The notes under the pieces: generated by a model
Databases searched by the model: none
The model's input: only the letters and a program-made list of their open reading frames with translations
Told to the model about the DNA's origin: nothing
Position numbers and translations under genes: made by a program
Shown here: in pieces, positions 1 to 64,000 of the stretch
Position numbering within the stretch: the stretch's first letter is position 1
Layout of the letters: every line of letters starts with the position of its first letter
Source: Bacteroidales bacterium
GTDB lineage: Bacteria; Bacteroidota; Bacteroidia; Bacteroidales; VadinHA17
Assembly: GCA_035360515.1 (NCBI GenBank)
Contig: DAOSAY010000001.1
Coordinates: 135,341 to 199,340 of the forward strand
DNA length: 64,000 bases
Direction of reading: 5' to 3'

Positions 1-282
1 CATTCCTTTGTGCTTGCGCAATTCCACCATAAGGTTAATATACTGCTCTTTCTTCGGATGTTTCTTAGGATCAACAATCTCTGCCTTATCAATATTCTTC
101 AATCCGAGTGATTTTGCATGTGCATGAACCTCATCTGGATTCCCTATGAGTACAATCGATGCTATGCCCTCTTCAATACAAATATCCGCTGCTTTTAAAG
201 TGCGTTCTTCGTATCCTTCAGGCAATACAATTTTTTTCCTGAGCCTTTTTGCATTCTCTTTTATCTTATCTAACAATTCCAT
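1..282 (-). CDS. pta: phosphate acetyltransferase, N-terminal part (gene continues past the left edge of the window)
   Basis: Own translation of the minus strand from ATG (complement of 280..282): MELLDKIKENAKRLRKKIVLPEGYEERTLKAADICIEEGIASIVLIGNPDEVHAHAKSLGL...VELRKHKGM. This matches the conserved N-terminus of short-form Pta / phosphate butyryltransferase enzymes. It is absent from the ORF track because it is truncated. Confidence 0.7.
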   Translation of the reverse strand, partial: MELLDKIKENAKRLRKKIVLPEGYEERTLKAADICIEEGIASIVLIGNPDEVHAHAKSLGLKNIDKAEIVDPKKHPKKEQYINLMVELRKHKGM

Positions 283-477
283 TGTAAATCAATAATTTAA
301 GTTTATAGAAATTTTTTCTAAATGTACGAAAAAAAATATCTTTTAAACAAATGTAAAAATCATGTTTAATATAATCTTTTGTATTTTATGCATTTAACTA
401 AAAGTTATAATAATTTTAAGAGTTTACATGAAACATTTTTTATTTTAGCAGCCTGGATGTAAATAAAATTAAGTGTA

Positions 478-3408
478 ATGAAAAGTCTTTTTAAAAAATT
501 TGACCAGTTAAAAAGAGATATTGAAGGCGAATTGAGATACGACACTATAACAAGGACTATATATTCAACTGATGCCTCTGTTTACAGAGAAGTTCCTTTA
601 TGTGTTACATGGCCACACGGTATTGACGACATAAAAAAAATCATAAAGTTCGCAGGAAATGAAAAAATTGCAGTAATACCCAGAGCGGCAGGGACATCCC
701 TTGCAGGTCAGGTCGTAGGAAAAGGGATAATTGTGGATATTTCAAGGCACATGAACAGAATTCTTGAAGTAAACCCAGAAGAAAGATATGTTAGAGTTGA
801 ACCGGGCGTTGTCCTTGACGAACTTAATATTTTTCTCAGAAAATATGGGTTGTTTTTTGGACCTGAAACCTCAACAGCAAACCGTTGTAACATAGGGGGA
901 ATGGCAGGCAATAATGCTTGTGGACTTCATTCCCTGATTTACGGTTCAACAAGGGATCATATCATTGAGCTAAAAGCTGTACTTTCCGACGGAAGTGAAG
1001 TTGTTTTCGGGCCGGTAAATCAAGAAACTTTTAATGAAAAATGTAAATACAACAATCTCGAAGGGAAGATTTATCGTAACATTTTCGATATACTTTCCAA
1101 TCCGTTGAACAAAAAAATTATTATTGAAGAATATCCGGATAGGTCTATTACCAGGAGAAACACAGGATATGCACTCGACCTTTTGCTTGAAAATTCAGTT
1201 TTTGACAGAAACTCTGCCAACCTGTTTAATTTCTCGAAGCTCATTGCTGGTTCTGAAGGAACACTCGCAATAATAACTGAATTAAAACTTAACCTGCTAC
1301 CCCTTCCCTCACCTCATAAAGCACTGGTATGTATACATCTGCATAAGAGAAATGAAGCATTTCTTGCCAATCTTGTTGCCCTGAGACATCATCCTTCTGC
1401 TGTTGAAATGATGGACGACAGGATACTGGAGCTCACGAAAGGAAATATTACACAGAGAAAAAACAGGTTTTTCATTAAAGGTGAGCCAGGTGCTATCCTT
1501 ATTGTAGAATTTATTAGAGATACACCGGAGCAACTTACAGAAGCTATTGAGGTGATGATTGAGGATATGAAAAATTCAGGCTTTGGTTATCATTTTCCGG
1601 TAATACAGGGCAAAGATATTTCAAAAGTATGGGATTTAAGGAAAGCAGGTCTGGGAGTACTTTCAAACTTGAAAGGTGATGCGAAACCTGTATCGCTCAT
1701 CGAAGATTCTGCTCTCAATGTTGAAACATTGCCTGCATATATGGAGGAATTTGAAAAAATGCTCAAAAAGTATGGAAAAGAATGCGTATATCATGCCCAT
1801 ATCGGTACAGGAGAATTGCATACCCGGCCAATTCTTAATCTGAAAGACCCAGGTGATGTAAAACTTTTCCGCACTATAGGACTTGAAACTGCGAAACTTG
1901 TAAAAAAATACAGGGGTTCGATGAGTGGAGAGCATGGAGACGGCAGATTGAGAGGAGAATTTGTACCAATAATAATAGGTGAACACAACTACAATCTCCT
2001 TAAACAAATAAAGTCATGCTGGGACCCTCAAAATATTCTCAATCCGGGGAAAATAATCGACACCCCTCCAATGGATACCTTTCTAAGATATAAGCCCGGC
2101 CAAAAGACCCCTGACCTTAAAACATACTTTGATTTTTCTTCGACCGATGGTGTAATAAGGGCAGCAGAGAGCTGCAATGGTTCAGCTGATTGTCGAAAAT
2201 CAGCAATAATAGGAGGAGTTATGTGTCCCAGCTATATGGCCACAAAAGAAGAAAAGAACACCACCAGAGCGAGGGCAAATGTACTCAGAGAGTTCCTGTC
2301 AAAAGAAAATGGCAATTCATGGAACAGCCGGGAAATTTACGAGATACTGGATTTATGCCTGTCATGTAAGGGATGTAAATCGGAATGTCCTTCAAATGTT
2401 GATATTGCCAAATTAAAAGCAGAATTTCTGCAGCACTGGTATCACCGCCATGGAGCACCATTAAGAAGTATTGCAGTGGCATACATGCCTTATCTGACCA
2501 GATTAGGTGCTCTAGCCCCATCTTTGTTTAATTACTTTGTAACAAATAAGGTTTTCTCAAGTTTAATAAAAAGAATTCTAAGGTTTTCCGTTAAAAGATC
2601 TATACCGGGTGTATATCGTGTAACATTAAGAAAATGGTTAAAAAAGAATCTTGAAAAGATTAACCCTGTCAATCCGATTGGTACAGTATGCCTGTTTATT
2701 GATGAATTTACAGATTTAAACGATACAGAAATCGGGATTAAAGCAGTGAAGCTTCTAACATCTCTTAATTATAAAATTGTTGTTGCAGATCATACAGTAA
2801 GTGCCCGGACATTTCTGTCGAAGGGATTTCTTAAAAAAGCAAGAAGGCGGATTAATAGGAATATATTGGTTCTAAGTGACATAGTAAATGAGAGAGTACC
2901 CCTGGTAGGCATAGAACCTTCTGCAATTTTAGGATTCAGGGACGAATACCCGGAACTTGCAAGTATTAAATACAAAGAAGATGCAAAAAGGATCGCCCTG
3001 AACACTTATCTCTTTGATGAATTTATTGCACTTGAACATAAAAAAGGTAATATAAGCAAAGAAAGATTCTGCAGAGAAGGGAAGACAGTGCTTGTGCATA
3101 CACATTGCCAGCAGAAATCAATTGCTTCGTCAGCTTCGCTTATTGAAAGTTTGTCAATACCTGGTTATACAATAAAAGAGATTCCATCAGGATGCTGTGG
3201 AATGGCAGGTTCTTTTGGATATGAAAAGGAACATTATGAACTATCTAATAAAATTGGAGAACTTATTTTGTTTCCTGAAGTTAGAAATGCTCCTGAAAAT
3301 ACAATTATTTGTGCCCCTGGAACAAGTTGCAGACATCATATAAAAGAAGGTACTGGCAGAAAGGCGCTACATCCTGCTGAAATACTCTATGATGCTCTAA
3401 TGAAATGA
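478..3408 (+). CDS. FAD-binding and Fe-S-binding oxidoreductase (GlcD-like FAD-linked oxidase fused to a GlcF/HdrD-like cysteine-rich domain)
   Basis: 976 aa ORF. N-terminal FAD-linked oxidase segments (PRAAGTSLAGQ, GEHGDGRLR), a ferredoxin-type cluster motif CLSCKGCKSECP, and a C-terminal CCG-type motif SGCCGMAG. Confidence 0.85.
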   Translation: MKSLFKKFDQLKRDIEGELRYDTITRTIYSTDASVYREVPLCVTWPHGIDDIKKIIKFAGNEKIAVIPRAAGTSLAGQVVGKGIIVDISRHMNRILEVNPEERYVRVEPGVVLDELNIFLRKYGLFFGPETSTANRCNIGGMAGNNACGLHSLIYGSTRDHIIELKAVLSDGSEVVFGPVNQETFNEKCKYNNLEGKIYRNIFDILSNPLNKKIIIEEYPDRSITRRNTGYALDLLLENSVFDRNSANLFNFSKLIAGSEGTLAIITELKLNLLPLPSPHKALVCIHLHKRNEAFLANLVALRHHPSAVEMMDDRILELTKGNITQRKNRFFIKGEPGAILIVEFIRDTPEQLTEAIEVMIEDMKNSGFGYHFPVIQGKDISKVWDLRKAGLGVLSNLKGDAKPVSLIEDSALNVETLPAYMEEFEKMLKKYGKECVYHAHIGTGELHTRPILNLKDPGDVKLFRTIGLETAKLVKKYRGSMSGEHGDGRLRGEFVPIIIGEHNYNLLKQIKSCWDPQNILNPGKIIDTPPMDTFLRYKPGQKTPDLKTYFDFSSTDGVIRAAESCNGSADCRKSAIIGGVMCPSYMATKEEKNTTRARANVLREFLSKENGNSWNSREIYEILDLCLSCKGCKSECPSNVDIAKLKAEFLQHWYHRHGAPLRSIAVAYMPYLTRLGALAPSLFNYFVTNKVFSSLIKRILRFSVKRSIPGVYRVTLRKWLKKNLEKINPVNPIGTVCLFIDEFTDLNDTEIGIKAVKLLTSLNYKIVVADHTVSARTFLSKGFLKKARRRINRNILVLSDIVNERVPLVGIEPSAILGFRDEYPELASIKYKEDAKRIALNTYLFDEFIALEHKKGNISKERFCREGKTVLVHTHCQQKSIASSASLIESLSIPGYTIKEIPSGCCGMAGSFGYEKEHYELSNKIGELILFPEVRNAPENTIICAPGTSCRHHIKEGTGRKALHPAEILYDALMK

Positions 3409-3466
3409 AATTAAGTGTACAGAATAAAAATAACTCCTGTTAAGCTTGTTAATGAGATTTTATTCG

Positions 3467-4633
3467 CTATTTCTTCTTCTCTAATGAATTATAATAATCT
3501 GTAAATATACTATTTATAAGAGGTCTGTAATAAAGCCAGAAAAATCTTCTTGGGTCATTTTCTTTGCTTGAATAGAGAATACCTTTAAGTTTTTCAATTC
3601 CATTAAAACGTGACAGGCAACTATTCACCTTGTTTGCAGTGAAATCACCGCAGAAATAATAAGTCCTGTGATTTTCAGGGCTAACAATAACAGCTGGAAA
3701 TTCTTTCTGCAAACCATTATCTTCAAGCAATGAGTCTCCAGGTGGCAATGTTTCAAGGCGATATTTTGAAACAACTTCATTGTCTTTTGGGTCAATTATA
3801 TCAAACCAGCCTTCAAAACCAACTTTATCAATCATCCCATATTTTTTTGTGTACGTTGAATCTGTTACTATAAAAGGTAAAGCTGATTTTAGATGAGTAC
3901 CCTCTTCAAGAACAACTATATTTATACCTTTAAGAAATACAATGCCTGGTTTCGTGAATGTCCAGGGTTTCATATATTGTCTTCTGTACATTGCAGTCAT
4001 CCATATCGGGAAGTTGTCCTTATTTATTTTTGCTGCGGTGTCGAGTGAACTGAAATATTTTCCGGTCCAGCCATCAAATTCAATGCCCAATTTTTCCTTG
4101 AGTTTATATCTTTCCAGATCCGCTGTGGGGTAATCAAGTGTATTATACTCAAGAATACAGAGCTTATTTCTAAGCTGCATCTCAACAAGATAGAGATAGT
4201 CTGTATTATTAAGTCCTCCGTAAAGTTTTCGTGACCTGCGGCTTTTGCTTATTCCTCTGTACCAGTCATTCATGTAAACGCCGTAGGTGTCAGTATAATA
4301 TAATGCGTCTACCGAGTCGGTAACTTCCATTATATCAGTAAGCCGGAGATTAACCTGTTTCCAGCCTTTTTTTCTCAGAGGTCTGGTGGGATAAAATCCG
4401 AAATAATCTTTTCTGAATGAATAACTGCCACCTTTTTTCTTTGTAAATCTTTCATTGGTTAGGACCCACATTAAAGATTTGTGGTGTAGTCTTTCCATAT
4501 TGGGTACTGTCTTGTCAAGGATAATCATTCCTATCGGCTTTTTCTCCTGAAAAAACCAGCTTAGATAGCTAATAGCAGGAATGAGAAGGAGCAGTCCCAG
4601 AATAATGACTAGAATAATTAAAGTTTTTTTCAT
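3467..4633 (-). CDS. hypothetical protein with N-terminal membrane anchor
   Basis: 388 aa ORF with a single N-terminal hydrophobic helix (KKTLIILVIILGLLLLIPAISYLSWFF). It contains no motif I can assign. It is a long uninterrupted frame with only short shadow ORFs opposite. Confidence 0.6.
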   Translation of the reverse strand: MKKTLIILVIILGLLLLIPAISYLSWFFQEKKPIGMIILDKTVPNMERLHHKSLMWVLTNERFTKKKGGSYSFRKDYFGFYPTRPLRKKGWKQVNLRLTDIMEVTDSVDALYYTDTYGVYMNDWYRGISKSRRSRKLYGGLNNTDYLYLVEMQLRNKLCILEYNTLDYPTADLERYKLKEKLGIEFDGWTGKYFSSLDTAAKINKDNFPIWMTAMYRRQYMKPWTFTKPGIVFLKGINIVVLEEGTHLKSALPFIVTDSTYTKKYGMIDKVGFEGWFDIIDPKDNEVVSKYRLETLPPGDSLLEDNGLQKEFPAVIVSPENHRTYYFCGDFTANKVNSCLSRFNGIEKLKGILYSSKENDPRRFFWLYYRPLINSIFTDYYNSLEKKK

Positions 4634-4796
4634 AACTGAAATAATATTTGAAATAATTCAAATACCTTGATTTTCAATGCATTTAGGTCAAACAACCTTA
4701 AAATATCAAAATTTAATTGTTAAAAGTATTAATTTATTTTCAGTAAAGAAAAAAATTTTCTACCAATTTAGTAAAAAATAATTAACATATTACCAA

Positions 4797-6518
4797 TCAA
4801 TATCCACAAGCAACATTATTTCCTCTCGGGTCAGCTCCCGAATGACGTAACCCATTTTTATCAATCATAATCGCATTTACTCTACCAATGGCAGAACGGG
4901 TATAAAATTTATGCCCTAAATTACGTAAAACAGCTATTGTTAATGAATCAATGCTTTCTTTTTCCATATCAGTCTGGTCGGGAAGCCATTGGTTATGGAA
5001 ACGTCCTGCGATAACAGCATCTTTTATGCTCATCCTGAAATCAATCACATTCACGATAACCTGAAACACTGATGTTGGAATTGTTGAACCTCCAGGTGAG
5101 CCGAGAATCAGAAAAAGCTTTTTGTTTTTTTCAACTATTGCCGGTGTCATCGAACTCAGCATTCTCTTGCCAGGTTGTATTGAATTGGCCTCACTGCCGG
5201 TAAGTCCATAAATATTTGGATAACCTGGTTTTATTGAAAAATCGTCCATCTGATTATTAAGCAGAAATCCAGCTCCTTCAACTACTATAGATGTTCCGAA
5301 GGTTGCGTTAAGGGTTGTGGTTGCCGCTACGGCATTCCCAAATGCATCAACAACTGAATAATGAGTAGTTTCCTCTGATTCTATCCATTCAGGATTTCCG
5401 GCTGTGATTTCCTCTGGCGATGAAGCTTTTCTCATGTCGACATTGCTTATTCTTCCTTTCAGATATCTTTTATTAATCAGTCCATTTACCGGTATTTTAA
5501 CATAATCCGGATCTCCCAGGAATTCAGCTCTATCGGCAAATGCTCTTTTTTCGGCTTCAATCATTATATGGATTGCTTTAGCAGAATGAAAACCCCATTT
5601 TCTTAAAGGGAAATTTTCAACCATGCCAAGTAATTGAAGGAGTATTATTCCCCCTCCTGAAGGTGGGGGTGCCGCGATAATTCTGTATCCACGATATGTA
5701 CCGGTAACAGGTTCTCTCCATTGTGCATCGTATGAGGCAAGGTCCTCAGACGTAATTAACCCATTACCTCTTTTCATTTCAGCCTCAATTCGTTGTGCTG
5801 TTATTCCTTTATAAAAACCGTCACGACCATAATCACGTATAAGTTTAAGAGTATTTGCCAGTTCCGGTTGTATCAATGTGTCTCCTTCTTTCCACAATGA
5901 ATCTTTCACAAAGGCAGGCCTGATTCGGTTTCGTTCAATAAAATTTATTCTGTTGGCATTAAGCGATTTTGCCTGAACTGCAGTAACAGGAAATCCCTTC
6001 TCAGCGAGATCAATAGCTGGCTGAATTATCTCATTAAAAGGAAGCTTTCCATATTTTGAATGTACTTTTATTATCCCGTCGACAGTACCCGGTACTCCGC
6101 AAGCAAGGTGGGAATTTGTACTCAATCCTCTTATAACGTTACCGGCAGAATCAAGAAACATATCACGCCTTGACGCAGCCGGGGCTTTTTCTCTGTAATC
6201 TATAGCATCGGTTTCACCGCTGGCTTTTCTAATTACCATGAACCCACCTCCCCCTAAATTTCCTGCTTCAGGATAACATACAGCCAGGGCAAATTCAACA
6301 GCAGCAGCTGCATCCATAGCATTCCCGCCTTTCCTGAGGATGTTTATACCTACTTTTGAGCTCTCTGGATGAGCAGAAACAACCATCCCACTATCTGAAG
6401 TAATGAACTGCCCTTCACTAAACAGACTATTTGAATTATCAGCCTCATTCCTGCTGCATCCAGAAATTAGTAATACAAAAAGAACTGAAATACAGATAAT
6501 TCCTTTACAAAAGCTCAT
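4797..6518 (-). CDS. ggt: gamma-glutamyltransferase, lipoprotein-type signal
   Basis: 573 aa. Lipobox LLISGC. Family-typical blocks GGGGFMV, PPPSGGG, the autoprocessing/nucleophile region EETTHYSVVD, and GSPGGSTI. Confidence 0.9.
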   Translation of the reverse strand: MSFCKGIICISVLFVLLISGCSRNEADNSNSLFSEGQFITSDSGMVVSAHPESSKVGINILRKGGNAMDAAAAVEFALAVCYPEAGNLGGGGFMVIRKASGETDAIDYREKAPAASRRDMFLDSAGNVIRGLSTNSHLACGVPGTVDGIIKVHSKYGKLPFNEIIQPAIDLAEKGFPVTAVQAKSLNANRINFIERNRIRPAFVKDSLWKEGDTLIQPELANTLKLIRDYGRDGFYKGITAQRIEAEMKRGNGLITSEDLASYDAQWREPVTGTYRGYRIIAAPPPSGGGIILLQLLGMVENFPLRKWGFHSAKAIHIMIEAEKRAFADRAEFLGDPDYVKIPVNGLINKRYLKGRISNVDMRKASSPEEITAGNPEWIESEETTHYSVVDAFGNAVAATTTLNATFGTSIVVEGAGFLLNNQMDDFSIKPGYPNIYGLTGSEANSIQPGKRMLSSMTPAIVEKNKKLFLILGSPGGSTIPTSVFQVIVNVIDFRMSIKDAVIAGRFHNQWLPDQTDMEKESIDSLTIAVLRNLGHKFYTRSAIGRVNAIMIDKNGLRHSGADPRGNNVACGY

Positions 6519-6654
6519 GATGATTCTACAGTATTTAATAAATGTCTGTAAATATGTAAAAAAAGTTGCTTTGTATCTCTTAAATTTGTGATTATATTAA
6601 TTCCTGCTGAAATAAAAAGTGTTTTTAATACTTTTACATGGATAATAAGTAAAG

Positions 6655-7959
6655 ATGTTAGCCAATCAACCATTAGCCGACAGGATGAGGCCTCAGGACC
6701 TTGATGAGTTTTGTGGCCAGGAACACCTTGTGGGTGAGAACTCAGTATTGCGGAAAGCTATTGAAACAGGAAATATACCTTCTTTTATTATATGGGGTCC
6801 TCCCGGTGTTGGTAAAACTACTCTTGCATGGATTATTGCAAACAGGTTAAAACGTCCTTTCTACCAGCTAAGTGCAGTACATTCAGGAGTGAAGGAAGTT
6901 AGAGAAACAATAGAAAAAGCAAAAAAACAACAATTTTTCAACAGACCGAATCCTATCTTGTTCATTGATGAAATCCACCGATTCAATAAATCACAGCAGG
7001 ATTCACTTCTGAATGCTGTTGAAAAAGGGATACTTACACTGATAGGAGCAACAACGGAAAATCCATCTTTTGAAGTTATTTCCCCTCTCCTCTCCCGTTG
7101 CCAGGTATATATTATGAATCCACTTACAGATGAAGACCTTATAAAGCTCATAAACAAAGCGATAATAAAAGATCCATACCTGTCAAAATACAAAATACAC
7201 ATTGAAGAAACAGAAGCACTTTTAAGAGCAGCCGCAGGTGACGCAAGAAAACTGTATAATGCACTTGAGCTAGTTGTAACATCTGAGCTTGATGAGCACC
7301 CTGATGGCGATATAAGAATTACAAACGAAAAAGTGAAAGCAGTTATCCAGAAAAACCTTGCTTTATATGATAAAGGCGGTGATCAGCATTATGACATTAT
7401 ATCAGCATTCATAAAATCTATCAGGGGAAGCGACCCTAATGCTGCTGTATACTGGCTTGCAAGAATGGTAGAAGGAGGTGAAGATCCGTTATTTATTGCC
7501 AGAAGGATGGTAATTCTTGCTGCAGAAGATATAGGACTGGCAAATCCCAACGCTCTGTTAATGGCCCAAACATGTTTTGAAGCTGTCAATGTAATAGGTT
7601 GGCCCGAAGCCAGAATAATTCTTTCTGAAGCAGCCATTTATCTTGCTGTGTCGCCTAAAAGTAATTCATCCTATATGGCTATTGAGAAAGCCCAGAGTAA
7701 AGTAAGAGAAACAGGCGACCTTTCTGTACCACTTCATATAAGAAATGCTCCAACAAGACTTATGAAAGAACTTGGTTACGGTAAGGAATACAAATACGCT
7801 CACGATTATGATGGTAATTTTATAAGGGATAATTTTTTACCCGAAGAAATTAAAGGTACAATATTTTACGAACCAGGTGAGAATCCCAGAGAAGCAGAAA
7901 TAAGAAAAAAGATTGCTTCAATGTGGAAAGACTTTTACAATTACAAACCGGAAATTTAA
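6655..7959 (+). CDS. rarA: replication-associated recombination protein A (MgsA/RarA AAA+ ATPase)
   Basis: 434 aa. Walker A GPPGVGKTT, Walker B LFIDEIHRFNK, and a MgsA-type C-terminal region (HYDIISAFIKSIRGSDPNAAVYWLARM). Confidence 0.9.
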   Translation: MLANQPLADRMRPQDLDEFCGQEHLVGENSVLRKAIETGNIPSFIIWGPPGVGKTTLAWIIANRLKRPFYQLSAVHSGVKEVRETIEKAKKQQFFNRPNPILFIDEIHRFNKSQQDSLLNAVEKGILTLIGATTENPSFEVISPLLSRCQVYIMNPLTDEDLIKLINKAIIKDPYLSKYKIHIEETEALLRAAAGDARKLYNALELVVTSELDEHPDGDIRITNEKVKAVIQKNLALYDKGGDQHYDIISAFIKSIRGSDPNAAVYWLARMVEGGEDPLFIARRMVILAAEDIGLANPNALLMAQTCFEAVNVIGWPEARIILSEAAIYLAVSPKSNSSYMAIEKAQSKVRETGDLSVPLHIRNAPTRLMKELGYGKEYKYAHDYDGNFIRDNFLPEEIKGTIFYEPGENPREAEIRKKIASMWKDFYNYKPEI

Positions 7960-8009
7960 CTGGTAAGTTTTTTTGATTACCTTTACCTGCTTAAAAAAGA
8001 AATTTACAA

Positions 8010-8822
8010 TTGAATATACCTAACATTAAATATCTGGATTCCGGAAATTTTCTTCTGATAGCCGGACCCTGTGTGGTTGAAAACAGGGAAGTTACATTTA
8101 CTACTGCATCTTTTCTTACAGAGCTTGCCGAAAAGTATTCTGTTCCGTTTATTTTTAAATCTTCATACCGAAAAGCTAACAGGTCAAAATCTGACTCATT
8201 CACAGGGATTGGTGATATTCCTGCTTTAGAAATTCTCGCAGAAGTGCGTAAAGAGTTTTCTGTTCCTGTAATAACTGATATTCACAATCCTCATGAAGCC
8301 AGTATTGCAGCTAAATATGTTGATGTTCTGCAGATTCCGGCTTTTTTATGCAGGCAAACAGATCTTCTGGTAGCTGCTGCAATGACGGGTAAATGGATAA
8401 ATATCAAAAAAGGTCAGTTTGTTTCAGGCAGATCAATGCGTTTTGCAGTGGAAAAAATTCGTAATGCAGGTAATAATAATATAATGCTGACTGAAAGAGG
8501 CAATTCATTTGGTTATAATGATCTCGTTGTGGATTTCCGTAACATTCCTGAAATGAAAAGTATAGGTGTTCCGGTGATTGTTGATATAACACATTCGGTT
8601 CAGCAGCCCAACCAGGAGTCGGGTGTAAGCGGAGGCAGGCCAGAAATGATAGAAACACTCGGAAGAGCTGCTATAGCCGCTGGAGCCGATGGCGTATTCA
8701 TGGAAACTCATCCCGACCCAGCAAGTGCTCTGTCAGACGGTGCCAACATGCTTAAACTATCAGAAATGGAAAAATTGTTAGCAAAACTTGTCGCTATAAG
8801 AAGAACCGTTATATCATTCTAA
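8010..8822 (+). CDS. kdsA: 3-deoxy-8-phosphooctulonate synthase
   Basis: 270 aa with a TTG start at 8010. LIAGPCVVE, KSSYRKANRS and ITHSVQQP blocks are typical of KDO8P synthase. Confidence 0.9.
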   Translation: MNIPNIKYLDSGNFLLIAGPCVVENREVTFTTASFLTELAEKYSVPFIFKSSYRKANRSKSDSFTGIGDIPALEILAEVRKEFSVPVITDIHNPHEASIAAKYVDVLQIPAFLCRQTDLLVAAAMTGKWINIKKGQFVSGRSMRFAVEKIRNAGNNNIMLTERGNSFGYNDLVVDFRNIPEMKSIGVPVIVDITHSVQQPNQESGVSGGRPEMIETLGRAAIAAGADGVFMETHPDPASALSDGANMLKLSEMEKLLAKLVAIRRTVISF

Positions 8823-8844
8823 ATTAATTATTTACAAATTAAAA

Positions 8845-9534
8845 ATGAAATTTATGAAAAAATCTGTTCTTATTATTTTAATCTTTCTGGCTGCACTTGC
8901 AGCAGTTCAGGCACAATCCCTGGAAGAAATTGTAAAGAGGCAGTCGCAGGCATTGAAAGAAGAGGCTTTTGATAATATCAAGACATTGAAAATTACAGGA
9001 AATCTTAGCCAGTCAGGTATGATTATCGGAATGACAACTTATTATAAATTTCCTGAAAAATCGAGAATAGCCCTTTCCTTTAATGGACAGGAAGTAATTC
9101 AGTTATACGATGGGAATAAAGCTTATTTAATAAATCCGATGGCTGGAGGAGCCCCTCAGGAACTTTCACCTGATCAGGCTGCAAACCTGAAAAACAACAG
9201 CACTTTCAGAAGTCCGCTGGCACGCTATCTCAAGGAAGGAAAATTAACACTCGAAGGCACCGAAAATGTTAATGATAAACCTGCTTTCAAGATAAAGGCC
9301 GTTGATGGTGGCACTATTATGTATTTCTTTATTGATAAAAGCTCATGGCTACCGGTTAAAACGACAGTAATTCAGAATGGAATAAATGTCGATACTTTTC
9401 AAGAATGGGGTGATCTTGACGGTATCATTCTACCAAAAGTTTCAACCACAAAAGCTGGAAATATTGAAATCACAATTAAAATAGAAAAAGCGGAAATCAA
9501 TATTCCGCTTGAAGATAGTTTGTTTAAAATCTGA
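8845..9534 (+). CDS. secreted LolA-like / lipoprotein-sorting-like protein (hypothetical)
   Basis: 229 aa with a cleavable-looking signal peptide (LIFLAALAAVQAQS) and a beta-rich sequence. The assignment is by general resemblance only. Confidence 0.5.
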   Translation: MKFMKKSVLIILIFLAALAAVQAQSLEEIVKRQSQALKEEAFDNIKTLKITGNLSQSGMIIGMTTYYKFPEKSRIALSFNGQEVIQLYDGNKAYLINPMAGGAPQELSPDQAANLKNNSTFRSPLARYLKEGKLTLEGTENVNDKPAFKIKAVDGGTIMYFFIDKSSWLPVKTTVIQNGINVDTFQEWGDLDGIILPKVSTTKAGNIEITIKIEKAEINIPLEDSLFKI

Positions 9535-9556
9535 ATTTATTTCCGGGTAAACAACC

Positions 9557-9578
9557 AAAAGGGAGAATTCTCCCTTTT
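9557..9578. terminator. bidirectional intrinsic terminator between the LolA-like gene (+) and rnpB (-)
   Basis: The sequence aaaagggagaattctccctttt forms a GGGAGA/TCTCCC stem flanked by an A-run on one side and a T-run on the other. It therefore reads as hairpin plus U-tract on both strands. Confidence 0.65.
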
Positions 9579-9587
9579 GTTGTTTAT

Positions 9588-9961
9588 GCAGCTGGCCTGT
9601 AAGCCGGGTTCTGTAGGGATTCTTTCTTCTACTCGAGAGCCCGGAATCCCTTTCCATCATCTATCTGGTCCCGTCATTGCTGGCGGGATCATACGACCTA
9701 CCCCCCGGCATCGGACGAGCAGTCCTCAGGCGCCGGTATACATGGTCTTTCAACCCATAAGGTGCACGGCTTCCTGTGTCACCACAGGAACCGGTGAGCT
9801 CTTACCTCACCTTTTCACCCTTATCCCGACAGGGTCGGGACGGTTATTTTCTGTTGCACTTCTATACCCTCACGGGTATCTTCCGGTTAGGAAGTATGGT
9901 GCTCTGTGTTGCCCGGACTTTCCTTTCCGCCTGTCGGCGGAACGATGGAACGGCCTGCTGC
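9588..9961 (-). ncRNA. rnpB: RNase P RNA, bacterial type A
   Basis: This is a GC-rich island in an AT-rich genome. The minus strand carries GGAAAGGAAAGTCCGGGC (complement of 9911..9928). It also carries GGGATAAGGGTGAAAAGGTGAGGTAAGAGCTCACC, the classic GGGTAAGGGTGAAA..GGTAAGAGC block. The 3' element ACAGAACCCGGCTTACAGGCCAGCTGC pairs with the 5' end GCAGCAGGCC to form P1. The ends are good to a few nt. Confidence 0.9.
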
Positions 9962-9966
9962 AGTTG

Positions 9967-9998
9967 CAAAATTAATAAAAATATGCCTGTTTTACAAC
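9967..9998 (-). promoter_or_regulatory. Bacteroidota-type promoter for rnpB
   Basis: The minus strand reads TAATTTTG (complement of 9967..9974), a TAnnTTTG -7 box. A GTTG sits about 20 nt upstream (complement of 9995..9998). The predicted start, about 5 nt past the box, coincides with the inferred 5' end of the P1 helix. Confidence 0.55.
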
Positions 9999-10057
9999 AT
10001 TATTCTTGAAGAGAGTAAAGTTTTATTATTAAATAAATAATTCATTATCAACCTGTT

Positions 10058-11419
10058 ATGTTCATTCCAAATCCAATATTATTTAATAAGACTTTCTTCT
10101 TGTTAATAATAACAAAATTGCTACCGATAAAAATTTATAACTTTACGCCACTTTTAAAAAAAGCAGTGACAGGGGAACGAAAACGGAGAGGTTTACCGGA
10201 TATCGATATTGAAAACTTTAAGTACGATCTTCCACAGAACCGTATTGCACAATATCCTTTGCCCGAAAGGGACAAATCAAAGTTACTTATTTATAAAAAC
10301 GGCTTTATTTCGGAAACAGTTTTTTCAGATATTGATAAAGAGATACCCTCAGGTAGCGTGATGATATTTAATAACTCACGAGTTATAAAAGCAAGGCTTT
10401 TTTTCGAGAAACAAACAGGTTCAATTATTGAAATTTTCTGCCTTGAGCCTGTTATGCCTGCCGATTTTTCCGCTGCAATGGAATCGAAAGGAGAAACAGA
10501 GTGGAAATGTATAATAGGGAATCTTAAAAAATGGAAACAAGGTAAAATAAAATGTCAATATAAAACTGCCGGAGATAGTTATATTGTTTGGGCCGAAAAA
10601 TTATATCCTGGAGAGGATAACACATGGATAGTAAGATTTACATGGGATTCCGGGAACTTTACATTCAAAGAATTTATTGATTCGGCAGGTCACGTACCTC
10701 TTCCTCCTTATATAATAAGGCCTGACGAACCATCTGACAGGAAATGGTATCAGACAATATATTCATCTGTGGATGGCTCGGTAGCAGCTCCTACTGCTGG
10801 ATTGCATTTCACGGATAGAGTTCTGGAAAAGCTGAATTCAAAAGGCATACGTCAACTTAATGTAACACTTCATGTGAGTGCAGGTACATTCAGACCGGTA
10901 AAATCAAAAAGCATTCAGGGTCATGAGATGCACTCGGAATTGTTTTTTGTTGAAAAAGAGATTATTACCCATCTGTTAAGTAATAAAGGTCCAATTGTGT
11001 CTGTGGGAACTACTTCTCTTAGGGTTCTGGAAAGTCTTTACTGGGCAGGTATAAAGTTAAAGATGAAGCCTGATACAGATCCTGACTCACTTTATATAGA
11101 CCAGTGGGACCCTTATTTATTGAAATGTAAATTAAAACCAGAAGAATCACTGGAAGTTTTACTGGAATGGATGGAAAAAAACAAAACCGGAAGATTATCA
11201 GCATTAACAAAACTTTTTATTTTTCCTGGTTATAAATTTATGTTTTCTGATATTCTACTGACCAACTTTCATTTACCCAAAAGCACACTGCTGATGCTGG
11301 TGGCTGCATTTACAGGGTCTGACTGGAAGAAAATTTATGAATATGCATTGGGAAACAATTACAGATTTCTTAGTTACGGAGACGCCTCACTGTTATTCAG
11401 AAAAGATGTAATCTTTTGA
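10058..11419 (+). CDS. queA: S-adenosylmethionine:tRNA ribosyltransferase-isomerase
   Basis: FKYDLPQNRIAQYPLPERDKSKLLIY, GHVPLPPYI, TAGLHFT, VGTTSLRVLES and TNFHLPKSTLLMLVAAF are QueA blocks. The first ~36 codons look like translated AT-rich promoter DNA. The true start is probably later (GTG at 10166 is the nearest candidate), so the 5' end is uncertain. Confidence 0.85.
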   Translation: MFIPNPILFNKTFFLLIITKLLPIKIYNFTPLLKKAVTGERKRRGLPDIDIENFKYDLPQNRIAQYPLPERDKSKLLIYKNGFISETVFSDIDKEIPSGSVMIFNNSRVIKARLFFEKQTGSIIEIFCLEPVMPADFSAAMESKGETEWKCIIGNLKKWKQGKIKCQYKTAGDSYIVWAEKLYPGEDNTWIVRFTWDSGNFTFKEFIDSAGHVPLPPYIIRPDEPSDRKWYQTIYSSVDGSVAAPTAGLHFTDRVLEKLNSKGIRQLNVTLHVSAGTFRPVKSKSIQGHEMHSELFFVEKEIITHLLSNKGPIVSVGTTSLRVLESLYWAGIKLKMKPDTDPDSLYIDQWDPYLLKCKLKPEESLEVLLEWMEKNKTGRLSALTKLFIFPGYKFMFSDILLTNFHLPKSTLLMLVAAFTGSDWKKIYEYALGNNYRFLSYGDASLLFRKDVIF

Positions 11420-11487
11420 TAATTAATTAGTAATTTTATTTGTTTTTAATATGATTTTTATTTACTTGCTCGCCAAAATTTTCAGGA

Positions 11488-11739
11488 ATGAAACAAAGGA
11501 AAATAATGGATCAGATTAGTGCCATTTTTGGCATATTTATGACTTTTTTTTACATTATTGTGGGAATTTTTTTCATATATGCTAAGAGTTTATATTATAT
11601 AGACAGTTTGATCAGGAATATCGTCGGAATATCTTTTCTTATTTTCAGTTTGTATAGAGGATATGTCTCCTATTTGAAAATAAAGGAAGCTTTTTTTGGA
11701 AAAGGCAGAAGAAATAATGAGAGAGAAGATTACTTTTAA
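11488..11739 (+). CDS. small hypothetical membrane protein (2 predicted TM helices)
   Basis: 83 aa ORF with two hydrophobic stretches (ISAIFGIFMTFFYIIVGIFFIY and IVGISFLIFSLY) and a basic C-terminus. No family is recognised. Confidence 0.4.
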   Translation: MKQRKIMDQISAIFGIFMTFFYIIVGIFFIYAKSLYYIDSLIRNIVGISFLIFSLYRGYVSYLKIKEAFFGKGRRNNEREDYF

Positions 11740-11833
11740 GTAATTCTGTTGAAGATTAATTCATTTAATTGGATATGGCATGCTCTTTGCTTATTATGAA
11801 AACAGAGTTACTTAAAATTTAAAACAGAAAGCC

Positions 11834-12865
11834 ATGAAGATAGTTTCATATATTCAAAATTTTATTATTATTGCATGCCATTTAATAAAACCACATTATA
11901 AAGCTTTTATGAATCATAATTCTGAAATAATATTCAGAATCTTTATAGTACCAGTTTTACTTATTTCCTTGCATTCATGTATTGGAGGAAGCAATAAATC
12001 ATATCCCACTGATACACCCACCAGTGGGCATCTGAAAATACTTGTTGATGATTCTTTTAAACCTCTGCTTGAAGCAGAAATAGCAGTATTTACAGAATTG
12101 TACAGAAATGCAACAATTATTCCATCATATAAACCAGAAGTAGATGTAATTAATGAATTCCTGAGAGATTCCGGAAAGGTAATGGTAACCAGCAGAAAAC
12201 TCACAGATGATCAGATCAAATATCTACGTGATTCTCTTATAATTGCACGAACAACCACTTTTGCATATGATGGAATAGCCATAATACTTAACAAAGCGAA
12301 TCCTGACTCCCTTCTGGAGTATGAAGATGTGAAGAATATCTTTACGGGCAAAATCAAAAGCTGGAAAGAAATAAACAATAAATCCCCGCTGGGGAATATC
12401 TACGTCATTTTTGATAATGCAAAATCGGGAAACATCAGGTACTTCAGGGAAAAGTTTGATTACTATGATCCTTTGCCTTCAAATTTTTACGCAGTAAACT
12501 CAAATCCGGAGGTAATTGATTATGTTGAAAAAAACAAAAATGCTCTTGGTATTGTAAGTGTAAACTGGATAAGTGACCCTGATGATTCATTAAGTATGAG
12601 TTTTATCAACAAAATAAAAGTAGCGGCTATTTCCCATCCATTTTTTGAAAAAGGCACTTATTATCGTCCTTATCAGGGGTCGATCTATGATAAATCCTAT
12701 CCCTTTACCAGGGAAATTTACCTTATAAAAAGAGAATCTCATCTGGGGCTTGGCTCCGGTTTTATCAGCTGGGCATGTGCTGAGCAGGGACAAAGGATTG
12801 TCCTGAAATCAGGTCTGGTACCTGCTACCATGCCAATAAGACTGGTGCAAATAAAGACACAATAA
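11834..12865 (+). CDS. PstS-family (phosphate-binding fold) periplasmic substrate-binding lipoprotein
   Basis: 343 aa. It resembles PstS-like substrate-binding proteins (GHLKILVDDSFKPLLEAE, YDGIAIILNKANP, IFDNAKSGNIRYF, GIVSVNWI). The start is likely the internal ATG at 11909, giving MNHNSEIIFRIFIVPVLLISLHSC with a lipobox-like Cys. Confidence 0.7.
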   Translation: MKIVSYIQNFIIIACHLIKPHYKAFMNHNSEIIFRIFIVPVLLISLHSCIGGSNKSYPTDTPTSGHLKILVDDSFKPLLEAEIAVFTELYRNATIIPSYKPEVDVINEFLRDSGKVMVTSRKLTDDQIKYLRDSLIIARTTTFAYDGIAIILNKANPDSLLEYEDVKNIFTGKIKSWKEINNKSPLGNIYVIFDNAKSGNIRYFREKFDYYDPLPSNFYAVNSNPEVIDYVEKNKNALGIVSVNWISDPDDSLSMSFINKIKVAAISHPFFEKGTYYRPYQGSIYDKSYPFTREIYLIKRESHLGLGSGFISWACAEQGQRIVLKSGLVPATMPIRLVQIKTQ

Positions 12866-12899
12866 ATAAAATAAAGTATAAATAATAAAACCAAACGAA

Positions 12900-15152
12900 A
12901 TGAAAAAGAAAATGTGGACAAGAAAAATTTTAATTATTAGCGTCATAGGACTGATATTCACAAGTATTTCAAGTCTTTACAGTCAGGATTTAAATACGGC
13001 AATTCATTACACAAAAAGTGAAGCCTATGACCGGGCTCAGGAAGTTTTTAAACAATTGATTCAGAATGAGCCAAATAATAGCAGGTACTATTTTTATTAT
13101 GGAGAAAACTGGATATATGATTATTTCTCTGACACTATCTCCAACTCACTTCCTGCATACATGAAAGAAGCAAAAGCTCTTTTTGAAAAAGGAGTGAGTG
13201 CAAACCCAAATTTTCCTTTGAACTATGTAGGTCTGGCCAAAGTAGCATTTTATATGGGAGACAATAAAACGGCCGATGAGATGAGGGCTAAAGCCAGAAG
13301 TCTCCTAATTCCTAATAAAAACATTAAAAAGCTGCAGCCACCTGCAAAGGATTATGCTCTAACGCTTGCTAAAATGGCTGAATCATATATTAATGTAAAA
13401 TTCCAGGTTGACACTTCAAAAGCTTTGCCACTTATTAGGGAAGCGCTTAGAATAGATTACAAAAATCCGGAAATATATATTATTGCAGGTGATATTTATA
13501 ATCTTGTAAATGATGGCTCAAATGCTGTGAAAAATTATAATCTCGCTCAGGATTATGATCCCACCTCCCCTACTGCCAATATGAAAATCGGAAGTATTTA
13601 TGTACGGGCAAAGAATCTTCAGGCAGCCATTCCATATTTTGAAAACGCTATTAACCTTGATCCAAATTATGCTCCTGCCTACAGGGAACTTGGCTCTCTT
13701 TATTCAATGGCAAGAAGGTATGATCAGGCAAAGCAATACTATGAAAAATATCTTGAGCTAACTAAAGGTAATATACCTGCAAAAATCAGTTATGTAAGAT
13801 CTCTATATTTTGCCGGTGAATACGATCAGGTAATAAAGAATGTGGATGAGATTTTTGCTGTTGATCAGTCAAAAGCTTATCTTAACCGTCTGGCAGCCTA
13901 TTCGTGCTATGAAAACAAGAATCCTGATTATGATAAAGCTCTTAAATATATGGAAACCTTATTTGAAAAGGTTTCTCCAGAGCTGATAATAAAAAGGGAT
14001 TATACTTATCTTGCAAAAATTCTATTAAAGAAAAATGCTAATTACCAGAATCTAATTAAAGAAAGTGAGAGACTCAAAACCCAGCTTGATAAAGAGAGGA
14101 GCAGGTATAATGCTGCCTCAGCTGCTGAGAAGGCAAAAATGAAGCCACTGGTAGACACTCTTAATGCCCAGATGACAAGAATAAACCGACAGATATCAAA
14201 TGCTGAAAAAGAAATTGACAGAGCATTTGATGCTTACAATAAAGCACTTTCATATGATCCTGAAGATATTGCACTTATTAATGAAATAGCAATAAATTAT
14301 TATGATTTTAGAAAGTATGAAGATGCTGCAAGGATGTGGGCAAAGCTTATACAGCTAGGTAAGAACGATGTAAATGATTATATGAGAGTTGGAAGAGCAT
14401 TTTATGTGGCTGAAAATTATAAATCAGCTGATTCGATATTCAGCATAGTTACAAAAATTCAGCCTGATTACCTGCAAGCTCACCTGTATATCGCAAGAAC
14501 ATATTCAAAAATGGAGAAAGAGCCAAAAGAAGGATTGGCAAAACCCAAGTTTGAAAAAGTTATACAGGTAGCTGCTTCAGACTCGCTTAAAAATGAAGCG
14601 GAAATGATTGAAGCGTTTGGATATCTTGCATATTACTATAAATCAAACGGCAATTACCAGAAAGCGAGGGATTATTATAACAGGATGATCAACCTGAATT
14701 CAAATAATAACGACAATAAAACTAAGGGATATCTGGGGCTTGCAAGCATTGAAGTAGATCTTGCCATAAATGAAAAGACAATTGAAGGCAAACTTCCATT
14801 CCTGAGCCATGCGCAGGATTATTATAAGCAAATTTTGGCTTACGACTCCAGTAATGAGCAGGCAAAGAGTTTACTGAAATGGACTCAGGATTACGAGGCT
14901 CAGGTAAAGAAAGGTATTAATCCGAACGAGCTTAAGGGAATAGTTAAAACTGCATCAGGACAACCAATTGCAAATGCTTCAGTAAGAGTTAAAGATACTG
15001 CGGCCGAAACTTACACAAATACTAAAGGTGAATTCAAATTTGAAATACCGCAGGCTTCTGAAGCATTGATAGTCTCAGCTCCGGGCTTCCAGCCAAAGGA
15101 GATACCAATAGTGAGACCTTTAAAACCGCTAACTATTACTCTTGAACAATAA
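12900..15152 (+). CDS. TPR-repeat protein with C-terminal carboxypeptidase-regulatory-like domain
   Basis: 750 aa with a signal peptide and many TPR-like A..Y..A...P units. It has a coiled-coil stretch (ESERLKTQLDKERSRYN...) and a C-terminal GIVKTASGQPIANASVRVKDTAAETYTNTKGEFKFEIP beta-sandwich signature. Confidence 0.8.
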   Translation: MKKKMWTRKILIISVIGLIFTSISSLYSQDLNTAIHYTKSEAYDRAQEVFKQLIQNEPNNSRYYFYYGENWIYDYFSDTISNSLPAYMKEAKALFEKGVSANPNFPLNYVGLAKVAFYMGDNKTADEMRAKARSLLIPNKNIKKLQPPAKDYALTLAKMAESYINVKFQVDTSKALPLIREALRIDYKNPEIYIIAGDIYNLVNDGSNAVKNYNLAQDYDPTSPTANMKIGSIYVRAKNLQAAIPYFENAINLDPNYAPAYRELGSLYSMARRYDQAKQYYEKYLELTKGNIPAKISYVRSLYFAGEYDQVIKNVDEIFAVDQSKAYLNRLAAYSCYENKNPDYDKALKYMETLFEKVSPELIIKRDYTYLAKILLKKNANYQNLIKESERLKTQLDKERSRYNAASAAEKAKMKPLVDTLNAQMTRINRQISNAEKEIDRAFDAYNKALSYDPEDIALINEIAINYYDFRKYEDAARMWAKLIQLGKNDVNDYMRVGRAFYVAENYKSADSIFSIVTKIQPDYLQAHLYIARTYSKMEKEPKEGLAKPKFEKVIQVAASDSLKNEAEMIEAFGYLAYYYKSNGNYQKARDYYNRMINLNSNNNDNKTKGYLGLASIEVDLAINEKTIEGKLPFLSHAQDYYKQILAYDSSNEQAKSLLKWTQDYEAQVKKGINPNELKGIVKTASGQPIANASVRVKDTAAETYTNTKGEFKFEIPQASEALIVSAPGFQPKEIPIVRPLKPLTITLEQ

Positions 15153-15252
15153 TAATTTAATATTATTTAACAAGTGACTGTAATAATAAGTTAACGTGAT
15201 AATAAGATCAAAGAAAAATTATAAAATTTATAAAAACATTTTTAAGTTCATT

Positions 15253-15283
15253 TTTGGAATTTATCAATTATAGTATATATTTG
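15253..15283 (+). promoter_or_regulatory. Bacteroidota-type promoter upstream of exbB
   Basis: TTTG (15253..15256), then a 19 nt spacer, then TATATTTG (15276..15283). This is an exact match to the TTTG / TAnnTTTG consensus, about 60 nt upstream of the exbB ATG. Confidence 0.55.
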
Positions 15284-15342
15284 CGAATCATAAAATTTAA
15301 AAACCTGATAAAATTAAATTTAACTAAAAACAGATTGAAAAA

Positions 15343-16158
15343 ATGAGTAAACAAGGAAGTTCATTTAAGGATGTGTTGCAGAGCATATTTGCAACAAGTG
15401 CTATTTTGATAGCATTCTTATTATCGGTTTATTTGTACATACAGGTAATGGGTAATCCTGCCAACTTTGAAGGTGGAAATCCTGAAGGGCAACCACTTGC
15501 GGGCAACTACCTCGGTATTATTTATAAGGGTGGTTTTATAGTCCCATTGCTGATGACCTGCGTTATGGTAGTTATCATCATGGCAATTGAAAGATGGATT
15601 ACTCTTACAAGAGTAAAAGGCAGGGGCAGATTAAATGTTTTTGTCCGCAAACTTCAGACTCTTCTTGCTGAAGATAAAATAGAAGAAGCTATTGAAGAAT
15701 GCGACAGGCAGAAAGGTTCACTTGCAAATGTTATGAAAGCTGGACTTATCCGCTGGCGTGAACTGCAGAATGACAAGACCCTGATGAAAGATCAGAAGAT
15801 TCTTTCAATTCAGAAAGCTTTTGAGGAAGCTACTGCCCTTGAACTGCCGATGCTGAGCAAAAACATGGTTTTCTTTGCAACTCTTGCACCAGGAACAGTT
15901 CTTATAGGTCTTTCAGGAACTGTGCTTGGTATGATTCGTGCTTTCGCAGCGCTTGCACGTGCAGGTGCTCCTGATGCAATTGCACTTTCAACAGGTATAT
16001 CGGAAGCACTTATCAATACAGTGTTCGGTATCGCAGGTTCAGTTCTTGCACTTTTTGCATACAACTTTTTCTCAAACAAAATCGATAATTTCACCTTCAA
16101 GATTGATGAAGCTGGTTTCAGCCTGGTACAGACGTTTGCAGCATCATTGAAAAGCTAA
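15343..16158 (+). CDS. exbB: MotA/TolQ/ExbB proton-channel protein
   Basis: 271 aa with three TM segments and a C-terminal block (TLAPGTVLIGLSGTVLGMIRAF...ISEALINTVFGI) typical of ExbB/TolQ. Confidence 0.9.
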   Translation: MSKQGSSFKDVLQSIFATSAILIAFLLSVYLYIQVMGNPANFEGGNPEGQPLAGNYLGIIYKGGFIVPLLMTCVMVVIIMAIERWITLTRVKGRGRLNVFVRKLQTLLAEDKIEEAIEECDRQKGSLANVMKAGLIRWRELQNDKTLMKDQKILSIQKAFEEATALELPMLSKNMVFFATLAPGTVLIGLSGTVLGMIRAFAALARAGAPDAIALSTGISEALINTVFGIAGSVLALFAYNFFSNKIDNFTFKIDEAGFSLVQTFAASLKS

Positions 16159-16197
16159 GGTGGGTTTTATCTTTTGGTCAAAATAAAAATTAAAAAG

Positions 16198-16833
16198 ATG
16201 CCAAAGATTAAATTACCAACAAAGCAGCCCTTTATCGACATGACGCCGATGGTCGACCTGTTCTCAATCCTGTTGATTTTTTTCCTGCTTACAGGAACTT
16301 TCAGGGCACAGGAACCGGCTCCTGTTGATACGCCTTTTTCAATATCAGAGAAACCAACACCTGATTTTAACAACATGACTATCGTTTTTTCAAGCGATAA
16401 TCGTGTATTCTTTAATATTGACAATGGTCCTGATACACTTCTTAAATTCAGACCTAAAATTCTCGAGTGTGTTGGCCAGCGTTTTAATATTGAATTTACA
16501 CCTGAAGAGCTGAGGAAATTCGAGAAGTATAATACTTCAATAGGCGTTCCTATTGAAAAAATGAAAGAGTTTCTTAACGCTGAAGATCCAAGTTTAAGAG
16601 AGGCTCTTCAGACAGGAATTCCTTACGATTCGCTCAACAACCAATTGGAAGTATGGGTTCTATGTGCCAGACAGATAAATCCTGCCGTAATGGCAAGTCT
16701 GAAAGGTGACGCAAGAACTGAGTTTCCGACCGTGAGAAGAATACTCGACATATTGCAGGATAAAAACGTTAACAGGTTTAACCTGGTTACCAGCCTCAGA
16801 GCTGTAAAAGTTGAAGACACAGAAAACAAATAA
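16198..16833 (+). CDS. exbD: biopolymer transporter ExbD/TolR
   Basis: The N-terminal IDMTPMVDLFSILLIFFLLT motif is the ExbD/TolR TM signature. The track ORF starts at a TTG (16174); the ATG at 16198 (MPKIKLP...) is the more likely start. Confidence 0.85.
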   Translation: MPKIKLPTKQPFIDMTPMVDLFSILLIFFLLTGTFRAQEPAPVDTPFSISEKPTPDFNNMTIVFSSDNRVFFNIDNGPDTLLKFRPKILECVGQRFNIEFTPEELRKFEKYNTSIGVPIEKMKEFLNAEDPSLREALQTGIPYDSLNNQLEVWVLCARQINPAVMASLKGDARTEFPTVRRILDILQDKNVNRFNLVTSLRAVKVEDTENK

Positions 16834-16845
16834 ATAAGAAGTGAT

Positions 16846-17514
16846 ATGGCAGATATTGGTGGTGCACAAGAAACCGGAAAAAAAGGCGGTAAAAAAAGAC
16901 GACCGGGCCGTAGGGGCGTAGTGCGTGTCGATATGACACCAATGGTTGACCTCATGTGTCTTTTGATCACGTTTTTCATGCTTACAACTGCTTTTAGCAA
17001 GCCTAAAATAATGGAGATCGTACTTCCTGAAAAAATTAAAAAGGAGAAGGAAAAAGAAGAGGCTCCAAAAATTGCTAAAAGCCGTACCTTGAATGTAATT
17101 CTTGGTCCCGAGAACAAAGTGCTGTGGTATACTGGAGCAGTGGACGATCCAAAGAATCCTCCGCCACTTCAGGTCACCGACTTTAGTCCTACAGGGATAC
17201 GCGCACTTCTCCTTGAGAGAAACAGGGCTCTTTTCCGGAAAATTGAACAATTTAACAACGATGTCATTTCCGGTAAAATTAAAATGCCCTTAGATTCTAT
17301 TGAAGCTGCTGTTACACGGTTGAAGAAAGAAGATGATACTGGTCCGATTGTACTGATTAAGGCGTACAAAACCTCAAATTATGGTAATTTCGTCGATATT
17401 CTCGATGAAATGTCTATAGTAGGTATAGCACGTTATGCAATTGTCGATATTAACTGGATCGAAGAGCAAATGGTCGAGAAAACACTCGGCATCACTCCCG
17501 GATCAGCTCAGTAG
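16846..17514 (+). CDS. exbD: biopolymer transporter ExbD/TolR (second copy)
   Basis: 222 aa. VDMTPMVDLMCLLITFFMLT is the ExbD signature. It lies 12 nt after the first exbD. Confidence 0.85.
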   Translation: MADIGGAQETGKKGGKKRRPGRRGVVRVDMTPMVDLMCLLITFFMLTTAFSKPKIMEIVLPEKIKKEKEKEEAPKIAKSRTLNVILGPENKVLWYTGAVDDPKNPPPLQVTDFSPTGIRALLLERNRALFRKIEQFNNDVISGKIKMPLDSIEAAVTRLKKEDDTGPIVLIKAYKTSNYGNFVDILDEMSIVGIARYAIVDINWIEEQMVEKTLGITPGSAQ

Positions 17515-17539
17515 AAGAAACATTTAAATTAAAGGAAAT

Positions 17540-18328
17540 ATGGCAAAAGAAAAAATCAAGGCCCCTCCTTTTGATGAAATAGTATTTGAGAATAGAAATA
17601 AGGAGTATGGCGCTTATGTTTTGCGTAAAAAGTACGTTAAACATCTGACAGTAGGATTTCTTATAGGTGTTTTTGTGACAAGCGCTGCGATTATAGGGCC
17701 ATACATAAATGCAAAAGCCCAGGAAAGCTATAAGAAAAGAGCTGAAAGGCAGGTTGAAATTCAGATGGAAAATATTGATCAACCTCAAAACGAAATAGAA
17801 GCACCTCCTCCACCTCCATCACCTCCACCTGAGGAAGCCGTTCAGACAACCAGATATGTTGCACCAGTTGTTGTTGACTCTGTAAAACCAGAGGAAGCAA
17901 AACAGCTTATGACCGCTGACGAAGCAAGAGTGGAAGTTAAAGACGAAGATGTTTCACTTGTTGAAGTAGTGGAAGAAGTTCAGGAAGAGGTTAAGGAGGA
18001 AGAGGCTCCAACAGAAGTGTTTGTGGTTGTTGAAGAAATGCCTTCTTTCCCGGGTGGTGATCAGGCACTTATGGAATTCATCTATTCCCACATCGAATAC
18101 CCTGAAATTGCAAAAGAGAACAATATACAGGGAAGAGTTGTGGTAAGATTCTGCGTAACCTATAAGGGAACAGTGGATCAGGTATCCATAATCAAAGGCG
18201 TTGACCCATCGCTTGATAATGAAGCTATCAGGGTTATTAAAATGCTGCCTACATGGAAACCCGGAAAACAGGGTGGTAAACCTGTCAATGTTTGGTACAG
18301 TGTGCCTATTAACTTCCAGTTGAAATAA
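17540..18328 (+). CDS. tonB: energy transducer TonB
   Basis: 262 aa with an N-terminal TM anchor, a Pro-rich spacer (EAPPPPPSPPPEE) and an acidic linker. The C-terminal TonB domain reads EEMPSFPGGDQALMEFI...GRVVVRFCV...G.V..V.I.KGV...LDNEAIRVIKMLP.WKPGKQGGKPV. Confidence 0.85.
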   Translation: MAKEKIKAPPFDEIVFENRNKEYGAYVLRKKYVKHLTVGFLIGVFVTSAAIIGPYINAKAQESYKKRAERQVEIQMENIDQPQNEIEAPPPPPSPPPEEAVQTTRYVAPVVVDSVKPEEAKQLMTADEARVEVKDEDVSLVEVVEEVQEEVKEEEAPTEVFVVVEEMPSFPGGDQALMEFIYSHIEYPEIAKENNIQGRVVVRFCVTYKGTVDQVSIIKGVDPSLDNEAIRVIKMLPTWKPGKQGGKPVNVWYSVPINFQLK

Positions 18329-18346
18329 ACAAGGAAAGCATAAAAT

Positions 18347-18376
18347 AAAAAAGGGGCTGATTAAAGCCCCTTTTTT
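18347..18376. terminator. bidirectional intrinsic terminator between tonB (+) and ltaE (-)
   Basis: aaaaaaGGGGCTgattaaAGCCCCtttttt: a 6-bp GC-rich stem with an A-run upstream and a T-run downstream. Confidence 0.7.
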
Positions 18377-18388
18377 ATTTCCTATCAT

Positions 18389-19447
18389 TCATAATCTTTT
18401 TATGTAACTCTCCATTTCTGATCTCAATAGCTCCGAAAACAGATTAATATCTTCTTCAGTTGTGTCCCAGGTTGTCATCAGCCTGTATTCATTCTTTTTC
18501 TCATTCCATGTATAGAAAAAATACTTCTTTTGAATTCTCTCAGCCACCTCAGGCGGCATAATTATGAAAACCCCATTCGACTGTACAGGCTGAGTAATTA
18601 TTATACCTTCAATATCCTTAATTCTATTATATAATATCCCTGCCATTCTGTTTGAATGACTCGCAAGCTCATACCATAAATTATTTCTGAAGTATGCAAT
18701 ATATTGCGCTGCTATATATCTCATTTTCGAGGCAAGATGCATGCCCTGTTTTCGTACATATTTGAAATCTGGTGCCAGTCCCTGACGCAGAAAACATATT
18801 GCTTCGCCATACATCATACCATTCTTGGTACCGCCAAATGTCAACAAATCGACTCCTGCATCAGTTGTAAAATTCCTGAAAGGCAGACCAAGATAAACAG
18901 CTGCATTTGCAATTCTTGCCCCATCCATATGCAACAGCATGTCATGTTTGTGCACATAATCGGCAAGAGATTTAATTTCTTCCGGTGTATAAACAGTACC
19001 CATTTCTGTAGACTGGGTTATTGAAACAACCTTTGGCTGGGAATGATGTTCAAATCCAAATCCGTGCATATGCTTATGAAGCATCTCCGGGTTTATTTTA
19101 CCGTCATCAGTATCAACGGTAAGGACCTTACACCCTGCAAAGTTCTCAAGAGCCCCGCATTCATCCTGCTCAATATGAGAAGTATAAGCAGTTATGACAG
19201 AATTCCATGGCTTTAGTACCCCTGTAATACCAAGAACATTTGCCGCAGTTCCATTAAACACAAAGTATACTTCGGTGTCTTCGCCAAAATGTTGCTTAAA
19301 AATTACTTCTGCCTGCGATGTGTAAACATCAGCACCATAACCCAGCGCATGCCCCTGGTTAACAGCGTGTATCTCTTCAAGAATAAGGGGGTGGACTCCT
19401 GAATTGTTGTCGCTTGCAAACCCCCTCTTAATCAAATTATCCTGCAC
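18389..19447 (-). CDS. ltaE: threonine aldolase family (beta-eliminating lyase fold) PLP enzyme
   Basis: 352 aa with a GTG start. RGFASDNNSGVHP, FNGTAANVLG, HMDGARIANA and FGGTKNGMMYGE (PLP-Lys region) are typical of low-specificity threonine aldolases. Confidence 0.75.
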   Translation of the reverse strand: MQDNLIKRGFASDNNSGVHPLILEEIHAVNQGHALGYGADVYTSQAEVIFKQHFGEDTEVYFVFNGTAANVLGITGVLKPWNSVITAYTSHIEQDECGALENFAGCKVLTVDTDDGKINPEMLHKHMHGFGFEHHSQPKVVSITQSTEMGTVYTPEEIKSLADYVHKHDMLLHMDGARIANAAVYLGLPFRNFTTDAGVDLLTFGGTKNGMMYGEAICFLRQGLAPDFKYVRKQGMHLASKMRYIAAQYIAYFRNNLWYELASHSNRMAGILYNRIKDIEGIIITQPVQSNGVFIIMPPEVAERIQKKYFFYTWNEKKNEYRLMTTWDTTEEDINLFSELLRSEMESYIKRL

Positions 19448-20671
19448 TTATCTGATCCTTGAACCTTTTAATGCAAAATATGTAATGTAAGCATAATAAA
19501 CAAACAGACAGCATATTGCTGCAATTAGTCCGACGCTCTTCTGAATGCCTCCCATCATAATTGGCAGCAAGGCTGCGCCTATCACAGAGGTGGCAATAAC
19601 TCCTGACCCTACCTTGGTATGAGGTCCGAGATCTTCAAGTGCCAGATTATAAATACATGGCCACATAATTGAGTGCATCAAGCCTGTTCCAAGGAATAAG
19701 ACAAGAGCTGCCGAATTCATTCCAAATGAACCCAGAACGAGGGAAAGAAGCAACATTAGAGCTCCAAAAGTAGCATTGAAACTAAGTATTTGTCTTGCAG
19801 AATATTTTCTAAGAATGAATATGCCTGCTATACGGCCTACCATAAGACCTGCCCAGTAGTATGCCAGCAGTTTTGTTCTCATCTCACCATCATACGAAAA
19901 TCCCAGCTTTGCAGAATAATCAGCAAAGAAGCTAGGAATTCCGACTTCCACACCCATATAAAAGAAAATTGCAAGTGATCCAAGCCACATGTGTGGATAT
20001 TTGTAAGCACTCGATTTATATTCCTGTACAACTCCTTCAGTTTCTTCTCCTTCTTTTATTTCTGGCAGTTTAAGAAAGAACATAATTATCACAATAACCA
20101 GCGTTACAATTCCAATTCCGGCGAATGGTCCCTGGACTGCCTTTGGATCTGCTGAGGCCCCGCTTGAAGACGATACAATAAGCATCGAAACGAATATAGG
20201 AGCAATTACAGTAGCCAGTGAGTTAAGTGCATTAGTAAGGGTCAGACGACTGGCTGCTGTTTCTGGTTTACCAAGCGCATTTACATATGGATTAGCAGCT
20301 ACCTGCAGCAATACCACCCCTATTGCAAATACTGAAACAGCGCTGAGGAACCCGTAATAACCCAGTGTTACACCCGGTATACACAGGAAAAAACCAAGGC
20401 TCACCAGAGCGAGGCCTGAAAGTACTCCGTTTTTGTAACCAATCCTGTTTAGAAGGTAACCAACAGGAATTGAAAAAATGTAAGCCCCATAAAAGAAAGT
20501 GTTGGGAAGCTGCTTCTCTACTTCATTAAGACCAAAAGCGTCTTTAAGATAGTTTATTAGCGAGTTATTCATCGTTGTAATAAAGCCAAACAAAAAGAAT
20601 AGTGAGGCCATTACAATTAACGGAAACAGAAATTTGTTTTTTTCGTTTGTCATAGTTTTATTTTTTAACAA
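19448..20671 (-). CDS. MFS sugar transporter, FucP/GluP (glucose/galactose or fucose:H+ symporter) family
   Basis: 407 aa, about 12 TM. Contains the FucP/GluP block LLQVAANPYVNALGKPETAASRLTLTNALNSLATVIAPI. Confidence 0.85.
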   Translation of the reverse strand: MLKNKTMTNEKNKFLFPLIVMASLFFLFGFITTMNNSLINYLKDAFGLNEVEKQLPNTFFYGAYIFSIPVGYLLNRIGYKNGVLSGLALVSLGFFLCIPGVTLGYYGFLSAVSVFAIGVVLLQVAANPYVNALGKPETAASRLTLTNALNSLATVIAPIFVSMLIVSSSSGASADPKAVQGPFAGIGIVTLVIVIIMFFLKLPEIKEGEETEGVVQEYKSSAYKYPHMWLGSLAIFFYMGVEVGIPSFFADYSAKLGFSYDGEMRTKLLAYYWAGLMVGRIAGIFILRKYSARQILSFNATFGALMLLLSLVLGSFGMNSAALVLFLGTGLMHSIMWPCIYNLALEDLGPHTKVGSGVIATSVIGAALLPIMMGGIQKSVGLIAAICCLFVYYAYITYFALKGSRIR

Positions 20672-20755
20672 ATTAAAGGTTAACTGTTTACATTCAGAAT
20701 CGGTTTTTGTATTTTATTTATAGTTCAAAAACATAGCCCAGCACAATCATATTAT

Positions 20756-21820
20756 TTATTCAGCTTTAAATTTATAAATACACGTATGCCTGTAGGTTTC
20801 ACCCGGATTCAATATTACAGAAGGGAAATGAGGCTTATTGATTGCATCTGGAAAATGCTGTGTTTCAAGGCAAAATGCCCATCGTCTTCCGTATATTTTT
20901 CCACCTTTCCCCCTTTCATTATCTATCCAGTTTGCAGTATAAAGCTGTAGTCCGGGTTGTGTTGTATAGACTTCCATAATACGACCCGACTTTGGATCAC
21001 GAGCTATTGCAGCGAGTCCAAGTGTACCGCAGCGGTGACTCAATACCCAGTTATGATCATAACCTGCACCATATTTTATATGGATATAGTCGCTGTCAAT
21101 CCCCTCTCCTATTTTCCTTGGTGAAGTAAAATCCATGGGAGTTCCTTTAACACTCAGTATTTCTCCGGTAGGCAGATTTGTTTCATCAGTAGGAGTGAAA
21201 TACCTTGCATTTATCATAAGCTCATGGTCATAAACTGGACCTGAACCTTCTCCAGCAAGGTTGAAATAGGAATGACTGGTAAGATTGACAACCGTAGACT
21301 TATCAGTAGAAGCATTATAATCAATTCTTAATTCATTTTCATCTGTAAGAGAATATTTTACTTTAACATTCAGATTACCAGGATAACCCTCCTCCCCATC
21401 GCGGGATAAATATTGCATTTCTACCGATGAATTATTTGAGGATACTACATCCCATAATACTTTATTGAATCCGATTAAGCCTCCATGCAGGTGATTCGGT
21501 CCATTATTTACTGCCAGTTTATATTCCCTGTCACCAAGAATAAATTTTCCTCCTCCTATTCTGTTGGCACACCTGCCACAAACTGCTCCCATATAAGGAC
21601 CGTTTCCCATGATATATTCTTTTGCAGTATCATAACCCTGAACAATGTCGGCAAAATTTCCGTTTTTATCAGGAATGAATATACTAACAATAATAGCACC
21701 GTAATTGGTAATCTGGGCAATCAGTCCATTTTTATTTTTTAAAGTATAAAGGTTTACGGGTTTTTCATTATGGACTGTTTTGAATGATTCTTCCGGAATT
21801 ATTTTCATACTAATTGACAT
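20756..21820 (-). CDS. galM: galactose mutarotase (aldose 1-epimerase)
   Basis: 354 aa. GRCANRI, NNGPNHLHGG, TNLTSHSYFNL and FCLETQHFPDA blocks. Confidence 0.9.
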   Translation of the reverse strand: MSISMKIIPEESFKTVHNEKPVNLYTLKNKNGLIAQITNYGAIIVSIFIPDKNGNFADIVQGYDTAKEYIMGNGPYMGAVCGRCANRIGGGKFILGDREYKLAVNNGPNHLHGGLIGFNKVLWDVVSSNNSSVEMQYLSRDGEEGYPGNLNVKVKYSLTDENELRIDYNASTDKSTVVNLTSHSYFNLAGEGSGPVYDHELMINARYFTPTDETNLPTGEILSVKGTPMDFTSPRKIGEGIDSDYIHIKYGAGYDHNWVLSHRCGTLGLAAIARDPKSGRIMEVYTTQPGLQLYTANWIDNERGKGGKIYGRRWAFCLETQHFPDAINKPHFPSVILNPGETYRHTCIYKFKAE

Positions 21821-21827
21821 TAGTTAA

Positions 21828-23111
21828 TTATAGTTCTACTTTACAAGCGCCCTGGTGTCTGATAAACAGAGTTTTGCATGCACCTTTCCCGAAAAAGTGT
21901 TCAAGTGTATTTAAATATTTTTCGAGAAGGTTTTTGGGAACAAACGCCTGAATAGTTCCGGCAAATCCGCCTCCATGAACACGCCATGCACCCTCGCCTT
22001 TCAGTACAAGTTCACTCAATGCAAGAGCAAGAGAGACCCCCTGTTCTCTGGGATTTATAACAGCAAAAATGTTCTGATTATACATGTAAGAGCTGTAACC
22101 TGATTCTACAACCATTTCCAGAAATGCATGGAAATCATTTCTTTCAAGTGCATTAACCTGGTCAACTACTCTCTGGTTATCTTTCTGGAAGTGTATCGCA
22201 CGAAGTATTGCTCTATCACCTACTTTTTCCCTTATTCTGGGAGCAATTTCAATTATCTGGTCGAGAGTTACCTGTCTGAGCACTTTTGCACCCAGTTCAG
22301 CGGCAACTGCTTTCATGTCGGCCGGAATTGAAGCATATTCATCATTCAAATCTGCATGGCTGCCACCTGTATCAGTTATAACAAGTGAATATCCAGTTGA
22401 AGTAAAATCAAAATTGACTTTTTTCACAACTGGATTTGCAGGTTCCTTGAAATCAATGGTAATCAGGCCTCCCATAGCAATTGCAACCTGATCCATAAGA
22501 CCGCAAGGTTTACCAAAATAATTATTTTCGGAATATTGTCCGATTATAGCATTTTGAACGGGGTCAATTTTTCCGTCGTTGAAAAGTTCATTAAGGATTA
22601 CACCTATAAGAACTTCAAATGAAGCAGAGGAGCTTAGTCCTGAACCCTTAGGCACACCACCATCAATACATGCATCAAAGCCTCCAATTTTGTAGCCTGA
22701 TTCCTTAAACCGTGAACATATTCCTCGTACAAGTGCTGCAGAGGTGTATTTCTCGGCAGCAACAGGTGCAAGGGAAGCCAGATCTACTTCAAAACGAGGA
22801 TAACCTTCTGATACAATACGAATTATGTTTTTATTATTTTTAGCTGCCACACATATATTATCGAGATTAACTGCTCCAGCAAGTACCCTGCCCCAGTTAT
22901 GGTCGGTATGGTTTCCTCCTATTTCTGTTCTGCCCGGTGAACTGAAAATTTCAACTTCTTTTTTGCCAAAGTTTTCTTCGAACTGTCGTAAAAGAGTTTC
23001 ATACCTCCGGGCATGTCTTTTCAGTTCAGCAGGTTCATTACCGTAAAGTTCACGGAAAATTTTATTATCACCGCCATTAATTGATTTGATGAGATATTCA
23101 GAAGTTTTCAT
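21828..23111 (-). CDS. galK: galactokinase
   Basis: 427 aa. Galactokinase signature SPGRTEIGGNHTDHN and GHMP kinase motif VPKGSGLSSSASFE. Confidence 0.9.
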   Translation of the reverse strand: MKTSEYLIKSINGGDNKIFRELYGNEPAELKRHARRYETLLRQFEENFGKKEVEIFSSPGRTEIGGNHTDHNWGRVLAGAVNLDNICVAAKNNKNIIRIVSEGYPRFEVDLASLAPVAAEKYTSAALVRGICSRFKESGYKIGGFDACIDGGVPKGSGLSSSASFEVLIGVILNELFNDGKIDPVQNAIIGQYSENNYFGKPCGLMDQVAIAMGGLITIDFKEPANPVVKKVNFDFTSTGYSLVITDTGGSHADLNDEYASIPADMKAVAAELGAKVLRQVTLDQIIEIAPRIREKVGDRAILRAIHFQKDNQRVVDQVNALERNDFHAFLEMVVESGYSSYMYNQNIFAVINPREQGVSLALALSELVLKGEGAWRVHGGGFAGTIQAFVPKNLLEKYLNTLEHFFGKGACKTLFIRHQGACKVEL

Positions 23112-23173
23112 TTTTTAATGTTTTTATGTTATCCGGAAAAACAAATATATAATATGAAATACAAAATTATGTT

Positions 23174-23210
23174 AAAGAGGTTGTCTAAAACATCTCCAGA
23201 CAACCTCTTT
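23174..23210 (-). terminator. hairpin terminator between the upstream MFS gene and galK
   Basis: A perfect 13-bp inverted repeat, AAAGAGGTTGTCT (23174..23186) / AGACAACCTCTTT (23198..23210), with an 11-nt loop. It lies in the 136-nt gap between two minus-strand genes. Confidence 0.55.
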
Positions 23211-23247
23211 CAAATTAAAATCAGATGCCAAAAAATAAAGACAGATG

Positions 23248-24585
23248 TTATTTATGCTTGCTTCCCACAAGAGCAAAGAATACAATATACAGGTAGCAGA
23301 TAATAGGAAGAATAAATGCATATCTAACACCTGCACTGTCAGCCACAATTCCCATCAAAACCGGAACAACAGCGCCACCAACTATCAGGCTGTTAATAAG
23401 ACCTGATGCCATGCTAAGTTCTCCCTTATCAAGGCCGTCAACACCAAGAGTAAAGATATTTGGAAACATTATTGAGTTAAAAAACCCAACGGAAAGACCC
23501 AGCCAGAGGATAATATTGCCTGAAGCAAACATTACTACAAGCAATAATAATGCAGCTATAATTCCAAACACTGCAAGTGACCTGTTGGGTTTTCCTTTAC
23601 CAATCAGAAATGCAAGGTAATTTACAACTGCTATTCCGGCAAATATTAATCCATCAGTAATTTCGCGCCTTACGAACCATCCGACGAAGATTGCAAAAGC
23701 AATTACAATAGCGGTATACATGTACTTCTTGGATGCCTCAATTTTTGATAACATAAATGAACCATAGAATCTTCCAATCATAGCACCGCCCCAGTAAAGA
23801 GCAATCATTTTTGCAGCGTCGGACTGAGCAATATTGATGGCTTCCTGGAAGTACCTCTGAAGCATTGCAGCAGAGCCAACCTCAGCACCCACGTAGCAGA
23901 AGATACCCACGGCTCCGAGTAAAACATGGGAATATTTCCACACACTTTTTCTTTCGATACCCTGTGTGGGTATTACAGGAAGCTTCATAAAATAGATTGC
24001 AACTGCAATAATAATAACCACTACTGCAATTATAATAAAAGGTGTTGGAACCGACTGGGCAGCTTCAGCTGCGCTCAGTGCTGCTTCAGCGGTTGTCTTG
24101 AACACAAAAACACTCGCAATGATCGGAGCAAGATAAGTTGCAATTGAATTAAGCGCCTGTGTCAGATTCAGCCTTGCTGATGCTGTTTCTGAAGGTCCAA
24201 GAGCCGTGACGTAAGGATTGGCTGCTACCTGCAGAAATACCACACCGCTTGCCATAATGAAAATTGCAATCAGGAAGAAAGGAAAAGAAAGAGCTTTGGC
24301 GGCAGGGAAAAACAGAAAACTACCTAATGCCACCAATAACAGACCCAGAATAACACCTCCTTTATACCCGATTTTTTTAATAATCCCCCCTGCAGTAAAG
24401 GAGAGAAGAAAATAGGTCAAAAAGAATGCAAAGTTGACAAGCTGAGTCTCGAAATTCGTTAATTCAAAAACAGCTTTAAACTTATCAGCCAGTGTAATAT
24501 TAAATGTGGTTACAAAACCAAAAAGGAAAAAAATCATCCCCATAAATGCCATACCGGCTGCCTGTGTACTTTTTTGTTCTGTCAT
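23248..24585 (-). CDS. MFS sugar transporter, FucP/GluP family (paralog of 19448..20671)
   Basis: 445 aa. Contains VFLQVAANPYVTALGPSETASARLNLTQALNSIATYLAPI, a block shared with the other transporter. Confidence 0.85.
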   Translation of the reverse strand: MTEQKSTQAAGMAFMGMIFFLFGFVTTFNITLADKFKAVFELTNFETQLVNFAFFLTYFLLSFTAGGIIKKIGYKGGVILGLLLVALGSFLFFPAAKALSFPFFLIAIFIMASGVVFLQVAANPYVTALGPSETASARLNLTQALNSIATYLAPIIASVFVFKTTAEAALSAAEAAQSVPTPFIIIAVVVIIIAVAIYFMKLPVIPTQGIERKSVWKYSHVLLGAVGIFCYVGAEVGSAAMLQRYFQEAINIAQSDAAKMIALYWGGAMIGRFYGSFMLSKIEASKKYMYTAIVIAFAIFVGWFVRREITDGLIFAGIAVVNYLAFLIGKGKPNRSLAVFGIIAALLLLVVMFASGNIILWLGLSVGFFNSIMFPNIFTLGVDGLDKGELSMASGLINSLIVGGAVVPVLMGIVADSAGVRYAFILPIICYLYIVFFALVGSKHK

Positions 24586-24925
24586 AGTGATATAGTTTTA
24601 AGGTTTAACTGTTCTGGTTAGTTTTAACGATTGTAAATTTACATTTTAAGATGAATTTTCAAAAATATTGAAATATTATTTACTTCATAGCCAGAGAACA
24701 AAATATTTGTTTTCAGTAAATGGACCCTTATGATAATTGTTTGATTATTAGTATTATAATTTATTTAATACAAAATTGATTAATCAGGACAAATTTCAAT
24801 AGTAATCTGTTATTCAGCAAATAAGCAAATTGTGGATATTCCGAAAAGCATTTTGAGTTAATTATTGTTAATTAACCGGAAAAAAGAAATTTATACATTG
24901 AATATATTTACAGTAAATAAAACAC

Positions 24926-25681
24926 ATGACTACACGATACTTCGTATTTCTTTCATTCAAAGGCACAAAATATTTCGGATGGCAAATTCAGCCCAACTCA
25001 ATTACCGTTCAGAAAGTTGTAGATGAAGCTTTGAGTACCATACTAAGGGAAAAGATTTCAACTATTGGAGCAGGCAGAACGGATTCGGGTGTTCATGCGA
25101 AATTTTTCTGTGCACATTTCGACAGTATTTATAATGATCTGGAAACCAGAAAAAACCTTTTGACAAGATTAAACAGGTTTCTCCCTGTTGACATTGCAGT
25201 ACAAAGAATTAAAAAGGTTAGGAATGATGCACACGCAAGGTATAGCGCAGTTTCCAGAACATACAAATACTATATAACCAAGAATAAAGATCCTTTCAGT
25301 GAAGATACATCATGGTTTGTGCCTTACCATCTTGATTTAGACTGCATGAACAAAGCCTGCTTAATACTGACAAAACATTCAGATTTTACAAGTTTCAGTA
25401 AGCTGCATTCAAATGCAAAAACAAATATTTGCAACATTCATTATGCAAAATGGGAAGATGAAGATAATCTTCTCATTTTCACCATTAAAGCCGATAGATT
25501 TCTCAGAAATATGGTTAGAGCAATTGTAGGGACAATGGTTGAATTAGGGCGCAAGAAAATAAATCTGGATGATTTTGAAAAGATTATCAATGCCCGCGAC
25601 AGATGCAAAGCTGGGAAATCTGTTCCGGCAAAAGGTTTGTTTCTTGAAGACATTGAATACCCGGGAGACATTTTTTCCTAA
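24926..25681 (+). CDS. truA: tRNA pseudouridine(38-40) synthase
   Basis: 251 aa. YFVFLSFKGTKYFGWQIQPN, and GAGRTDSGVHA (catalytic Asp block). Confidence 0.9.
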   Translation: MTTRYFVFLSFKGTKYFGWQIQPNSITVQKVVDEALSTILREKISTIGAGRTDSGVHAKFFCAHFDSIYNDLETRKNLLTRLNRFLPVDIAVQRIKKVRNDAHARYSAVSRTYKYYITKNKDPFSEDTSWFVPYHLDLDCMNKACLILTKHSDFTSFSKLHSNAKTNICNIHYAKWEDEDNLLIFTIKADRFLRNMVRAIVGTMVELGRKKINLDDFEKIINARDRCKAGKSVPAKGLFLEDIEYPGDIFS

Positions 25682-26427
25682 TCAGGATTATTCCATATCT
25701 CCCACGATTTTTCAGCCTGCAGCCTCAGCATTTCCAGTCCGTTTATTATTGTACACCCTCTTCTTAAACCTTCTTTGAGAAACAGAGTTTGTTCGGGATT
25801 ATAAATAAGATCGTACAGAATATGTGACGGGGAAAGCAAATGATAAGGTATATCCGGTTTATTATCAGTCAGTGGGTACATTCCAACCGGTGTGGTATTG
25901 ACAATCAGCATTGTAGTGTCGATAACTTCCTCATTAATATCCTCATAGGTTATGCATTCCGGCTTTTTTATACGTGAAACAAAAATTACTTTTATGCTCA
26001 ATTGTCCAAGAACATAGGCAACAGCCTTTGAACTACCACCTGTCCCAAGTACTAATGCATGGCTAATTTTTCTGTTTAAAAAAGGCTTTAATGACTCCCT
26101 GAAACCATAGATATCAGTATTATAACCTTTCAATACAATTTTATCACCGTTACGGTATATTTTAATAACATTCACAGCTCCCACTTCGGATGCTTCAGTG
26201 TCAACTGAATCGAGAAAAGGAATAACTTCCTGTTTATATGGTATTGTTACATTTAGTCCAGATAATTCTTTTTCTTCTTTGATAAGTTTTTCGAATTCCT
26301 TTAAACTTTTCAGTGGGTAGTTATCATATGAAGCATCTTCAATGCCTTCATTTCTGAATTTTTCGGCAAAGTATTTCTTTGAAAAAGAGTGTTCAAGCGG
26401 GTACCCAATCAGGCCATATTTTCTCAT
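25678..26427 (-). CDS. aroE: shikimate dehydrogenase
   Basis: 249 aa. GLIGYPLEHSFS, NVTIPYK, GYNTD, and the NADP-fold segment VLGTGGSSKAV. Confidence 0.9.
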   Translation of the reverse strand: MRKYGLIGYPLEHSFSKKYFAEKFRNEGIEDASYDNYPLKSLKEFEKLIKEEKELSGLNVTIPYKQEVIPFLDSVDTEASEVGAVNVIKIYRNGDKIVLKGYNTDIYGFRESLKPFLNRKISHALVLGTGGSSKAVAYVLGQLSIKVIFVSRIKKPECITYEDINEEVIDTTMLIVNTTPVGMYPLTDNKPDIPYHLLSPSHILYDLIYNPEQTLFLKEGLRRGCTIINGLEMLRLQAEKSWEIWNNPD

Positions 26428-26472
26428 TTCATGAACAAAATAATAAAATTCTCCCGTAGTTTTTAATCGGCC

Positions 26473-27243
26473 TTATTTTAAATTATCCGGGAGGAACTGG
26501 AAAAAGGTATCTCCCCTCAGACCTAGCCGTAGTGATTCGAGTGGGATTATTTCATTGGGAGGAATATTTCCAAGATTAACGTTAGCACCAAAATGTTTTA
26601 TAAACCACGCCTGCTGGGATTTCATTGGGGCTTCCCAAATAACATTATCAAGGTTAACATGGGTTGATATCGCATCCACAACTGCATGATTTATAGATCC
26701 ATCATCATTATAAATGCCTATTGTACCCGATTCCCGTGCTTCTGCAATTACTTTAACAGAACCGGCTTCAAGTTCCGACTTCATCATTGCTACCCATTGG
26801 TCAGGGGTATAAACTACTTCTTTCTTTTTTGACCCCACCTCTGAAATAACTGTAGCTATCTTTGAGAGTTTGTTTATATATTCGAGTTTCCGGGAATGTT
26901 CAATATCGTATGAACCGTCAGATATCTCAATCATAGTAATTTCATATTCCTGAATAAATCTGACAAATTCCTCAAACATGTTTCTTATTAGAAATACTTC
27001 AAAAAGCGTACCTCCAAAGTATGGTATCACACCTGCCTTTTTATATACTTTGATTTTCTTCTTCAAATCAGGAGTGATAATTGAAGTTCCAAAGCCGAGT
27101 TTTACATAATCGGTATATTCACTCCCTACCGACATAAAATCTTCAGCTTCCCTCACACTCAGTCCTTTGTCCATTACCATCGTAAGTCCTCTGGTTCTAG
27201 GTTTAGAGGGCCTTTCAGGAATAAAGGGCAATTTAAAGTTCAT
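26473..27243 (-). CDS. comA: (2R)-phospho-3-sulfolactate synthase family protein
   Basis: 256 aa, collinear with archaeal ComA as I remember it. Shared blocks are RGLTMVMDKGL, DYVKLGFGTS, GGTLFE, IEISDGS, EVG.KK, EARESG..GIY, VIWEAP.KSQQ and ESLRLGLRGDTF. Confidence 0.85.
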   Translation of the reverse strand: MNFKLPFIPERPSKPRTRGLTMVMDKGLSVREAEDFMSVGSEYTDYVKLGFGTSIITPDLKKKIKVYKKAGVIPYFGGTLFEVFLIRNMFEEFVRFIQEYEITMIEISDGSYDIEHSRKLEYINKLSKIATVISEVGSKKKEVVYTPDQWVAMMKSELEAGSVKVIAEARESGTIGIYNDDGSINHAVVDAISTHVNLDNVIWEAPMKSQQAWFIKHFGANVNLGNIPPNEIIPLESLRLGLRGDTFFQFLPDNLK

Positions 27244-27248
27244 ACAGA

Positions 27249-28667
27249 TTAAGTATTTCTGGTTAGACCTTTTAACAGACTACGTATATCTTTATTATTA
27301 ATCTCCTTCGGAAATAAATCAATAAATTTTTCAAATATTTTATTATCAAGTTCCAGTGCTTTTTTAAGATGAACTATGGCTGATTTATTGTTTCCTGATT
27401 GGACATATAATGCTGCCATCAGGTAGTTAATTCCTGGTATATCGCCAATTATTTTATATGCTTTATTTAGAAGAGGTAACGTTCTGGTGGCAAGTTTTTC
27501 TTCAATTATTATCTTACCAAATTCATACCATGAATCTTGGTAATAAGGGTCTATTTTAAGTGATTCCCTAAAACATCTTAGTGCTCGTTTCTTATTGCCA
27601 GTCAGCATAAAAGCCTTTCCAGTAAAATACCACAGTTCTGGATTACTAGAGTCTATTTCGGCAGCTTTTCTGAAAAAGCCAAGGCTTTTTTCGGCGTTGC
27701 CGCTATTAAGCTCAGAGATTCCAAGTCCAATCCATGCATCAGTAAAATCGGGAGCCAGTTCAATTGCCTCATAGTAGTATTTTTTTGCAAGAGATGGGTT
27801 CCCGGTTTTTTCGTAGCACTCTGCGATATATGTCATGGCCTCATGGCTTTCAGGTTCAATCTGAAGGTATTCCTGATATGCATGAATTGCCTCTTCATAT
27901 TTGCCAAGATAAGCCAGGACTACACCCTTATTAAATAGTGCGAAATCATTTTGAGGATTTATAGCAAGTGCATAATCGTATGCTTCGAGGGCTTCGTAAT
28001 GACGTTCCGTTTTATTATAGATCATTCCAAGGTTATACCAGGCACTATCTGAGAAGGGTTCTTCATCGAGAAATCTGGTGTAATATTTAATACTGTTTTC
28101 AAAATCATCGATTTTTTCGTAGGCATATGCCATGTCATACAGATGCTCGGGGTAGTAAGGTTCAAGTTCAATAAGTCGTTCAAGATAAGGTATTACTTCC
28201 TTATAGTAATTAAGGTTTTGCAGTATTGAGGTTATTGAAAAAAGTATATTCTCCACATCATCCGAATCTTTTGCAAGGGCAAGGTCAAACATTTTTCTTG
28301 CACCCTGAATGTCGCCCATCATACCAAGAGCAGTGCCTTTTACAAGAAAAATTTCATGATTCCCAGGTTCTATAGTCTCAAGTTTTTTAAGAATGAGCAG
28401 GGATTCAGCTATTCTTCCCCTATCAAGCAATACTTTTGCATTTCTTAAAAGAATAGGTACTGAATTAGGATGTTGCTTACTTGCTATTGAAGCTGCTTCA
28501 AATGCCCTTGCCTGATTGTTCCGTTCAAGATAATAATCAATAATTGTCTCAAATTCAATAACATCAAAGAAATAATTTTCATTATTTCTTTTCATCCTTT
28601 CAAATCTCTGAATGATTTTCTGGACTTCATCTTCCTCCTGTGAAAACCAGTGTCTTTCTTCTTCCAT
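27249..28667 (-). CDS. TPR-repeat protein
   Basis: 472 aa, with repeated 34-residue A..Y..AL...P.. units throughout. A TAACTTTG -7 box lies on the minus strand (complement of 28689..28696) just upstream. Confidence 0.8.
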   Translation of the reverse strand: MEEERHWFSQEEDEVQKIIQRFERMKRNNENYFFDVIEFETIIDYYLERNNQARAFEAASIASKQHPNSVPILLRNAKVLLDRGRIAESLLILKKLETIEPGNHEIFLVKGTALGMMGDIQGARKMFDLALAKDSDDVENILFSITSILQNLNYYKEVIPYLERLIELEPYYPEHLYDMAYAYEKIDDFENSIKYYTRFLDEEPFSDSAWYNLGMIYNKTERHYEALEAYDYALAINPQNDFALFNKGVVLAYLGKYEEAIHAYQEYLQIEPESHEAMTYIAECYEKTGNPSLAKKYYYEAIELAPDFTDAWIGLGISELNSGNAEKSLGFFRKAAEIDSSNPELWYFTGKAFMLTGNKKRALRCFRESLKIDPYYQDSWYEFGKIIIEEKLATRTLPLLNKAYKIIGDIPGINYLMAALYVQSGNNKSAIVHLKKALELDNKIFEKFIDLFPKEINNKDIRSLLKGLTRNT

Positions 28668-28861
28668 TTAATCTTCAGTAAAACTTTTCAAAGTTAATAT
28701 TATTTTTTTCGTCAAATTGTTAAGCAAATATCATTTATAAACATTTTAACACTTTAATAAACATTAAAATCTGTTAATAAAATACAAAAAGAAACAAAAA
28801 ACTATTTATTAATAACACAACGCAACCGTTGGTTAATAAAAATCATCTATATATTTGGAAA

Positions 28862-28945
28862 CCCTCATACCCAATATACCCTAGAATTAACCTAAATTCT
28901 ATGCAGAAGGGCCGGGCCAAACCCGGTTCTTCAATTATTTGAGGG
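28862..28945 (+). ncRNA. candidate structured small RNA or 5' leader (unclassified)
   Basis: It is preceded by GTTG-18 nt-TATATTTG (28850..28857). It contains a 7-bp hairpin (28882..28901) and an 11-bp GC-rich hairpin (28906..28932). These are enclosed by CCCTCA (28862..28867) pairing with TGAGGG (28940..28945). No known family is recognised. Confidence 0.3.
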
Positions 28946-29002
28946 GGTTTCTCTCACGATAAGAAAATAAAATCTTAATTTTGTTGAAACATATTTTTTA
29001 AT

Positions 29003-30028
29003 ATGAAAATCTTTTATAAACCTAATTATTTATTCATTTTCACTGCTTTTTCATTTTTCTTGATGGTTTATAGCAGTGGATGCAAAAAAAAGGATAATCC
29101 AGTAAAGTTTCCCATGGGAATTTTTCCTGATTCGCTATATAACCTCTCAGGGCTGAATTCGGAATATGATGATTACAACCTAAATCTGTATTCAGTTTCG
29201 GGTACACATCCGGTTATTTTTTCAAGCAACAGGGGAAGCAAGGGAGGGCAATTTGATTTTGTTCAGGGGGTAATTTCGTTTGATTTCGATAAAGAGACAG
29301 GTAATTTTGTGCTTAGCAGCGATATTACGTCCGATATATATTATGCGACTATCATAAATAAAGCTAATACAGCTCTCAATGATTTTGGGCCTTACAGCTA
29401 TTTCAGTTCGAGTGACGGCTATGAATATATGATTTATGCATCTGAAACAGCAGACAACGGCCTTGATCTGTTTTATGTCAAAAACCTGCCACGTTTTGGG
29501 AATAATGCACCAAATGTTACAGGGCCTTTCCCGATCACGGTAATAAACACTTCATTCAACGACAGTTATTTAACTTTTGATTTTAACGGCGACTCAATTT
29601 ATTTTTGTTCTGACAGAGACGGGAATTACGATATATATGTTTTGAAAAGAAACGCCGGGATTGTTACCGATCTATTTTTTTCTGGGGCTCCCGAACTGGC
29701 AGTAAAAGTTGACAGTATCAACAGCAGTTTTGACGACATGGCTCCATATATTTATATGAATATCATGGTTTTTGCATCGAACCGACCGGGAGGGTTAGGC
29801 GGGTTTGATTTATATTATTCAGTTTATAAAAACGGTAAATGGAGTTCTCCTTTCAATCTTGGGCCATCTGTTAATTCATCACACAATGAATTCAGACCAG
29901 TAATAATTTATAATAAAGATTTTTCTAATCAGGCGATATTATTTTCATCCGACAGACCGGGTGGAAGCGGAAGATATGACCTTTATTTCACAGGTTTCAA
30001 CCTACCCGTATCAAGGGTTATTTATTGA
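29003..30028 (+). CDS. TolB-like (PD40 beta-propeller repeat) lipoprotein
   Basis: 341 aa with lipobox VYSSGC. Four PD40-like repeats: FSSNRGSKGGQFDF, FCSDRDGNYDIYV, FASNRPGGLGGFDLYY and FSSDRPGGSGRYDLYF. Confidence 0.7.
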   Translation: MKIFYKPNYLFIFTAFSFFLMVYSSGCKKKDNPVKFPMGIFPDSLYNLSGLNSEYDDYNLNLYSVSGTHPVIFSSNRGSKGGQFDFVQGVISFDFDKETGNFVLSSDITSDIYYATIINKANTALNDFGPYSYFSSSDGYEYMIYASETADNGLDLFYVKNLPRFGNNAPNVTGPFPITVINTSFNDSYLTFDFNGDSIYFCSDRDGNYDIYVLKRNAGIVTDLFFSGAPELAVKVDSINSSFDDMAPYIYMNIMVFASNRPGGLGGFDLYYSVYKNGKWSSPFNLGPSVNSSHNEFRPVIIYNKDFSNQAILFSSDRPGGSGRYDLYFTGFNLPVSRVIY

Positions 30029-30033
30029 TTTCT

Positions 30034-30903
30034 TTAATCTTTCAGACTTGCAGCCAGAAGGGTATTTCTTAAAAGTGATACTCTAGTCATAGGACCAACT
30101 CCACCTGGAACTGGAGTAATATATGAGCACTTTGGAGCAACATTTTCAAAATCAACATCACCAACAAGTTTCCAGCCCGATTTTGTTTCAGGTGCTACTA
30201 CTCTGGTGGTTCCGACATCAATAATTACAACGCCCTCTTTTACCATATCTGCTTTAACGAATCCGGGGGATCCTAGTGCTGCTATAAGTATGTCGGCCTG
30301 TAAAATAATATCTTTAATGTTTTCTGTTCTACTATGTACTACAGTAACGGTGGCATCTATCCCTTTCAGAGAAAGTAGAATACTTACTGGCCGGCCAACA
30401 ATATTACTTCTTCCGACTACAACGCAATGTTTTCCTGCAGTTTTTATTCCTGTTCTTTTTATCAGTTCAATTATCCCGAAAGGAGTAGCAGGGAGGAATG
30501 AGGGGATACCCAGAACCATTTTTCCAACATTAACCGGATGAAAACCATCTACATCCTTTGAGGGATCTATGGATTCAATTATCTTATTTTCTGAAATAGT
30601 GTCAGGAAGAGGAAGTTGTACAATAAAACCATCAACCTCATAATCGCTGTTGAGTTTTTTTATATTATCAATCAACTCATTCTCCTGAACATTTGAGTCG
30701 AATCTTATAAGAGTTGAATTGAATCCTACCTCTTTACAGTCTTTTATCTTGTTTGAGACGTAAATTTCACTTGAAGGGTCATTTCCAACGAGAATAGCCG
30801 CAAGATGTGGAATTTTAAGACCTCTTGATTTTCTTTTATCCACTTCAGCTGCTATTTCCCTTTTTATTTCAGCTGCAATTTTTTTACCGTCAATTATCTG
30901 CAT
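30034..30903 (-). CDS. folD: bifunctional methylenetetrahydrofolate dehydrogenase / methenyltetrahydrofolate cyclohydrolase
   Basis: 289 aa. [35 protein letters not shown] and [12 protein letters not shown]. Confidence 0.92.
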
Positions 30904-30914
30904 TATGGATGAGT

Positions 30915-32237
30915 TTATCTCCTATTAATAAGTTTTGCCGGATTACCGCCTTTGGCTATGGTTTTCATCATTTTTCGCATCTCATCAAATTGTCTTAAAA
31001 GTTTATTCACTTCAGGTACTGAAGTACCACTTCCTGCAGCTATTCTTTTGCGTCGGCTTCCGTTAATAATATGGGGATTGCTTCTTTCCTCCGGGGTCAT
31101 GCTCTGTATAATGGCTTCAATTCTTTTGAAAGCTTTATCATCTATGTCGAGATCTTTAATTGCTTTTCCCACACCCGGTATCATGCCAATCAGATCCTTG
31201 ACATTACCCATTTTCTTAATTTGCTGAATCTGAGTCATGAAATCGTTAAAATCAAACTGGTCTCTGGCTAGCTTCTTCTGTAGTTTACGGGCCTCCTCTA
31301 TATTGTATTGTTCCTGGGCTTTTTCAACCAGTGTCACAATGTCTCCCATGCCCAGAATTCTGTCAGCCATTCTTTTCGGATAAAATATGTCAATAGAATC
31401 GAGCTTTTCTCCTGTGCTGACGAATTTTATCGGTTTATTGACTTCGGCCTTTATTGACAGGGCTGCACCACCTCTTGTGTCGCCATCCAGTTTTGTTAGT
31501 ACCACGCCTGTAAAATCGAGGCGTTCATTAAATTCCCTGGCTGTGTTCACAGCATCCTGGCCTGTCATTGAATCGACCACGAACAATATTTCAGCAGGTT
31601 TGATTGCATCGCGTATCGATGCTATTTCAGCCATCATCTCTTCGTCAATTGCAAGTCTTCCTGCAGTATCGAGTATCAGTACGTCATAACCTTTAAGTTT
31701 TGCCTCCTTTACTGATTCGATGGCTATCGATACGGGGTTTTGGCCAGGTTGTCCTGTATAAACAGGTGTCTGAATCTGATTTCCTATTATTTTTAGCTGC
31801 TCTATAGCTGCCGGACGATAAATGTCACAGGCAACAAGCAAAGGTTTTTTGTTATGTTTATTTTTAACCCACTGGGCAAGTTTCCCGCTGAATGTTGTTT
31901 TGCCAGAACCCTGTAAACCGGCAATAAGAATAATTGCAGGATTTGCTTTAAGGTTAATGTCAGATTTTTCTGACCCCATCAGTTCAGCCAGTTCATCGTG
32001 GACGATTTTAATCATCATCTGCGACGGATTGACGGCGGTCAGAACCTGTTGGCCAAGAGCTTTCTGCTTAACTGTGTCAGTAAACTGTTTTGCAATTTTA
32101 AAATTGACATCTGCATCTAGCAATGCACGCCTTACATCCTTAAGGGTCTCAGCAACATTTATTTCTGTTATTCTCCCCTGACCCTTAAGGATTTTAAATG
32201 ATCTCTCAAGCCGTTCTGTCAGATTCTCAAACATTTT
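30915..32237 (-). CDS. ffh: signal recognition particle protein
   Basis: [18 protein letters not shown] is the canonical Ffh N-terminus. The GTPase motifs are [14 protein letters not shown] and TKLDGD, and the M-domain is Met-rich. The start is trimmed to Met26 of the track ORF (30915..32312), which removes the overlap with argS. Confidence 0.92.
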
Positions 32238-32256
32238 ATATTCATTATAAAAGGTA

Positions 32257-34044
32257 CTACATTCTTTCAGGCATTTCAATACCCAGAAGCCCCATTGCTT
32301 CCGAAAGAACAAAAGCGATTCTGTCGGACAACATGAGTCTGAAATTTCTTGTTACAGGATCTTTCTCCCCCAGAATTGTATAATCGTGATAATACTGATT
32401 AAATTCCTTCGCCAGCTCATAACAGTAATTTGCAATATTAGCCGGATTATAAGTCACTGCTGATTCTGTGACGGTTTCTGAAAATTTTTTAATCAGTTTA
32501 ATAAGTTCTATCTCTTTTGCATTTGGTTGTGCTGATTGCAAAAGTTCGGGGTCAGGATCTATTTTGTTCTGTATTGCCTTTCGCATCACCGATCTAATTC
32601 TGGCATAAGTATACTGAATAAATGGACCTGTGTTACCGTCGAAATCAATTGATTCGGAAGGGTTGAAAAGCATATTTTTCTTTGGGTCAATTTTAAGGAT
32701 GAAGTATTTTAAAGCTCCAAGTCCAACTTTCCTGAAAATTTCATTCTTTTCTTCTTCAGAATAACCATCCAGTTTACCCAGTTCCAGCGACACATCCCGT
32801 GCTGTATTTATCATTTCTTCAATCAGGTCGTCTGCATCAACAACAGTCCCTTCGCGTGATTTCATCTTCCCTTCCGGAAGCTCAACCATGCCATAGGAAT
32901 AATGTATTAAGCCATCGGCCCATGCAAAACCCATTTTCTTTAATATAGCTTTCAAGACCTGGAAATGATAATTCTGCTCATTACCAACAACATAAATGCA
33001 CTTATCAAATTTGTAGTCATTATGTCTTACAACAGCAGTACCTATATCCTGGGTTATATAAACTGCCGTTCCGTCTGACCTGAGAAGTACTTTATGATCG
33101 AGTCCGTCGGCAGTAAGGTCAGCCCATATGGAGCCATCTTCTTTTTTGTAAAATATTTTATTATCAAGAGCTTTCAGAACAAGTTCTTTTCCATCTTTAT
33201 AAGTATCTGATTCATAATAAATTTTATCAAAGTCGACACCCAATTTTCTATATGTCTCATCAAACCCCTGATAGACCCATGAATTCATCATTTTCCATAT
33301 CTCAACGGTTTTTGTGTCGCCGGCTTCCCATTTTACAAGCATCTCTCTGGCTTCAATGATTATTGGAGCTGTTTGCCTTGCTGTTTCTTCGTCAACCCCC
33401 TGTTTCATCAAAGCTTCAACCTGCTTTTTATATTCATTTTCAAACAACACGTAGTATTTTCCAACAAGATGGTCGCCTTTCATGCCTGAACTTTCGGGTG
33501 TTTCACCGTTCCCCCATTTGAGCCACGCGAGCATTGATTTGCATATATGAATACCCCGGTCATTTACAATATTAGTTTTGATAACATTATGACCGCATGA
33601 TTTCAGTATTTTGTAAAGAGAATATCCAAGAAGATTATTTCGTATATGCCCCAGATGGAGAGGTTTATTGGTATTGGGGGAAGAGTATTCCACCAGTATA
33701 ATTTCGGGTTTTGCAACCCTGCAGGGTAAAAAGATGTCATCCAGGAAACAGAAATCTTTGAAATAATCAGCCCACCATTTATCGGAAATCTTCAAATTAA
33801 GAAATCCTTTTATTACATTGAATTCAGAAATAGCCGGCAAATTGTTAATAAGGAAATTACCAATATCTTCAGCAGTCTTCTCAGGGGTATTTTTCGAACA
33901 TCGTATTAATGGAAAAACAATAAGAGTATAATCACCATTAAATTCTTTTCTGGTTTTCTGAATTTGAATCAGATTTAAGTCAACATCCTTGTTATAGAGT
34001 GACCTTACAGCTTCCGCTATTTTGTTCCTGAGAATATATTCCAT
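32257..34044 (-). CDS. argS: arginine--tRNA ligase
   Basis: 595 aa. The class I HIGH motif occurs as SSPNTNKPLHLGHIRN, with a MSTREG-like KMKSREG and a C-terminal anticodon-binding DALR region. Confidence 0.92.
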   Translation of the reverse strand: MEYILRNKIAEAVRSLYNKDVDLNLIQIQKTRKEFNGDYTLIVFPLIRCSKNTPEKTAEDIGNFLINNLPAISEFNVIKGFLNLKISDKWWADYFKDFCFLDDIFLPCRVAKPEIILVEYSSPNTNKPLHLGHIRNNLLGYSLYKILKSCGHNVIKTNIVNDRGIHICKSMLAWLKWGNGETPESSGMKGDHLVGKYYVLFENEYKKQVEALMKQGVDEETARQTAPIIIEAREMLVKWEAGDTKTVEIWKMMNSWVYQGFDETYRKLGVDFDKIYYESDTYKDGKELVLKALDNKIFYKKEDGSIWADLTADGLDHKVLLRSDGTAVYITQDIGTAVVRHNDYKFDKCIYVVGNEQNYHFQVLKAILKKMGFAWADGLIHYSYGMVELPEGKMKSREGTVVDADDLIEEMINTARDVSLELGKLDGYSEEEKNEIFRKVGLGALKYFILKIDPKKNMLFNPSESIDFDGNTGPFIQYTYARIRSVMRKAIQNKIDPDPELLQSAQPNAKEIELIKLIKKFSETVTESAVTYNPANIANYCYELAKEFNQYYHDYTILGEKDPVTRNFRLMLSDRIAFVLSEAMGLLGIEMPERM

Positions 34045-34220
34045 AAAATTTGTAAATTCAGCGGCAAATATAATTCTTTTATGCTTTTGCGGGAAAGTAA
34101 AAATAAGTTTGGGCCATTTAAACCTTAATCTTTACCCATTTTAGGTGAAATGCATAAAATATTTGACAATTGTATTATTTATTTTGATAAAGGTTTTATC
34201 TGACTATATAAAATAACTTT

Positions 34221-34228
34221 ATATTTGG
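34221..34228 (+). promoter_or_regulatory. -7 promoter box (TATATTTG) upstream of the DUF1987-like gene
   Basis: An exact TAnnTTTG match about 44 nt upstream of the ATG at 34272. No clear -33 TTTG lies at the expected spacing. Confidence 0.35.
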
Positions 34229-34271
34229 ATTGTAATAATTAAAAATTTACCGGTTTTTTATAATCCAAGTA

Positions 34272-34730
34272 ATGAAAGAATTAAAAAATCTTTACAAAGA
34301 GCCAACTTCAAAAACTCCCGAAGTAGATTTTGACTCATTAACAGGCAATCTTATCCTGTCAGGAAGGTCCATACCTGAGAATGCAACCGATTTATATGAA
34401 CCACTATACAACTGGATAGTGGAGTATGCAAAGAATCCCAGACAGGTGACAAATTTAAGGCTCAATCTTGAGTATTTTAACACAGCCTCTTCGATATGGC
34501 TGGCCAAAATTGTAAAGGTTTTGAGTCATGTGGATGATCCTGATAAAATACTCTATATTCATCTCTATTTCAATGTGGAAGAATTTGACAATATGGAGAC
34601 TGAAGACATTAAGGATGCAATCAGTCCGGTAATTGATGTCCTTGGCGGGGCTACAATCAGCATAGGAATAAAAATATACGGTACCGACGAAAAAGGGGAA
34701 ATCATAAAAGAGTCAATGGTTCTAGTTTAG
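34272..34730 (+). CDS. DUF1987 / SiaC-like partner-switch phosphoprotein family member
   Basis: 152 aa. The pattern T.KTPEVDFD...G.L.LSGRSIPEN....Y.PL..W..EY......L.L.L.YFNTASS matches the DUF1987 (SiaC) N-terminal and core pattern as I remember it. Confidence 0.6.
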   Translation: MKELKNLYKEPTSKTPEVDFDSLTGNLILSGRSIPENATDLYEPLYNWIVEYAKNPRQVTNLRLNLEYFNTASSIWLAKIVKVLSHVDDPDKILYIHLYFNVEEFDNMETEDIKDAISPVIDVLGGATISIGIKIYGTDEKGEIIKESMVLV

Positions 34731-34803
34731 AACAATCTTTTTATCTCAAGGATTTTTCATTTTTTTCTAGTAATTTTAATACCAAATTTAACCGCGCAGC
34801 GAT

Positions 34804-36309
34804 ATGCGATTTTTGTGTATTATATTAATATCAACACTATTTACAATGGAAATGTTTTCCCAGAGTAAAACCGGAGATCGTCAACCTGCTGCAGCAGGAA
34901 GGTTTTATCCGGCAAGCCGTGAAACTTTGCTTCGCGATCTCGAGCAAATGTTTGCATCATGTGATAAGTATCCAGAAAAATTAAAGGTAAGAGCAATTAT
35001 TGTCCCCCACGCTGGTTATATTTACTCAGGTAGAACGGCAGCTTCAGCATTTTCGACAATACCAGCAGATAGTAAATTCAAAAACATTTTTCTTATCGGC
35101 TCAAGCCATATTATGGCATTTGAAGGCGCCTCGGTTTATTATACGGGAGATTTTTTAACTCCTCTTGGAAAGATTACAGTAAATAAGGAAATTGCAGAAA
35201 AACTTCGAAAAGAGCACAGCGTTTTCAGGTTTCAGGAAAATGCTCATTCTCAGGAACATAGCCTTGAGGTTCAAGTTCCATTTATCCAATATTATTTCAA
35301 GAACCTTCAGCAAATTGTGCCAATAATTATTGGAACAAATAACAAAAATACCATTAAAACTATTGCCGAAGCTTTAAGACCATGGTTTACTCCGGAAAAC
35401 CTTTTCATTATCAGCAGTGATTTCTCCCACTACCCACCATATAAAGAAGCAAAAGAAGTGGATAATGCCACAGCTGATGCGATAGTATCAAAAGATCCTG
35501 AATTGTTTTTAAAGACTCTCTCACAAAACTCATCAAAAAGAATTCCGAACCTTGCTACAAGTATGTGTGGCTGGACTTCGGGGTTGATGCTTCTCTACCT
35601 TGTGAACAATGACCCGAACCTTGTATTCAAAAAAATAAGTTACTGTAATTCTGGCGATTCACAGTATGGCAATAAAGAAGAAGTTGTGGGTTACCACGCA
35701 ATAGTCCTTGCAGAGGTTCAGAAAAATAAACAACCAGCCGGTAATCAGTCGCAGGAAATGCAGTTTACACAGGAAGAAATTGACCAGATGTTCAAGATTG
35801 CCAGAAATTCAATTGCCACAATGCTTAATGAACACCGTAGACTTGTATTGAATCCTTCAGAGATTCTTCCGGGACTGAAGAGAAACCTGGGAGCTTTTGT
35901 TACTCTCAGAATTGATGGAAAACTAAGAGGATGTATTGGCAGATTTGTTTCGTCAGAGCCCCTATACGAAGTCATAAACCAGATGGCAATTGCATCGGCT
36001 TTCAACGACACCCGTTTTATGCCACTGACAAAGGAAGAATTCAAGAAAATTGAAATTGAAATATCTGTGCTTGGTCCTCTTAAAAGGATTAACAACATTT
36101 CCGAGATTATACTCGGAAAACACGGCATTTACATCAAAAAAGACTTCAGATCAGGTACCATGCTTCCGCAGGTGGCTACAGAGAATAAATGGACAGTTGA
36201 GGAGTTTCTTGGATATACCTCCCGTGAAAAAGCTGGTCTTGGATGGGATGGATGGAAAGATGCAGAATTATACGTTTATGAAGCACTGGTGCTTGAAGAA
36301 AAGAAATAA
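34804..36309 (+). CDS. fused AmmeMemoRadiSam system protein B (Memo-like) / protein A (AMMECR1-like)
   Basis: 501 aa. The N-terminal half has Memo blocks AAGRFYP, IVPHAGYIYSG, IISSDFSHY and SMCGW. The C-terminal half has AMMECR1 blocks GAFVTLRIDGKLRGCIGRF and GIYI...RSGTMLPQV. The first 20 aa are signal-peptide-like, but Met15/Met17 are alternative starts. Confidence 0.85.
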   Translation: MRFLCIILISTLFTMEMFSQSKTGDRQPAAAGRFYPASRETLLRDLEQMFASCDKYPEKLKVRAIIVPHAGYIYSGRTAASAFSTIPADSKFKNIFLIGSSHIMAFEGASVYYTGDFLTPLGKITVNKEIAEKLRKEHSVFRFQENAHSQEHSLEVQVPFIQYYFKNLQQIVPIIIGTNNKNTIKTIAEALRPWFTPENLFIISSDFSHYPPYKEAKEVDNATADAIVSKDPELFLKTLSQNSSKRIPNLATSMCGWTSGLMLLYLVNNDPNLVFKKISYCNSGDSQYGNKEEVVGYHAIVLAEVQKNKQPAGNQSQEMQFTQEEIDQMFKIARNSIATMLNEHRRLVLNPSEILPGLKRNLGAFVTLRIDGKLRGCIGRFVSSEPLYEVINQMAIASAFNDTRFMPLTKEEFKKIEIEISVLGPLKRINNISEIILGKHGIYIKKDFRSGTMLPQVATENKWTVEEFLGYTSREKAGLGWDGWKDAELYVYEALVLEEKK

Positions 36310-36315
36310 CAGATA

Positions 36316-38748
36316 ATGTATCATGTAATAAGTACAGGGACTGCAGTTTTTGTATTGTATCTGATATGTCATTTCTTTTATAAGTCAGGTTTTCTCTCCC
36401 TTGCCGACCACCGGAAAATATGGAATCTAATATTAGCGGTAACATTTATCACAACCGCATCAGCAGGTCTCATCCTGGCTCTGAAAGTAACATACAAATG
36501 GGAAAACAGTTTCTTTGACTCCCTGCTCAGATGGCATGTTGAGACAGGTATAGCGTTCTCTTTTACAGGGATAATTCATTTGCTGTGGCACCTCACATAT
36601 TTCAAAAACCTGTTCACTTACAAAAAGACGCTAACTGAAGAGATTCCTGTTTACAAACAGTCATATACTTCAAAACATTTTGCCGCCAATCTGTTCTTTA
36701 TAGGATATCTGAGCTCTTCAGTACAGTTATTGCTGATGAGAGAAATACTTAACATTTCAGGTGGATATGAATTGATAACAGGGACCTTTCTCGCATCATG
36801 GCTTATAAGTTCTGCAGCAGGCTCATATTATGCAGGAAAATCATTATTTAATAACCTGAAAAGAATAAATACTTTTTTTGCTATCAGCCCTATTCTCTCT
36901 CTTATAATGATGATCCTTTTCCACAGATTATATATCAACCCTGGTGAAACACCTTCCTTTCTTACAAGCATAATATTTAACATCCTTGTGCTTTTCCCGT
37001 TCTGCTTTGTTTCTGGATTTGTATTTATTAAAGTATTGACGGCCGCAAAACAAAATTATATTTATAATAGTGGTAAATCATTTTCAATAGAGACAACAGG
37101 AGGAATTGCGGCAGGACTTATTGTTACCCTGCTAACATCAGGCATCCTAAATACATATCAGATCCTGGCAATTTCTGTAATAATATTCCTGCTGTTTCTC
37201 ATAATGATGTATTTCAAACCTGATTTTAATATCAGACTAATTTCAATAGCGGCAAGTATTATATTAATACTTGTTAGCATCTGGCAGGGTCCAGACAAGT
37301 TTTTCAGACAGATTCTTCTAAAAGGAATAAATGTAGAATCTTCTTCCGACACCCCTTACGGCAACATAACAAAAGGAATATATGAGTTAGAGGAATCAAC
37401 ATACTATAATCACCGTATTATCAGATGGAAAAACGATGAAATTGAACGGGAGGAAAACATACATTATGCGATGCTTCAACATGATAACCCAGAAAAAATA
37501 CTCCTAATTTCAGGCGATCCATCCTCATGTATAAATGAGATTCTGAAATATAATGTGAAAAAAATATATTACGTTGAAAGAGATCCTGAACTGGTAAGAA
37601 CCTTTATGACTGAAAATTTTCCCGGCAAAGAAATAATGGCTATACAAAATGTTGATGCATACAGTTTTATCAGAAAGACCCACGAAAAATTCGATATTGT
37701 AATTATGATCCTCCCTCCCCCATCAACAATCCTTCTTAACCGGTACTATACAAAAGAATTTTTTGAAAATGTTAAGAAAAAGCTTAACGATGGGGGAATA
37801 TTCGCATGCACACCCGGGTCAGCTGAAAATTACTATAACTACCAGTCGGCATCATTGTATTCGGTAATTTATAATACTCTGGCATCTGTATTTAAGAATA
37901 TCCTTCCTGTTGCAGGTAATAAATTATATTTTATATCGTCTGATAATGAGCTGAGTACAAATATTTGCTCTCTCCTCGAAAAAAGGGGAATAAAAAATAT
38001 TTATGTAAGCTCCGATTATCTGGATGATGAATTAATTAAAATGAAATCCAATGAGATCCTCTCCATAATTGATTATAAGACACAAATTAACACTATTAAA
38101 CGTCCTATTGCATGTTTTCACTTTCAGTCATATAATCTGACTCGAGACCTGGGGAAAATTGTTCCTGCATTTGTTATTATGCTTATCCTTTTCTTCCTTC
38201 CTGTATTTACAATAAAACCCGTGAATTTTCCGATGTACTCTGCTGCAGCATCATTAGCTGGATTTGAAATATTAATCCTGATGTCCATTCAGTCATCGGC
38301 AGGTAATATTTACCATTTGACCGGACTTGTAATTGCTGCAATAATGGCCGGACTTTCTGCAGGTGCATGGATAAAACCTTTTTTCCCGGAGAAAAAACAT
38401 GTAAAATATTCCATGTTAATACTATTGACTTTTTATTTAATTACTGGAGTTATAATAAACAGGATAATTTTAATGAACAGTCCTGCTGTAGCAGTTGCAA
38501 TTTTACTAGTAATAAGTTTGATACCTTCGTTTATTACAGGTTCCATCTTTAAGGTCATGACTGAAACAGAGAGTACTAATCAAACACCTGCAGGTGTGTA
38601 CAGTTCCGATCTGGCAGGTTCTGCCCTCGGATTTATAGCAATATCTGGGGTTACGGTTCCTCTTGCAGGTTCCCTAAATACAATGCTGATAATATCCGGT
38701 TTAATCTTCATAGGATTTATATTTGCATTAATGTTTCAGAAATATTAA
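36316..38748 (+). CDS. polytopic membrane protein with embedded spermidine-synthase-like (class I SAM-fold) domain
   Basis: 810 aa with many hydrophobic helices before and after a soluble ~270 aa region. That region aligns by eye to SpeE: DTPYGNI..., EKILLISGDPSSCINEILKY.VKKIYYVERDPELV, DAYSFI....KFDIVIMILPPPS and YTKEFFE.VKKKL..GGIF. It starts 6 nt after the preceding gene. Confidence 0.7.
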   Translation: MYHVISTGTAVFVLYLICHFFYKSGFLSLADHRKIWNLILAVTFITTASAGLILALKVTYKWENSFFDSLLRWHVETGIAFSFTGIIHLLWHLTYFKNLFTYKKTLTEEIPVYKQSYTSKHFAANLFFIGYLSSSVQLLLMREILNISGGYELITGTFLASWLISSAAGSYYAGKSLFNNLKRINTFFAISPILSLIMMILFHRLYINPGETPSFLTSIIFNILVLFPFCFVSGFVFIKVLTAAKQNYIYNSGKSFSIETTGGIAAGLIVTLLTSGILNTYQILAISVIIFLLFLIMMYFKPDFNIRLISIAASIILILVSIWQGPDKFFRQILLKGINVESSSDTPYGNITKGIYELEESTYYNHRIIRWKNDEIEREENIHYAMLQHDNPEKILLISGDPSSCINEILKYNVKKIYYVERDPELVRTFMTENFPGKEIMAIQNVDAYSFIRKTHEKFDIVIMILPPPSTILLNRYYTKEFFENVKKKLNDGGIFACTPGSAENYYNYQSASLYSVIYNTLASVFKNILPVAGNKLYFISSDNELSTNICSLLEKRGIKNIYVSSDYLDDELIKMKSNEILSIIDYKTQINTIKRPIACFHFQSYNLTRDLGKIVPAFVIMLILFFLPVFTIKPVNFPMYSAAASLAGFEILILMSIQSSAGNIYHLTGLVIAAIMAGLSAGAWIKPFFPEKKHVKYSMLILLTFYLITGVIINRIILMNSPAVAVAILLVISLIPSFITGSIFKVMTETESTNQTPAGVYSSDLAGSALGFIAISGVTVPLAGSLNTMLIISGLIFIGFIFALMFQKY

Positions 38749-38768
38749 GTAAAAAACAGGGAGGGAAT

Positions 38769-39896
38769 ATGAAAGGGAGGAAAATAAGCAAGCGGGAGTT
38801 TTTAAAAAGATGCTCAGTTGTTTCGGCTGGTTTTGTTTGTTTTTCACCGGAAATGCTCAGGGAAAATCCATTTTCTGAACAGAAAACCGGATTAAAACTG
38901 GCAATGTATCAGGAAGAAACACCAAGAGGTATAATGTGCAGGATATGTCCAAATGAATGTGAGTTGAAGGAAGGGGAAGTAAGCAAATGCAATAATCGGA
39001 AAGTTATCAAATCGAAACTTTATACGATGGCTTACGGCAATCCCTGTTCGGTAAATATCGACCCTATCGAGAAAAAACCATTTTATCACTTTTTCCCTGG
39101 TACAAGGGCATATTCCATTGCAACAGCTGGTTGCAACCTTGCATGCTTAAACTGTCAGAACTGGTCTATATCCCAGACCAGTCCGGATAAGACAAGGAAC
39201 TATACGTTACCACCTGAAAAGGTTGTTGAGGAGTGTCTGAATCTGAAATGCAAGTCTATTGCTTACACTTATTCCGAGCCGGTTTCCTTTTATGAATATT
39301 CGTACGATACAGCAGTACTGGCAAAAGCAGCAGGTATTAAAAATGTTTTCAAGTCGAATGGTTACATAAACAGAGAACCTCTTGAAAAACTCTGCGGAGT
39401 GCTGGATGCTGCGAATATTGATCTTAAATCTTTCAGTGAAAGCACATATCTAAGGTTATCGGGCGGTAAACTTCAGCCCGTTCTTGAATCGCTTAAAATA
39501 TACCGTGACAATGGTGTATGGCTTGAAATTACAAACCTTATTGTTCCAACCTGGACTGACAAGCCTGAGGAAATAAGAAATATGTGCCGCTGGCTTTACA
39601 AGAACGGTTTTGCTTCAACACCATTACACTTCAGCAGATTTTATCCGGTCTACAAGCTCGAACAGTTACCTCCTACTCCGCTGAACATTCTGAATCAGGC
39701 TGCAAAAATAGCTGCCGAAGAAGGAATACAATATATTTATATTGGCAACGTACCGGGGAACGAAATGGCTGATACCAGATGTCCTTCGTGCAACACTACT
39801 GTAATTAAAAGGACAGGATACCGGATAGATTTCAACAAGATAACTGATGGCAAATGTCCATCGTGTGGCAAAAAGATAGATGGAATATGGAATTAG
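38769..39896 (+). CDS. AmmeMemoRadiSam system radical SAM enzyme
   Basis: 375 aa. Radical SAM cluster motif GCNLACLNCQNW, an N-proximal CRICPNEC and a C-terminal CPSC...CPSC zinc-ribbon-like pair. The fold is PflA-like. The 45-aa N-terminal extension contains SKREFLK. Confidence 0.85.
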   Translation: MKGRKISKREFLKRCSVVSAGFVCFSPEMLRENPFSEQKTGLKLAMYQEETPRGIMCRICPNECELKEGEVSKCNNRKVIKSKLYTMAYGNPCSVNIDPIEKKPFYHFFPGTRAYSIATAGCNLACLNCQNWSISQTSPDKTRNYTLPPEKVVEECLNLKCKSIAYTYSEPVSFYEYSYDTAVLAKAAGIKNVFKSNGYINREPLEKLCGVLDAANIDLKSFSESTYLRLSGGKLQPVLESLKIYRDNGVWLEITNLIVPTWTDKPEEIRNMCRWLYKNGFASTPLHFSRFYPVYKLEQLPPTPLNILNQAAKIAAEEGIQYIYIGNVPGNEMADTRCPSCNTTVIKRTGYRIDFNKITDGKCPSCGKKIDGIWN

Positions 39897-39902
39897 ATTT
39901 AA

Positions 39903-41936
<2,034 letters not shown>

Positions 41937-41988
41937 TATTGTCGAAAAGAATGAAATACTTTTTGCAAAAAACTGTTACGTTTGCAAC

Positions 41989-42555
41989 ATGGAATTGTTC
42001 AGAAAAATAAGACTTAAAAGAGGAATGTCGTTGCTCAGAAAAAGAGCAGGAGATATAAAACGGAATAAATTCAAAGGTAATCTGGCTGATGTTAAATCAA
42101 TCGGTATTGTCTGGGATGCCACACGAACATCTGATTTTCAATATCTTGCACAATTTCATCAGAAGATGCAGGAAAAAGGAGTGGATGTAAAAATAATAGG
42201 GTATTATCCCGATAAAATTCTTCCCGACCGCATAACAGCCATCAGATATCTGTCCTGTTTGAAAAAAAATGATCTTAATTATTTTTATTTGCCCACATCA
42301 GAGGAAGCAGAAAATTTTATAAAAACCCGGTTTGATGTTCTGATAGATGTAAATTTCAATGATTTACTTCCACTTCAATATATCACTGCCATGTCAGTGG
42401 CGTCATTAAAAATTGGGTTATTTAATGAAGGGAATAATTCATATCTGTTTGATATGATGATTGATCTCAACAAGAATTCAAAAATAAGCGATTATTTTGA
42501 CCATATATTACATTATCTTGAAATGATTAATAATCCGGCATATATAAAAAACTGA
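41989..42555 (+). CDS. hypothetical protein
   Basis: The ORF is in frame with the track ORF 41929..42555. The start is moved to the ATG at 41989 (MELFRKIRLKRG...) to avoid overlap with ligA. No motif is recognised. Confidence 0.5.
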   Translation: MELFRKIRLKRGMSLLRKRAGDIKRNKFKGNLADVKSIGIVWDATRTSDFQYLAQFHQKMQEKGVDVKIIGYYPDKILPDRITAIRYLSCLKKNDLNYFYLPTSEEAENFIKTRFDVLIDVNFNDLLPLQYITAMSVASLKIGLFNEGNNSYLFDMMIDLNKNSKISDYFDHILHYLEMINNPAYIKN

Positions 42556-42559
42556 TCAT

Positions 42560-43438
42560 ATGAAAAAATTCAGAGGAACAGGGGTGGCAATAATAACTCC
42601 TTTTAAAAACGATTCGAGCATTGATTTTTCATCCCTTGAAAAAGTAATAAATCATGTTATCAACGGTGGAGTCAATTATATTGTTTTAATGGGAACGACA
42701 GGAGAATCGTCCACTCTCACAAAAGATGAAAAGAAAGCCCTGATTTCATTTACTCTGGACACAATCAATAAAAGAGTTCCTCTGGTTGTAGGTATCGGAG
42801 GAAATAATACACAGGAGATTATTACCCAGCTGAAAACAACTGCCCTGAAATCAGTTGACGGGATTCTCTCTGTAGCTCCATATTATAACAAACCGACTCA
42901 AAAAGGACTATATGAGCATTTTAAAGCAATTGCCACCTGCAGCCCTGTTCCTGTAATTATGTATAATATACCAGGCCGTACTGGATGCAACATCTCGGCA
43001 GAAACATGTTTACAGCTTGCCCATGAATTTGATACAATTGTTGGTGTAAAAGAAGCTTCGGGCAACATGGAACAAATTATGAAGATAATTAAAGGAAAAC
43101 CCGAAAATTTTCAGGTTGTATCCGGAGATGACCTTTTGACTCTGCCGATAATTGCTGCGGGGGGTACGGGTGTTATATCTGTAATTGCAAATGCATATCC
43201 TGCCGAATGGAGTGAGATGGTCAATCAGTGTCTCAAATCGAATTTCAAAGCAGCGCGTGAAATTATGTTCCGTTTCACTGAAATAATTGAATTGCTGTTT
43301 GCTGATGGCAATCCTGCAGGGATAAAAGCTGCTATGAATATTCTGAATCTATGTCAGAACACTCTCAGATTACCTCTTGTTCCAGTTAGCCAGCAGGTCC
43401 ATGCAAGACTGAAGAAGGCGATGGAGTCGATTCAATAA
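42560..43438 (+). CDS. dapA: 4-hydroxy-tetrahydrodipicolinate synthase
   Basis: 292 aa. GTGVAIITPF, GTTGES, YNIPGRTG, and the GVKEASG Schiff-base Lys region. Confidence 0.92.
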   Translation: MKKFRGTGVAIITPFKNDSSIDFSSLEKVINHVINGGVNYIVLMGTTGESSTLTKDEKKALISFTLDTINKRVPLVVGIGGNNTQEIITQLKTTALKSVDGILSVAPYYNKPTQKGLYEHFKAIATCSPVPVIMYNIPGRTGCNISAETCLQLAHEFDTIVGVKEASGNMEQIMKIIKGKPENFQVVSGDDLLTLPIIAAGGTGVISVIANAYPAEWSEMVNQCLKSNFKAAREIMFRFTEIIELLFADGNPAGIKAAMNILNLCQNTLRLPLVPVSQQVHARLKKAMESIQ

Positions 43439-46400
43439 CTACCTGTTCACCGGTGGTGTTACCGGTGATTCCATTCTGCCATGACAATTTTTATATTTTT
43501 TACCGCTTCCGCAGGGACACGGGTCATTGCGTCCGACTTTTTTCTCAACTCTTACAGGTTCCACTTTTTTCTGGCCTACCTGACCTGGAACAGTGCTGCT
43601 GTATTGGGAAAAATCGCTTTTTTCTTCTCTTAAGCGGCTTGTGTCAACTTTCCGGCGTCGTTCAGCTTCTCTAACCTGTTCTGCATCCTGTACCGGTATA
43701 AAGCCTTTAATCAGAGAGCTAACAACATCACGGTTAATCTTGTTAAGCATTGATTTGAACAGTTCATACGATTCAAACTTGTAAATTAACAGGGGATCCT
43801 TCTGTTCATAAGTAGCGTTCTGTACAGCCTGTTTAAGGTCGTCCATCTCCCTGAGATGCTCCTTCCATGCTTCATCTATTGTAGCTAATACTACTGTTTT
43901 TTCGAAAGCTCTCATAATTTCCCTGCCCTTGCTTTCAACACTTGCCTTCAGGTTTGCAATTACCTGAAAAACCCTTACCCCATCACTTACAGGCACAACA
44001 ACATTTTCGTACAGATGTGACATTCTGTCGTAAACATCTTTCAACACAGGATATGCCTGACCTGCAATAATTTCTTCCTTTCTTTTGTATACTTCAAGTA
44101 CTTTTTTATAGACTATATCAACAATTTCTTCTTTGGAAAGCTTCAGGAACTTATCTCTTGGCACAGGAGAATCCATTGAAAATGAACGAATAAGATCAAA
44201 CTCAAATTCTTCAAAATTGCCAGTTTCGTGGTAGAAATAAACTATACTTTCTGTGACATCATACATCATATTGGCAATATCAACCGAAAGTCTTTCTCCC
44301 AGAAGTGCGTGTCGTCTGCGTTTATAGATAACCTCACGCTGTGAGTTCATCACATCGTCATATTCAAGCAAACGCTTTCTTATGCCAAAGTTGTTCTCTT
44401 CTACTTTTTTCTGTGCTCTTTCGATTGATTTTGTAATCATGGGGTGCTGGATCATCTCGCCGTCTTTAAGACCCAGTCTGTCCATTATCCCTGCAATTCT
44501 CTCCGAACCAAAAAGTCTCATGAGTTCATCTTCGAGAGAAACGAAGAACTGCGATGTACCCGGATCTCCCTGCCTGCCTGACCTTCCTCTGAGCTGACGG
44601 TCGACTCTTCTTGATTCATGGCGTTCTGAGCCTATGATTGCCAGACCTCCTGCGGCTCTGGTTTCCGGGGTAAGTTTAATATCCGTTCCCCTACCCGCCA
44701 TGTTTGTTGCTATGGTTATTGTCCCGCTTTTTCCTGCTTCTGCAACTATTTCAGCTTCACGCTGGTGAAGTTTTGCATTCAGCACATTATGCTTCAGACC
44801 TTTCATCTTCAGCATCCGGCTCAGTAATTCTGAAACCTCTACTGAGGTTGTTCCTACCAGGACTGGCCTTCCCTGCTTGTGAAGCTTTATAACTTCTTCA
44901 ATTATTGCATTATACTTCTCCCTCTTTGTCTTATAAACAATATCCTCTTTGTCAATTCTTATGCAGGGTACATTTGTAGGTATTACAACAACATCAAGTT
45001 TGTATATATCCCAGAATTCTGCGGCTTCCGTTTCTGCTGTGCCTGTCATTCCGGCAAGTTTATGATACATGCGGAAATAATTCTGAAGCGTTATTGTAGC
45101 ATATGTTTGTGTTGCGGCTTCAACTTTAACATTTTCCTTTGCCTCAATAGCCTGATGCAGCCCGTCGGAATACCTTCTGCCTTCAAGTATTCGTCCCGTC
45201 TGTTCGTCAACAATCTTTACCTTGTTATCTATCACCACATATTCGACATCCCTTTCGAAAAGGGTATATGCCTTTAAAAGCTGAGTGAGGGTATGAACTC
45301 TCTCTGACTTAACTGAATAATCCTGAAGAATTTCATCCTTGGCCTTAAGTTTTTCGCGCTCACTTAGTCCTGATTTTTCAAGTTCAGCTATTTTGCTGCC
45401 AACATCGGGTAGTATGAAAAACGAAGGATCTGACACAGAAGCTGATATAAGGTCAATACCCTTATCGGTAAGCTCTATGGTATTGGCCTTTTCATCGATA
45501 ATAAAATAAAGCTCATCAGTGACTTTAGGCATATCCTTGCTGTTATTCTGCATATAAAAATTCTCGGTTTTTATAAGCAGTGATTTTATGCCTTCTTCAC
45601 TCAGGTATTTAATAAGTGCACTATTTTTAGGTAACCCCTTATAGGCTCTAAGAAGAAGCATCCCCCCCTGTTCCAGATTACCTTCTGCTATATGTTTCTT
45701 TGCATCAATAAGTACCTGATTAACAAGTTTCTTCTGAGCTGAAACAAGTTTTTCAACAAAAGGTTTCAACTCTTCAAACTGCTGGTTCTCAGCCTGTGCA
45801 GTTGGACCTGAAATGATGAGTGGTGTTCTTGCATCATCAATCAACACTGAATCAACTTCATCCACAATAGCATAATGATGTTTTCTCTGCACAAGATCTT
45901 CAGGATTGACTGCCATATTATCGCGCAGGTAGTCAAATCCAAACTCATTGTTGGTGCCGTAAGTAATGTCGGCCTGATATGCTTTGCGGCGGTCGGGTGA
46001 ATTGGGCTGATGTTTATCTATGCAATCAACGGTAAGTCCGTGAAATTCGTATATGGGGCCCATCCATTCTGAGTCGCGTTTAGCAAGGTAGTCATTTACT
46101 GTTACAATGTGGACTCCCCTTCCAGCCAATGCATTCAGGAAAACAGGCAATGTGGCAACAAGTGTTTTTCCTTCTCCCGTAGCCATTTCCGCAATTTTAC
46201 CCTGGTGTAGAACCACACCTCCCATTAACTGGACATCAAAATGCACCATGTCCCACACTGTTTCGTTTCCACCTGCCATCCACCGGTTACTCCAGTAGGC
46301 CTTATCACCTTTAATTGTAATGTGCGGCTTTTTTGCAGCAAGATCCCTATCGTATTGCCGGGCTGTTACCTCGAGTTCACTGTTTTCCTTAAACCTTCTA

Positions 46401-46759
46401 GCCGTTTCTTTGACAATAGCAAAAGCAAGAGGAAGATGCTGCGTCAAAATTTCTTCAAGCTTTTTGTCAATCTGCTTCTCCAGCTTGTCAATCTGGTTGT
46501 ATAATTCTTCTTTAACGTTAACATCTTCTTCTGCTTCGGCCTTCTCCTTTAACATTCTTACTTCTTCCTCATCTTCTCTAATAGATTCCCTGATTTCATT
46601 CCTCAGGGCTTCCGATTTATCCCTCAACTGGTCATTTGTAAGATCTCTGAGCTTTTCAAACTCCCTGTTTATGAGTTCGACATAAGGATACAATTCTTTT
46701 AAATCCCTCTCGTATTTATTGCCCAGAAATAGACTCAGAATTTTACCAATAATACTCAT
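43439..46759 (-). CDS. secA: preprotein translocase ATPase subunit SecA
   Basis: 1106 aa. [40 protein letters not shown] and the C-terminal zinc motif [14 protein letters not shown]. Confidence 0.95.
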
Positions 46760-47003
46760 TTTAAGCTTTCTTATTTTTTATATGAATATCGTGCAAAGTT
46801 AGGTTTATTTTCTTAATGGTGAACTATTGTTTAATCGCAGTCGTTATTTGTCGGGTGTTCAGAGTTATTTGATTGAAAAAGTATGAAATAGCATCTTTTT
46901 TATCCGGCAGTATGAAAACCAGGAGAACATTGAAAATCGAAATCCCTGTAAAATTTAACGATATATTTTGCTTTTTAACTGGAAATAAAAAACGCTGTTC
47001 CGA

Positions 47004-47384
47004 TTAAATTTGCTTTCCTGCATCAAGCAGCTCTTCAATTTTTTTTTCAAGTTCTCTTAATGAAAAAGGCTTGGTGAAAACTTCATCAGCTCCAAGAGTT
47101 CTGGCTATGTTAAGATAGCCGGCCGGACCGAATTTGCCACCACCCGAGATAGCTATTATCTTCAGATCAGGTTTTAATTCCTTTAATTTCATTATTACCT
47201 TCAGACCATCTTCATCAGGCATAAGAATGTCTGTAATTACAATATTTATGAATGATGCTTTAAATTTTGCCAGTGCCTCTTTACCGTTAACAGCTTCTAT
47301 AACTGAATATTTTCTTCTTATAAGGGCATCTCTCAGCATTTCTCTTACGTCCTTCTCATCTTCAACTATTAATATTCCGGCCAT
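47004..47384 (-). CDS. single-domain response regulator (CheY-like receiver)
   Basis: 126 aa. ILIVEDE, ITDILMPDEDG (phospho-Asp context), IIAISG and FTKPF. Confidence 0.85.
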   Translation of the reverse strand: MAGILIVEDEKDVREMLRDALIRRKYSVIEAVNGKEALAKFKASFINIVITDILMPDEDGLKVIMKLKELKPDLKIIAISGGGKFGPAGYLNIARTLGADEVFTKPFSLRELEKKIEELLDAGKQI

Positions 47385-47393
47385 AGAAAAAAA

Positions 47394-49289
47394 TTATTTG
47401 TTTAACGATATTTGAATTGAGGTAAGAATTTCGCGCAATGAAACTGGTTTGAAAAGAACATTTTTAGCGATTCCAGAATTTAATAATTTTTCTTTTGAAA
47501 GATCATAACTGCTGTCGGTAATTAGTACGACAGGTATGTCGATATTTTTTTCTATCATATATTCTGATAATATATCTGAACTTATGTTTTCATTATCCTG
47601 CGAAAATATTATTACATCAGGTTTTGCATCTTCATCCCCTGACAGTTTTATTAATCCATCAATATCTATAGCATAATCGACAGCATATCCGCTTTTTTCG
47701 AGGGCTGAACCGAGAACTTTTAATTCATGGCTGCCGCCGCAGATAAAAAGTACTCTGCTTCTTTCGGCAAAAGGTGCTATTTCTTCCAGGGGCAAACTAT
47801 CTGCAAGGGGCAAATATATTTTAAACTGTGAGCCTTTGTTTTTAACTGATTTTACAGTTATCTCCCCATCAAGCTCTGTGATGATACCATAAGCAACAGA
47901 GAGGCCAAGTCCAGCTCCTTTCCCGACATCTTTTGTGGTATAATATGGTTCAAATATTCTGCTTATCACAGATTCCTCCATTCCTGTTCCTGTATCTTCA
48001 AAACTTATCACTGTATATTCATCTGCGATAATACTTTTTCCCGACTCACTCTGGAACTGATTTCCGTTGATTCTTTCCTGTACAATAGTAAGGGTTCCTC
48101 CGGTATTTTCCATTGCTTGAAGTGCATTCATAATCAGGTTCATGAAGACCCTGAAAAGTTGCGTTGGATCAGCATAGACCAGAACATTTCTGTCCCTGAA
48201 ATTTTTTTCTATCGACACATTTGGTTTTTTAACTGATTCAGCAAAGCTTACTGCTTCATCAAGTAAATCGCAAATATTGACAGGTATTTTTTCCTGACCT
48301 ACCTGTCTGCTGAATGTGAGTATCTGATTGGTAAGTTCTCTGGCCTTAGATACTGCCCTGATTATTTTTCCGACCATTTCGGTTCCTTCCTGGTTATCTT
48401 TTATTTCTTCAAGCAGCATTTCAGAGTAACCGAAAATAGATGATAGAATATTATTAAAATCATGAGCAATACCTCCTGCAAGGGAACCTATTGTCTCTAT
48501 ATTTTTTGCCTGGAGCAAACGGTGTTCGAGCATTATTTCTCTGGTTGAATCCTCAAATGCAAAATCAGCATATAATGGATTTTTTGTATCCTTTTCTGTA
48601 ACAACATAGATGTTTACTCTGCATCTGATTTCGCGGCCTTTAAAAGTTATAAGGGGAACTCTTTTGAATGTACTGATGCTTCCATCTGCCGCATGCATTA
48701 TCTGGACATCAAAAATTGTTTTTTCCCTGTAAAAATCTTTAATATTCAAACCCTCAAGATTTTCATTTTCAGTATTTTCAAGTATATCTGAAAAAGCCTT
48801 ATTATAATGAATAATTGTACCATCGGGCTTACATCTCAGAAGACCTATAGGCAGGTGTGTCTCTAGTCTTCTGAATTCTTCTTCCATTTCACTTATTGCT
48901 CTCTGTGTAATTTTCAGATCTGTAATATCAACGGTTTCTGCCAGCAGGTGTGTAACATTTCCTTCTTCATCAGGAAGTGGCCTGAAAATAACCTCAAAGA
49001 ATCTTTCTCCATAGAGTGGAATCTGAAAGTTTGCCTCATACCTGACAATGTTTCCATTCAGGCAGATATCGATGTTTTCTTTTATATTCTCTTTGAATGT
49101 ATCTTCACCCCATAAGTCAGCCAGGGACTTTCCTAAAATGTTTTCCGGCTGGATATTATGGTATCGACAGAATGTGTTATTGACCTTCTCGTAGCAATAA
49201 TTTCGGTTGATAACACTCAACATCGACCTTGAATTGTTTATAAGGTGGTCGTAAAGATGCTTGTCAATATAGTTCTTTTCAACAGTCAT
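47394..49289 (-). CDS. PAS-domain sensor histidine kinase with C-terminal receiver-like domain
   Basis: 631 aa with two PAS-like regions, an H-box (GGIAHDFNNILSSIFGYSEML) and an HATPase_c domain (NLIMNALQAM, DTGTGM, GKGAGLGLS). The C-terminal ~120 aa receiver-like fold lacks the acidic pocket. Confidence 0.85.
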   Translation of the reverse strand: MTVEKNYIDKHLYDHLINNSRSMLSVINRNYCYEKVNNTFCRYHNIQPENILGKSLADLWGEDTFKENIKENIDICLNGNIVRYEANFQIPLYGERFFEVIFRPLPDEEGNVTHLLAETVDITDLKITQRAISEMEEEFRRLETHLPIGLLRCKPDGTIIHYNKAFSDILENTENENLEGLNIKDFYREKTIFDVQIMHAADGSISTFKRVPLITFKGREIRCRVNIYVVTEKDTKNPLYADFAFEDSTREIMLEHRLLQAKNIETIGSLAGGIAHDFNNILSSIFGYSEMLLEEIKDNQEGTEMVGKIIRAVSKARELTNQILTFSRQVGQEKIPVNICDLLDEAVSFAESVKKPNVSIEKNFRDRNVLVYADPTQLFRVFMNLIMNALQAMENTGGTLTIVQERINGNQFQSESGKSIIADEYTVISFEDTGTGMEESVISRIFEPYYTTKDVGKGAGLGLSVAYGIITELDGEITVKSVKNKGSQFKIYLPLADSLPLEEIAPFAERSRVLFICGGSHELKVLGSALEKSGYAVDYAIDIDGLIKLSGDEDAKPDVIIFSQDNENISSDILSEYMIEKNIDIPVVLITDSSYDLSKEKLLNSGIAKNVLFKPVSLREILTSIQISLNK

Positions 49290-49322
49290 TCAATATCATA
49301 TAACCATTTCACTGATATAAAA

Positions 49323-51062
49323 TTACTCAAAATCAAGATTGAATTTTTTCCTTATATCCTTGATTGCAGGGTATTTTGAAGTTAGAAACTGGTACTTCTG
49401 CTCATCTGAATAAATAATATCTTCTGATTCAACCGGATCTACAACGGTTTCAATTTCGAAGAAATCTTTTCCGTAATATTCTTCCATAAATGCAAGCAAT
49501 CTTTGTTTATAGTTCCGGTTAAACAATTCCTTTTGAGCAATATTGTTAAGATGGATAGTAACCAGCTTATCTTTATGGACTTCAACTTTTAGAGATTTGA
49601 ACATACCCGACACCCTGGGTCCTTCGTTTTTCACAGTCTCAGTGAATTTTTTCCAGAGCTTTAAAAACTCATCGGGATCAAATTTTTCTTTAGAAGATGC
49701 AACTACAGGCAATTCATCAGTTTTGATTTCTGTGGGAACCTTTTCTTCAGTTTGAGTGTCATGGAAACCGTTTATCAGTTCCTTAATTGAAAGTGATCTT
49801 TCATTACTTACTATTTTATTTTCAGGGGGTTTTGATTCTCTGGCAATCAGTATGTCACTTTTAACTTCCTGTTTTTGAGATTGTTTAGGCTCCTGTGGTT
49901 GCAGGGTATGAATATCTTTTTTTTCAGGTTTCAGTTGGCTCTTTTTTTTTTCGGTTTCACCTGGTTCAGTTTCAGAAATATTACAGAGTTTAATCAATGC
50001 CAGTTCGACGTGAAGGCGCTGGTTTTTACTGCTTTTATATCCGAGGTCACAATTGCTTCCAATTTCCAGTGCCCTGTAGATAAACTCCCTTGAACATTTG
50101 CGTGACTGGCTAAGATATTTTTCCCTTATCGCAGGTGCGGTGTCAAGAAGTTTAAGAGTAACTTCATCCTTGCATACAAGAAGGTTACGAAAATGGCTGT
50201 TCAGTCCGGCAATGAAATTATGACCGTCGAAGCCTCTGGTAAGAACCTCATTAAAGGTTAGCAGTATTTTTGCAACATCACCAGCAAGGGCAGCGTCAAC
50301 AGTTCTGAAGTAATATTCATAATCCAGAACATTTAGATGTTCAAGAACAGTTTCGTAAGTAATCGAATTTCCACTGTAACTGACCAGCTGGTCAAAAATA
50401 GAGAGTGCATCTCGCATTGAACCGTCTGCCTTCATTGCTATAACATGAAGCGCATTTTCGTCGGCAGAAACGGATTCATTTTTCGCAACGTATTTCAGTC
50501 TTTCAACGATATCTTCTACCCTTATTCTCTGGAAGTCAAAAATCTGACATCGTGAAAGTATTGTAGGTATGATTTTATGTTTTTCGGTAGTGGCAAGAAT
50601 AAAAATAGCATGAGATGGTGGTTCTTCAAGTGTTTTCAGGAAAGCATTAAATGCTGATGACGAAAGCATATGAACTTCATCAATTATATAAACACTGAAT
50701 TTACCAATCTGTGGAGGGATTCTTACCTGTTCTATCAGGGTTCTTATATCTTCTACTTTGTTGTTGGATGCAGCGTCAAGTTCATGAATGTTGAACGACC
50801 TCAGAGTGTTAAACGACACACACGATTCACATTTATCACATGCTTCGCCGTTTTCCTGAATGTTGAAGCAATTAATTGTCTTTGCAAATATCCTTGCACA
50901 TGTAGTTTTCCCAACGCCCCTGGGTCCGCAGAAAAGATATGCGTGAGCTATTTGTCTGTTTTTTATTGCATTTTTAAGAGTACTTGTAATAGGATCCTGC
51001 CCTATTACCATATCGAAAGTTGATGGTCGGTATTTCCTTGCCGAAACAATAAAATTCTCCAT
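49323..51062 (-). CDS. dnaX: DNA polymerase III subunit gamma/tau
   Basis: 579 aa. GPRGVGKTT, a Zn module (CDKCESC), DEVHMLS and SRCQ. A low-complexity linker begins near residue 370 and is followed by a C-terminal domain. Confidence 0.92.
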   Translation of the reverse strand: MENFIVSARKYRPSTFDMVIGQDPITSTLKNAIKNRQIAHAYLFCGPRGVGKTTCARIFAKTINCFNIQENGEACDKCESCVSFNTLRSFNIHELDAASNNKVEDIRTLIEQVRIPPQIGKFSVYIIDEVHMLSSSAFNAFLKTLEEPPSHAIFILATTEKHKIIPTILSRCQIFDFQRIRVEDIVERLKYVAKNESVSADENALHVIAMKADGSMRDALSIFDQLVSYSGNSITYETVLEHLNVLDYEYYFRTVDAALAGDVAKILLTFNEVLTRGFDGHNFIAGLNSHFRNLLVCKDEVTLKLLDTAPAIREKYLSQSRKCSREFIYRALEIGSNCDLGYKSSKNQRLHVELALIKLCNISETEPGETEKKKSQLKPEKKDIHTLQPQEPKQSQKQEVKSDILIARESKPPENKIVSNERSLSIKELINGFHDTQTEEKVPTEIKTDELPVVASSKEKFDPDEFLKLWKKFTETVKNEGPRVSGMFKSLKVEVHKDKLVTIHLNNIAQKELFNRNYKQRLLAFMEEYYGKDFFEIETVVDPVESEDIIYSDEQKYQFLTSKYPAIKDIRKKFNLDFE

Positions 51063-51200
51063 TAATAATTATATTTTATCAATTCAACCGGGGCCAGAGC
51101 AAATATAATTAAAAAGAGTGTCAGTTTTTTTATTGTTGAAAAAATCCTTTCAAATCCTGAGTATCATTGATAAATCCTGAAAAAATTGACATATAATATT

Positions 51201-51230
51201 TTTGTAAATTTCAAAATTGTTGTACTTTTG
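51201..51230 (+). promoter_or_regulatory. Bacteroidota-type promoter for rpsF-rpsR-rplI
   Basis: TTTG (51201..51204), an 18 nt spacer, then TACTTTTG (51223..51230), about 39 nt upstream of the rpsF ATG. Confidence 0.5.
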
Positions 51231-51268
51231 CGAGCCAATTAACATTAATAATAAAATTATTAAAAATT

Positions 51269-51622
51269 ATGTTGAACCATTACGAAACCGTTTTCATTGC
51301 AACTCCCGTTTTATCTGAGAATCAGATGAAGGAAGCGGTACAGAAATTTAAGAAAATTATCACCGAAAATTCAGGTGAAATTATTCATGAAGAGAATTGG
51401 GGTCTTAAGAAACTGGCTTATCCAATTAAGAAAAAGTCAACAGGGTTTTATTACCTCATTGAGTTTAAAGGACCCGGTGATATTGTTGAAAAGCTTGAAC
51501 TCCAGTACAGAAGGGATGAAAGAATCCTCAGATTTCTCACCTTCAAAATGGACAAGTATGCTATAGAGTATGCTGAGAAGAAGAGAAAACAGAAAGAAGT
51601 TGAAAAAATTACGGAGGAATAA
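51269..51622 (+). CDS. rpsF: 30S ribosomal protein S6
   Basis: 117 aa. The HYETVFI start and the WG.KKLAYPI block. Confidence 0.93.
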
Positions 51623-51625
51623 AAG

Positions 51626-51895
51626 ATGGCACAGAACGAATCAGAAATAAGGTATCTTACGCCCCCGGCAGTTGAGATAAAGAAAAAGAAATACTGCCGT
51701 TTCAAGAAGAATAGAATAAAATATGTTGATTACAAAGACCCTGAATTCCTTAAAAAGTTTTTAAATGAACAGGGCAAAATTCTTCCACGCAGAATTACTG
51801 GAACTTCTCTCAAGTATCAGAGAAGGGTGGCAAAAGCTGTAAAAAGAGCAAGGCATCTCGCACTGCTCCCATATGTTACTGACTTGTTAAAATAA
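51626..51895 (+). CDS. rpsR: 30S ribosomal protein S18
   Basis: 89 aa. YCRF......YVDYKD...L..F....[10 protein letters not shown] and AVKRAR.LALLPY. Confidence 0.93.
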
Positions 51896-51905
51896 GGAGG
51901 TTGAG

Positions 51906-52352
51906 ATGGAAGTTATTTTATTGCAGGACGTTCCGCAGCTTGGACATAAAGACGAAATAGTAAAGGTAAAGGACGGCTATGGACGTAATTATCTGATTCC
52001 GAAAGGTATGGCAATAGCTGCCACTCCATCGGCAAAGAAAGTCCATGCTGAAAACCTGAAACAAAGAGCTCACAAAGAGGAGAAAATACGTCTTGAAGCA
52101 CAGGCACTTGCCGAGAAACTTCAAGGAATTAACCTGGTTATAGGGGCAAAAACAAGCAGCACCGGAAAAATTTTCGGTTCAGTAAATGCAATTCAGATTG
52201 CTGAAGCTCTTAAAGAAAAAGGGTTTGAAATTGACCGCAAGAACATTATGCTTACCGCAGACCAGATAAAAGAAGTGGGTAAGTATAAAGCCACAATAAA
52301 GCTTCACCGTGACGTGAAGGCTGAAATCGAATTTGAAGTAGTTTCAGTCTGA
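51906..52352 (+). CDS. rplI: 50S ribosomal protein L9
   Basis: 148 aa. MEVILLQDV..LG...E.V.VKDGYGRNYLIPKG.A. Confidence 0.93.
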   Translation: MEVILLQDVPQLGHKDEIVKVKDGYGRNYLIPKGMAIAATPSAKKVHAENLKQRAHKEEKIRLEAQALAEKLQGINLVIGAKTSSTGKIFGSVNAIQIAEALKEKGFEIDRKNIMLTADQIKEVGKYKATIKLHRDVKAEIEFEVVSV

Positions 52353-52367
52353 ATACTGTAACGTAAA

Positions 52368-52829
52368 CTATTTCTTCGCAGCTATTGCATCTATTTCTAT
52401 CAGGGCTCCCATCGGCAGATCTCTGACAGCAAAAGCCATTCTGGCAGGGGGATCCGATGGGAAGTATTCCATATAGATGCGGTTCATGGGAGCATAATTG
52501 TTTATGTCAGTCAATAGAACTGTGCATCTTACAACATCTTCAAGTTTATATCCTGCCTTTTCTATTACAGTTTTCAGATTTGAAAGTGTTTGACGTGCCT
52601 GTTCCTCAAACCCTCCCTCAATCAATTTACCTGTTGCGGGGTCAAGTGCTATCTGTCCCGAGACATAGAGCATATTTCCAACTTCAACAGCAGGGCTATA
52701 GGGCCTGGAAACCGGTGTATTTTCAAGTGTTATGACCCTGCGGAGAGGTGAATCCTGTTTTTTTACCTGTGTGTTGCAGGAACTGAAAAATACAGCCGAA
52801 ACCAATATCCAAACAAATAATCTGTTCAT
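52368..52829 (-). CDS. RidA/YjgF family protein with lipoprotein-type signal peptide
   Basis: 153 aa. The N-terminal MNRLFVWILVSAVFFSSC is a lipobox-like Cys. The rest is collinear with the adjacent RidA paralog (SGQIALDPATGKLIEGGFEEQARQ...PARMAFAVRDLPMGALIEIDAIA). Confidence 0.8.
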   Translation of the reverse strand: MNRLFVWILVSAVFFSSCNTQVKKQDSPLRRVITLENTPVSRPYSPAVEVGNMLYVSGQIALDPATGKLIEGGFEEQARQTLSNLKTVIEKAGYKLEDVVRCTVLLTDINNYAPMNRIYMEYFPSDPPARMAFAVRDLPMGALIEIDAIAAKK

Positions 52830-52835
52830 AGATAA

Positions 52836-53219
52836 TTATTTTGATTTTATTGCAATTGCTTCAATTTCAACAAGTGCTCCTAACGGGAGGTCTTTAACCG
52901 CTAAAGCTACTCTTGCCGGTTGTTCTGACGGATAGAATTTTGAATAGACCTCATTCATGGTTTTAAAATCTTGAATATTACTGAGAAAGACAGTTGATTT
53001 CACAACATCCCTGTAAGTGTAACCTGCTGCTTCGAGTATTGCGCCAATATTTCTGAGTACCTGTTCTGTTTGTTCTCGTATATCACCTTCTATAAGCTTG
53101 CCTGTAGCAGGGTCGAGTGCCACCTGGCCTGAGACAAAGAGTATTCCACCAGCTTCAACTGCCTGGCTGTAAGGTCCGGCTGCTACCGGAGCGTTACTTG
53201 TACAGATTATTCTTTTCAT
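52836..53219 (-). CDS. ridA: RidA family reactive-intermediate (enamine/imine) deaminase
   Basis: 127 aa. APVAAGPYSQAV, SGQVALDPATGKL and PARVALAVKDLPLGALVEIEAIA. Confidence 0.88.
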   Translation of the reverse strand: MKRIICTSNAPVAAGPYSQAVEAGGILFVSGQVALDPATGKLIEGDIREQTEQVLRNIGAILEAAGYTYRDVVKSTVFLSNIQDFKTMNEVYSKFYPSEQPARVALAVKDLPLGALVEIEAIAIKSK

Positions 53220-53256
53220 AGTGAATTATTTTTGATGACCAATACGATATACCATA

Positions 53257-55926
53257 TTAATAAAACTGATCCCTGAAATCTTTTCTTCTTTCATACTTCA
53301 GATCGGCAAGCACTGAGGCTTTTACTTTTATTGTGAAATACCAGCTCTTCATTGTCCCGACAGGTATCCAATCGAAGCTCATATCCCAGCAATGCAAATC
53401 GCGGTAAATACCTATTCTTGTCGTGGTTATCTGTTTGTTTTTGAAATCAAAACCTGTTTCGTAGGTTATCTTTGTTTTCTTAGTAAGAGATAAATCACCC
53501 GTAAGAGATAAGGACTGGATAACTGATGAAGTAAGTGCCTGTTTTGAATAATTCATGCTGTAAGCCAGATGCATAGACCATGGCATGTCGAACCTCGGAT
53601 AGTCAGAATCTGATTCTCTTTCATCTTGATATGCTCTTTGAGCGGATGGTCCACTCACCGGTTCTTCTTCACCATATCCACCTCTGCTTACCATTCCTGG
53701 CGGCGTATTTGTTGCACCTGTCTTTTTCCTGCTGAAGAGTTGATTTACATCAAAGTCAACACTGACATTAAAGCCGGTAAGCCTTAATGGTTTACCCGTT
53801 TGTTTGAAATAAAATTTATTTATTACCTGACCGTTTTCATTGGTTCCATAGAGTGAAAAAGAGCTGTTTGCGGATAATCCAATATTATTTAACAGTACTG
53901 TGCGGAAACTTACACCAACTGGTGACCACCTGAGGCTATCTGCAAAAATATTATAGTAAGTACCTGCACTGAGGTTTTCAATTATTTTTACTTTTTTAGC
54001 AACACCTGTTGTGTCATTTTTATCATGAATTTTAGCTTCAACTATATTTACAAGGCTGAAACTTATCCCACCGCTTCTTTTACCTGCAGAGGGTGTACCA
54101 TGGATATTCCCTTCGAATATTGAATATGTTCTGGTGACACCGTTTACATCGGTATATTGCCTGTACATGTTGGTTGTAAGACCTTTAATTACAGGAACAT
54201 AGCTAAATGAAATAGAAGATTTTATAACATGCCTGATTGCCTCGAGCCTGGAGCCTGGTTTAAACTGGTACATTCCAAACAACTGAGGATTAATACCAGT
54301 GCTGATTGAGGTGTTAACTGATTGCCCGTAAAAAAATCCCCTCAATGTATCAGTAATAACAACAGGTCTTGTCTTACCCAGTTCCGGATCGAAGTAATCT
54401 GTTACCAAACGTTTGTTATATTTCTGTGTATAAAGCACTCCGGAGTATGATAACTGGGGAGAAATAATAAAACCCGGGATTTTTTTGAAAGGTCTGATCT
54501 GAAGGCTCAAAGGTGCGTCGTGCCTGAAACCACTCTGCATGTTATTGAATAACGACCTGGTAAACAGCAAAGAATCGGCAATGTTATATATTCGGTTGTC
54601 CAGCTTGGCGGTATACTGAAACTGCAGGTCTTCGTACCAGCGGGATGGTCCAACTCTTTTCCTGTTTTTAAAGGGGTATATTCTCGACATAGAAAATGTG
54701 GCCTGGGGAAGGTTAAGGCTCATTGTTTTATTCTGAACGTTCTGACTGTGGTTTAAACTTGCAGTAAAATTAAAAGGTGTTCCCTCCCATGTTTTTGAAT
54801 AGCTTATACTCGATTGCCTGGTTGTATTTACATGCTCTGCTATCACATAACTGTTTTGCCTGTCATATAAGCTTGAACTCATGCTAACACTTGCTGAAAA
54901 TCTTGAACCTGGACTGGCTTTTGGGTCCTGGCTGTAAGTCCAGTCAATTCTGTAGTTCTTAGTTTTTGAATAATCTGGCAGTCCCATATGGCCGGTAACA
55001 TTGTTGGCATAACTTAAAAATAAACGGCCTGAATATTTATACCTCTTGAAATAGTTAGATGAGGCACTAACCATCCATGTACCGTTAGTGTACAGTGTCC
55101 CGGTGAGAGAAAGGTCAATATTATCATTTATGGCAAAGTAATAACCTCCATCCCGCAGTGAATAGCCAAGTTCATAAGTAGTTCCAATTTTAGGCATAAT
55201 AATTCCGGAAGCTGCTGCATTCTTACGATAGAGAGGGAAATAGCCAAAGGGTATTACAACAGGCAGGGGAATTCCTTCAAGGACAAGATATGCAGGGCCG
55301 GTAACTATCTTTTTCGCAGGCACCACCTTTGCCTTATTAAATCCGATGTAAAAATGGGGAGGATCAGCATCACATGTTGAATATGTACTTCTTCCAATAT
55401 TTAGACTTCCATCGTCCAGTCGTTTTGTAACTTTACTTCTAAGATATCCTTCTTCCTGTTGCGTAACCAGGTTAAAGACTCTTCCCTTCCTTGTTCTGAA
55501 ATTATATTCCAATGCTTCCGACTCGAAAGATTCCTCACCCTGTTTAAAGACCGGACGTCCAACCATCTTACCGGTTGAATCGGGTCTGCCTGTTGCGTAA
55601 ATAATTCCTGTTTCAGTGTTCAGTACAATCGAATCGGCTGTAAGTGTTATATCTCCATATGTAACCACGGCTTCTTCGACCAGGTATACTTTCCTGTTAA
55701 CCATGTCTGTACGTCTGTAACCCTTTGCTGTGTGGGTTATTGTGCGGTCAACAGCATCGGGGGAAATTTTAAGAGGCTTCAGAATAGTATCTGTTAAAAT
55801 ACTATCTTTCAGTACAAAAAGTGTATCAGGTAATGCCTTTCCCTCCTCCTGCGAAAACACAGCAAGAAACCTGAATAAAATCAGAAAAAAGAATATGAAC
55901 CGTTTTATTTTAAAAAAATAATGCAA
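53257..55926 (-). CDS. lptD: LptD-like outer-membrane LPS-assembly protein (OstA-like N-terminus plus large beta-barrel)
   Basis: 889 aa with a signal peptide. The N-terminal OstA-like region reads YLVEEAVVTYGDITLTADSIVLNTETGIIYATG. The sequence has long alternating-hydrophobicity stretches and a C-terminal aromatic residue (…RDQFY). It resembles proteins annotated as putative LptD in Bacteroidota. Confidence 0.65.
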   Translation of the reverse strand: MHYFFKIKRFIFFFLILFRFLAVFSQEEGKALPDTLFVLKDSILTDTILKPLKISPDAVDRTITHTAKGYRRTDMVNRKVYLVEEAVVTYGDITLTADSIVLNTETGIIYATGRPDSTGKMVGRPVFKQGEESFESEALEYNFRTRKGRVFNLVTQQEEGYLRSKVTKRLDDGSLNIGRSTYSTCDADPPHFYIGFNKAKVVPAKKIVTGPAYLVLEGIPLPVVIPFGYFPLYRKNAAASGIIMPKIGTTYELGYSLRDGGYYFAINDNIDLSLTGTLYTNGTWMVSASSNYFKRYKYSGRLFLSYANNVTGHMGLPDYSKTKNYRIDWTYSQDPKASPGSRFSASVSMSSSLYDRQNSYVIAEHVNTTRQSSISYSKTWEGTPFNFTASLNHSQNVQNKTMSLNLPQATFSMSRIYPFKNRKRVGPSRWYEDLQFQYTAKLDNRIYNIADSLLFTRSLFNNMQSGFRHDAPLSLQIRPFKKIPGFIISPQLSYSGVLYTQKYNKRLVTDYFDPELGKTRPVVITDTLRGFFYGQSVNTSISTGINPQLFGMYQFKPGSRLEAIRHVIKSSISFSYVPVIKGLTTNMYRQYTDVNGVTRTYSIFEGNIHGTPSAGKRSGGISFSLVNIVEAKIHDKNDTTGVAKKVKIIENLSAGTYYNIFADSLRWSPVGVSFRTVLLNNIGLSANSSFSLYGTNENGQVINKFYFKQTGKPLRLTGFNVSVDFDVNQLFSRKKTGATNTPPGMVSRGGYGEEEPVSGPSAQRAYQDERESDSDYPRFDMPWSMHLAYSMNYSKQALTSSVIQSLSLTGDLSLTKKTKITYETGFDFKNKQITTTRIGIYRDLHCWDMSFDWIPVGTMKSWYFTIKVKASVLADLKYERRKDFRDQFY

Positions 55927-55996
55927 CTTTAAATTTTATTTTTGCGACATGTTGGAGATATTTCCGGCAAAACTAACACAATTTAATGTACAATAA

Positions 55997-57148
55997 ATGG
56001 TCGTAACAATTAAAAACGGCGTACTCAACTATTCTATTATCTGCTTTTACCTGGTTTTGTTATTGTTATCAATTTGTAATTCAGTTTATGCGGGTTCTGG
56101 TTATCAGCAACCAGTCAAGGAAAAATGGATCATTGTTATAGATGCCGGACATGGTGGCAGGGACCCGGGTGCAATTGGTTCTTTCAGCTACGAAAAGGAC
56201 ATAACACTTGCAATAGCTTTAAAGACAGGCGAACTGATAGAAAAGAATATCAGTAATGCCAAAGTGATATACACAAGAAAAACAGATGTTTTTATGGATC
56301 TTGCCGAGAGGGCAAATCTGGCAAATAAAAACAAGGCTGATTTATTTATTTCGATTCATGCCAACTGGCACAGATACAGAAATACTTATGGTGCAGAAAC
56401 ATATGTTATGGGGCATCACAAAGACCAGCAGAATCTTGAAGTGGCAATGAAGGAAAACGAAGTTATACTTCTTGAAAAAGATTACACTACCAAATATGAA
56501 GGATTTGATCCAAAATCGCCTGAATCATACATAATATTTACATTAATGCAATCTGCCTTTTTTGAGCAGAGCACAGATCTTGCGTCGAAGATTCAGGTTC
56601 AGTTCAGGGAGCAGATTAAAAGATTCGATAGAGGTGTAAAACAGGCAGGTTTCTGGGTGTTATATATGACTACAATGCCGAGTGTACTGATAGAAACAGG
56701 ATTCATTTCGAACTCTGCAGAAGAGAAGTATCTGAATTCAAAAAAGGGACAGGAAGAAATTGCAGAAGCAATTTTCAGAGCATGCAGTGATTACATAGCT
56801 GAAGTCTACAAAAAAAGCCAAATCTCAGCAATCAGGATTGATAACAATGCCAGTTCAGAGGGAAATGCAGGTGCACCGCAAAGCAATATTGTTTTTATGG
56901 TTCAGGTTCTTTCATCAACAAGAAAAACAGAAATCACTCCAAACAATTTTAAAAACCTGACTGACATAACAGAAATCCATGATGGTAACCGATATAAATA
57001 TGCTGCAGGAAAATTTTCCGACTATAATCAGGCAGTTGCTTACAGGCGTAAAATAGAATCACTTTTTCCAGATGCATTTGTAATTGCTGTTAAAGAAAAC
57101 AAAATATTACCTTTGCAGGATGCTCTCAATGAGTTGAAGAAAAAATAA
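55997..57148 (+). CDS. N-acetylmuramoyl-L-alanine amidase (Amidase_3) with C-terminal SPOR-like domain
   Basis: 383 aa. IDAGHGGRDPGA, DLFISIHAN and PSVLIETGFISN. The C-terminal ~80 aa (VFMVQV.S......N....D........YKY.AG.F..Y..A...R) are SPOR-like. Confidence 0.85.
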   Translation: MVVTIKNGVLNYSIICFYLVLLLLSICNSVYAGSGYQQPVKEKWIIVIDAGHGGRDPGAIGSFSYEKDITLAIALKTGELIEKNISNAKVIYTRKTDVFMDLAERANLANKNKADLFISIHANWHRYRNTYGAETYVMGHHKDQQNLEVAMKENEVILLEKDYTTKYEGFDPKSPESYIIFTLMQSAFFEQSTDLASKIQVQFREQIKRFDRGVKQAGFWVLYMTTMPSVLIETGFISNSAEEKYLNSKKGQEEIAEAIFRACSDYIAEVYKKSQISAIRIDNNASSEGNAGAPQSNIVFMVQVLSSTRKTEITPNNFKNLTDITEIHDGNRYKYAAGKFSDYNQAVAYRRKIESLFPDAFVIAVKENKILPLQDALNELKKK

Positions 57149-57158
57149 CGGAGAAGCT

Positions 57159-58100
57159 ATGAAATTTAAAATATCAAATGAATTAAAGGTTGGGGTAATT
57201 GCAATAATTACGATACTAGCATTCATCTATCTCTATAATTATCTTAAGGGAAAGGATCTTTTTAGTACCATGGCCAGTTATTATGTCATTTATGATGACA
57301 TAAGCGGGTTAACTGAATCGAGCCCTGTGGAAATTAATGGTTTCAAGGCTGGTGTTGTTCAGACCATTAATCTTATGAATGATAATACTGGCAGACTGCT
57401 TGTAGAATTATCAATAAAGAAAAATTATGCTATTCCTCGAGGAAGTGTGGCAGAAATTACGAGTGTATCGCTAATAGCGGGAATGAAAGTCAGGTTGCTT
57501 TACGGGCCTGGTCCAGAAGTTTACAGGAATGGTGATACTATTCCAGGCAGGTTATCTCCTCCGATTCTTACCACGTTTGAAAAAGATTTCTCTGTAATCA
57601 GGGAAAAGGTTAACAACCTGATTGATGAACTCGACACAGCAATTTCGGGAATTAATGACTTATTGTCTCCTGAATTCAGGTCCAATTTAAAGGGTAGCAT
57701 CTCAAACATAAACCAAACAACTGCAAGTTTGAGTGAAATAATGGGCACAAAAAAGACTGAGTTGAAAGATGCTGTTGACAATTTCACTGCTTTTTCATCT
57801 ATGCTTGCATCAAGTTCAGGCAAGATTGACAGAACTGTCAGTAACCTTCAGGCGATAACTGATTCTATTTCGGCTTCAGGCTTATACGAATCTCTTACCA
57901 GTCTGAAAATGACACTTGAAGAAACCAGAACTCTTCTTGATGGCATAAACAAAGGGAAAGGCACAGCAGGTCAGTTGGTTAACAATGACACTCTATATAG
58001 AAATTTATCATCCAGTCTTGAAAGTCTTGACTTGTTATTAAAAGATTTAAAAGAAAACCCTAAAAAATATGTTCATTTTTCAATTTTCGGGCGGAAATGA
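57159..58100 (+). CDS. MlaD/MCE-family protein
   Basis: 313 aa with an N-terminal TM anchor, an MCE core (SPVEINGFKAGVVQTI) and a long helical C-terminal half. No mlaE/mlaF gene lies adjacent. Confidence 0.7.
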   Translation: MKFKISNELKVGVIAIITILAFIYLYNYLKGKDLFSTMASYYVIYDDISGLTESSPVEINGFKAGVVQTINLMNDNTGRLLVELSIKKNYAIPRGSVAEITSVSLIAGMKVRLLYGPGPEVYRNGDTIPGRLSPPILTTFEKDFSVIREKVNNLIDELDTAISGINDLLSPEFRSNLKGSISNINQTTASLSEIMGTKKTELKDAVDNFTAFSSMLASSSGKIDRTVSNLQAITDSISASGLYESLTSLKMTLEETRTLLDGINKGKGTAGQLVNNDTLYRNLSSSLESLDLLLKDLKENPKKYVHFSIFGRK

Positions 58101-58446
58101 GGTCAATTAATAAAAATTATTTAAATATCTCTTTATCACAGCTTTATTTCCATCGAAAATAGTACTCCAAAATAGTACTAGTTTTTTCCTTGAAATATTA
58201 TTTTTTTGATTAATTTTTTAATGTATTGTAACACATACAAGAATGCGAAAAAAATTTTATAACTATTTGATTTATTGTTATTTACCAATAATGAAAAAAT
58301 TTTTCAATTATAAGTTATTGATGATTAAATTCATATAATTTTTTTTAAAAAATCAAGCAAAAAAAATTTTTTTTTTAGTTTTTTTTTTTGCAAATATTGC
58401 TATCTGAAATGAACAAATTAAGGTTTAAAAATCAAACTGAAGAGCT

Positions 58447-59877
58447 ATGAATAAATCGCATACTGAAGTCTGGAATAACTGTTTGAAAATCATTAAGGAC
58501 ATTATTCCTTCAGTAAGTTATAAGACATGGTTTGAACCTATTGTTCCCCTGAAGCTTGAAAACAACGTACTTACCATTCAGGTACCAAGTCCGTTTTTCT
58601 ACGAGTATCTTGAGGAGCAATATATTGACATCCTCAGGAAGACTCTAAGGCGTGAAATAGGAGCTGACGCCAAACTGGAGTACAATGTCATAATGGAAAA
58701 TTCAAATTATGCTGACGGCAAGCCGTATACTGTCAAATTTCCTTCAAGAAATAAAACTGACCTCCAGAACAAGCCTGTGCAGGTACCTTTTGAGCTTACA
58801 CAACCTTCAATTAAGAATCCATTTGTAATACCTGGAATAAAAAAGATACATTTCGATCCGAAGCTGAATCCGGATTACAATTTCAACAACTTTGTCGAGG
58901 GTGAATGTAACAGGCTTGCTCGGTCGGCAGGGATTGCTGTTGGAAATAATCCAGGAGGTACTGCATTTAACCCGATGATGATTTATGGTGATTCGGGGCT
59001 GGGAAAAACCCACCTTGCTCAGGCGATTGGAATACTGGTAAAGGAAAAACATCCCGACAAAATTGTTTTATATGTAAATGCAAATAAGTTTCAGACGCAG
59101 TTTACTGAGTCGATAAGAAATAACAACAAGAATGATTTTCTGCATTTTTATCAAATGGTAGATGTATTGATTCTTGATGACGTTCAGGAATTTGCGGGGA
59201 AGGAAAAAACACAGGATATTTTCTTCCACATATTCAATCATCTCCACCAATCGGGTAAACAGCTTGTGCTAACATGCGACAAGCCTCCGGTTGAATTGCA
59301 GAACATGGAACAACGTCTGCTCTCAAGGTTTAAATGGGGATTGCTTGCTGATCTGCAGAAGCCAGATTATGAAACACGTCTGGCTATACTGAAAAAGAAA
59401 GCATATAACGACGGCATAGAGCTGCCTGATGAAATATTTGAATATCTGGCTGAAAATATTACCAATAATATCAGGGAACTTGAGGCTGCCCTTATTTCAC
59501 TCTATGCTCAGGCAACTCTTAATAAAAAAGAGATTACCATTGACCTTGCTAGAAAGATGGTAGAAAAGCTTGTAAGCACCTCAAGGAAAGAAATAACCAT
59601 TGAATATATTCAGAAGGTAGTTTGTGATTATTACAAAATACCTATGGAACAGATGCTTGGCAAGACAAGAAAACGCGAAATTGTTCAGGCAAGGCAGATA
59701 TCAATGTACTTCTCAAAGAACCTCACAAAAGCTTCTCTGGCAAGCATCGGGTCAAAAATAGGTGGTAAAGATCATGCTACTGTGCTTCATGCCTGTAAAA
59801 CGGTAAACAATCTGATTGACACTGACAAACACTTCAGAAATCAGATACACGAAATTGAAAAAAGGCTTAAGCTTTAG
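58447..59877 (+). CDS. dnaA: chromosomal replication initiator protein DnaA
   Basis: 476 aa. W..CL..I, Walker A GDSGLGKTHL, DDVQEF.GKE.TQ, and the C-terminal DNA-binding block R.REIV.ARQISMY..K.LT..SL..IG..GG.DHATVLHA. Confidence 0.95.
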   Translation: MNKSHTEVWNNCLKIIKDIIPSVSYKTWFEPIVPLKLENNVLTIQVPSPFFYEYLEEQYIDILRKTLRREIGADAKLEYNVIMENSNYADGKPYTVKFPSRNKTDLQNKPVQVPFELTQPSIKNPFVIPGIKKIHFDPKLNPDYNFNNFVEGECNRLARSAGIAVGNNPGGTAFNPMMIYGDSGLGKTHLAQAIGILVKEKHPDKIVLYVNANKFQTQFTESIRNNNKNDFLHFYQMVDVLILDDVQEFAGKEKTQDIFFHIFNHLHQSGKQLVLTCDKPPVELQNMEQRLLSRFKWGLLADLQKPDYETRLAILKKKAYNDGIELPDEIFEYLAENITNNIRELEAALISLYAQATLNKKEITIDLARKMVEKLVSTSRKEITIEYIQKVVCDYYKIPMEQMLGKTRKREIVQARQISMYFSKNLTKASLASIGSKIGGKDHATVLHACKTVNNLIDTDKHFRNQIHEIEKRLKL

Positions 59878-59924
59878 CAGCTAAAGTTAGTCCTGAGCTT
59901 TATAAAATATTTCTGGTAAAACAA

Positions 59925-61538
59925 TCATTTTCTGGTTCGTATCGAACCAGGAGTTATATCTTTTACGCATCTGAAACCTACTGTTTCACTTCTATCGAAG
60001 CCCTGTGACACCATCAGCATAATCTGTGTTCGGTCGAGAGGCTGAGGACCTCCCTTTATATACCACCAGCTCGATTCAGGGTTGAAAAAGCTTCCACCCC
60101 GGATAACGGTAAAATAGTAATTGCCATTGCAATACATGTCGTTGGTCATTTGCCAGACATTACCCACAAGGTCTATAACACCGTAAGGGCTTGCCCCCTT
60201 GGGGAATGCATCTACCGGAGTTGGGCGACCAAATGAATTGTTGCACCATGTTCCCCTGAAGTCATTTCCCCATGGCCATTTTCTTCCATCAGTCCCCTGT
60301 GCTGCCAGTTGCCATTCTGCTTCAGTTGGCAACCTCTTTCCTGCCCACTTCGCATAAGCCTGCATATCTTCATAACTCACATACACTACCGGATATTTCT
60401 CCTGGCCAGTCCGGTAAATGCCATTCGACCAGTGCTTTAAGAAATTTGCAGTATCTGACGGCACATAACCGGAATTGATAAGAAATTCATAAAACTGTGC
60501 ATTGGTAACTGGATACCTGTCAATAAGAAAACTATCAATTTCTACATTAATAGGCTGATTAACATTAGGATATGGTATGAAATCTTCATCTGTTGAAAGT
60601 GTGTATGTAATTCTAGCTCCGGGAACAAGAACCATATCATCCGGGATATTTTCTGCTTCTTTTGTACGGATTACCTTGCTTACCAACCACGGTTGTCCTC
60701 CTTTGAAATAGAGAATATTTTCATCTTTAAGAATACCTGACTCAAGTAATTGAATTACTATCTTTCCTTCATAACCCGATGTAAGATTAAATAAATTAAG
60801 AGCTGTATCTGTTCTGAATTTAAGATGAAATGAATTTTTATTGCTGTATGAAGGGTTGCCCTGCCAGAGGATCAGGGTGCCATTATCAGGTTTATTTATG
60901 AATAGTGTATCTCCTTTCAATATAGATTTCAGAAGACGAGGCAGCTGTGCAATGCAGTCTACCGATCCCTCCATTCTGGTACCTGTCAGGGATGGATCCC
61001 ATCCTGAAGCGTTTGCTCTTACTTTTATTTTTCCGTTTCGGGCGACGGGTGTAATTTCTTCATGATGCCAGAGTGATACGAGGTGTACCGTTTCAGGGAG
61101 TTCAGTTTCAAATAATTCTCCATATACACCTTCGTGCCTCATGTTAAGTATTGTAAATATCGTTTTATTTCCTGAACCCCAGCTATTAACGTATACTTTA
61201 TCGATAAGTGTAGGAATAAGTGGGGTCCAGTTGTAATCTAGAAAGGCATCATTGTTCTGCCTGAGTATAAAAGTTGTTTGAGCAAGGTAATCAAGGTCTT
61301 CGCGATTTCTTCCTCCTGGTCTGAAGAGGTTCAGTTCAGTACCATAGCCGTTAAAGAAAGCTATTGCAATTTCACGGTGTATTCGTTCTTCGCCCACATC
61401 ACACACACGGAAAATTGAAAAATCGGGTTTGATAAGTTTATTCAGATTAAGTTCAGGACTCAGGAAAATAGCATTATGTACTCGGCCCGATATGATCCCG
61501 GGCATATCAGCAGGTACAGCCATACCTTCGGAATACAT
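59925..61538 (-). CDS. formylglycine-generating-enzyme (SUMF1/FGE-sulfatase) domain protein; probably the C-terminal fragment of one interrupted gene
   Basis: 537 aa. The C-terminal ~200 aa carry FGE-sulfatase blocks: YPVTNAQFYEFL, PVVYVSYEDMQAYAKWAGKRLPTEAEW, GNVWQMT, RGGSF and GFRCV. There is no signal peptide. The ORF is in the same frame as 61587..62744. Confidence 0.8.
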   Translation of the reverse strand: MYSEGMAVPADMPGIISGRVHNAIFLSPELNLNKLIKPDFSIFRVCDVGEERIHREIAIAFFNGYGTELNLFRPGGRNREDLDYLAQTTFILRQNNDAFLDYNWTPLIPTLIDKVYVNSWGSGNKTIFTILNMRHEGVYGELFETELPETVHLVSLWHHEEITPVARNGKIKVRANASGWDPSLTGTRMEGSVDCIAQLPRLLKSILKGDTLFINKPDNGTLILWQGNPSYSNKNSFHLKFRTDTALNLFNLTSGYEGKIVIQLLESGILKDENILYFKGGQPWLVSKVIRTKEAENIPDDMVLVPGARITYTLSTDEDFIPYPNVNQPINVEIDSFLIDRYPVTNAQFYEFLINSGYVPSDTANFLKHWSNGIYRTGQEKYPVVYVSYEDMQAYAKWAGKRLPTEAEWQLAAQGTDGRKWPWGNDFRGTWCNNSFGRPTPVDAFPKGASPYGVIDLVGNVWQMTNDMYCNGNYYFTVIRGGSFFNPESSWWYIKGGPQPLDRTQIMLMVSQGFDRSETVGFRCVKDITPGSIRTRK

Positions 61539-61586
61539 AATTACACCTTTTCTTACACTGTCGGCTGCAGCCTGAATCTCGCGGCT

Positions 61587-62744
61587 TTACCGGCCGCTTG
61601 TATCAAGAACCACACCATCGGCTTCTGTTTCCATAATTATTTGAGCCATACCTTTCAGATGGTCTTCTTCGCGTGTGCTTCTGTCCCATGGGTTATATGC
61701 AATAAAGAACCTGGTTCCTGACAGACGCGACATTCTTGCGAAAGCTCTGAGTTGCTGGGTTCCACCTGGCAGATCCCTGTAAAGGTCCCATTGATTTCGC
61801 CTGTCAAGTCCGAGCCTGGGCCATGTAGGCCATATACCAAACACATCTATATGTCCGAACAGATTAATCCATTCTGCGAGCTCACCGGCATAGGTATATT
61901 TTCCTGTGGTTCTGTCGATAAAGTTTCTGTCCCATGCCATCTGGAGAATAATGATATAACTGTTTTTTATCCATTTTAGATCTTCGCGCTGGTACAGTTC
62001 ATTATCAAAATTTTCAAGGTCAAAAAGATATCTGTCACGAAACATATATTTTAAACCATTCTGCCATTCGCCCTGAAATGTGCTCACATACATATAATAT
62101 GTTACACTAGCCCCAGGCGGGAGTACAGTTTCGTATCTTCTTTTTCTGCCACCCTCAGTCTGCTGACGTCTGGTAAGTGCGCATACCGAATATTTTCCTG
62201 CATTGAAAGAAGAGTACCCAAGTTCCCACGCGTTATCAGGCAATATCACCCTCACCTTTGAATATCCTGGTCGGAATAGGTAAGCCCTTGCGAGGTCAGA
62301 AGGACCATAACCAGTAATAAACACAGAATTTTCATCTGTTCCGAAAGGGACAACATTTCCGATAGTGACTGTATCTGTCCCTCTATTTTCAAACATAAGC
62401 TCGTATCTCAATGCATCGGAAAACCCTGATAACCTTTTTAAGGATGTATGTATCGCCGGGCCGAAATTCTGCTCCCAGGTACCATCAATTATTTTTACAT
62501 CAAAATCTTTAGAACTTAACTGTTTACTATTTAGTTCAAAAGTAAAGACAGGCAATATTTTTTTAAAATCATATAAAATACTGTCTGACAATGAAATACG
62601 ATAAGCTGAGAAACCGGCTGATACTGTAAAATGAACATCAGATATTTTCTGAGCAATTAAAATTGAATGAAACAAAAAAAGATAAATTAAACATATCTTA
62701 ATCCTTCTGGCTACCAGTGAGTTTATATAGATTCTTGCACACAT
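61587..62744 (-). CDS. secreted protein with glycoside-hydrolase-like barrel segment; probably the N-terminal fragment of one interrupted gene
   Basis: 385 aa with a signal-peptide-like N-terminus (RRIKICLIYLFLFHSILIAQ). It ends at a TAA that is followed by 16 open in-frame codons and then the next ORF. Confidence 0.65.
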   Translation of the reverse strand: MCARIYINSLVARRIKICLIYLFLFHSILIAQKISDVHFTVSAGFSAYRISLSDSILYDFKKILPVFTFELNSKQLSSKDFDVKIIDGTWEQNFGPAIHTSLKRLSGFSDALRYELMFENRGTDTVTIGNVVPFGTDENSVFITGYGPSDLARAYLFRPGYSKVRVILPDNAWELGYSSFNAGKYSVCALTRRQQTEGGRKRRYETVLPPGASVTYYMYVSTFQGEWQNGLKYMFRDRYLFDLENFDNELYQREDLKWIKNSYIIILQMAWDRNFIDRTTGKYTYAGELAEWINLFGHIDVFGIWPTWPRLGLDRRNQWDLYRDLPGGTQQLRAFARMSRLSGTRFFIAYNPWDRSTREEDHLKGMAQIIMETEADGVVLDTSGR

Positions 62745-62892
62745 ACCTAAAATACATTTCGTATTTACAATGAAAATTAGTGAGTTAACAGCAAAAGAAA
62801 AAAATTTTTACAGGAAAAAAGTAACCAAAATGAGTTTTTTTCGTTAAATAATTAAAATATTTATATTTATATCTGGTATTGAAGACCCTTTA

Positions 62893-63111
62893 ATGATGAA
62901 ATGTCTGGAAAAAATATTACGGTTTTATTCATTTTTTTTGTTCATTCTCCTGCTTTTGTTTACCGGATGTGCTTCTTCAAAGCAGAATCCATGGGCTGCC
63001 AAAAGAGCCAAGGCATCCTATGTAAGTACAACGCAGCTTGGAAGAAACAGGTATTATTTTTCAACCAATTACCAGAAGAAGCTTCAAAAGAGCATGAAAA
63101 AGAAAAAGTAA
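62893..63111 (+). CDS. small basic lipoprotein (hypothetical)
   Basis: 72 aa. The signal plus lipobox FILLLLFTGC are followed by a Lys/Arg-rich tail. It is preferred over the overlapping alternative-frame ORF 62901..63119, which has no such features. Confidence 0.4.
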   Translation: MMKCLEKILRFYSFFLFILLLLFTGCASSKQNPWAAKRAKASYVSTTQLGRNRYYFSTNYQKKLQKSMKKKK

Positions 63112-63121
63112 GAGAATGATT

Positions 63122-63886
63122 TTAACTAATTTCGATACTCAATCCGTCAAATGCAAGTTTGATTTCGGGAGGGAGTTCTTTTGACACATCTCTATACAAT
63201 CCCATCTGGTGACTTATATGTGTAATATATGCCTGACGTGGTGAGATTTCTCTAATAAAGTTAATTGCCTCATATAGGCTGAAATGTGAAATATGTTTCT
63301 CTTTCCTTAAAGCATTTACTACCAAATACTTAACTCCATATAATTTTTCTTTGCTCTCTTCCGGAACACTGTTTGCATCAGTAATATATGCGAAATCACC
63401 AATTCTGAATCCCAGAATAGGTAAGCGGAAATGCATTACCCTTACAGGAATAATTTCAAGACCTTTGATTGAAAAATTTTCAGTATTTATTTCATTTAGT
63501 CTCATCTTGGGAATCCCCGGATATTGTTGCTCAGCAAAGACATAAGAATATTCTCTCCTTATTTCTTTAAGAACTCTTTCTTCGGCAAATATATCGATTG
63601 CATCGCGGGTTTTATAGTTAAATGCTCGCACATCATCCATACCTGCAATATGGTCTTTATGTTCGTGTGTGAGAACAATTGCGTCGATATGAGTAACCTT
63701 TTCCCTGAGCATTTGCTGCCTGAAGTCAGGTCCTGCATCAAAGACAATTATTGCCTTTTCAGTTTCAAGCAGCAGGGATGTTCTGAGTCTTTTATCCCTT
63801 GGGTCATCCGATTGACAGGTTTTGCAATCACATGCTATTACCGGTACTCCCTGTGATGTTCCGGTTCCCAGAAAGGTGATTTTCAC
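63122..63886 (-). CDS. MBL-fold metallo-hydrolase (PhnP-like)
   Basis: 254 aa. FLGTGTSQGVP..C.C..C resembles the PhnP N-terminus. Also present are the metallo-beta-lactamase motif THEHKDHIAG and a late ITHISH. Confidence 0.8.
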   Translation of the reverse strand: MKITFLGTGTSQGVPVIACDCKTCQSDDPRDKRLRTSLLLETEKAIIVFDAGPDFRQQMLREKVTHIDAIVLTHEHKDHIAGMDDVRAFNYKTRDAIDIFAEERVLKEIRREYSYVFAEQQYPGIPKMRLNEINTENFSIKGLEIIPVRVMHFRLPILGFRIGDFAYITDANSVPEESKEKLYGVKYLVVNALRKEKHISHFSLYEAINFIREISPRQAYITHISHQMGLYRDVSKELPPEIKLAFDGLSIEIS

Positions 63887-64000
63887 TTTTATAAAAATTG
63901 ATGCACAAACCTAACTCAAAATTTAGAAACAGTCAATAACAGATATCTTGTTTTTTGAAACGAGGCTATATTTTTTAAATATATATCTTTACAAAGTACT

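Follow-up and report, generated by a model that had tools for sequence, protein, structure and literature searches.

A conserved Tat-like leader on the radical SAM enzyme of a Bacteroidales AmmeMemoRadiSam system and its possible export from the cytoplasm

Radical SAM enzymes are, to our knowledge, treated as strictly cytoplasmic, since they need SAM and a reductant of about -450 mV and rely on oxygen-sensitive clusters. The 64,000-nucleotide stretch of Bacteroidales DNA analysed here (the window, from whose first letter positions are counted) raises the question of whether one of them is exported. All features described in the window lie on the + strand. A radical SAM ORF of 375 aa (38769..39896) begins with MKGRKISKREFLKRCSVVSAGFVCFSPEMLRENPFSEQKTGLKLAMYQEE and carries near its N-terminus the segment S-K-R-E-F-L-K (S7-K13, 38787..38807), a K-R variant of the twin-arginine (Tat) consensus. 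Its start lies 20 nt downstream of the TAA (38746..38748) of a gene for an 810-aa membrane protein (36316..38748), and further upstream is a gene for a 501-aa Memo-AMMECR1 fusion (34804..36309). An earlier, sequence-only reading had placed the motif, a later Met46 (38904..38906) and the 20-nt gap at these positions, all of which we confirmed, and had left two explanations of the leader side by side, a docking or targeting device at the membrane and an unusual compartmentation of the system.

The identity of the enzyme was clear. Its whole-protein score with TIGR04337 (AmmeMemoRadiSam radical SAM enzyme) was 343.3 bits, the curated cut-off being 220, which makes it a full member, and PF04055 matched with 69.6 bits. 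The radical SAM core (38904..39896), delimited by these two models and by invariant cysteines, holds an auxiliary CxxCxxxC (C57-C64, 38937..38960), the radical SAM motif CX3CX2C (C122-C129, 39132..39155) and a C-terminal CxxC...CxxC (C338-C366, within 38904..39896); the cysteines of all three, C122, C126 and C129 among them, were invariant in an alignment of 43 sequences (A2). The Memo-like (B) and AMMECR1-like (A) members of the system are present in the neighbourhood as the fusion at 34804..36309, matched by PF01875 and PF01871 and, past both cut-offs, by TIGR04336 (245.2 bits) and TIGR04335 (161 bits), and this arrangement was syntenic in 67 of 80 orthologous loci. All three models of the canonical AmmeMemoRadiSam system, on which the literature gave us passing mentions only, thus match window proteins above cut-off. 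PflA was the nearest solved structure to the enzyme both by sequence (3C8F/3CB8, E 1.1e-6) and, for the predicted structure, by fold (3CB8, TM-score 0.78 normalised by target). However, PflA (245 aa) lacks a leader as well as the N-terminal CxxCxxxC and the C-terminal CxxC...CxxC module, and the window enzyme reached 52.8 bits with TIGR02493, far below the cut-off of 231.75; it is therefore not a PflA.

TIGR04337 aligned with the protein only from residue 53 onward (profile position 10), which makes an extension of the first 45 residues or so. This N-terminal part (residues 1-46, 38769..38906) is a putative Tat-type leader followed by a linker. Compared with the consensus S/T-R-R-x-F-L-K, the motif at residues 7-13 has Lys in place of the first Arg. 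The h-region that follows (C15-P27, 38811..38849) had been described as mildly hydrophobic, and this was borne out: its 13 residues are all uncharged and average 1.58 on the Kyte-Doolittle scale, and the length falls within the range of about 12-20 residues looked for, although near its short end, which counts against a Tat signal. Next comes a hydrophilic linker (E28-A45, 38850..38903) without a canonical AxA cleavage site in the window copy; on inspection of the window protein, no -3/-1 signal peptidase I site without Pro at +1 was seen after the h-region. AlphaFold2 predicted a lone helix at residues 8-23 (pLDDT 68-75), with pLDDT below 50 at linker residues 29-38, and in this model the leader is detached from the folded core. 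The earlier claim that the core begins only at Met46 held as far as the extension lies outside the TIGR04337 match, but the confidently folded core starts slightly earlier, at about residue 41. Two other roles for the leader were rejected, a lipoprotein signal because a bulky hydrophobic residue precedes the conserved Cys of the h-region, and a cluster site at C15 and C24 because the wider clade does not keep these cysteines.

The late start of the profile match would fit an annotation artefact, with translation from Met46 (38904) and an upstream frame open by chance, and four database homologues are indeed called from internal starts. We find this hardly credible. The leader was present in 115 of the 120 closest database homologues, the other five being those four N-terminally truncated calls and one K-L form, and in 80/80 species-level Bacteroidota loci, where the amino acids of the motif are conserved down to 53% overall identity. 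Of 115 close homologues, 13 carry Leu or Phe where the window protein has Met46, and orthologues keep the extension instead of starting there. Moreover, a GGGAGGG run ends 3 nt ahead of the ATG at 38769, with nothing alike ahead of 38904. From these sequence comparisons the extension appears to be translated as well as conserved. Relatives that do lack the leader begin about 12-30 residues ahead of the first CxxCxxxC. A second TIGR04337 gene in the same genome (C26, 348.3 bits), leaderless and without a Memo or AMMECR1 neighbour, is an internal control for the leader.

Across the 80 loci the motif lies 8-13 residues from the N-terminus, with K at position 8 in 62 and R in 18; R9 and F11 were invariant in alignment A2. 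The linker varies in length and sequence, and in many of the orthologues an AxA-like site follows some 25-30 residues from the start. About four switches between K-R and R-R were needed on the tree, where R-R forms that have AxA-like sites alternate with K-R ones. It should be kept in mind that the relatives are all metagenome bins, with ORFs called by a simple longest-ORF rule, and that the trees come from quick searches and are unrooted.

As a control for chance, the pattern [RK]-R-x-F-[LIVM] was counted in the 3,534 open frames of at least 120 aa in the genome. It occurred internally 39 times, and in a leader-like N-terminal placement in 52 R-R and 6 K-R cases; by this count, and by the conservation of the extension, the S-K-R-E-F-L-K leader exceeds chance. 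We also built a matrix from the flanks only of the 52 R-R leaders, with the 39 internal motifs as controls. Nearly all orthologous leaders (79/80; median 9.2) scored above every one of the 39 controls, those of the R-R clade reaching 20-22, and the leader of the window itself scored -0.7, below 41 of the 52 R-R leaders of the genome. Pfam TAT_signal (PF10518) and the NCBIfam Tat-signal model (presumably TIGR01409) matched neither the 46-residue leader, at E up to 10, nor the whole radical SAM protein.

The low flank score of the window copy, its K-R in place of R-R, the silent Tat models and the missing cleavage site would all suit a Tat-like peptide that no longer exports and instead holds the enzyme at the cytoplasmic face of the membrane, for instance by docking to the membrane neighbour or a chaperone. 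SAM and reductant would then stay at hand, and substrate or product would cross to an exported Memo-AMMECR1 protein. Cytoplasmic enzymes with a vestigial Tat motif are known, NarG being one. We nevertheless think docking rather unlikely, and the interleaving of R-R forms with AxA-like sites among the K-R forms is a first point against it. According to passages of the Tat review PMC6708511, a single R-to-K change only slows Tat export, and TtrB, of tetrathionate reductase, is a native K-R cargo. As in the window enzyme, a K-R-x-F-L-K type motif stands at the N-terminus of TtrB before an iron-sulfur protein, but TtrB is a respiratory electron-transfer subunit, whereas the cargo here would be a radical SAM enzyme needing SAM and a strong reductant. 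No sequence kinship with TtrB was found; the match of the TtrB model on one homologue (E = 0.28) is meaningless.

The presence of Tat genes, which had been proposed as a check, was established: the genome encodes tatC (219.8 bits) and two tatA-type TatA_B_E genes (68.2 and 62.2 bits), and tatC was found in 10/10 leader-bearing genomes of the phylum sample. Yet it occurs in 398 of the 401 genomes of that sample, and its presence therefore says little; we dropped it as a discriminator. The genome also encodes a flavodoxin-domain protein with a K-R leader. It was rejected as a conserved partner of the enzyme, since with this query, at E up to 1e-8, it was found in none of the 10 leader-bearing sample genomes.

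The Memo-AMMECR1 fusion bears on the location of the system, as its residues 1-20 (34804..34863) look, by hydrophobicity, like a Sec-type signal, with an M-R start, a 10-aa hydropathy of 2.87 and an end in F-S-Q. A hydrophobic segment ahead of the first domain was found in 65/65 orthologues of the fusion with an intact N-terminus, and in 58 of the 65 a small residue followed by Gln stood near its end. Such a pair at the signal peptidase I cleavage site is the Q-rule of Bacteroidetes in the abstracts of PMC5837995 and PMC10653852, and the window copy thus presents a positive n-region, a strongly hydrophobic h-region and a Q-rule site, as looked for in a Sec and signal peptidase I substrate. This partner signal, seen in 65/65 loci, speaks against docking of the enzyme in the cytoplasm.

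The leader of the enzyme co-varies both with this signal and with the gene for the 810-aa membrane protein, as the sequence-only reading had proposed to check. In the phylum sample, the Memo neighbour had a signal in 8/8 leader loci and in 0/6 leaderless loci. A homologue of the membrane gene was found in 76 of the 80 orthologous loci and in 0/30 leaderless ones. The strict co-occurrence with the membrane gene is also what docking on that neighbour would give. The canonical AmmeMemoRadiSam enzymes examined were leaderless in 30/30 top-scoring loci and 30/40 further loci, and it is the latter 30 that lack the membrane gene. The window differs from them in having A and B fused behind a Sec signal, a K-R leader on the enzyme and the 810-aa membrane gene inserted between. 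No further conserved cassette genes were accepted: the gap ORFs of 15 irregular loci, judged by their first residues only, were read as frameshifted cassette pieces or unrelated ORFs.

The polytopic membrane protein was delimited with PF01564 (61.4 bits, cut-off 22.9) and AlphaFold2 (pLDDT 87.1, pTM 0.87), and has 10 TM helices, a SpeE-like domain and then about 6-7 TM helices. The domain (residues 324-614, 37285..38157) has the complete SpeE, or spermidine synthase, fold, with 1UIR and 6BQ2 as Foldseek matches (TM-score about 0.70 normalised by target). Loop charges would put it outside the cytoplasm. Lys and Arg in the loops of the N-terminal block came to 4.8 on the domain side vs 14.0 on the opposite side, and in the C-terminal block to 2.4 vs 4.9; with hydropathy-defined helices the values were 3.9 and 23.1. 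The SpeE-like domain is accordingly predicted, from the modelled topology, to face the periplasm. An N-terminal three-helix membrane module (36316..36591) has conserved H32, H74, H88 and H92 in the orthologue alignment, and H3 in 75%. Neither this module nor the membrane blocks matched any Pfam family.

The acidic residues of the D-x-x-D-P segment are catalytic in aminopropyltransferases. In the membrane protein, I-L-P-P-P aligns with this segment of 6BQ2/1UIR, so that hydrophobic residues and proline stand opposite the two acidic ones, and P-P-P-S-T is the consensus there among 30 orthologues. Despite the SpeE fold and the PF01564 match, we therefore did not class the protein as an aminopropyltransferase. 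Models of membrane-bound spermidine synthases matched it weakly, NF002956/PRK03612 with 73.6 bits and the 'fused MFS/spermidine synthase' NF037959 with 19.5 bits, far below the cut-offs of 472 and 40, and unlike these proteins it has the His-rich three-helix module in addition and, C-terminal to the domain, a further membrane block. For the membrane part, Foldseek gave soluble SpeE structures only, and in the Atlas it falls among 'spermidine synthase family' clusters only.

Export-type signals recur in the wider family. Among its best 150 representatives about 33 had Tat-like leaders, nearly all R-R (27 R-R and 1 K-R by a fixed rule, six more by eye). Some relatives are fused to membrane redox modules with FMN_bind, DsbD_2 or Fer4_5 (P0126, P0140, P0133, P0143, P0147, P0122 and P0138), others to a propeller or CBM with an N-terminal signal in front. 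All 61 leader or fusion forms fell within one 77-row part of the tree, with 5 changes vs a shuffled mean of about 50. Extracytosolic flavinylated modules (FMN_bind PF04205 with NosR/NapH-type Fer4_5; DsbD_2) are fused to these relatives but absent from the window cassette, and 'radical SAM' does not occur in the survey of such modules (PMC8238504). The abstract of that survey treats FMN_bind as extracytosolic, and in P0143 and P0147 FMN_bind is joined directly to the enzyme, without a membrane helix between, which argues against a cytoplasmic, docked enzyme. In P0127, P0137, P0206, P0214 and P0234 the radical SAM, Memo and AMMECR1 domains are naturally joined in a single chain, which argues for one compartment and hence also against docking, although P0137 itself looks membrane-tethered, the charges of its N-terminal helix suggesting a cytoplasmic orientation.

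In some relatives (P0127, from three sources, P0129, P0125 and P0147) an intact radical SAM domain follows an N-terminus of clearly Sec-like character. These are unexplained by Tat logic, and they would suit a leader that serves, without Tat, as a general signal (Sec or YidC) or as a membrane anchor. For the window enzyme and its orthologues we regard this as quite improbable, as the Arg-x-Phe core is invariant and the maximal 10-aa hydropathy of the leaders (median 1.92, n = 80) lies well under that of the partner's Sec-type signals (2.99, n = 65). The cargo also has at least two metal centres that need assembly before transport, and iron-sulfur clusters are assembled in the cytoplasm.

We thus consider it likely that the folded radical SAM enzyme is exported by Tat, residues 1 to about 27 being a Tat-type signal peptide with Lys for the first Arg. 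The K-R leader on the enzyme and the Sec signal on its partner together suggest that the whole AmmeMemoRadiSam system probably works outside the cytoplasm, and of the two explanations offered earlier the evidence favours compartmentation over purely cytoplasmic docking. The enzyme would fold and receive its iron-sulfur clusters in the cytoplasm, and TatABC would move it, already folded, across the inner membrane to the periplasmic face. As the window copy has no canonical signal-peptidase site, its leader may remain as a tether, whereas an AxA-like site is present in many orthologues. The Memo-AMMECR1 partner would take a route of its own, by Sec and signal peptidase I, and the membrane protein, with its SpeE-like domain predicted outward, would be a third, clade-specific component.

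We know of nothing that would provide SAM or a low-potential reductant in the periplasm, which counts in favour of docking and against export. Tentatively, and with more doubt than assent, we propose a complete periplasmic radical SAM system in these Bacteroidia, enabled by the dedicated membrane protein. Its SpeE-like domain, outward-facing and altered at the catalytic residues, would bind SAM or its nucleoside products or pass them on, and the His-rich three-helix module or another carrier, such as the K-R-leader flavodoxin-domain protein, would carry electrons across the membrane. What the computations show is that the leader is conserved, that it co-varies with the signal of the partner and with the membrane gene, that Tat genes are present and that the leader is detached in the structural model; export itself, the side of the SpeE-like domain and a supply of SAM or electrons are what we infer.

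What is new is the clade of K-R leaders and the membrane partner with a SpeE-like domain predicted to face outward. No exported radical SAM enzyme was found in full-text searches of the literature, though one may be mentioned in Burroughs et al. 2019. If a large, conserved lineage bears export signals on all soluble components of the system, then either many anaerobes have SAM and low-potential electrons in their periplasm or these signals have a purpose other than export. Export would offer a first cellular location for the Memo/AMMECR1 family, which is uncharacterised and includes human proteins. Native K-R Tat signals, of which the Tat review PMC6708511 names the single case of TtrB, would gain an entire clade.

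The radical SAM gene (375 aa; 38769..39896, + strand) closes a cassette in which a Memo-AMMECR1 fusion gene (501 aa; 34804..36309, +) is followed by the gene of an 810-aa membrane protein (36316..38748, +) and then directly by the radical SAM gene, and this order is syntenic across related loci. Both positional claims of the sequence-only reading were confirmed in the window ORFs: the radical SAM ORF begins 20 nt past the stop of the membrane gene and carries, at residues 7-13 (38787..38807, +), the motif S-K-R-E-F-L-K, a K-R variant of the twin-arginine (Tat) motif. The enzyme is a full TIGR04337 (AmmeMemoRadiSam) member by profile search (343.3 bits; cut-off 220), which also gave a PF04055 match. 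Because the TIGR04337 match starts only at residue 53, residues 1-45 form an extension.

K-R-x-F was found at the same position in 115 of the best 120 database homologues (69-98% identity); the other five were four N-terminally truncated gene calls and one protein with K-L. Scanning one genome per species gave 80 Bacteroidota loci (53-99% identity; ORFs called by the longest-ORF rule), nearly all from metagenome bins and not independent samples, and all 80 carry the leader. There were 62 K-R and 18 R-R forms; the leader-type rule flagged 62 K-R and 2 R-R, and the 16 left as "other" were T/S-R-R-x-F-A/T-R and were counted as R-R. Arg9 and Phe11 were invariant in a 43-sequence alignment, with a linker variable in length and sequence. 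That orthologues might begin at Met46, as the sequence-only reading had allowed, was not borne out, since all these loci keep the leader and, of 115 homologues, 102 have Met, 12 have Leu and 1 has Phe where the window's enzyme has Met46. With Leu or Phe in 13 of them, the alignment makes a conserved internal start unlikely. A GGGAGGG run ends 3 nt 5′ of the ATG at 38769, and nothing similar precedes the Met46 ATG.

Within the 80 loci, the membrane gene was present in 76 and the Memo-AMMECR1 fusion in 67. In each of the 65 fusions whose N-terminus is intact, a strongly hydrophobic segment precedes the domains, with a small residue and then Gln near its end in 58; this pattern agrees with the Q-rule given for signal peptidase I substrates of Bacteroidetes in the abstracts of PMC5837995 and PMC10653852. 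A SiaC-family gene (PF09345, 79.9 bits; 34272..34730, +) is located on the same strand some 70 nt 5′ of the fusion gene, and is kept there in 36 of the 80 loci (L004-L043, L051), so that in the closer subclade the arrangement comprises four genes.

TIGR04337 was found in 102 of 401 genomes drawn evenly from the phylum. The leader was absent from all 30 best-scoring loci of this sample, and of 40 further loci 10 had it (9 K-R, 1 R-R) and 30 lacked it. The membrane gene accompanied 8 of the 10 leader loci but none of the 30 leaderless ones; in one of the two exceptions the contig ends, and the other has no membrane gene within range. A Memo neighbour with a hydrophobic signal was found in 8/8 leader loci, being those with the Memo N-terminus on the fetched DNA, versus 0/6 leaderless loci. 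The leader therefore tracks both partners, a co-variation named as a check in the sequence-only reading. A second TIGR04337 gene in the window's own genome (C26:19594..20595, +; 333 aa, 348.3 bits), whose nearest family representative is P0247 at 58% identity, has neither a leader nor a Memo or AMMECR1 neighbour; the genome holds one Memo and one AMMECR1 domain in total. This leaderless paralogue is a control within the same genome.

The genome encodes tatC and two tatA-type genes, the presence of which had been left to be checked, although tatC occurs in almost every genome of the phylum sample (398/401), which counts against its weight as support. It also encodes about 52 N-terminal R-R-x-F-[LIVM] leaders, against which signal-like K-R leaders are a small minority. 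Three more of the latter were detected, on a class-V aminotransferase (C27:34989..36245, -), on an enolase-superfamily (MR/MLE) protein (C34:9539..10678, +) with a sub-threshold Pfam TAT_signal match (17.1 bits versus 22.7), and, as K-R-x-F-I-K, on a 202-aa flavodoxin-domain protein (PF12724; C35:21099..21704, -). The last is a candidate exported reductant; as a query at E up to 1e-8, it found no match in 10 more distant genomes with a leader-bearing enzyme. TtrB is given as the only known native K-R Tat cargo in the Tat review PMC6708511.

We scored leaders with a flank matrix derived from the genome's 52 R-R leaders and restricted to positions that the motif had not itself selected. At -0.7, the window leader outranked each of the 39 internal motif controls (highest -11.1) but scored lower than 41 of the 52 R-R leaders (leave-one-out median 15.8). 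The 80 orthologous leaders had a median of 9.2, with 20-22 in the R-R clade, and 79 outscored every control; the low score of the exception, L075, which has two overlapping motif candidates, was taken for a mis-anchored matrix window. Tat signals are less hydrophobic than Sec signals, and median hydropathy was 1.92 for the leaders versus 2.99 for the Memo-AMMECR1 partner signals, the direction expected for Tat versus Sec; as these loci are related to one another, the p-value for the difference is too strong. In the AlphaFold2 model of the enzyme (pLDDT 85.0 overall), the leader is placed outside the fold, as a lone helix at residues 8-23 (pLDDT 68-75) joined by a linker with pLDDT below 50 at residues 29-38 to a core that is modelled confidently from residue 41 or so. 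On the other hand, neither Pfam TAT_signal nor the NCBIfam Tat-signal model matched the window leader, and no A-x-A type site follows its 13-residue h-region. The main rival reading, which we regard as rather unlikely, is that the leader docks the enzyme at the cytoplasmic face and does not drive export.

The 810-aa protein was modelled (AlphaFold2; pLDDT 87.1, pTM 0.87) with ten membrane helices and a complete SpeE fold spanning roughly residues 335-600, followed by a second helix block; Foldseek with this model returned soluble aminopropyltransferases only (TM-score about 0.70, normalised by target). Aligned with 6BQ2 and 1UIR, the protein has other residues in place of the presumed catalytic acidic residues of the D-x-x-D-P segment, whereas its conserved E421 and D447 match acidic positions presumed to bind the nucleotide. 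Across 56 orthologues with AlphaFold helices, K+R in short loops came to 14.0 opposite the SpeE-like domain versus 4.8 on its side in the N-terminal block, and 4.9 versus 2.4 in the C-terminal block; with hydropathy-defined helices, the loops gave 23.1 versus 3.9. As K+R favours the opposite side, the positive-inside rule predicts that the SpeE-like domain faces the periplasm. The first three helices (36316..36591, +) matched no Pfam family and contain H32, H74, H88 and H92, conserved in 88-100% of the 56 orthologues, and H3, in 75%; one might guess that these histidines bind a cofactor, e.g. haem.

The best-supported account, which we consider probable, is that the enzyme would obtain its clusters in the cytoplasm and Tat would then move it across the membrane in folded form, that the Memo-AMMECR1 fusion would take the Sec route, and that the three cassette proteins would work jointly on the outer side of the inner membrane. 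An enzyme so placed would need SAM and a low-potential reductant supplied there. No exported or Tat-targeted radical SAM enzyme was reported in the full-text literature searched (Burroughs et al. 2019 lay outside it), where AmmeMemoRadiSam received passing mentions only. Specific to the window are a K-R clade that is conserved, a paralogue that lacks the leader and serves as control, and a membrane partner with a SpeE-like domain.

All trees were quick, unrooted searches without bootstraps. In a 152-row enzyme-core tree, 90 of 91 leader-bearing rows shared the same side of a starred branch; the remaining row, L121, is R-R and long-branched. K-R and R-R interchanged about four times in this tree. 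Searching 1.84 billion cluster representatives gave 7,079 matches at E up to 0.001, and among the best 150 a fixed rule found 27 R-R leaders and 1 K-R leader; six more were recognised by eye, including one K-R and two R-K. Examples by source name came from Desulfatibacillaceae and Planctomycetota. Other representatives are fused to FMN_bind with one membrane helix at the N-terminus and none elsewhere (P0143, P0147), to FMN_bind and NosR/NapH-type Fer4_5 membrane domains (P0126, P0140, P0133), to DsbD_2 (P0122, P0138, P0133), or to a propeller or CBM_11 domain behind a signal (P0125, P0129). Radical SAM, Memo and AMMECR1 share a single chain in P0127, P0137, P0206, P0214 and P0234. An intein with a LAGLIDADG homing-endonuclease domain interrupts the radical SAM domain of P0171, P0181 and P0213. 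In P0127, P0271 and P0272 (835 aa), a Sec-like N-terminal signal precedes Memo, AMMECR1 and a radical SAM domain that is intact, all in one chain; in P0129, P0125 and P0147, such a signal precedes the radical SAM domain together with a CBM, propeller or FMN_bind. These relatives keep all radical SAM cysteine motifs, and we know of no mechanism for Sec export of an iron-sulfur domain; a Tat route does not account for this arrangement. A tree of 174 rows placed every leader form (45) and every membrane or signal fusion (16) in a single group of 77 rows (support 81, without a star), and the K-R clade was nested among R-R forms. Given these leader forms and fusions across the family, the window's K-R leader is a local version of a family-wide habit.
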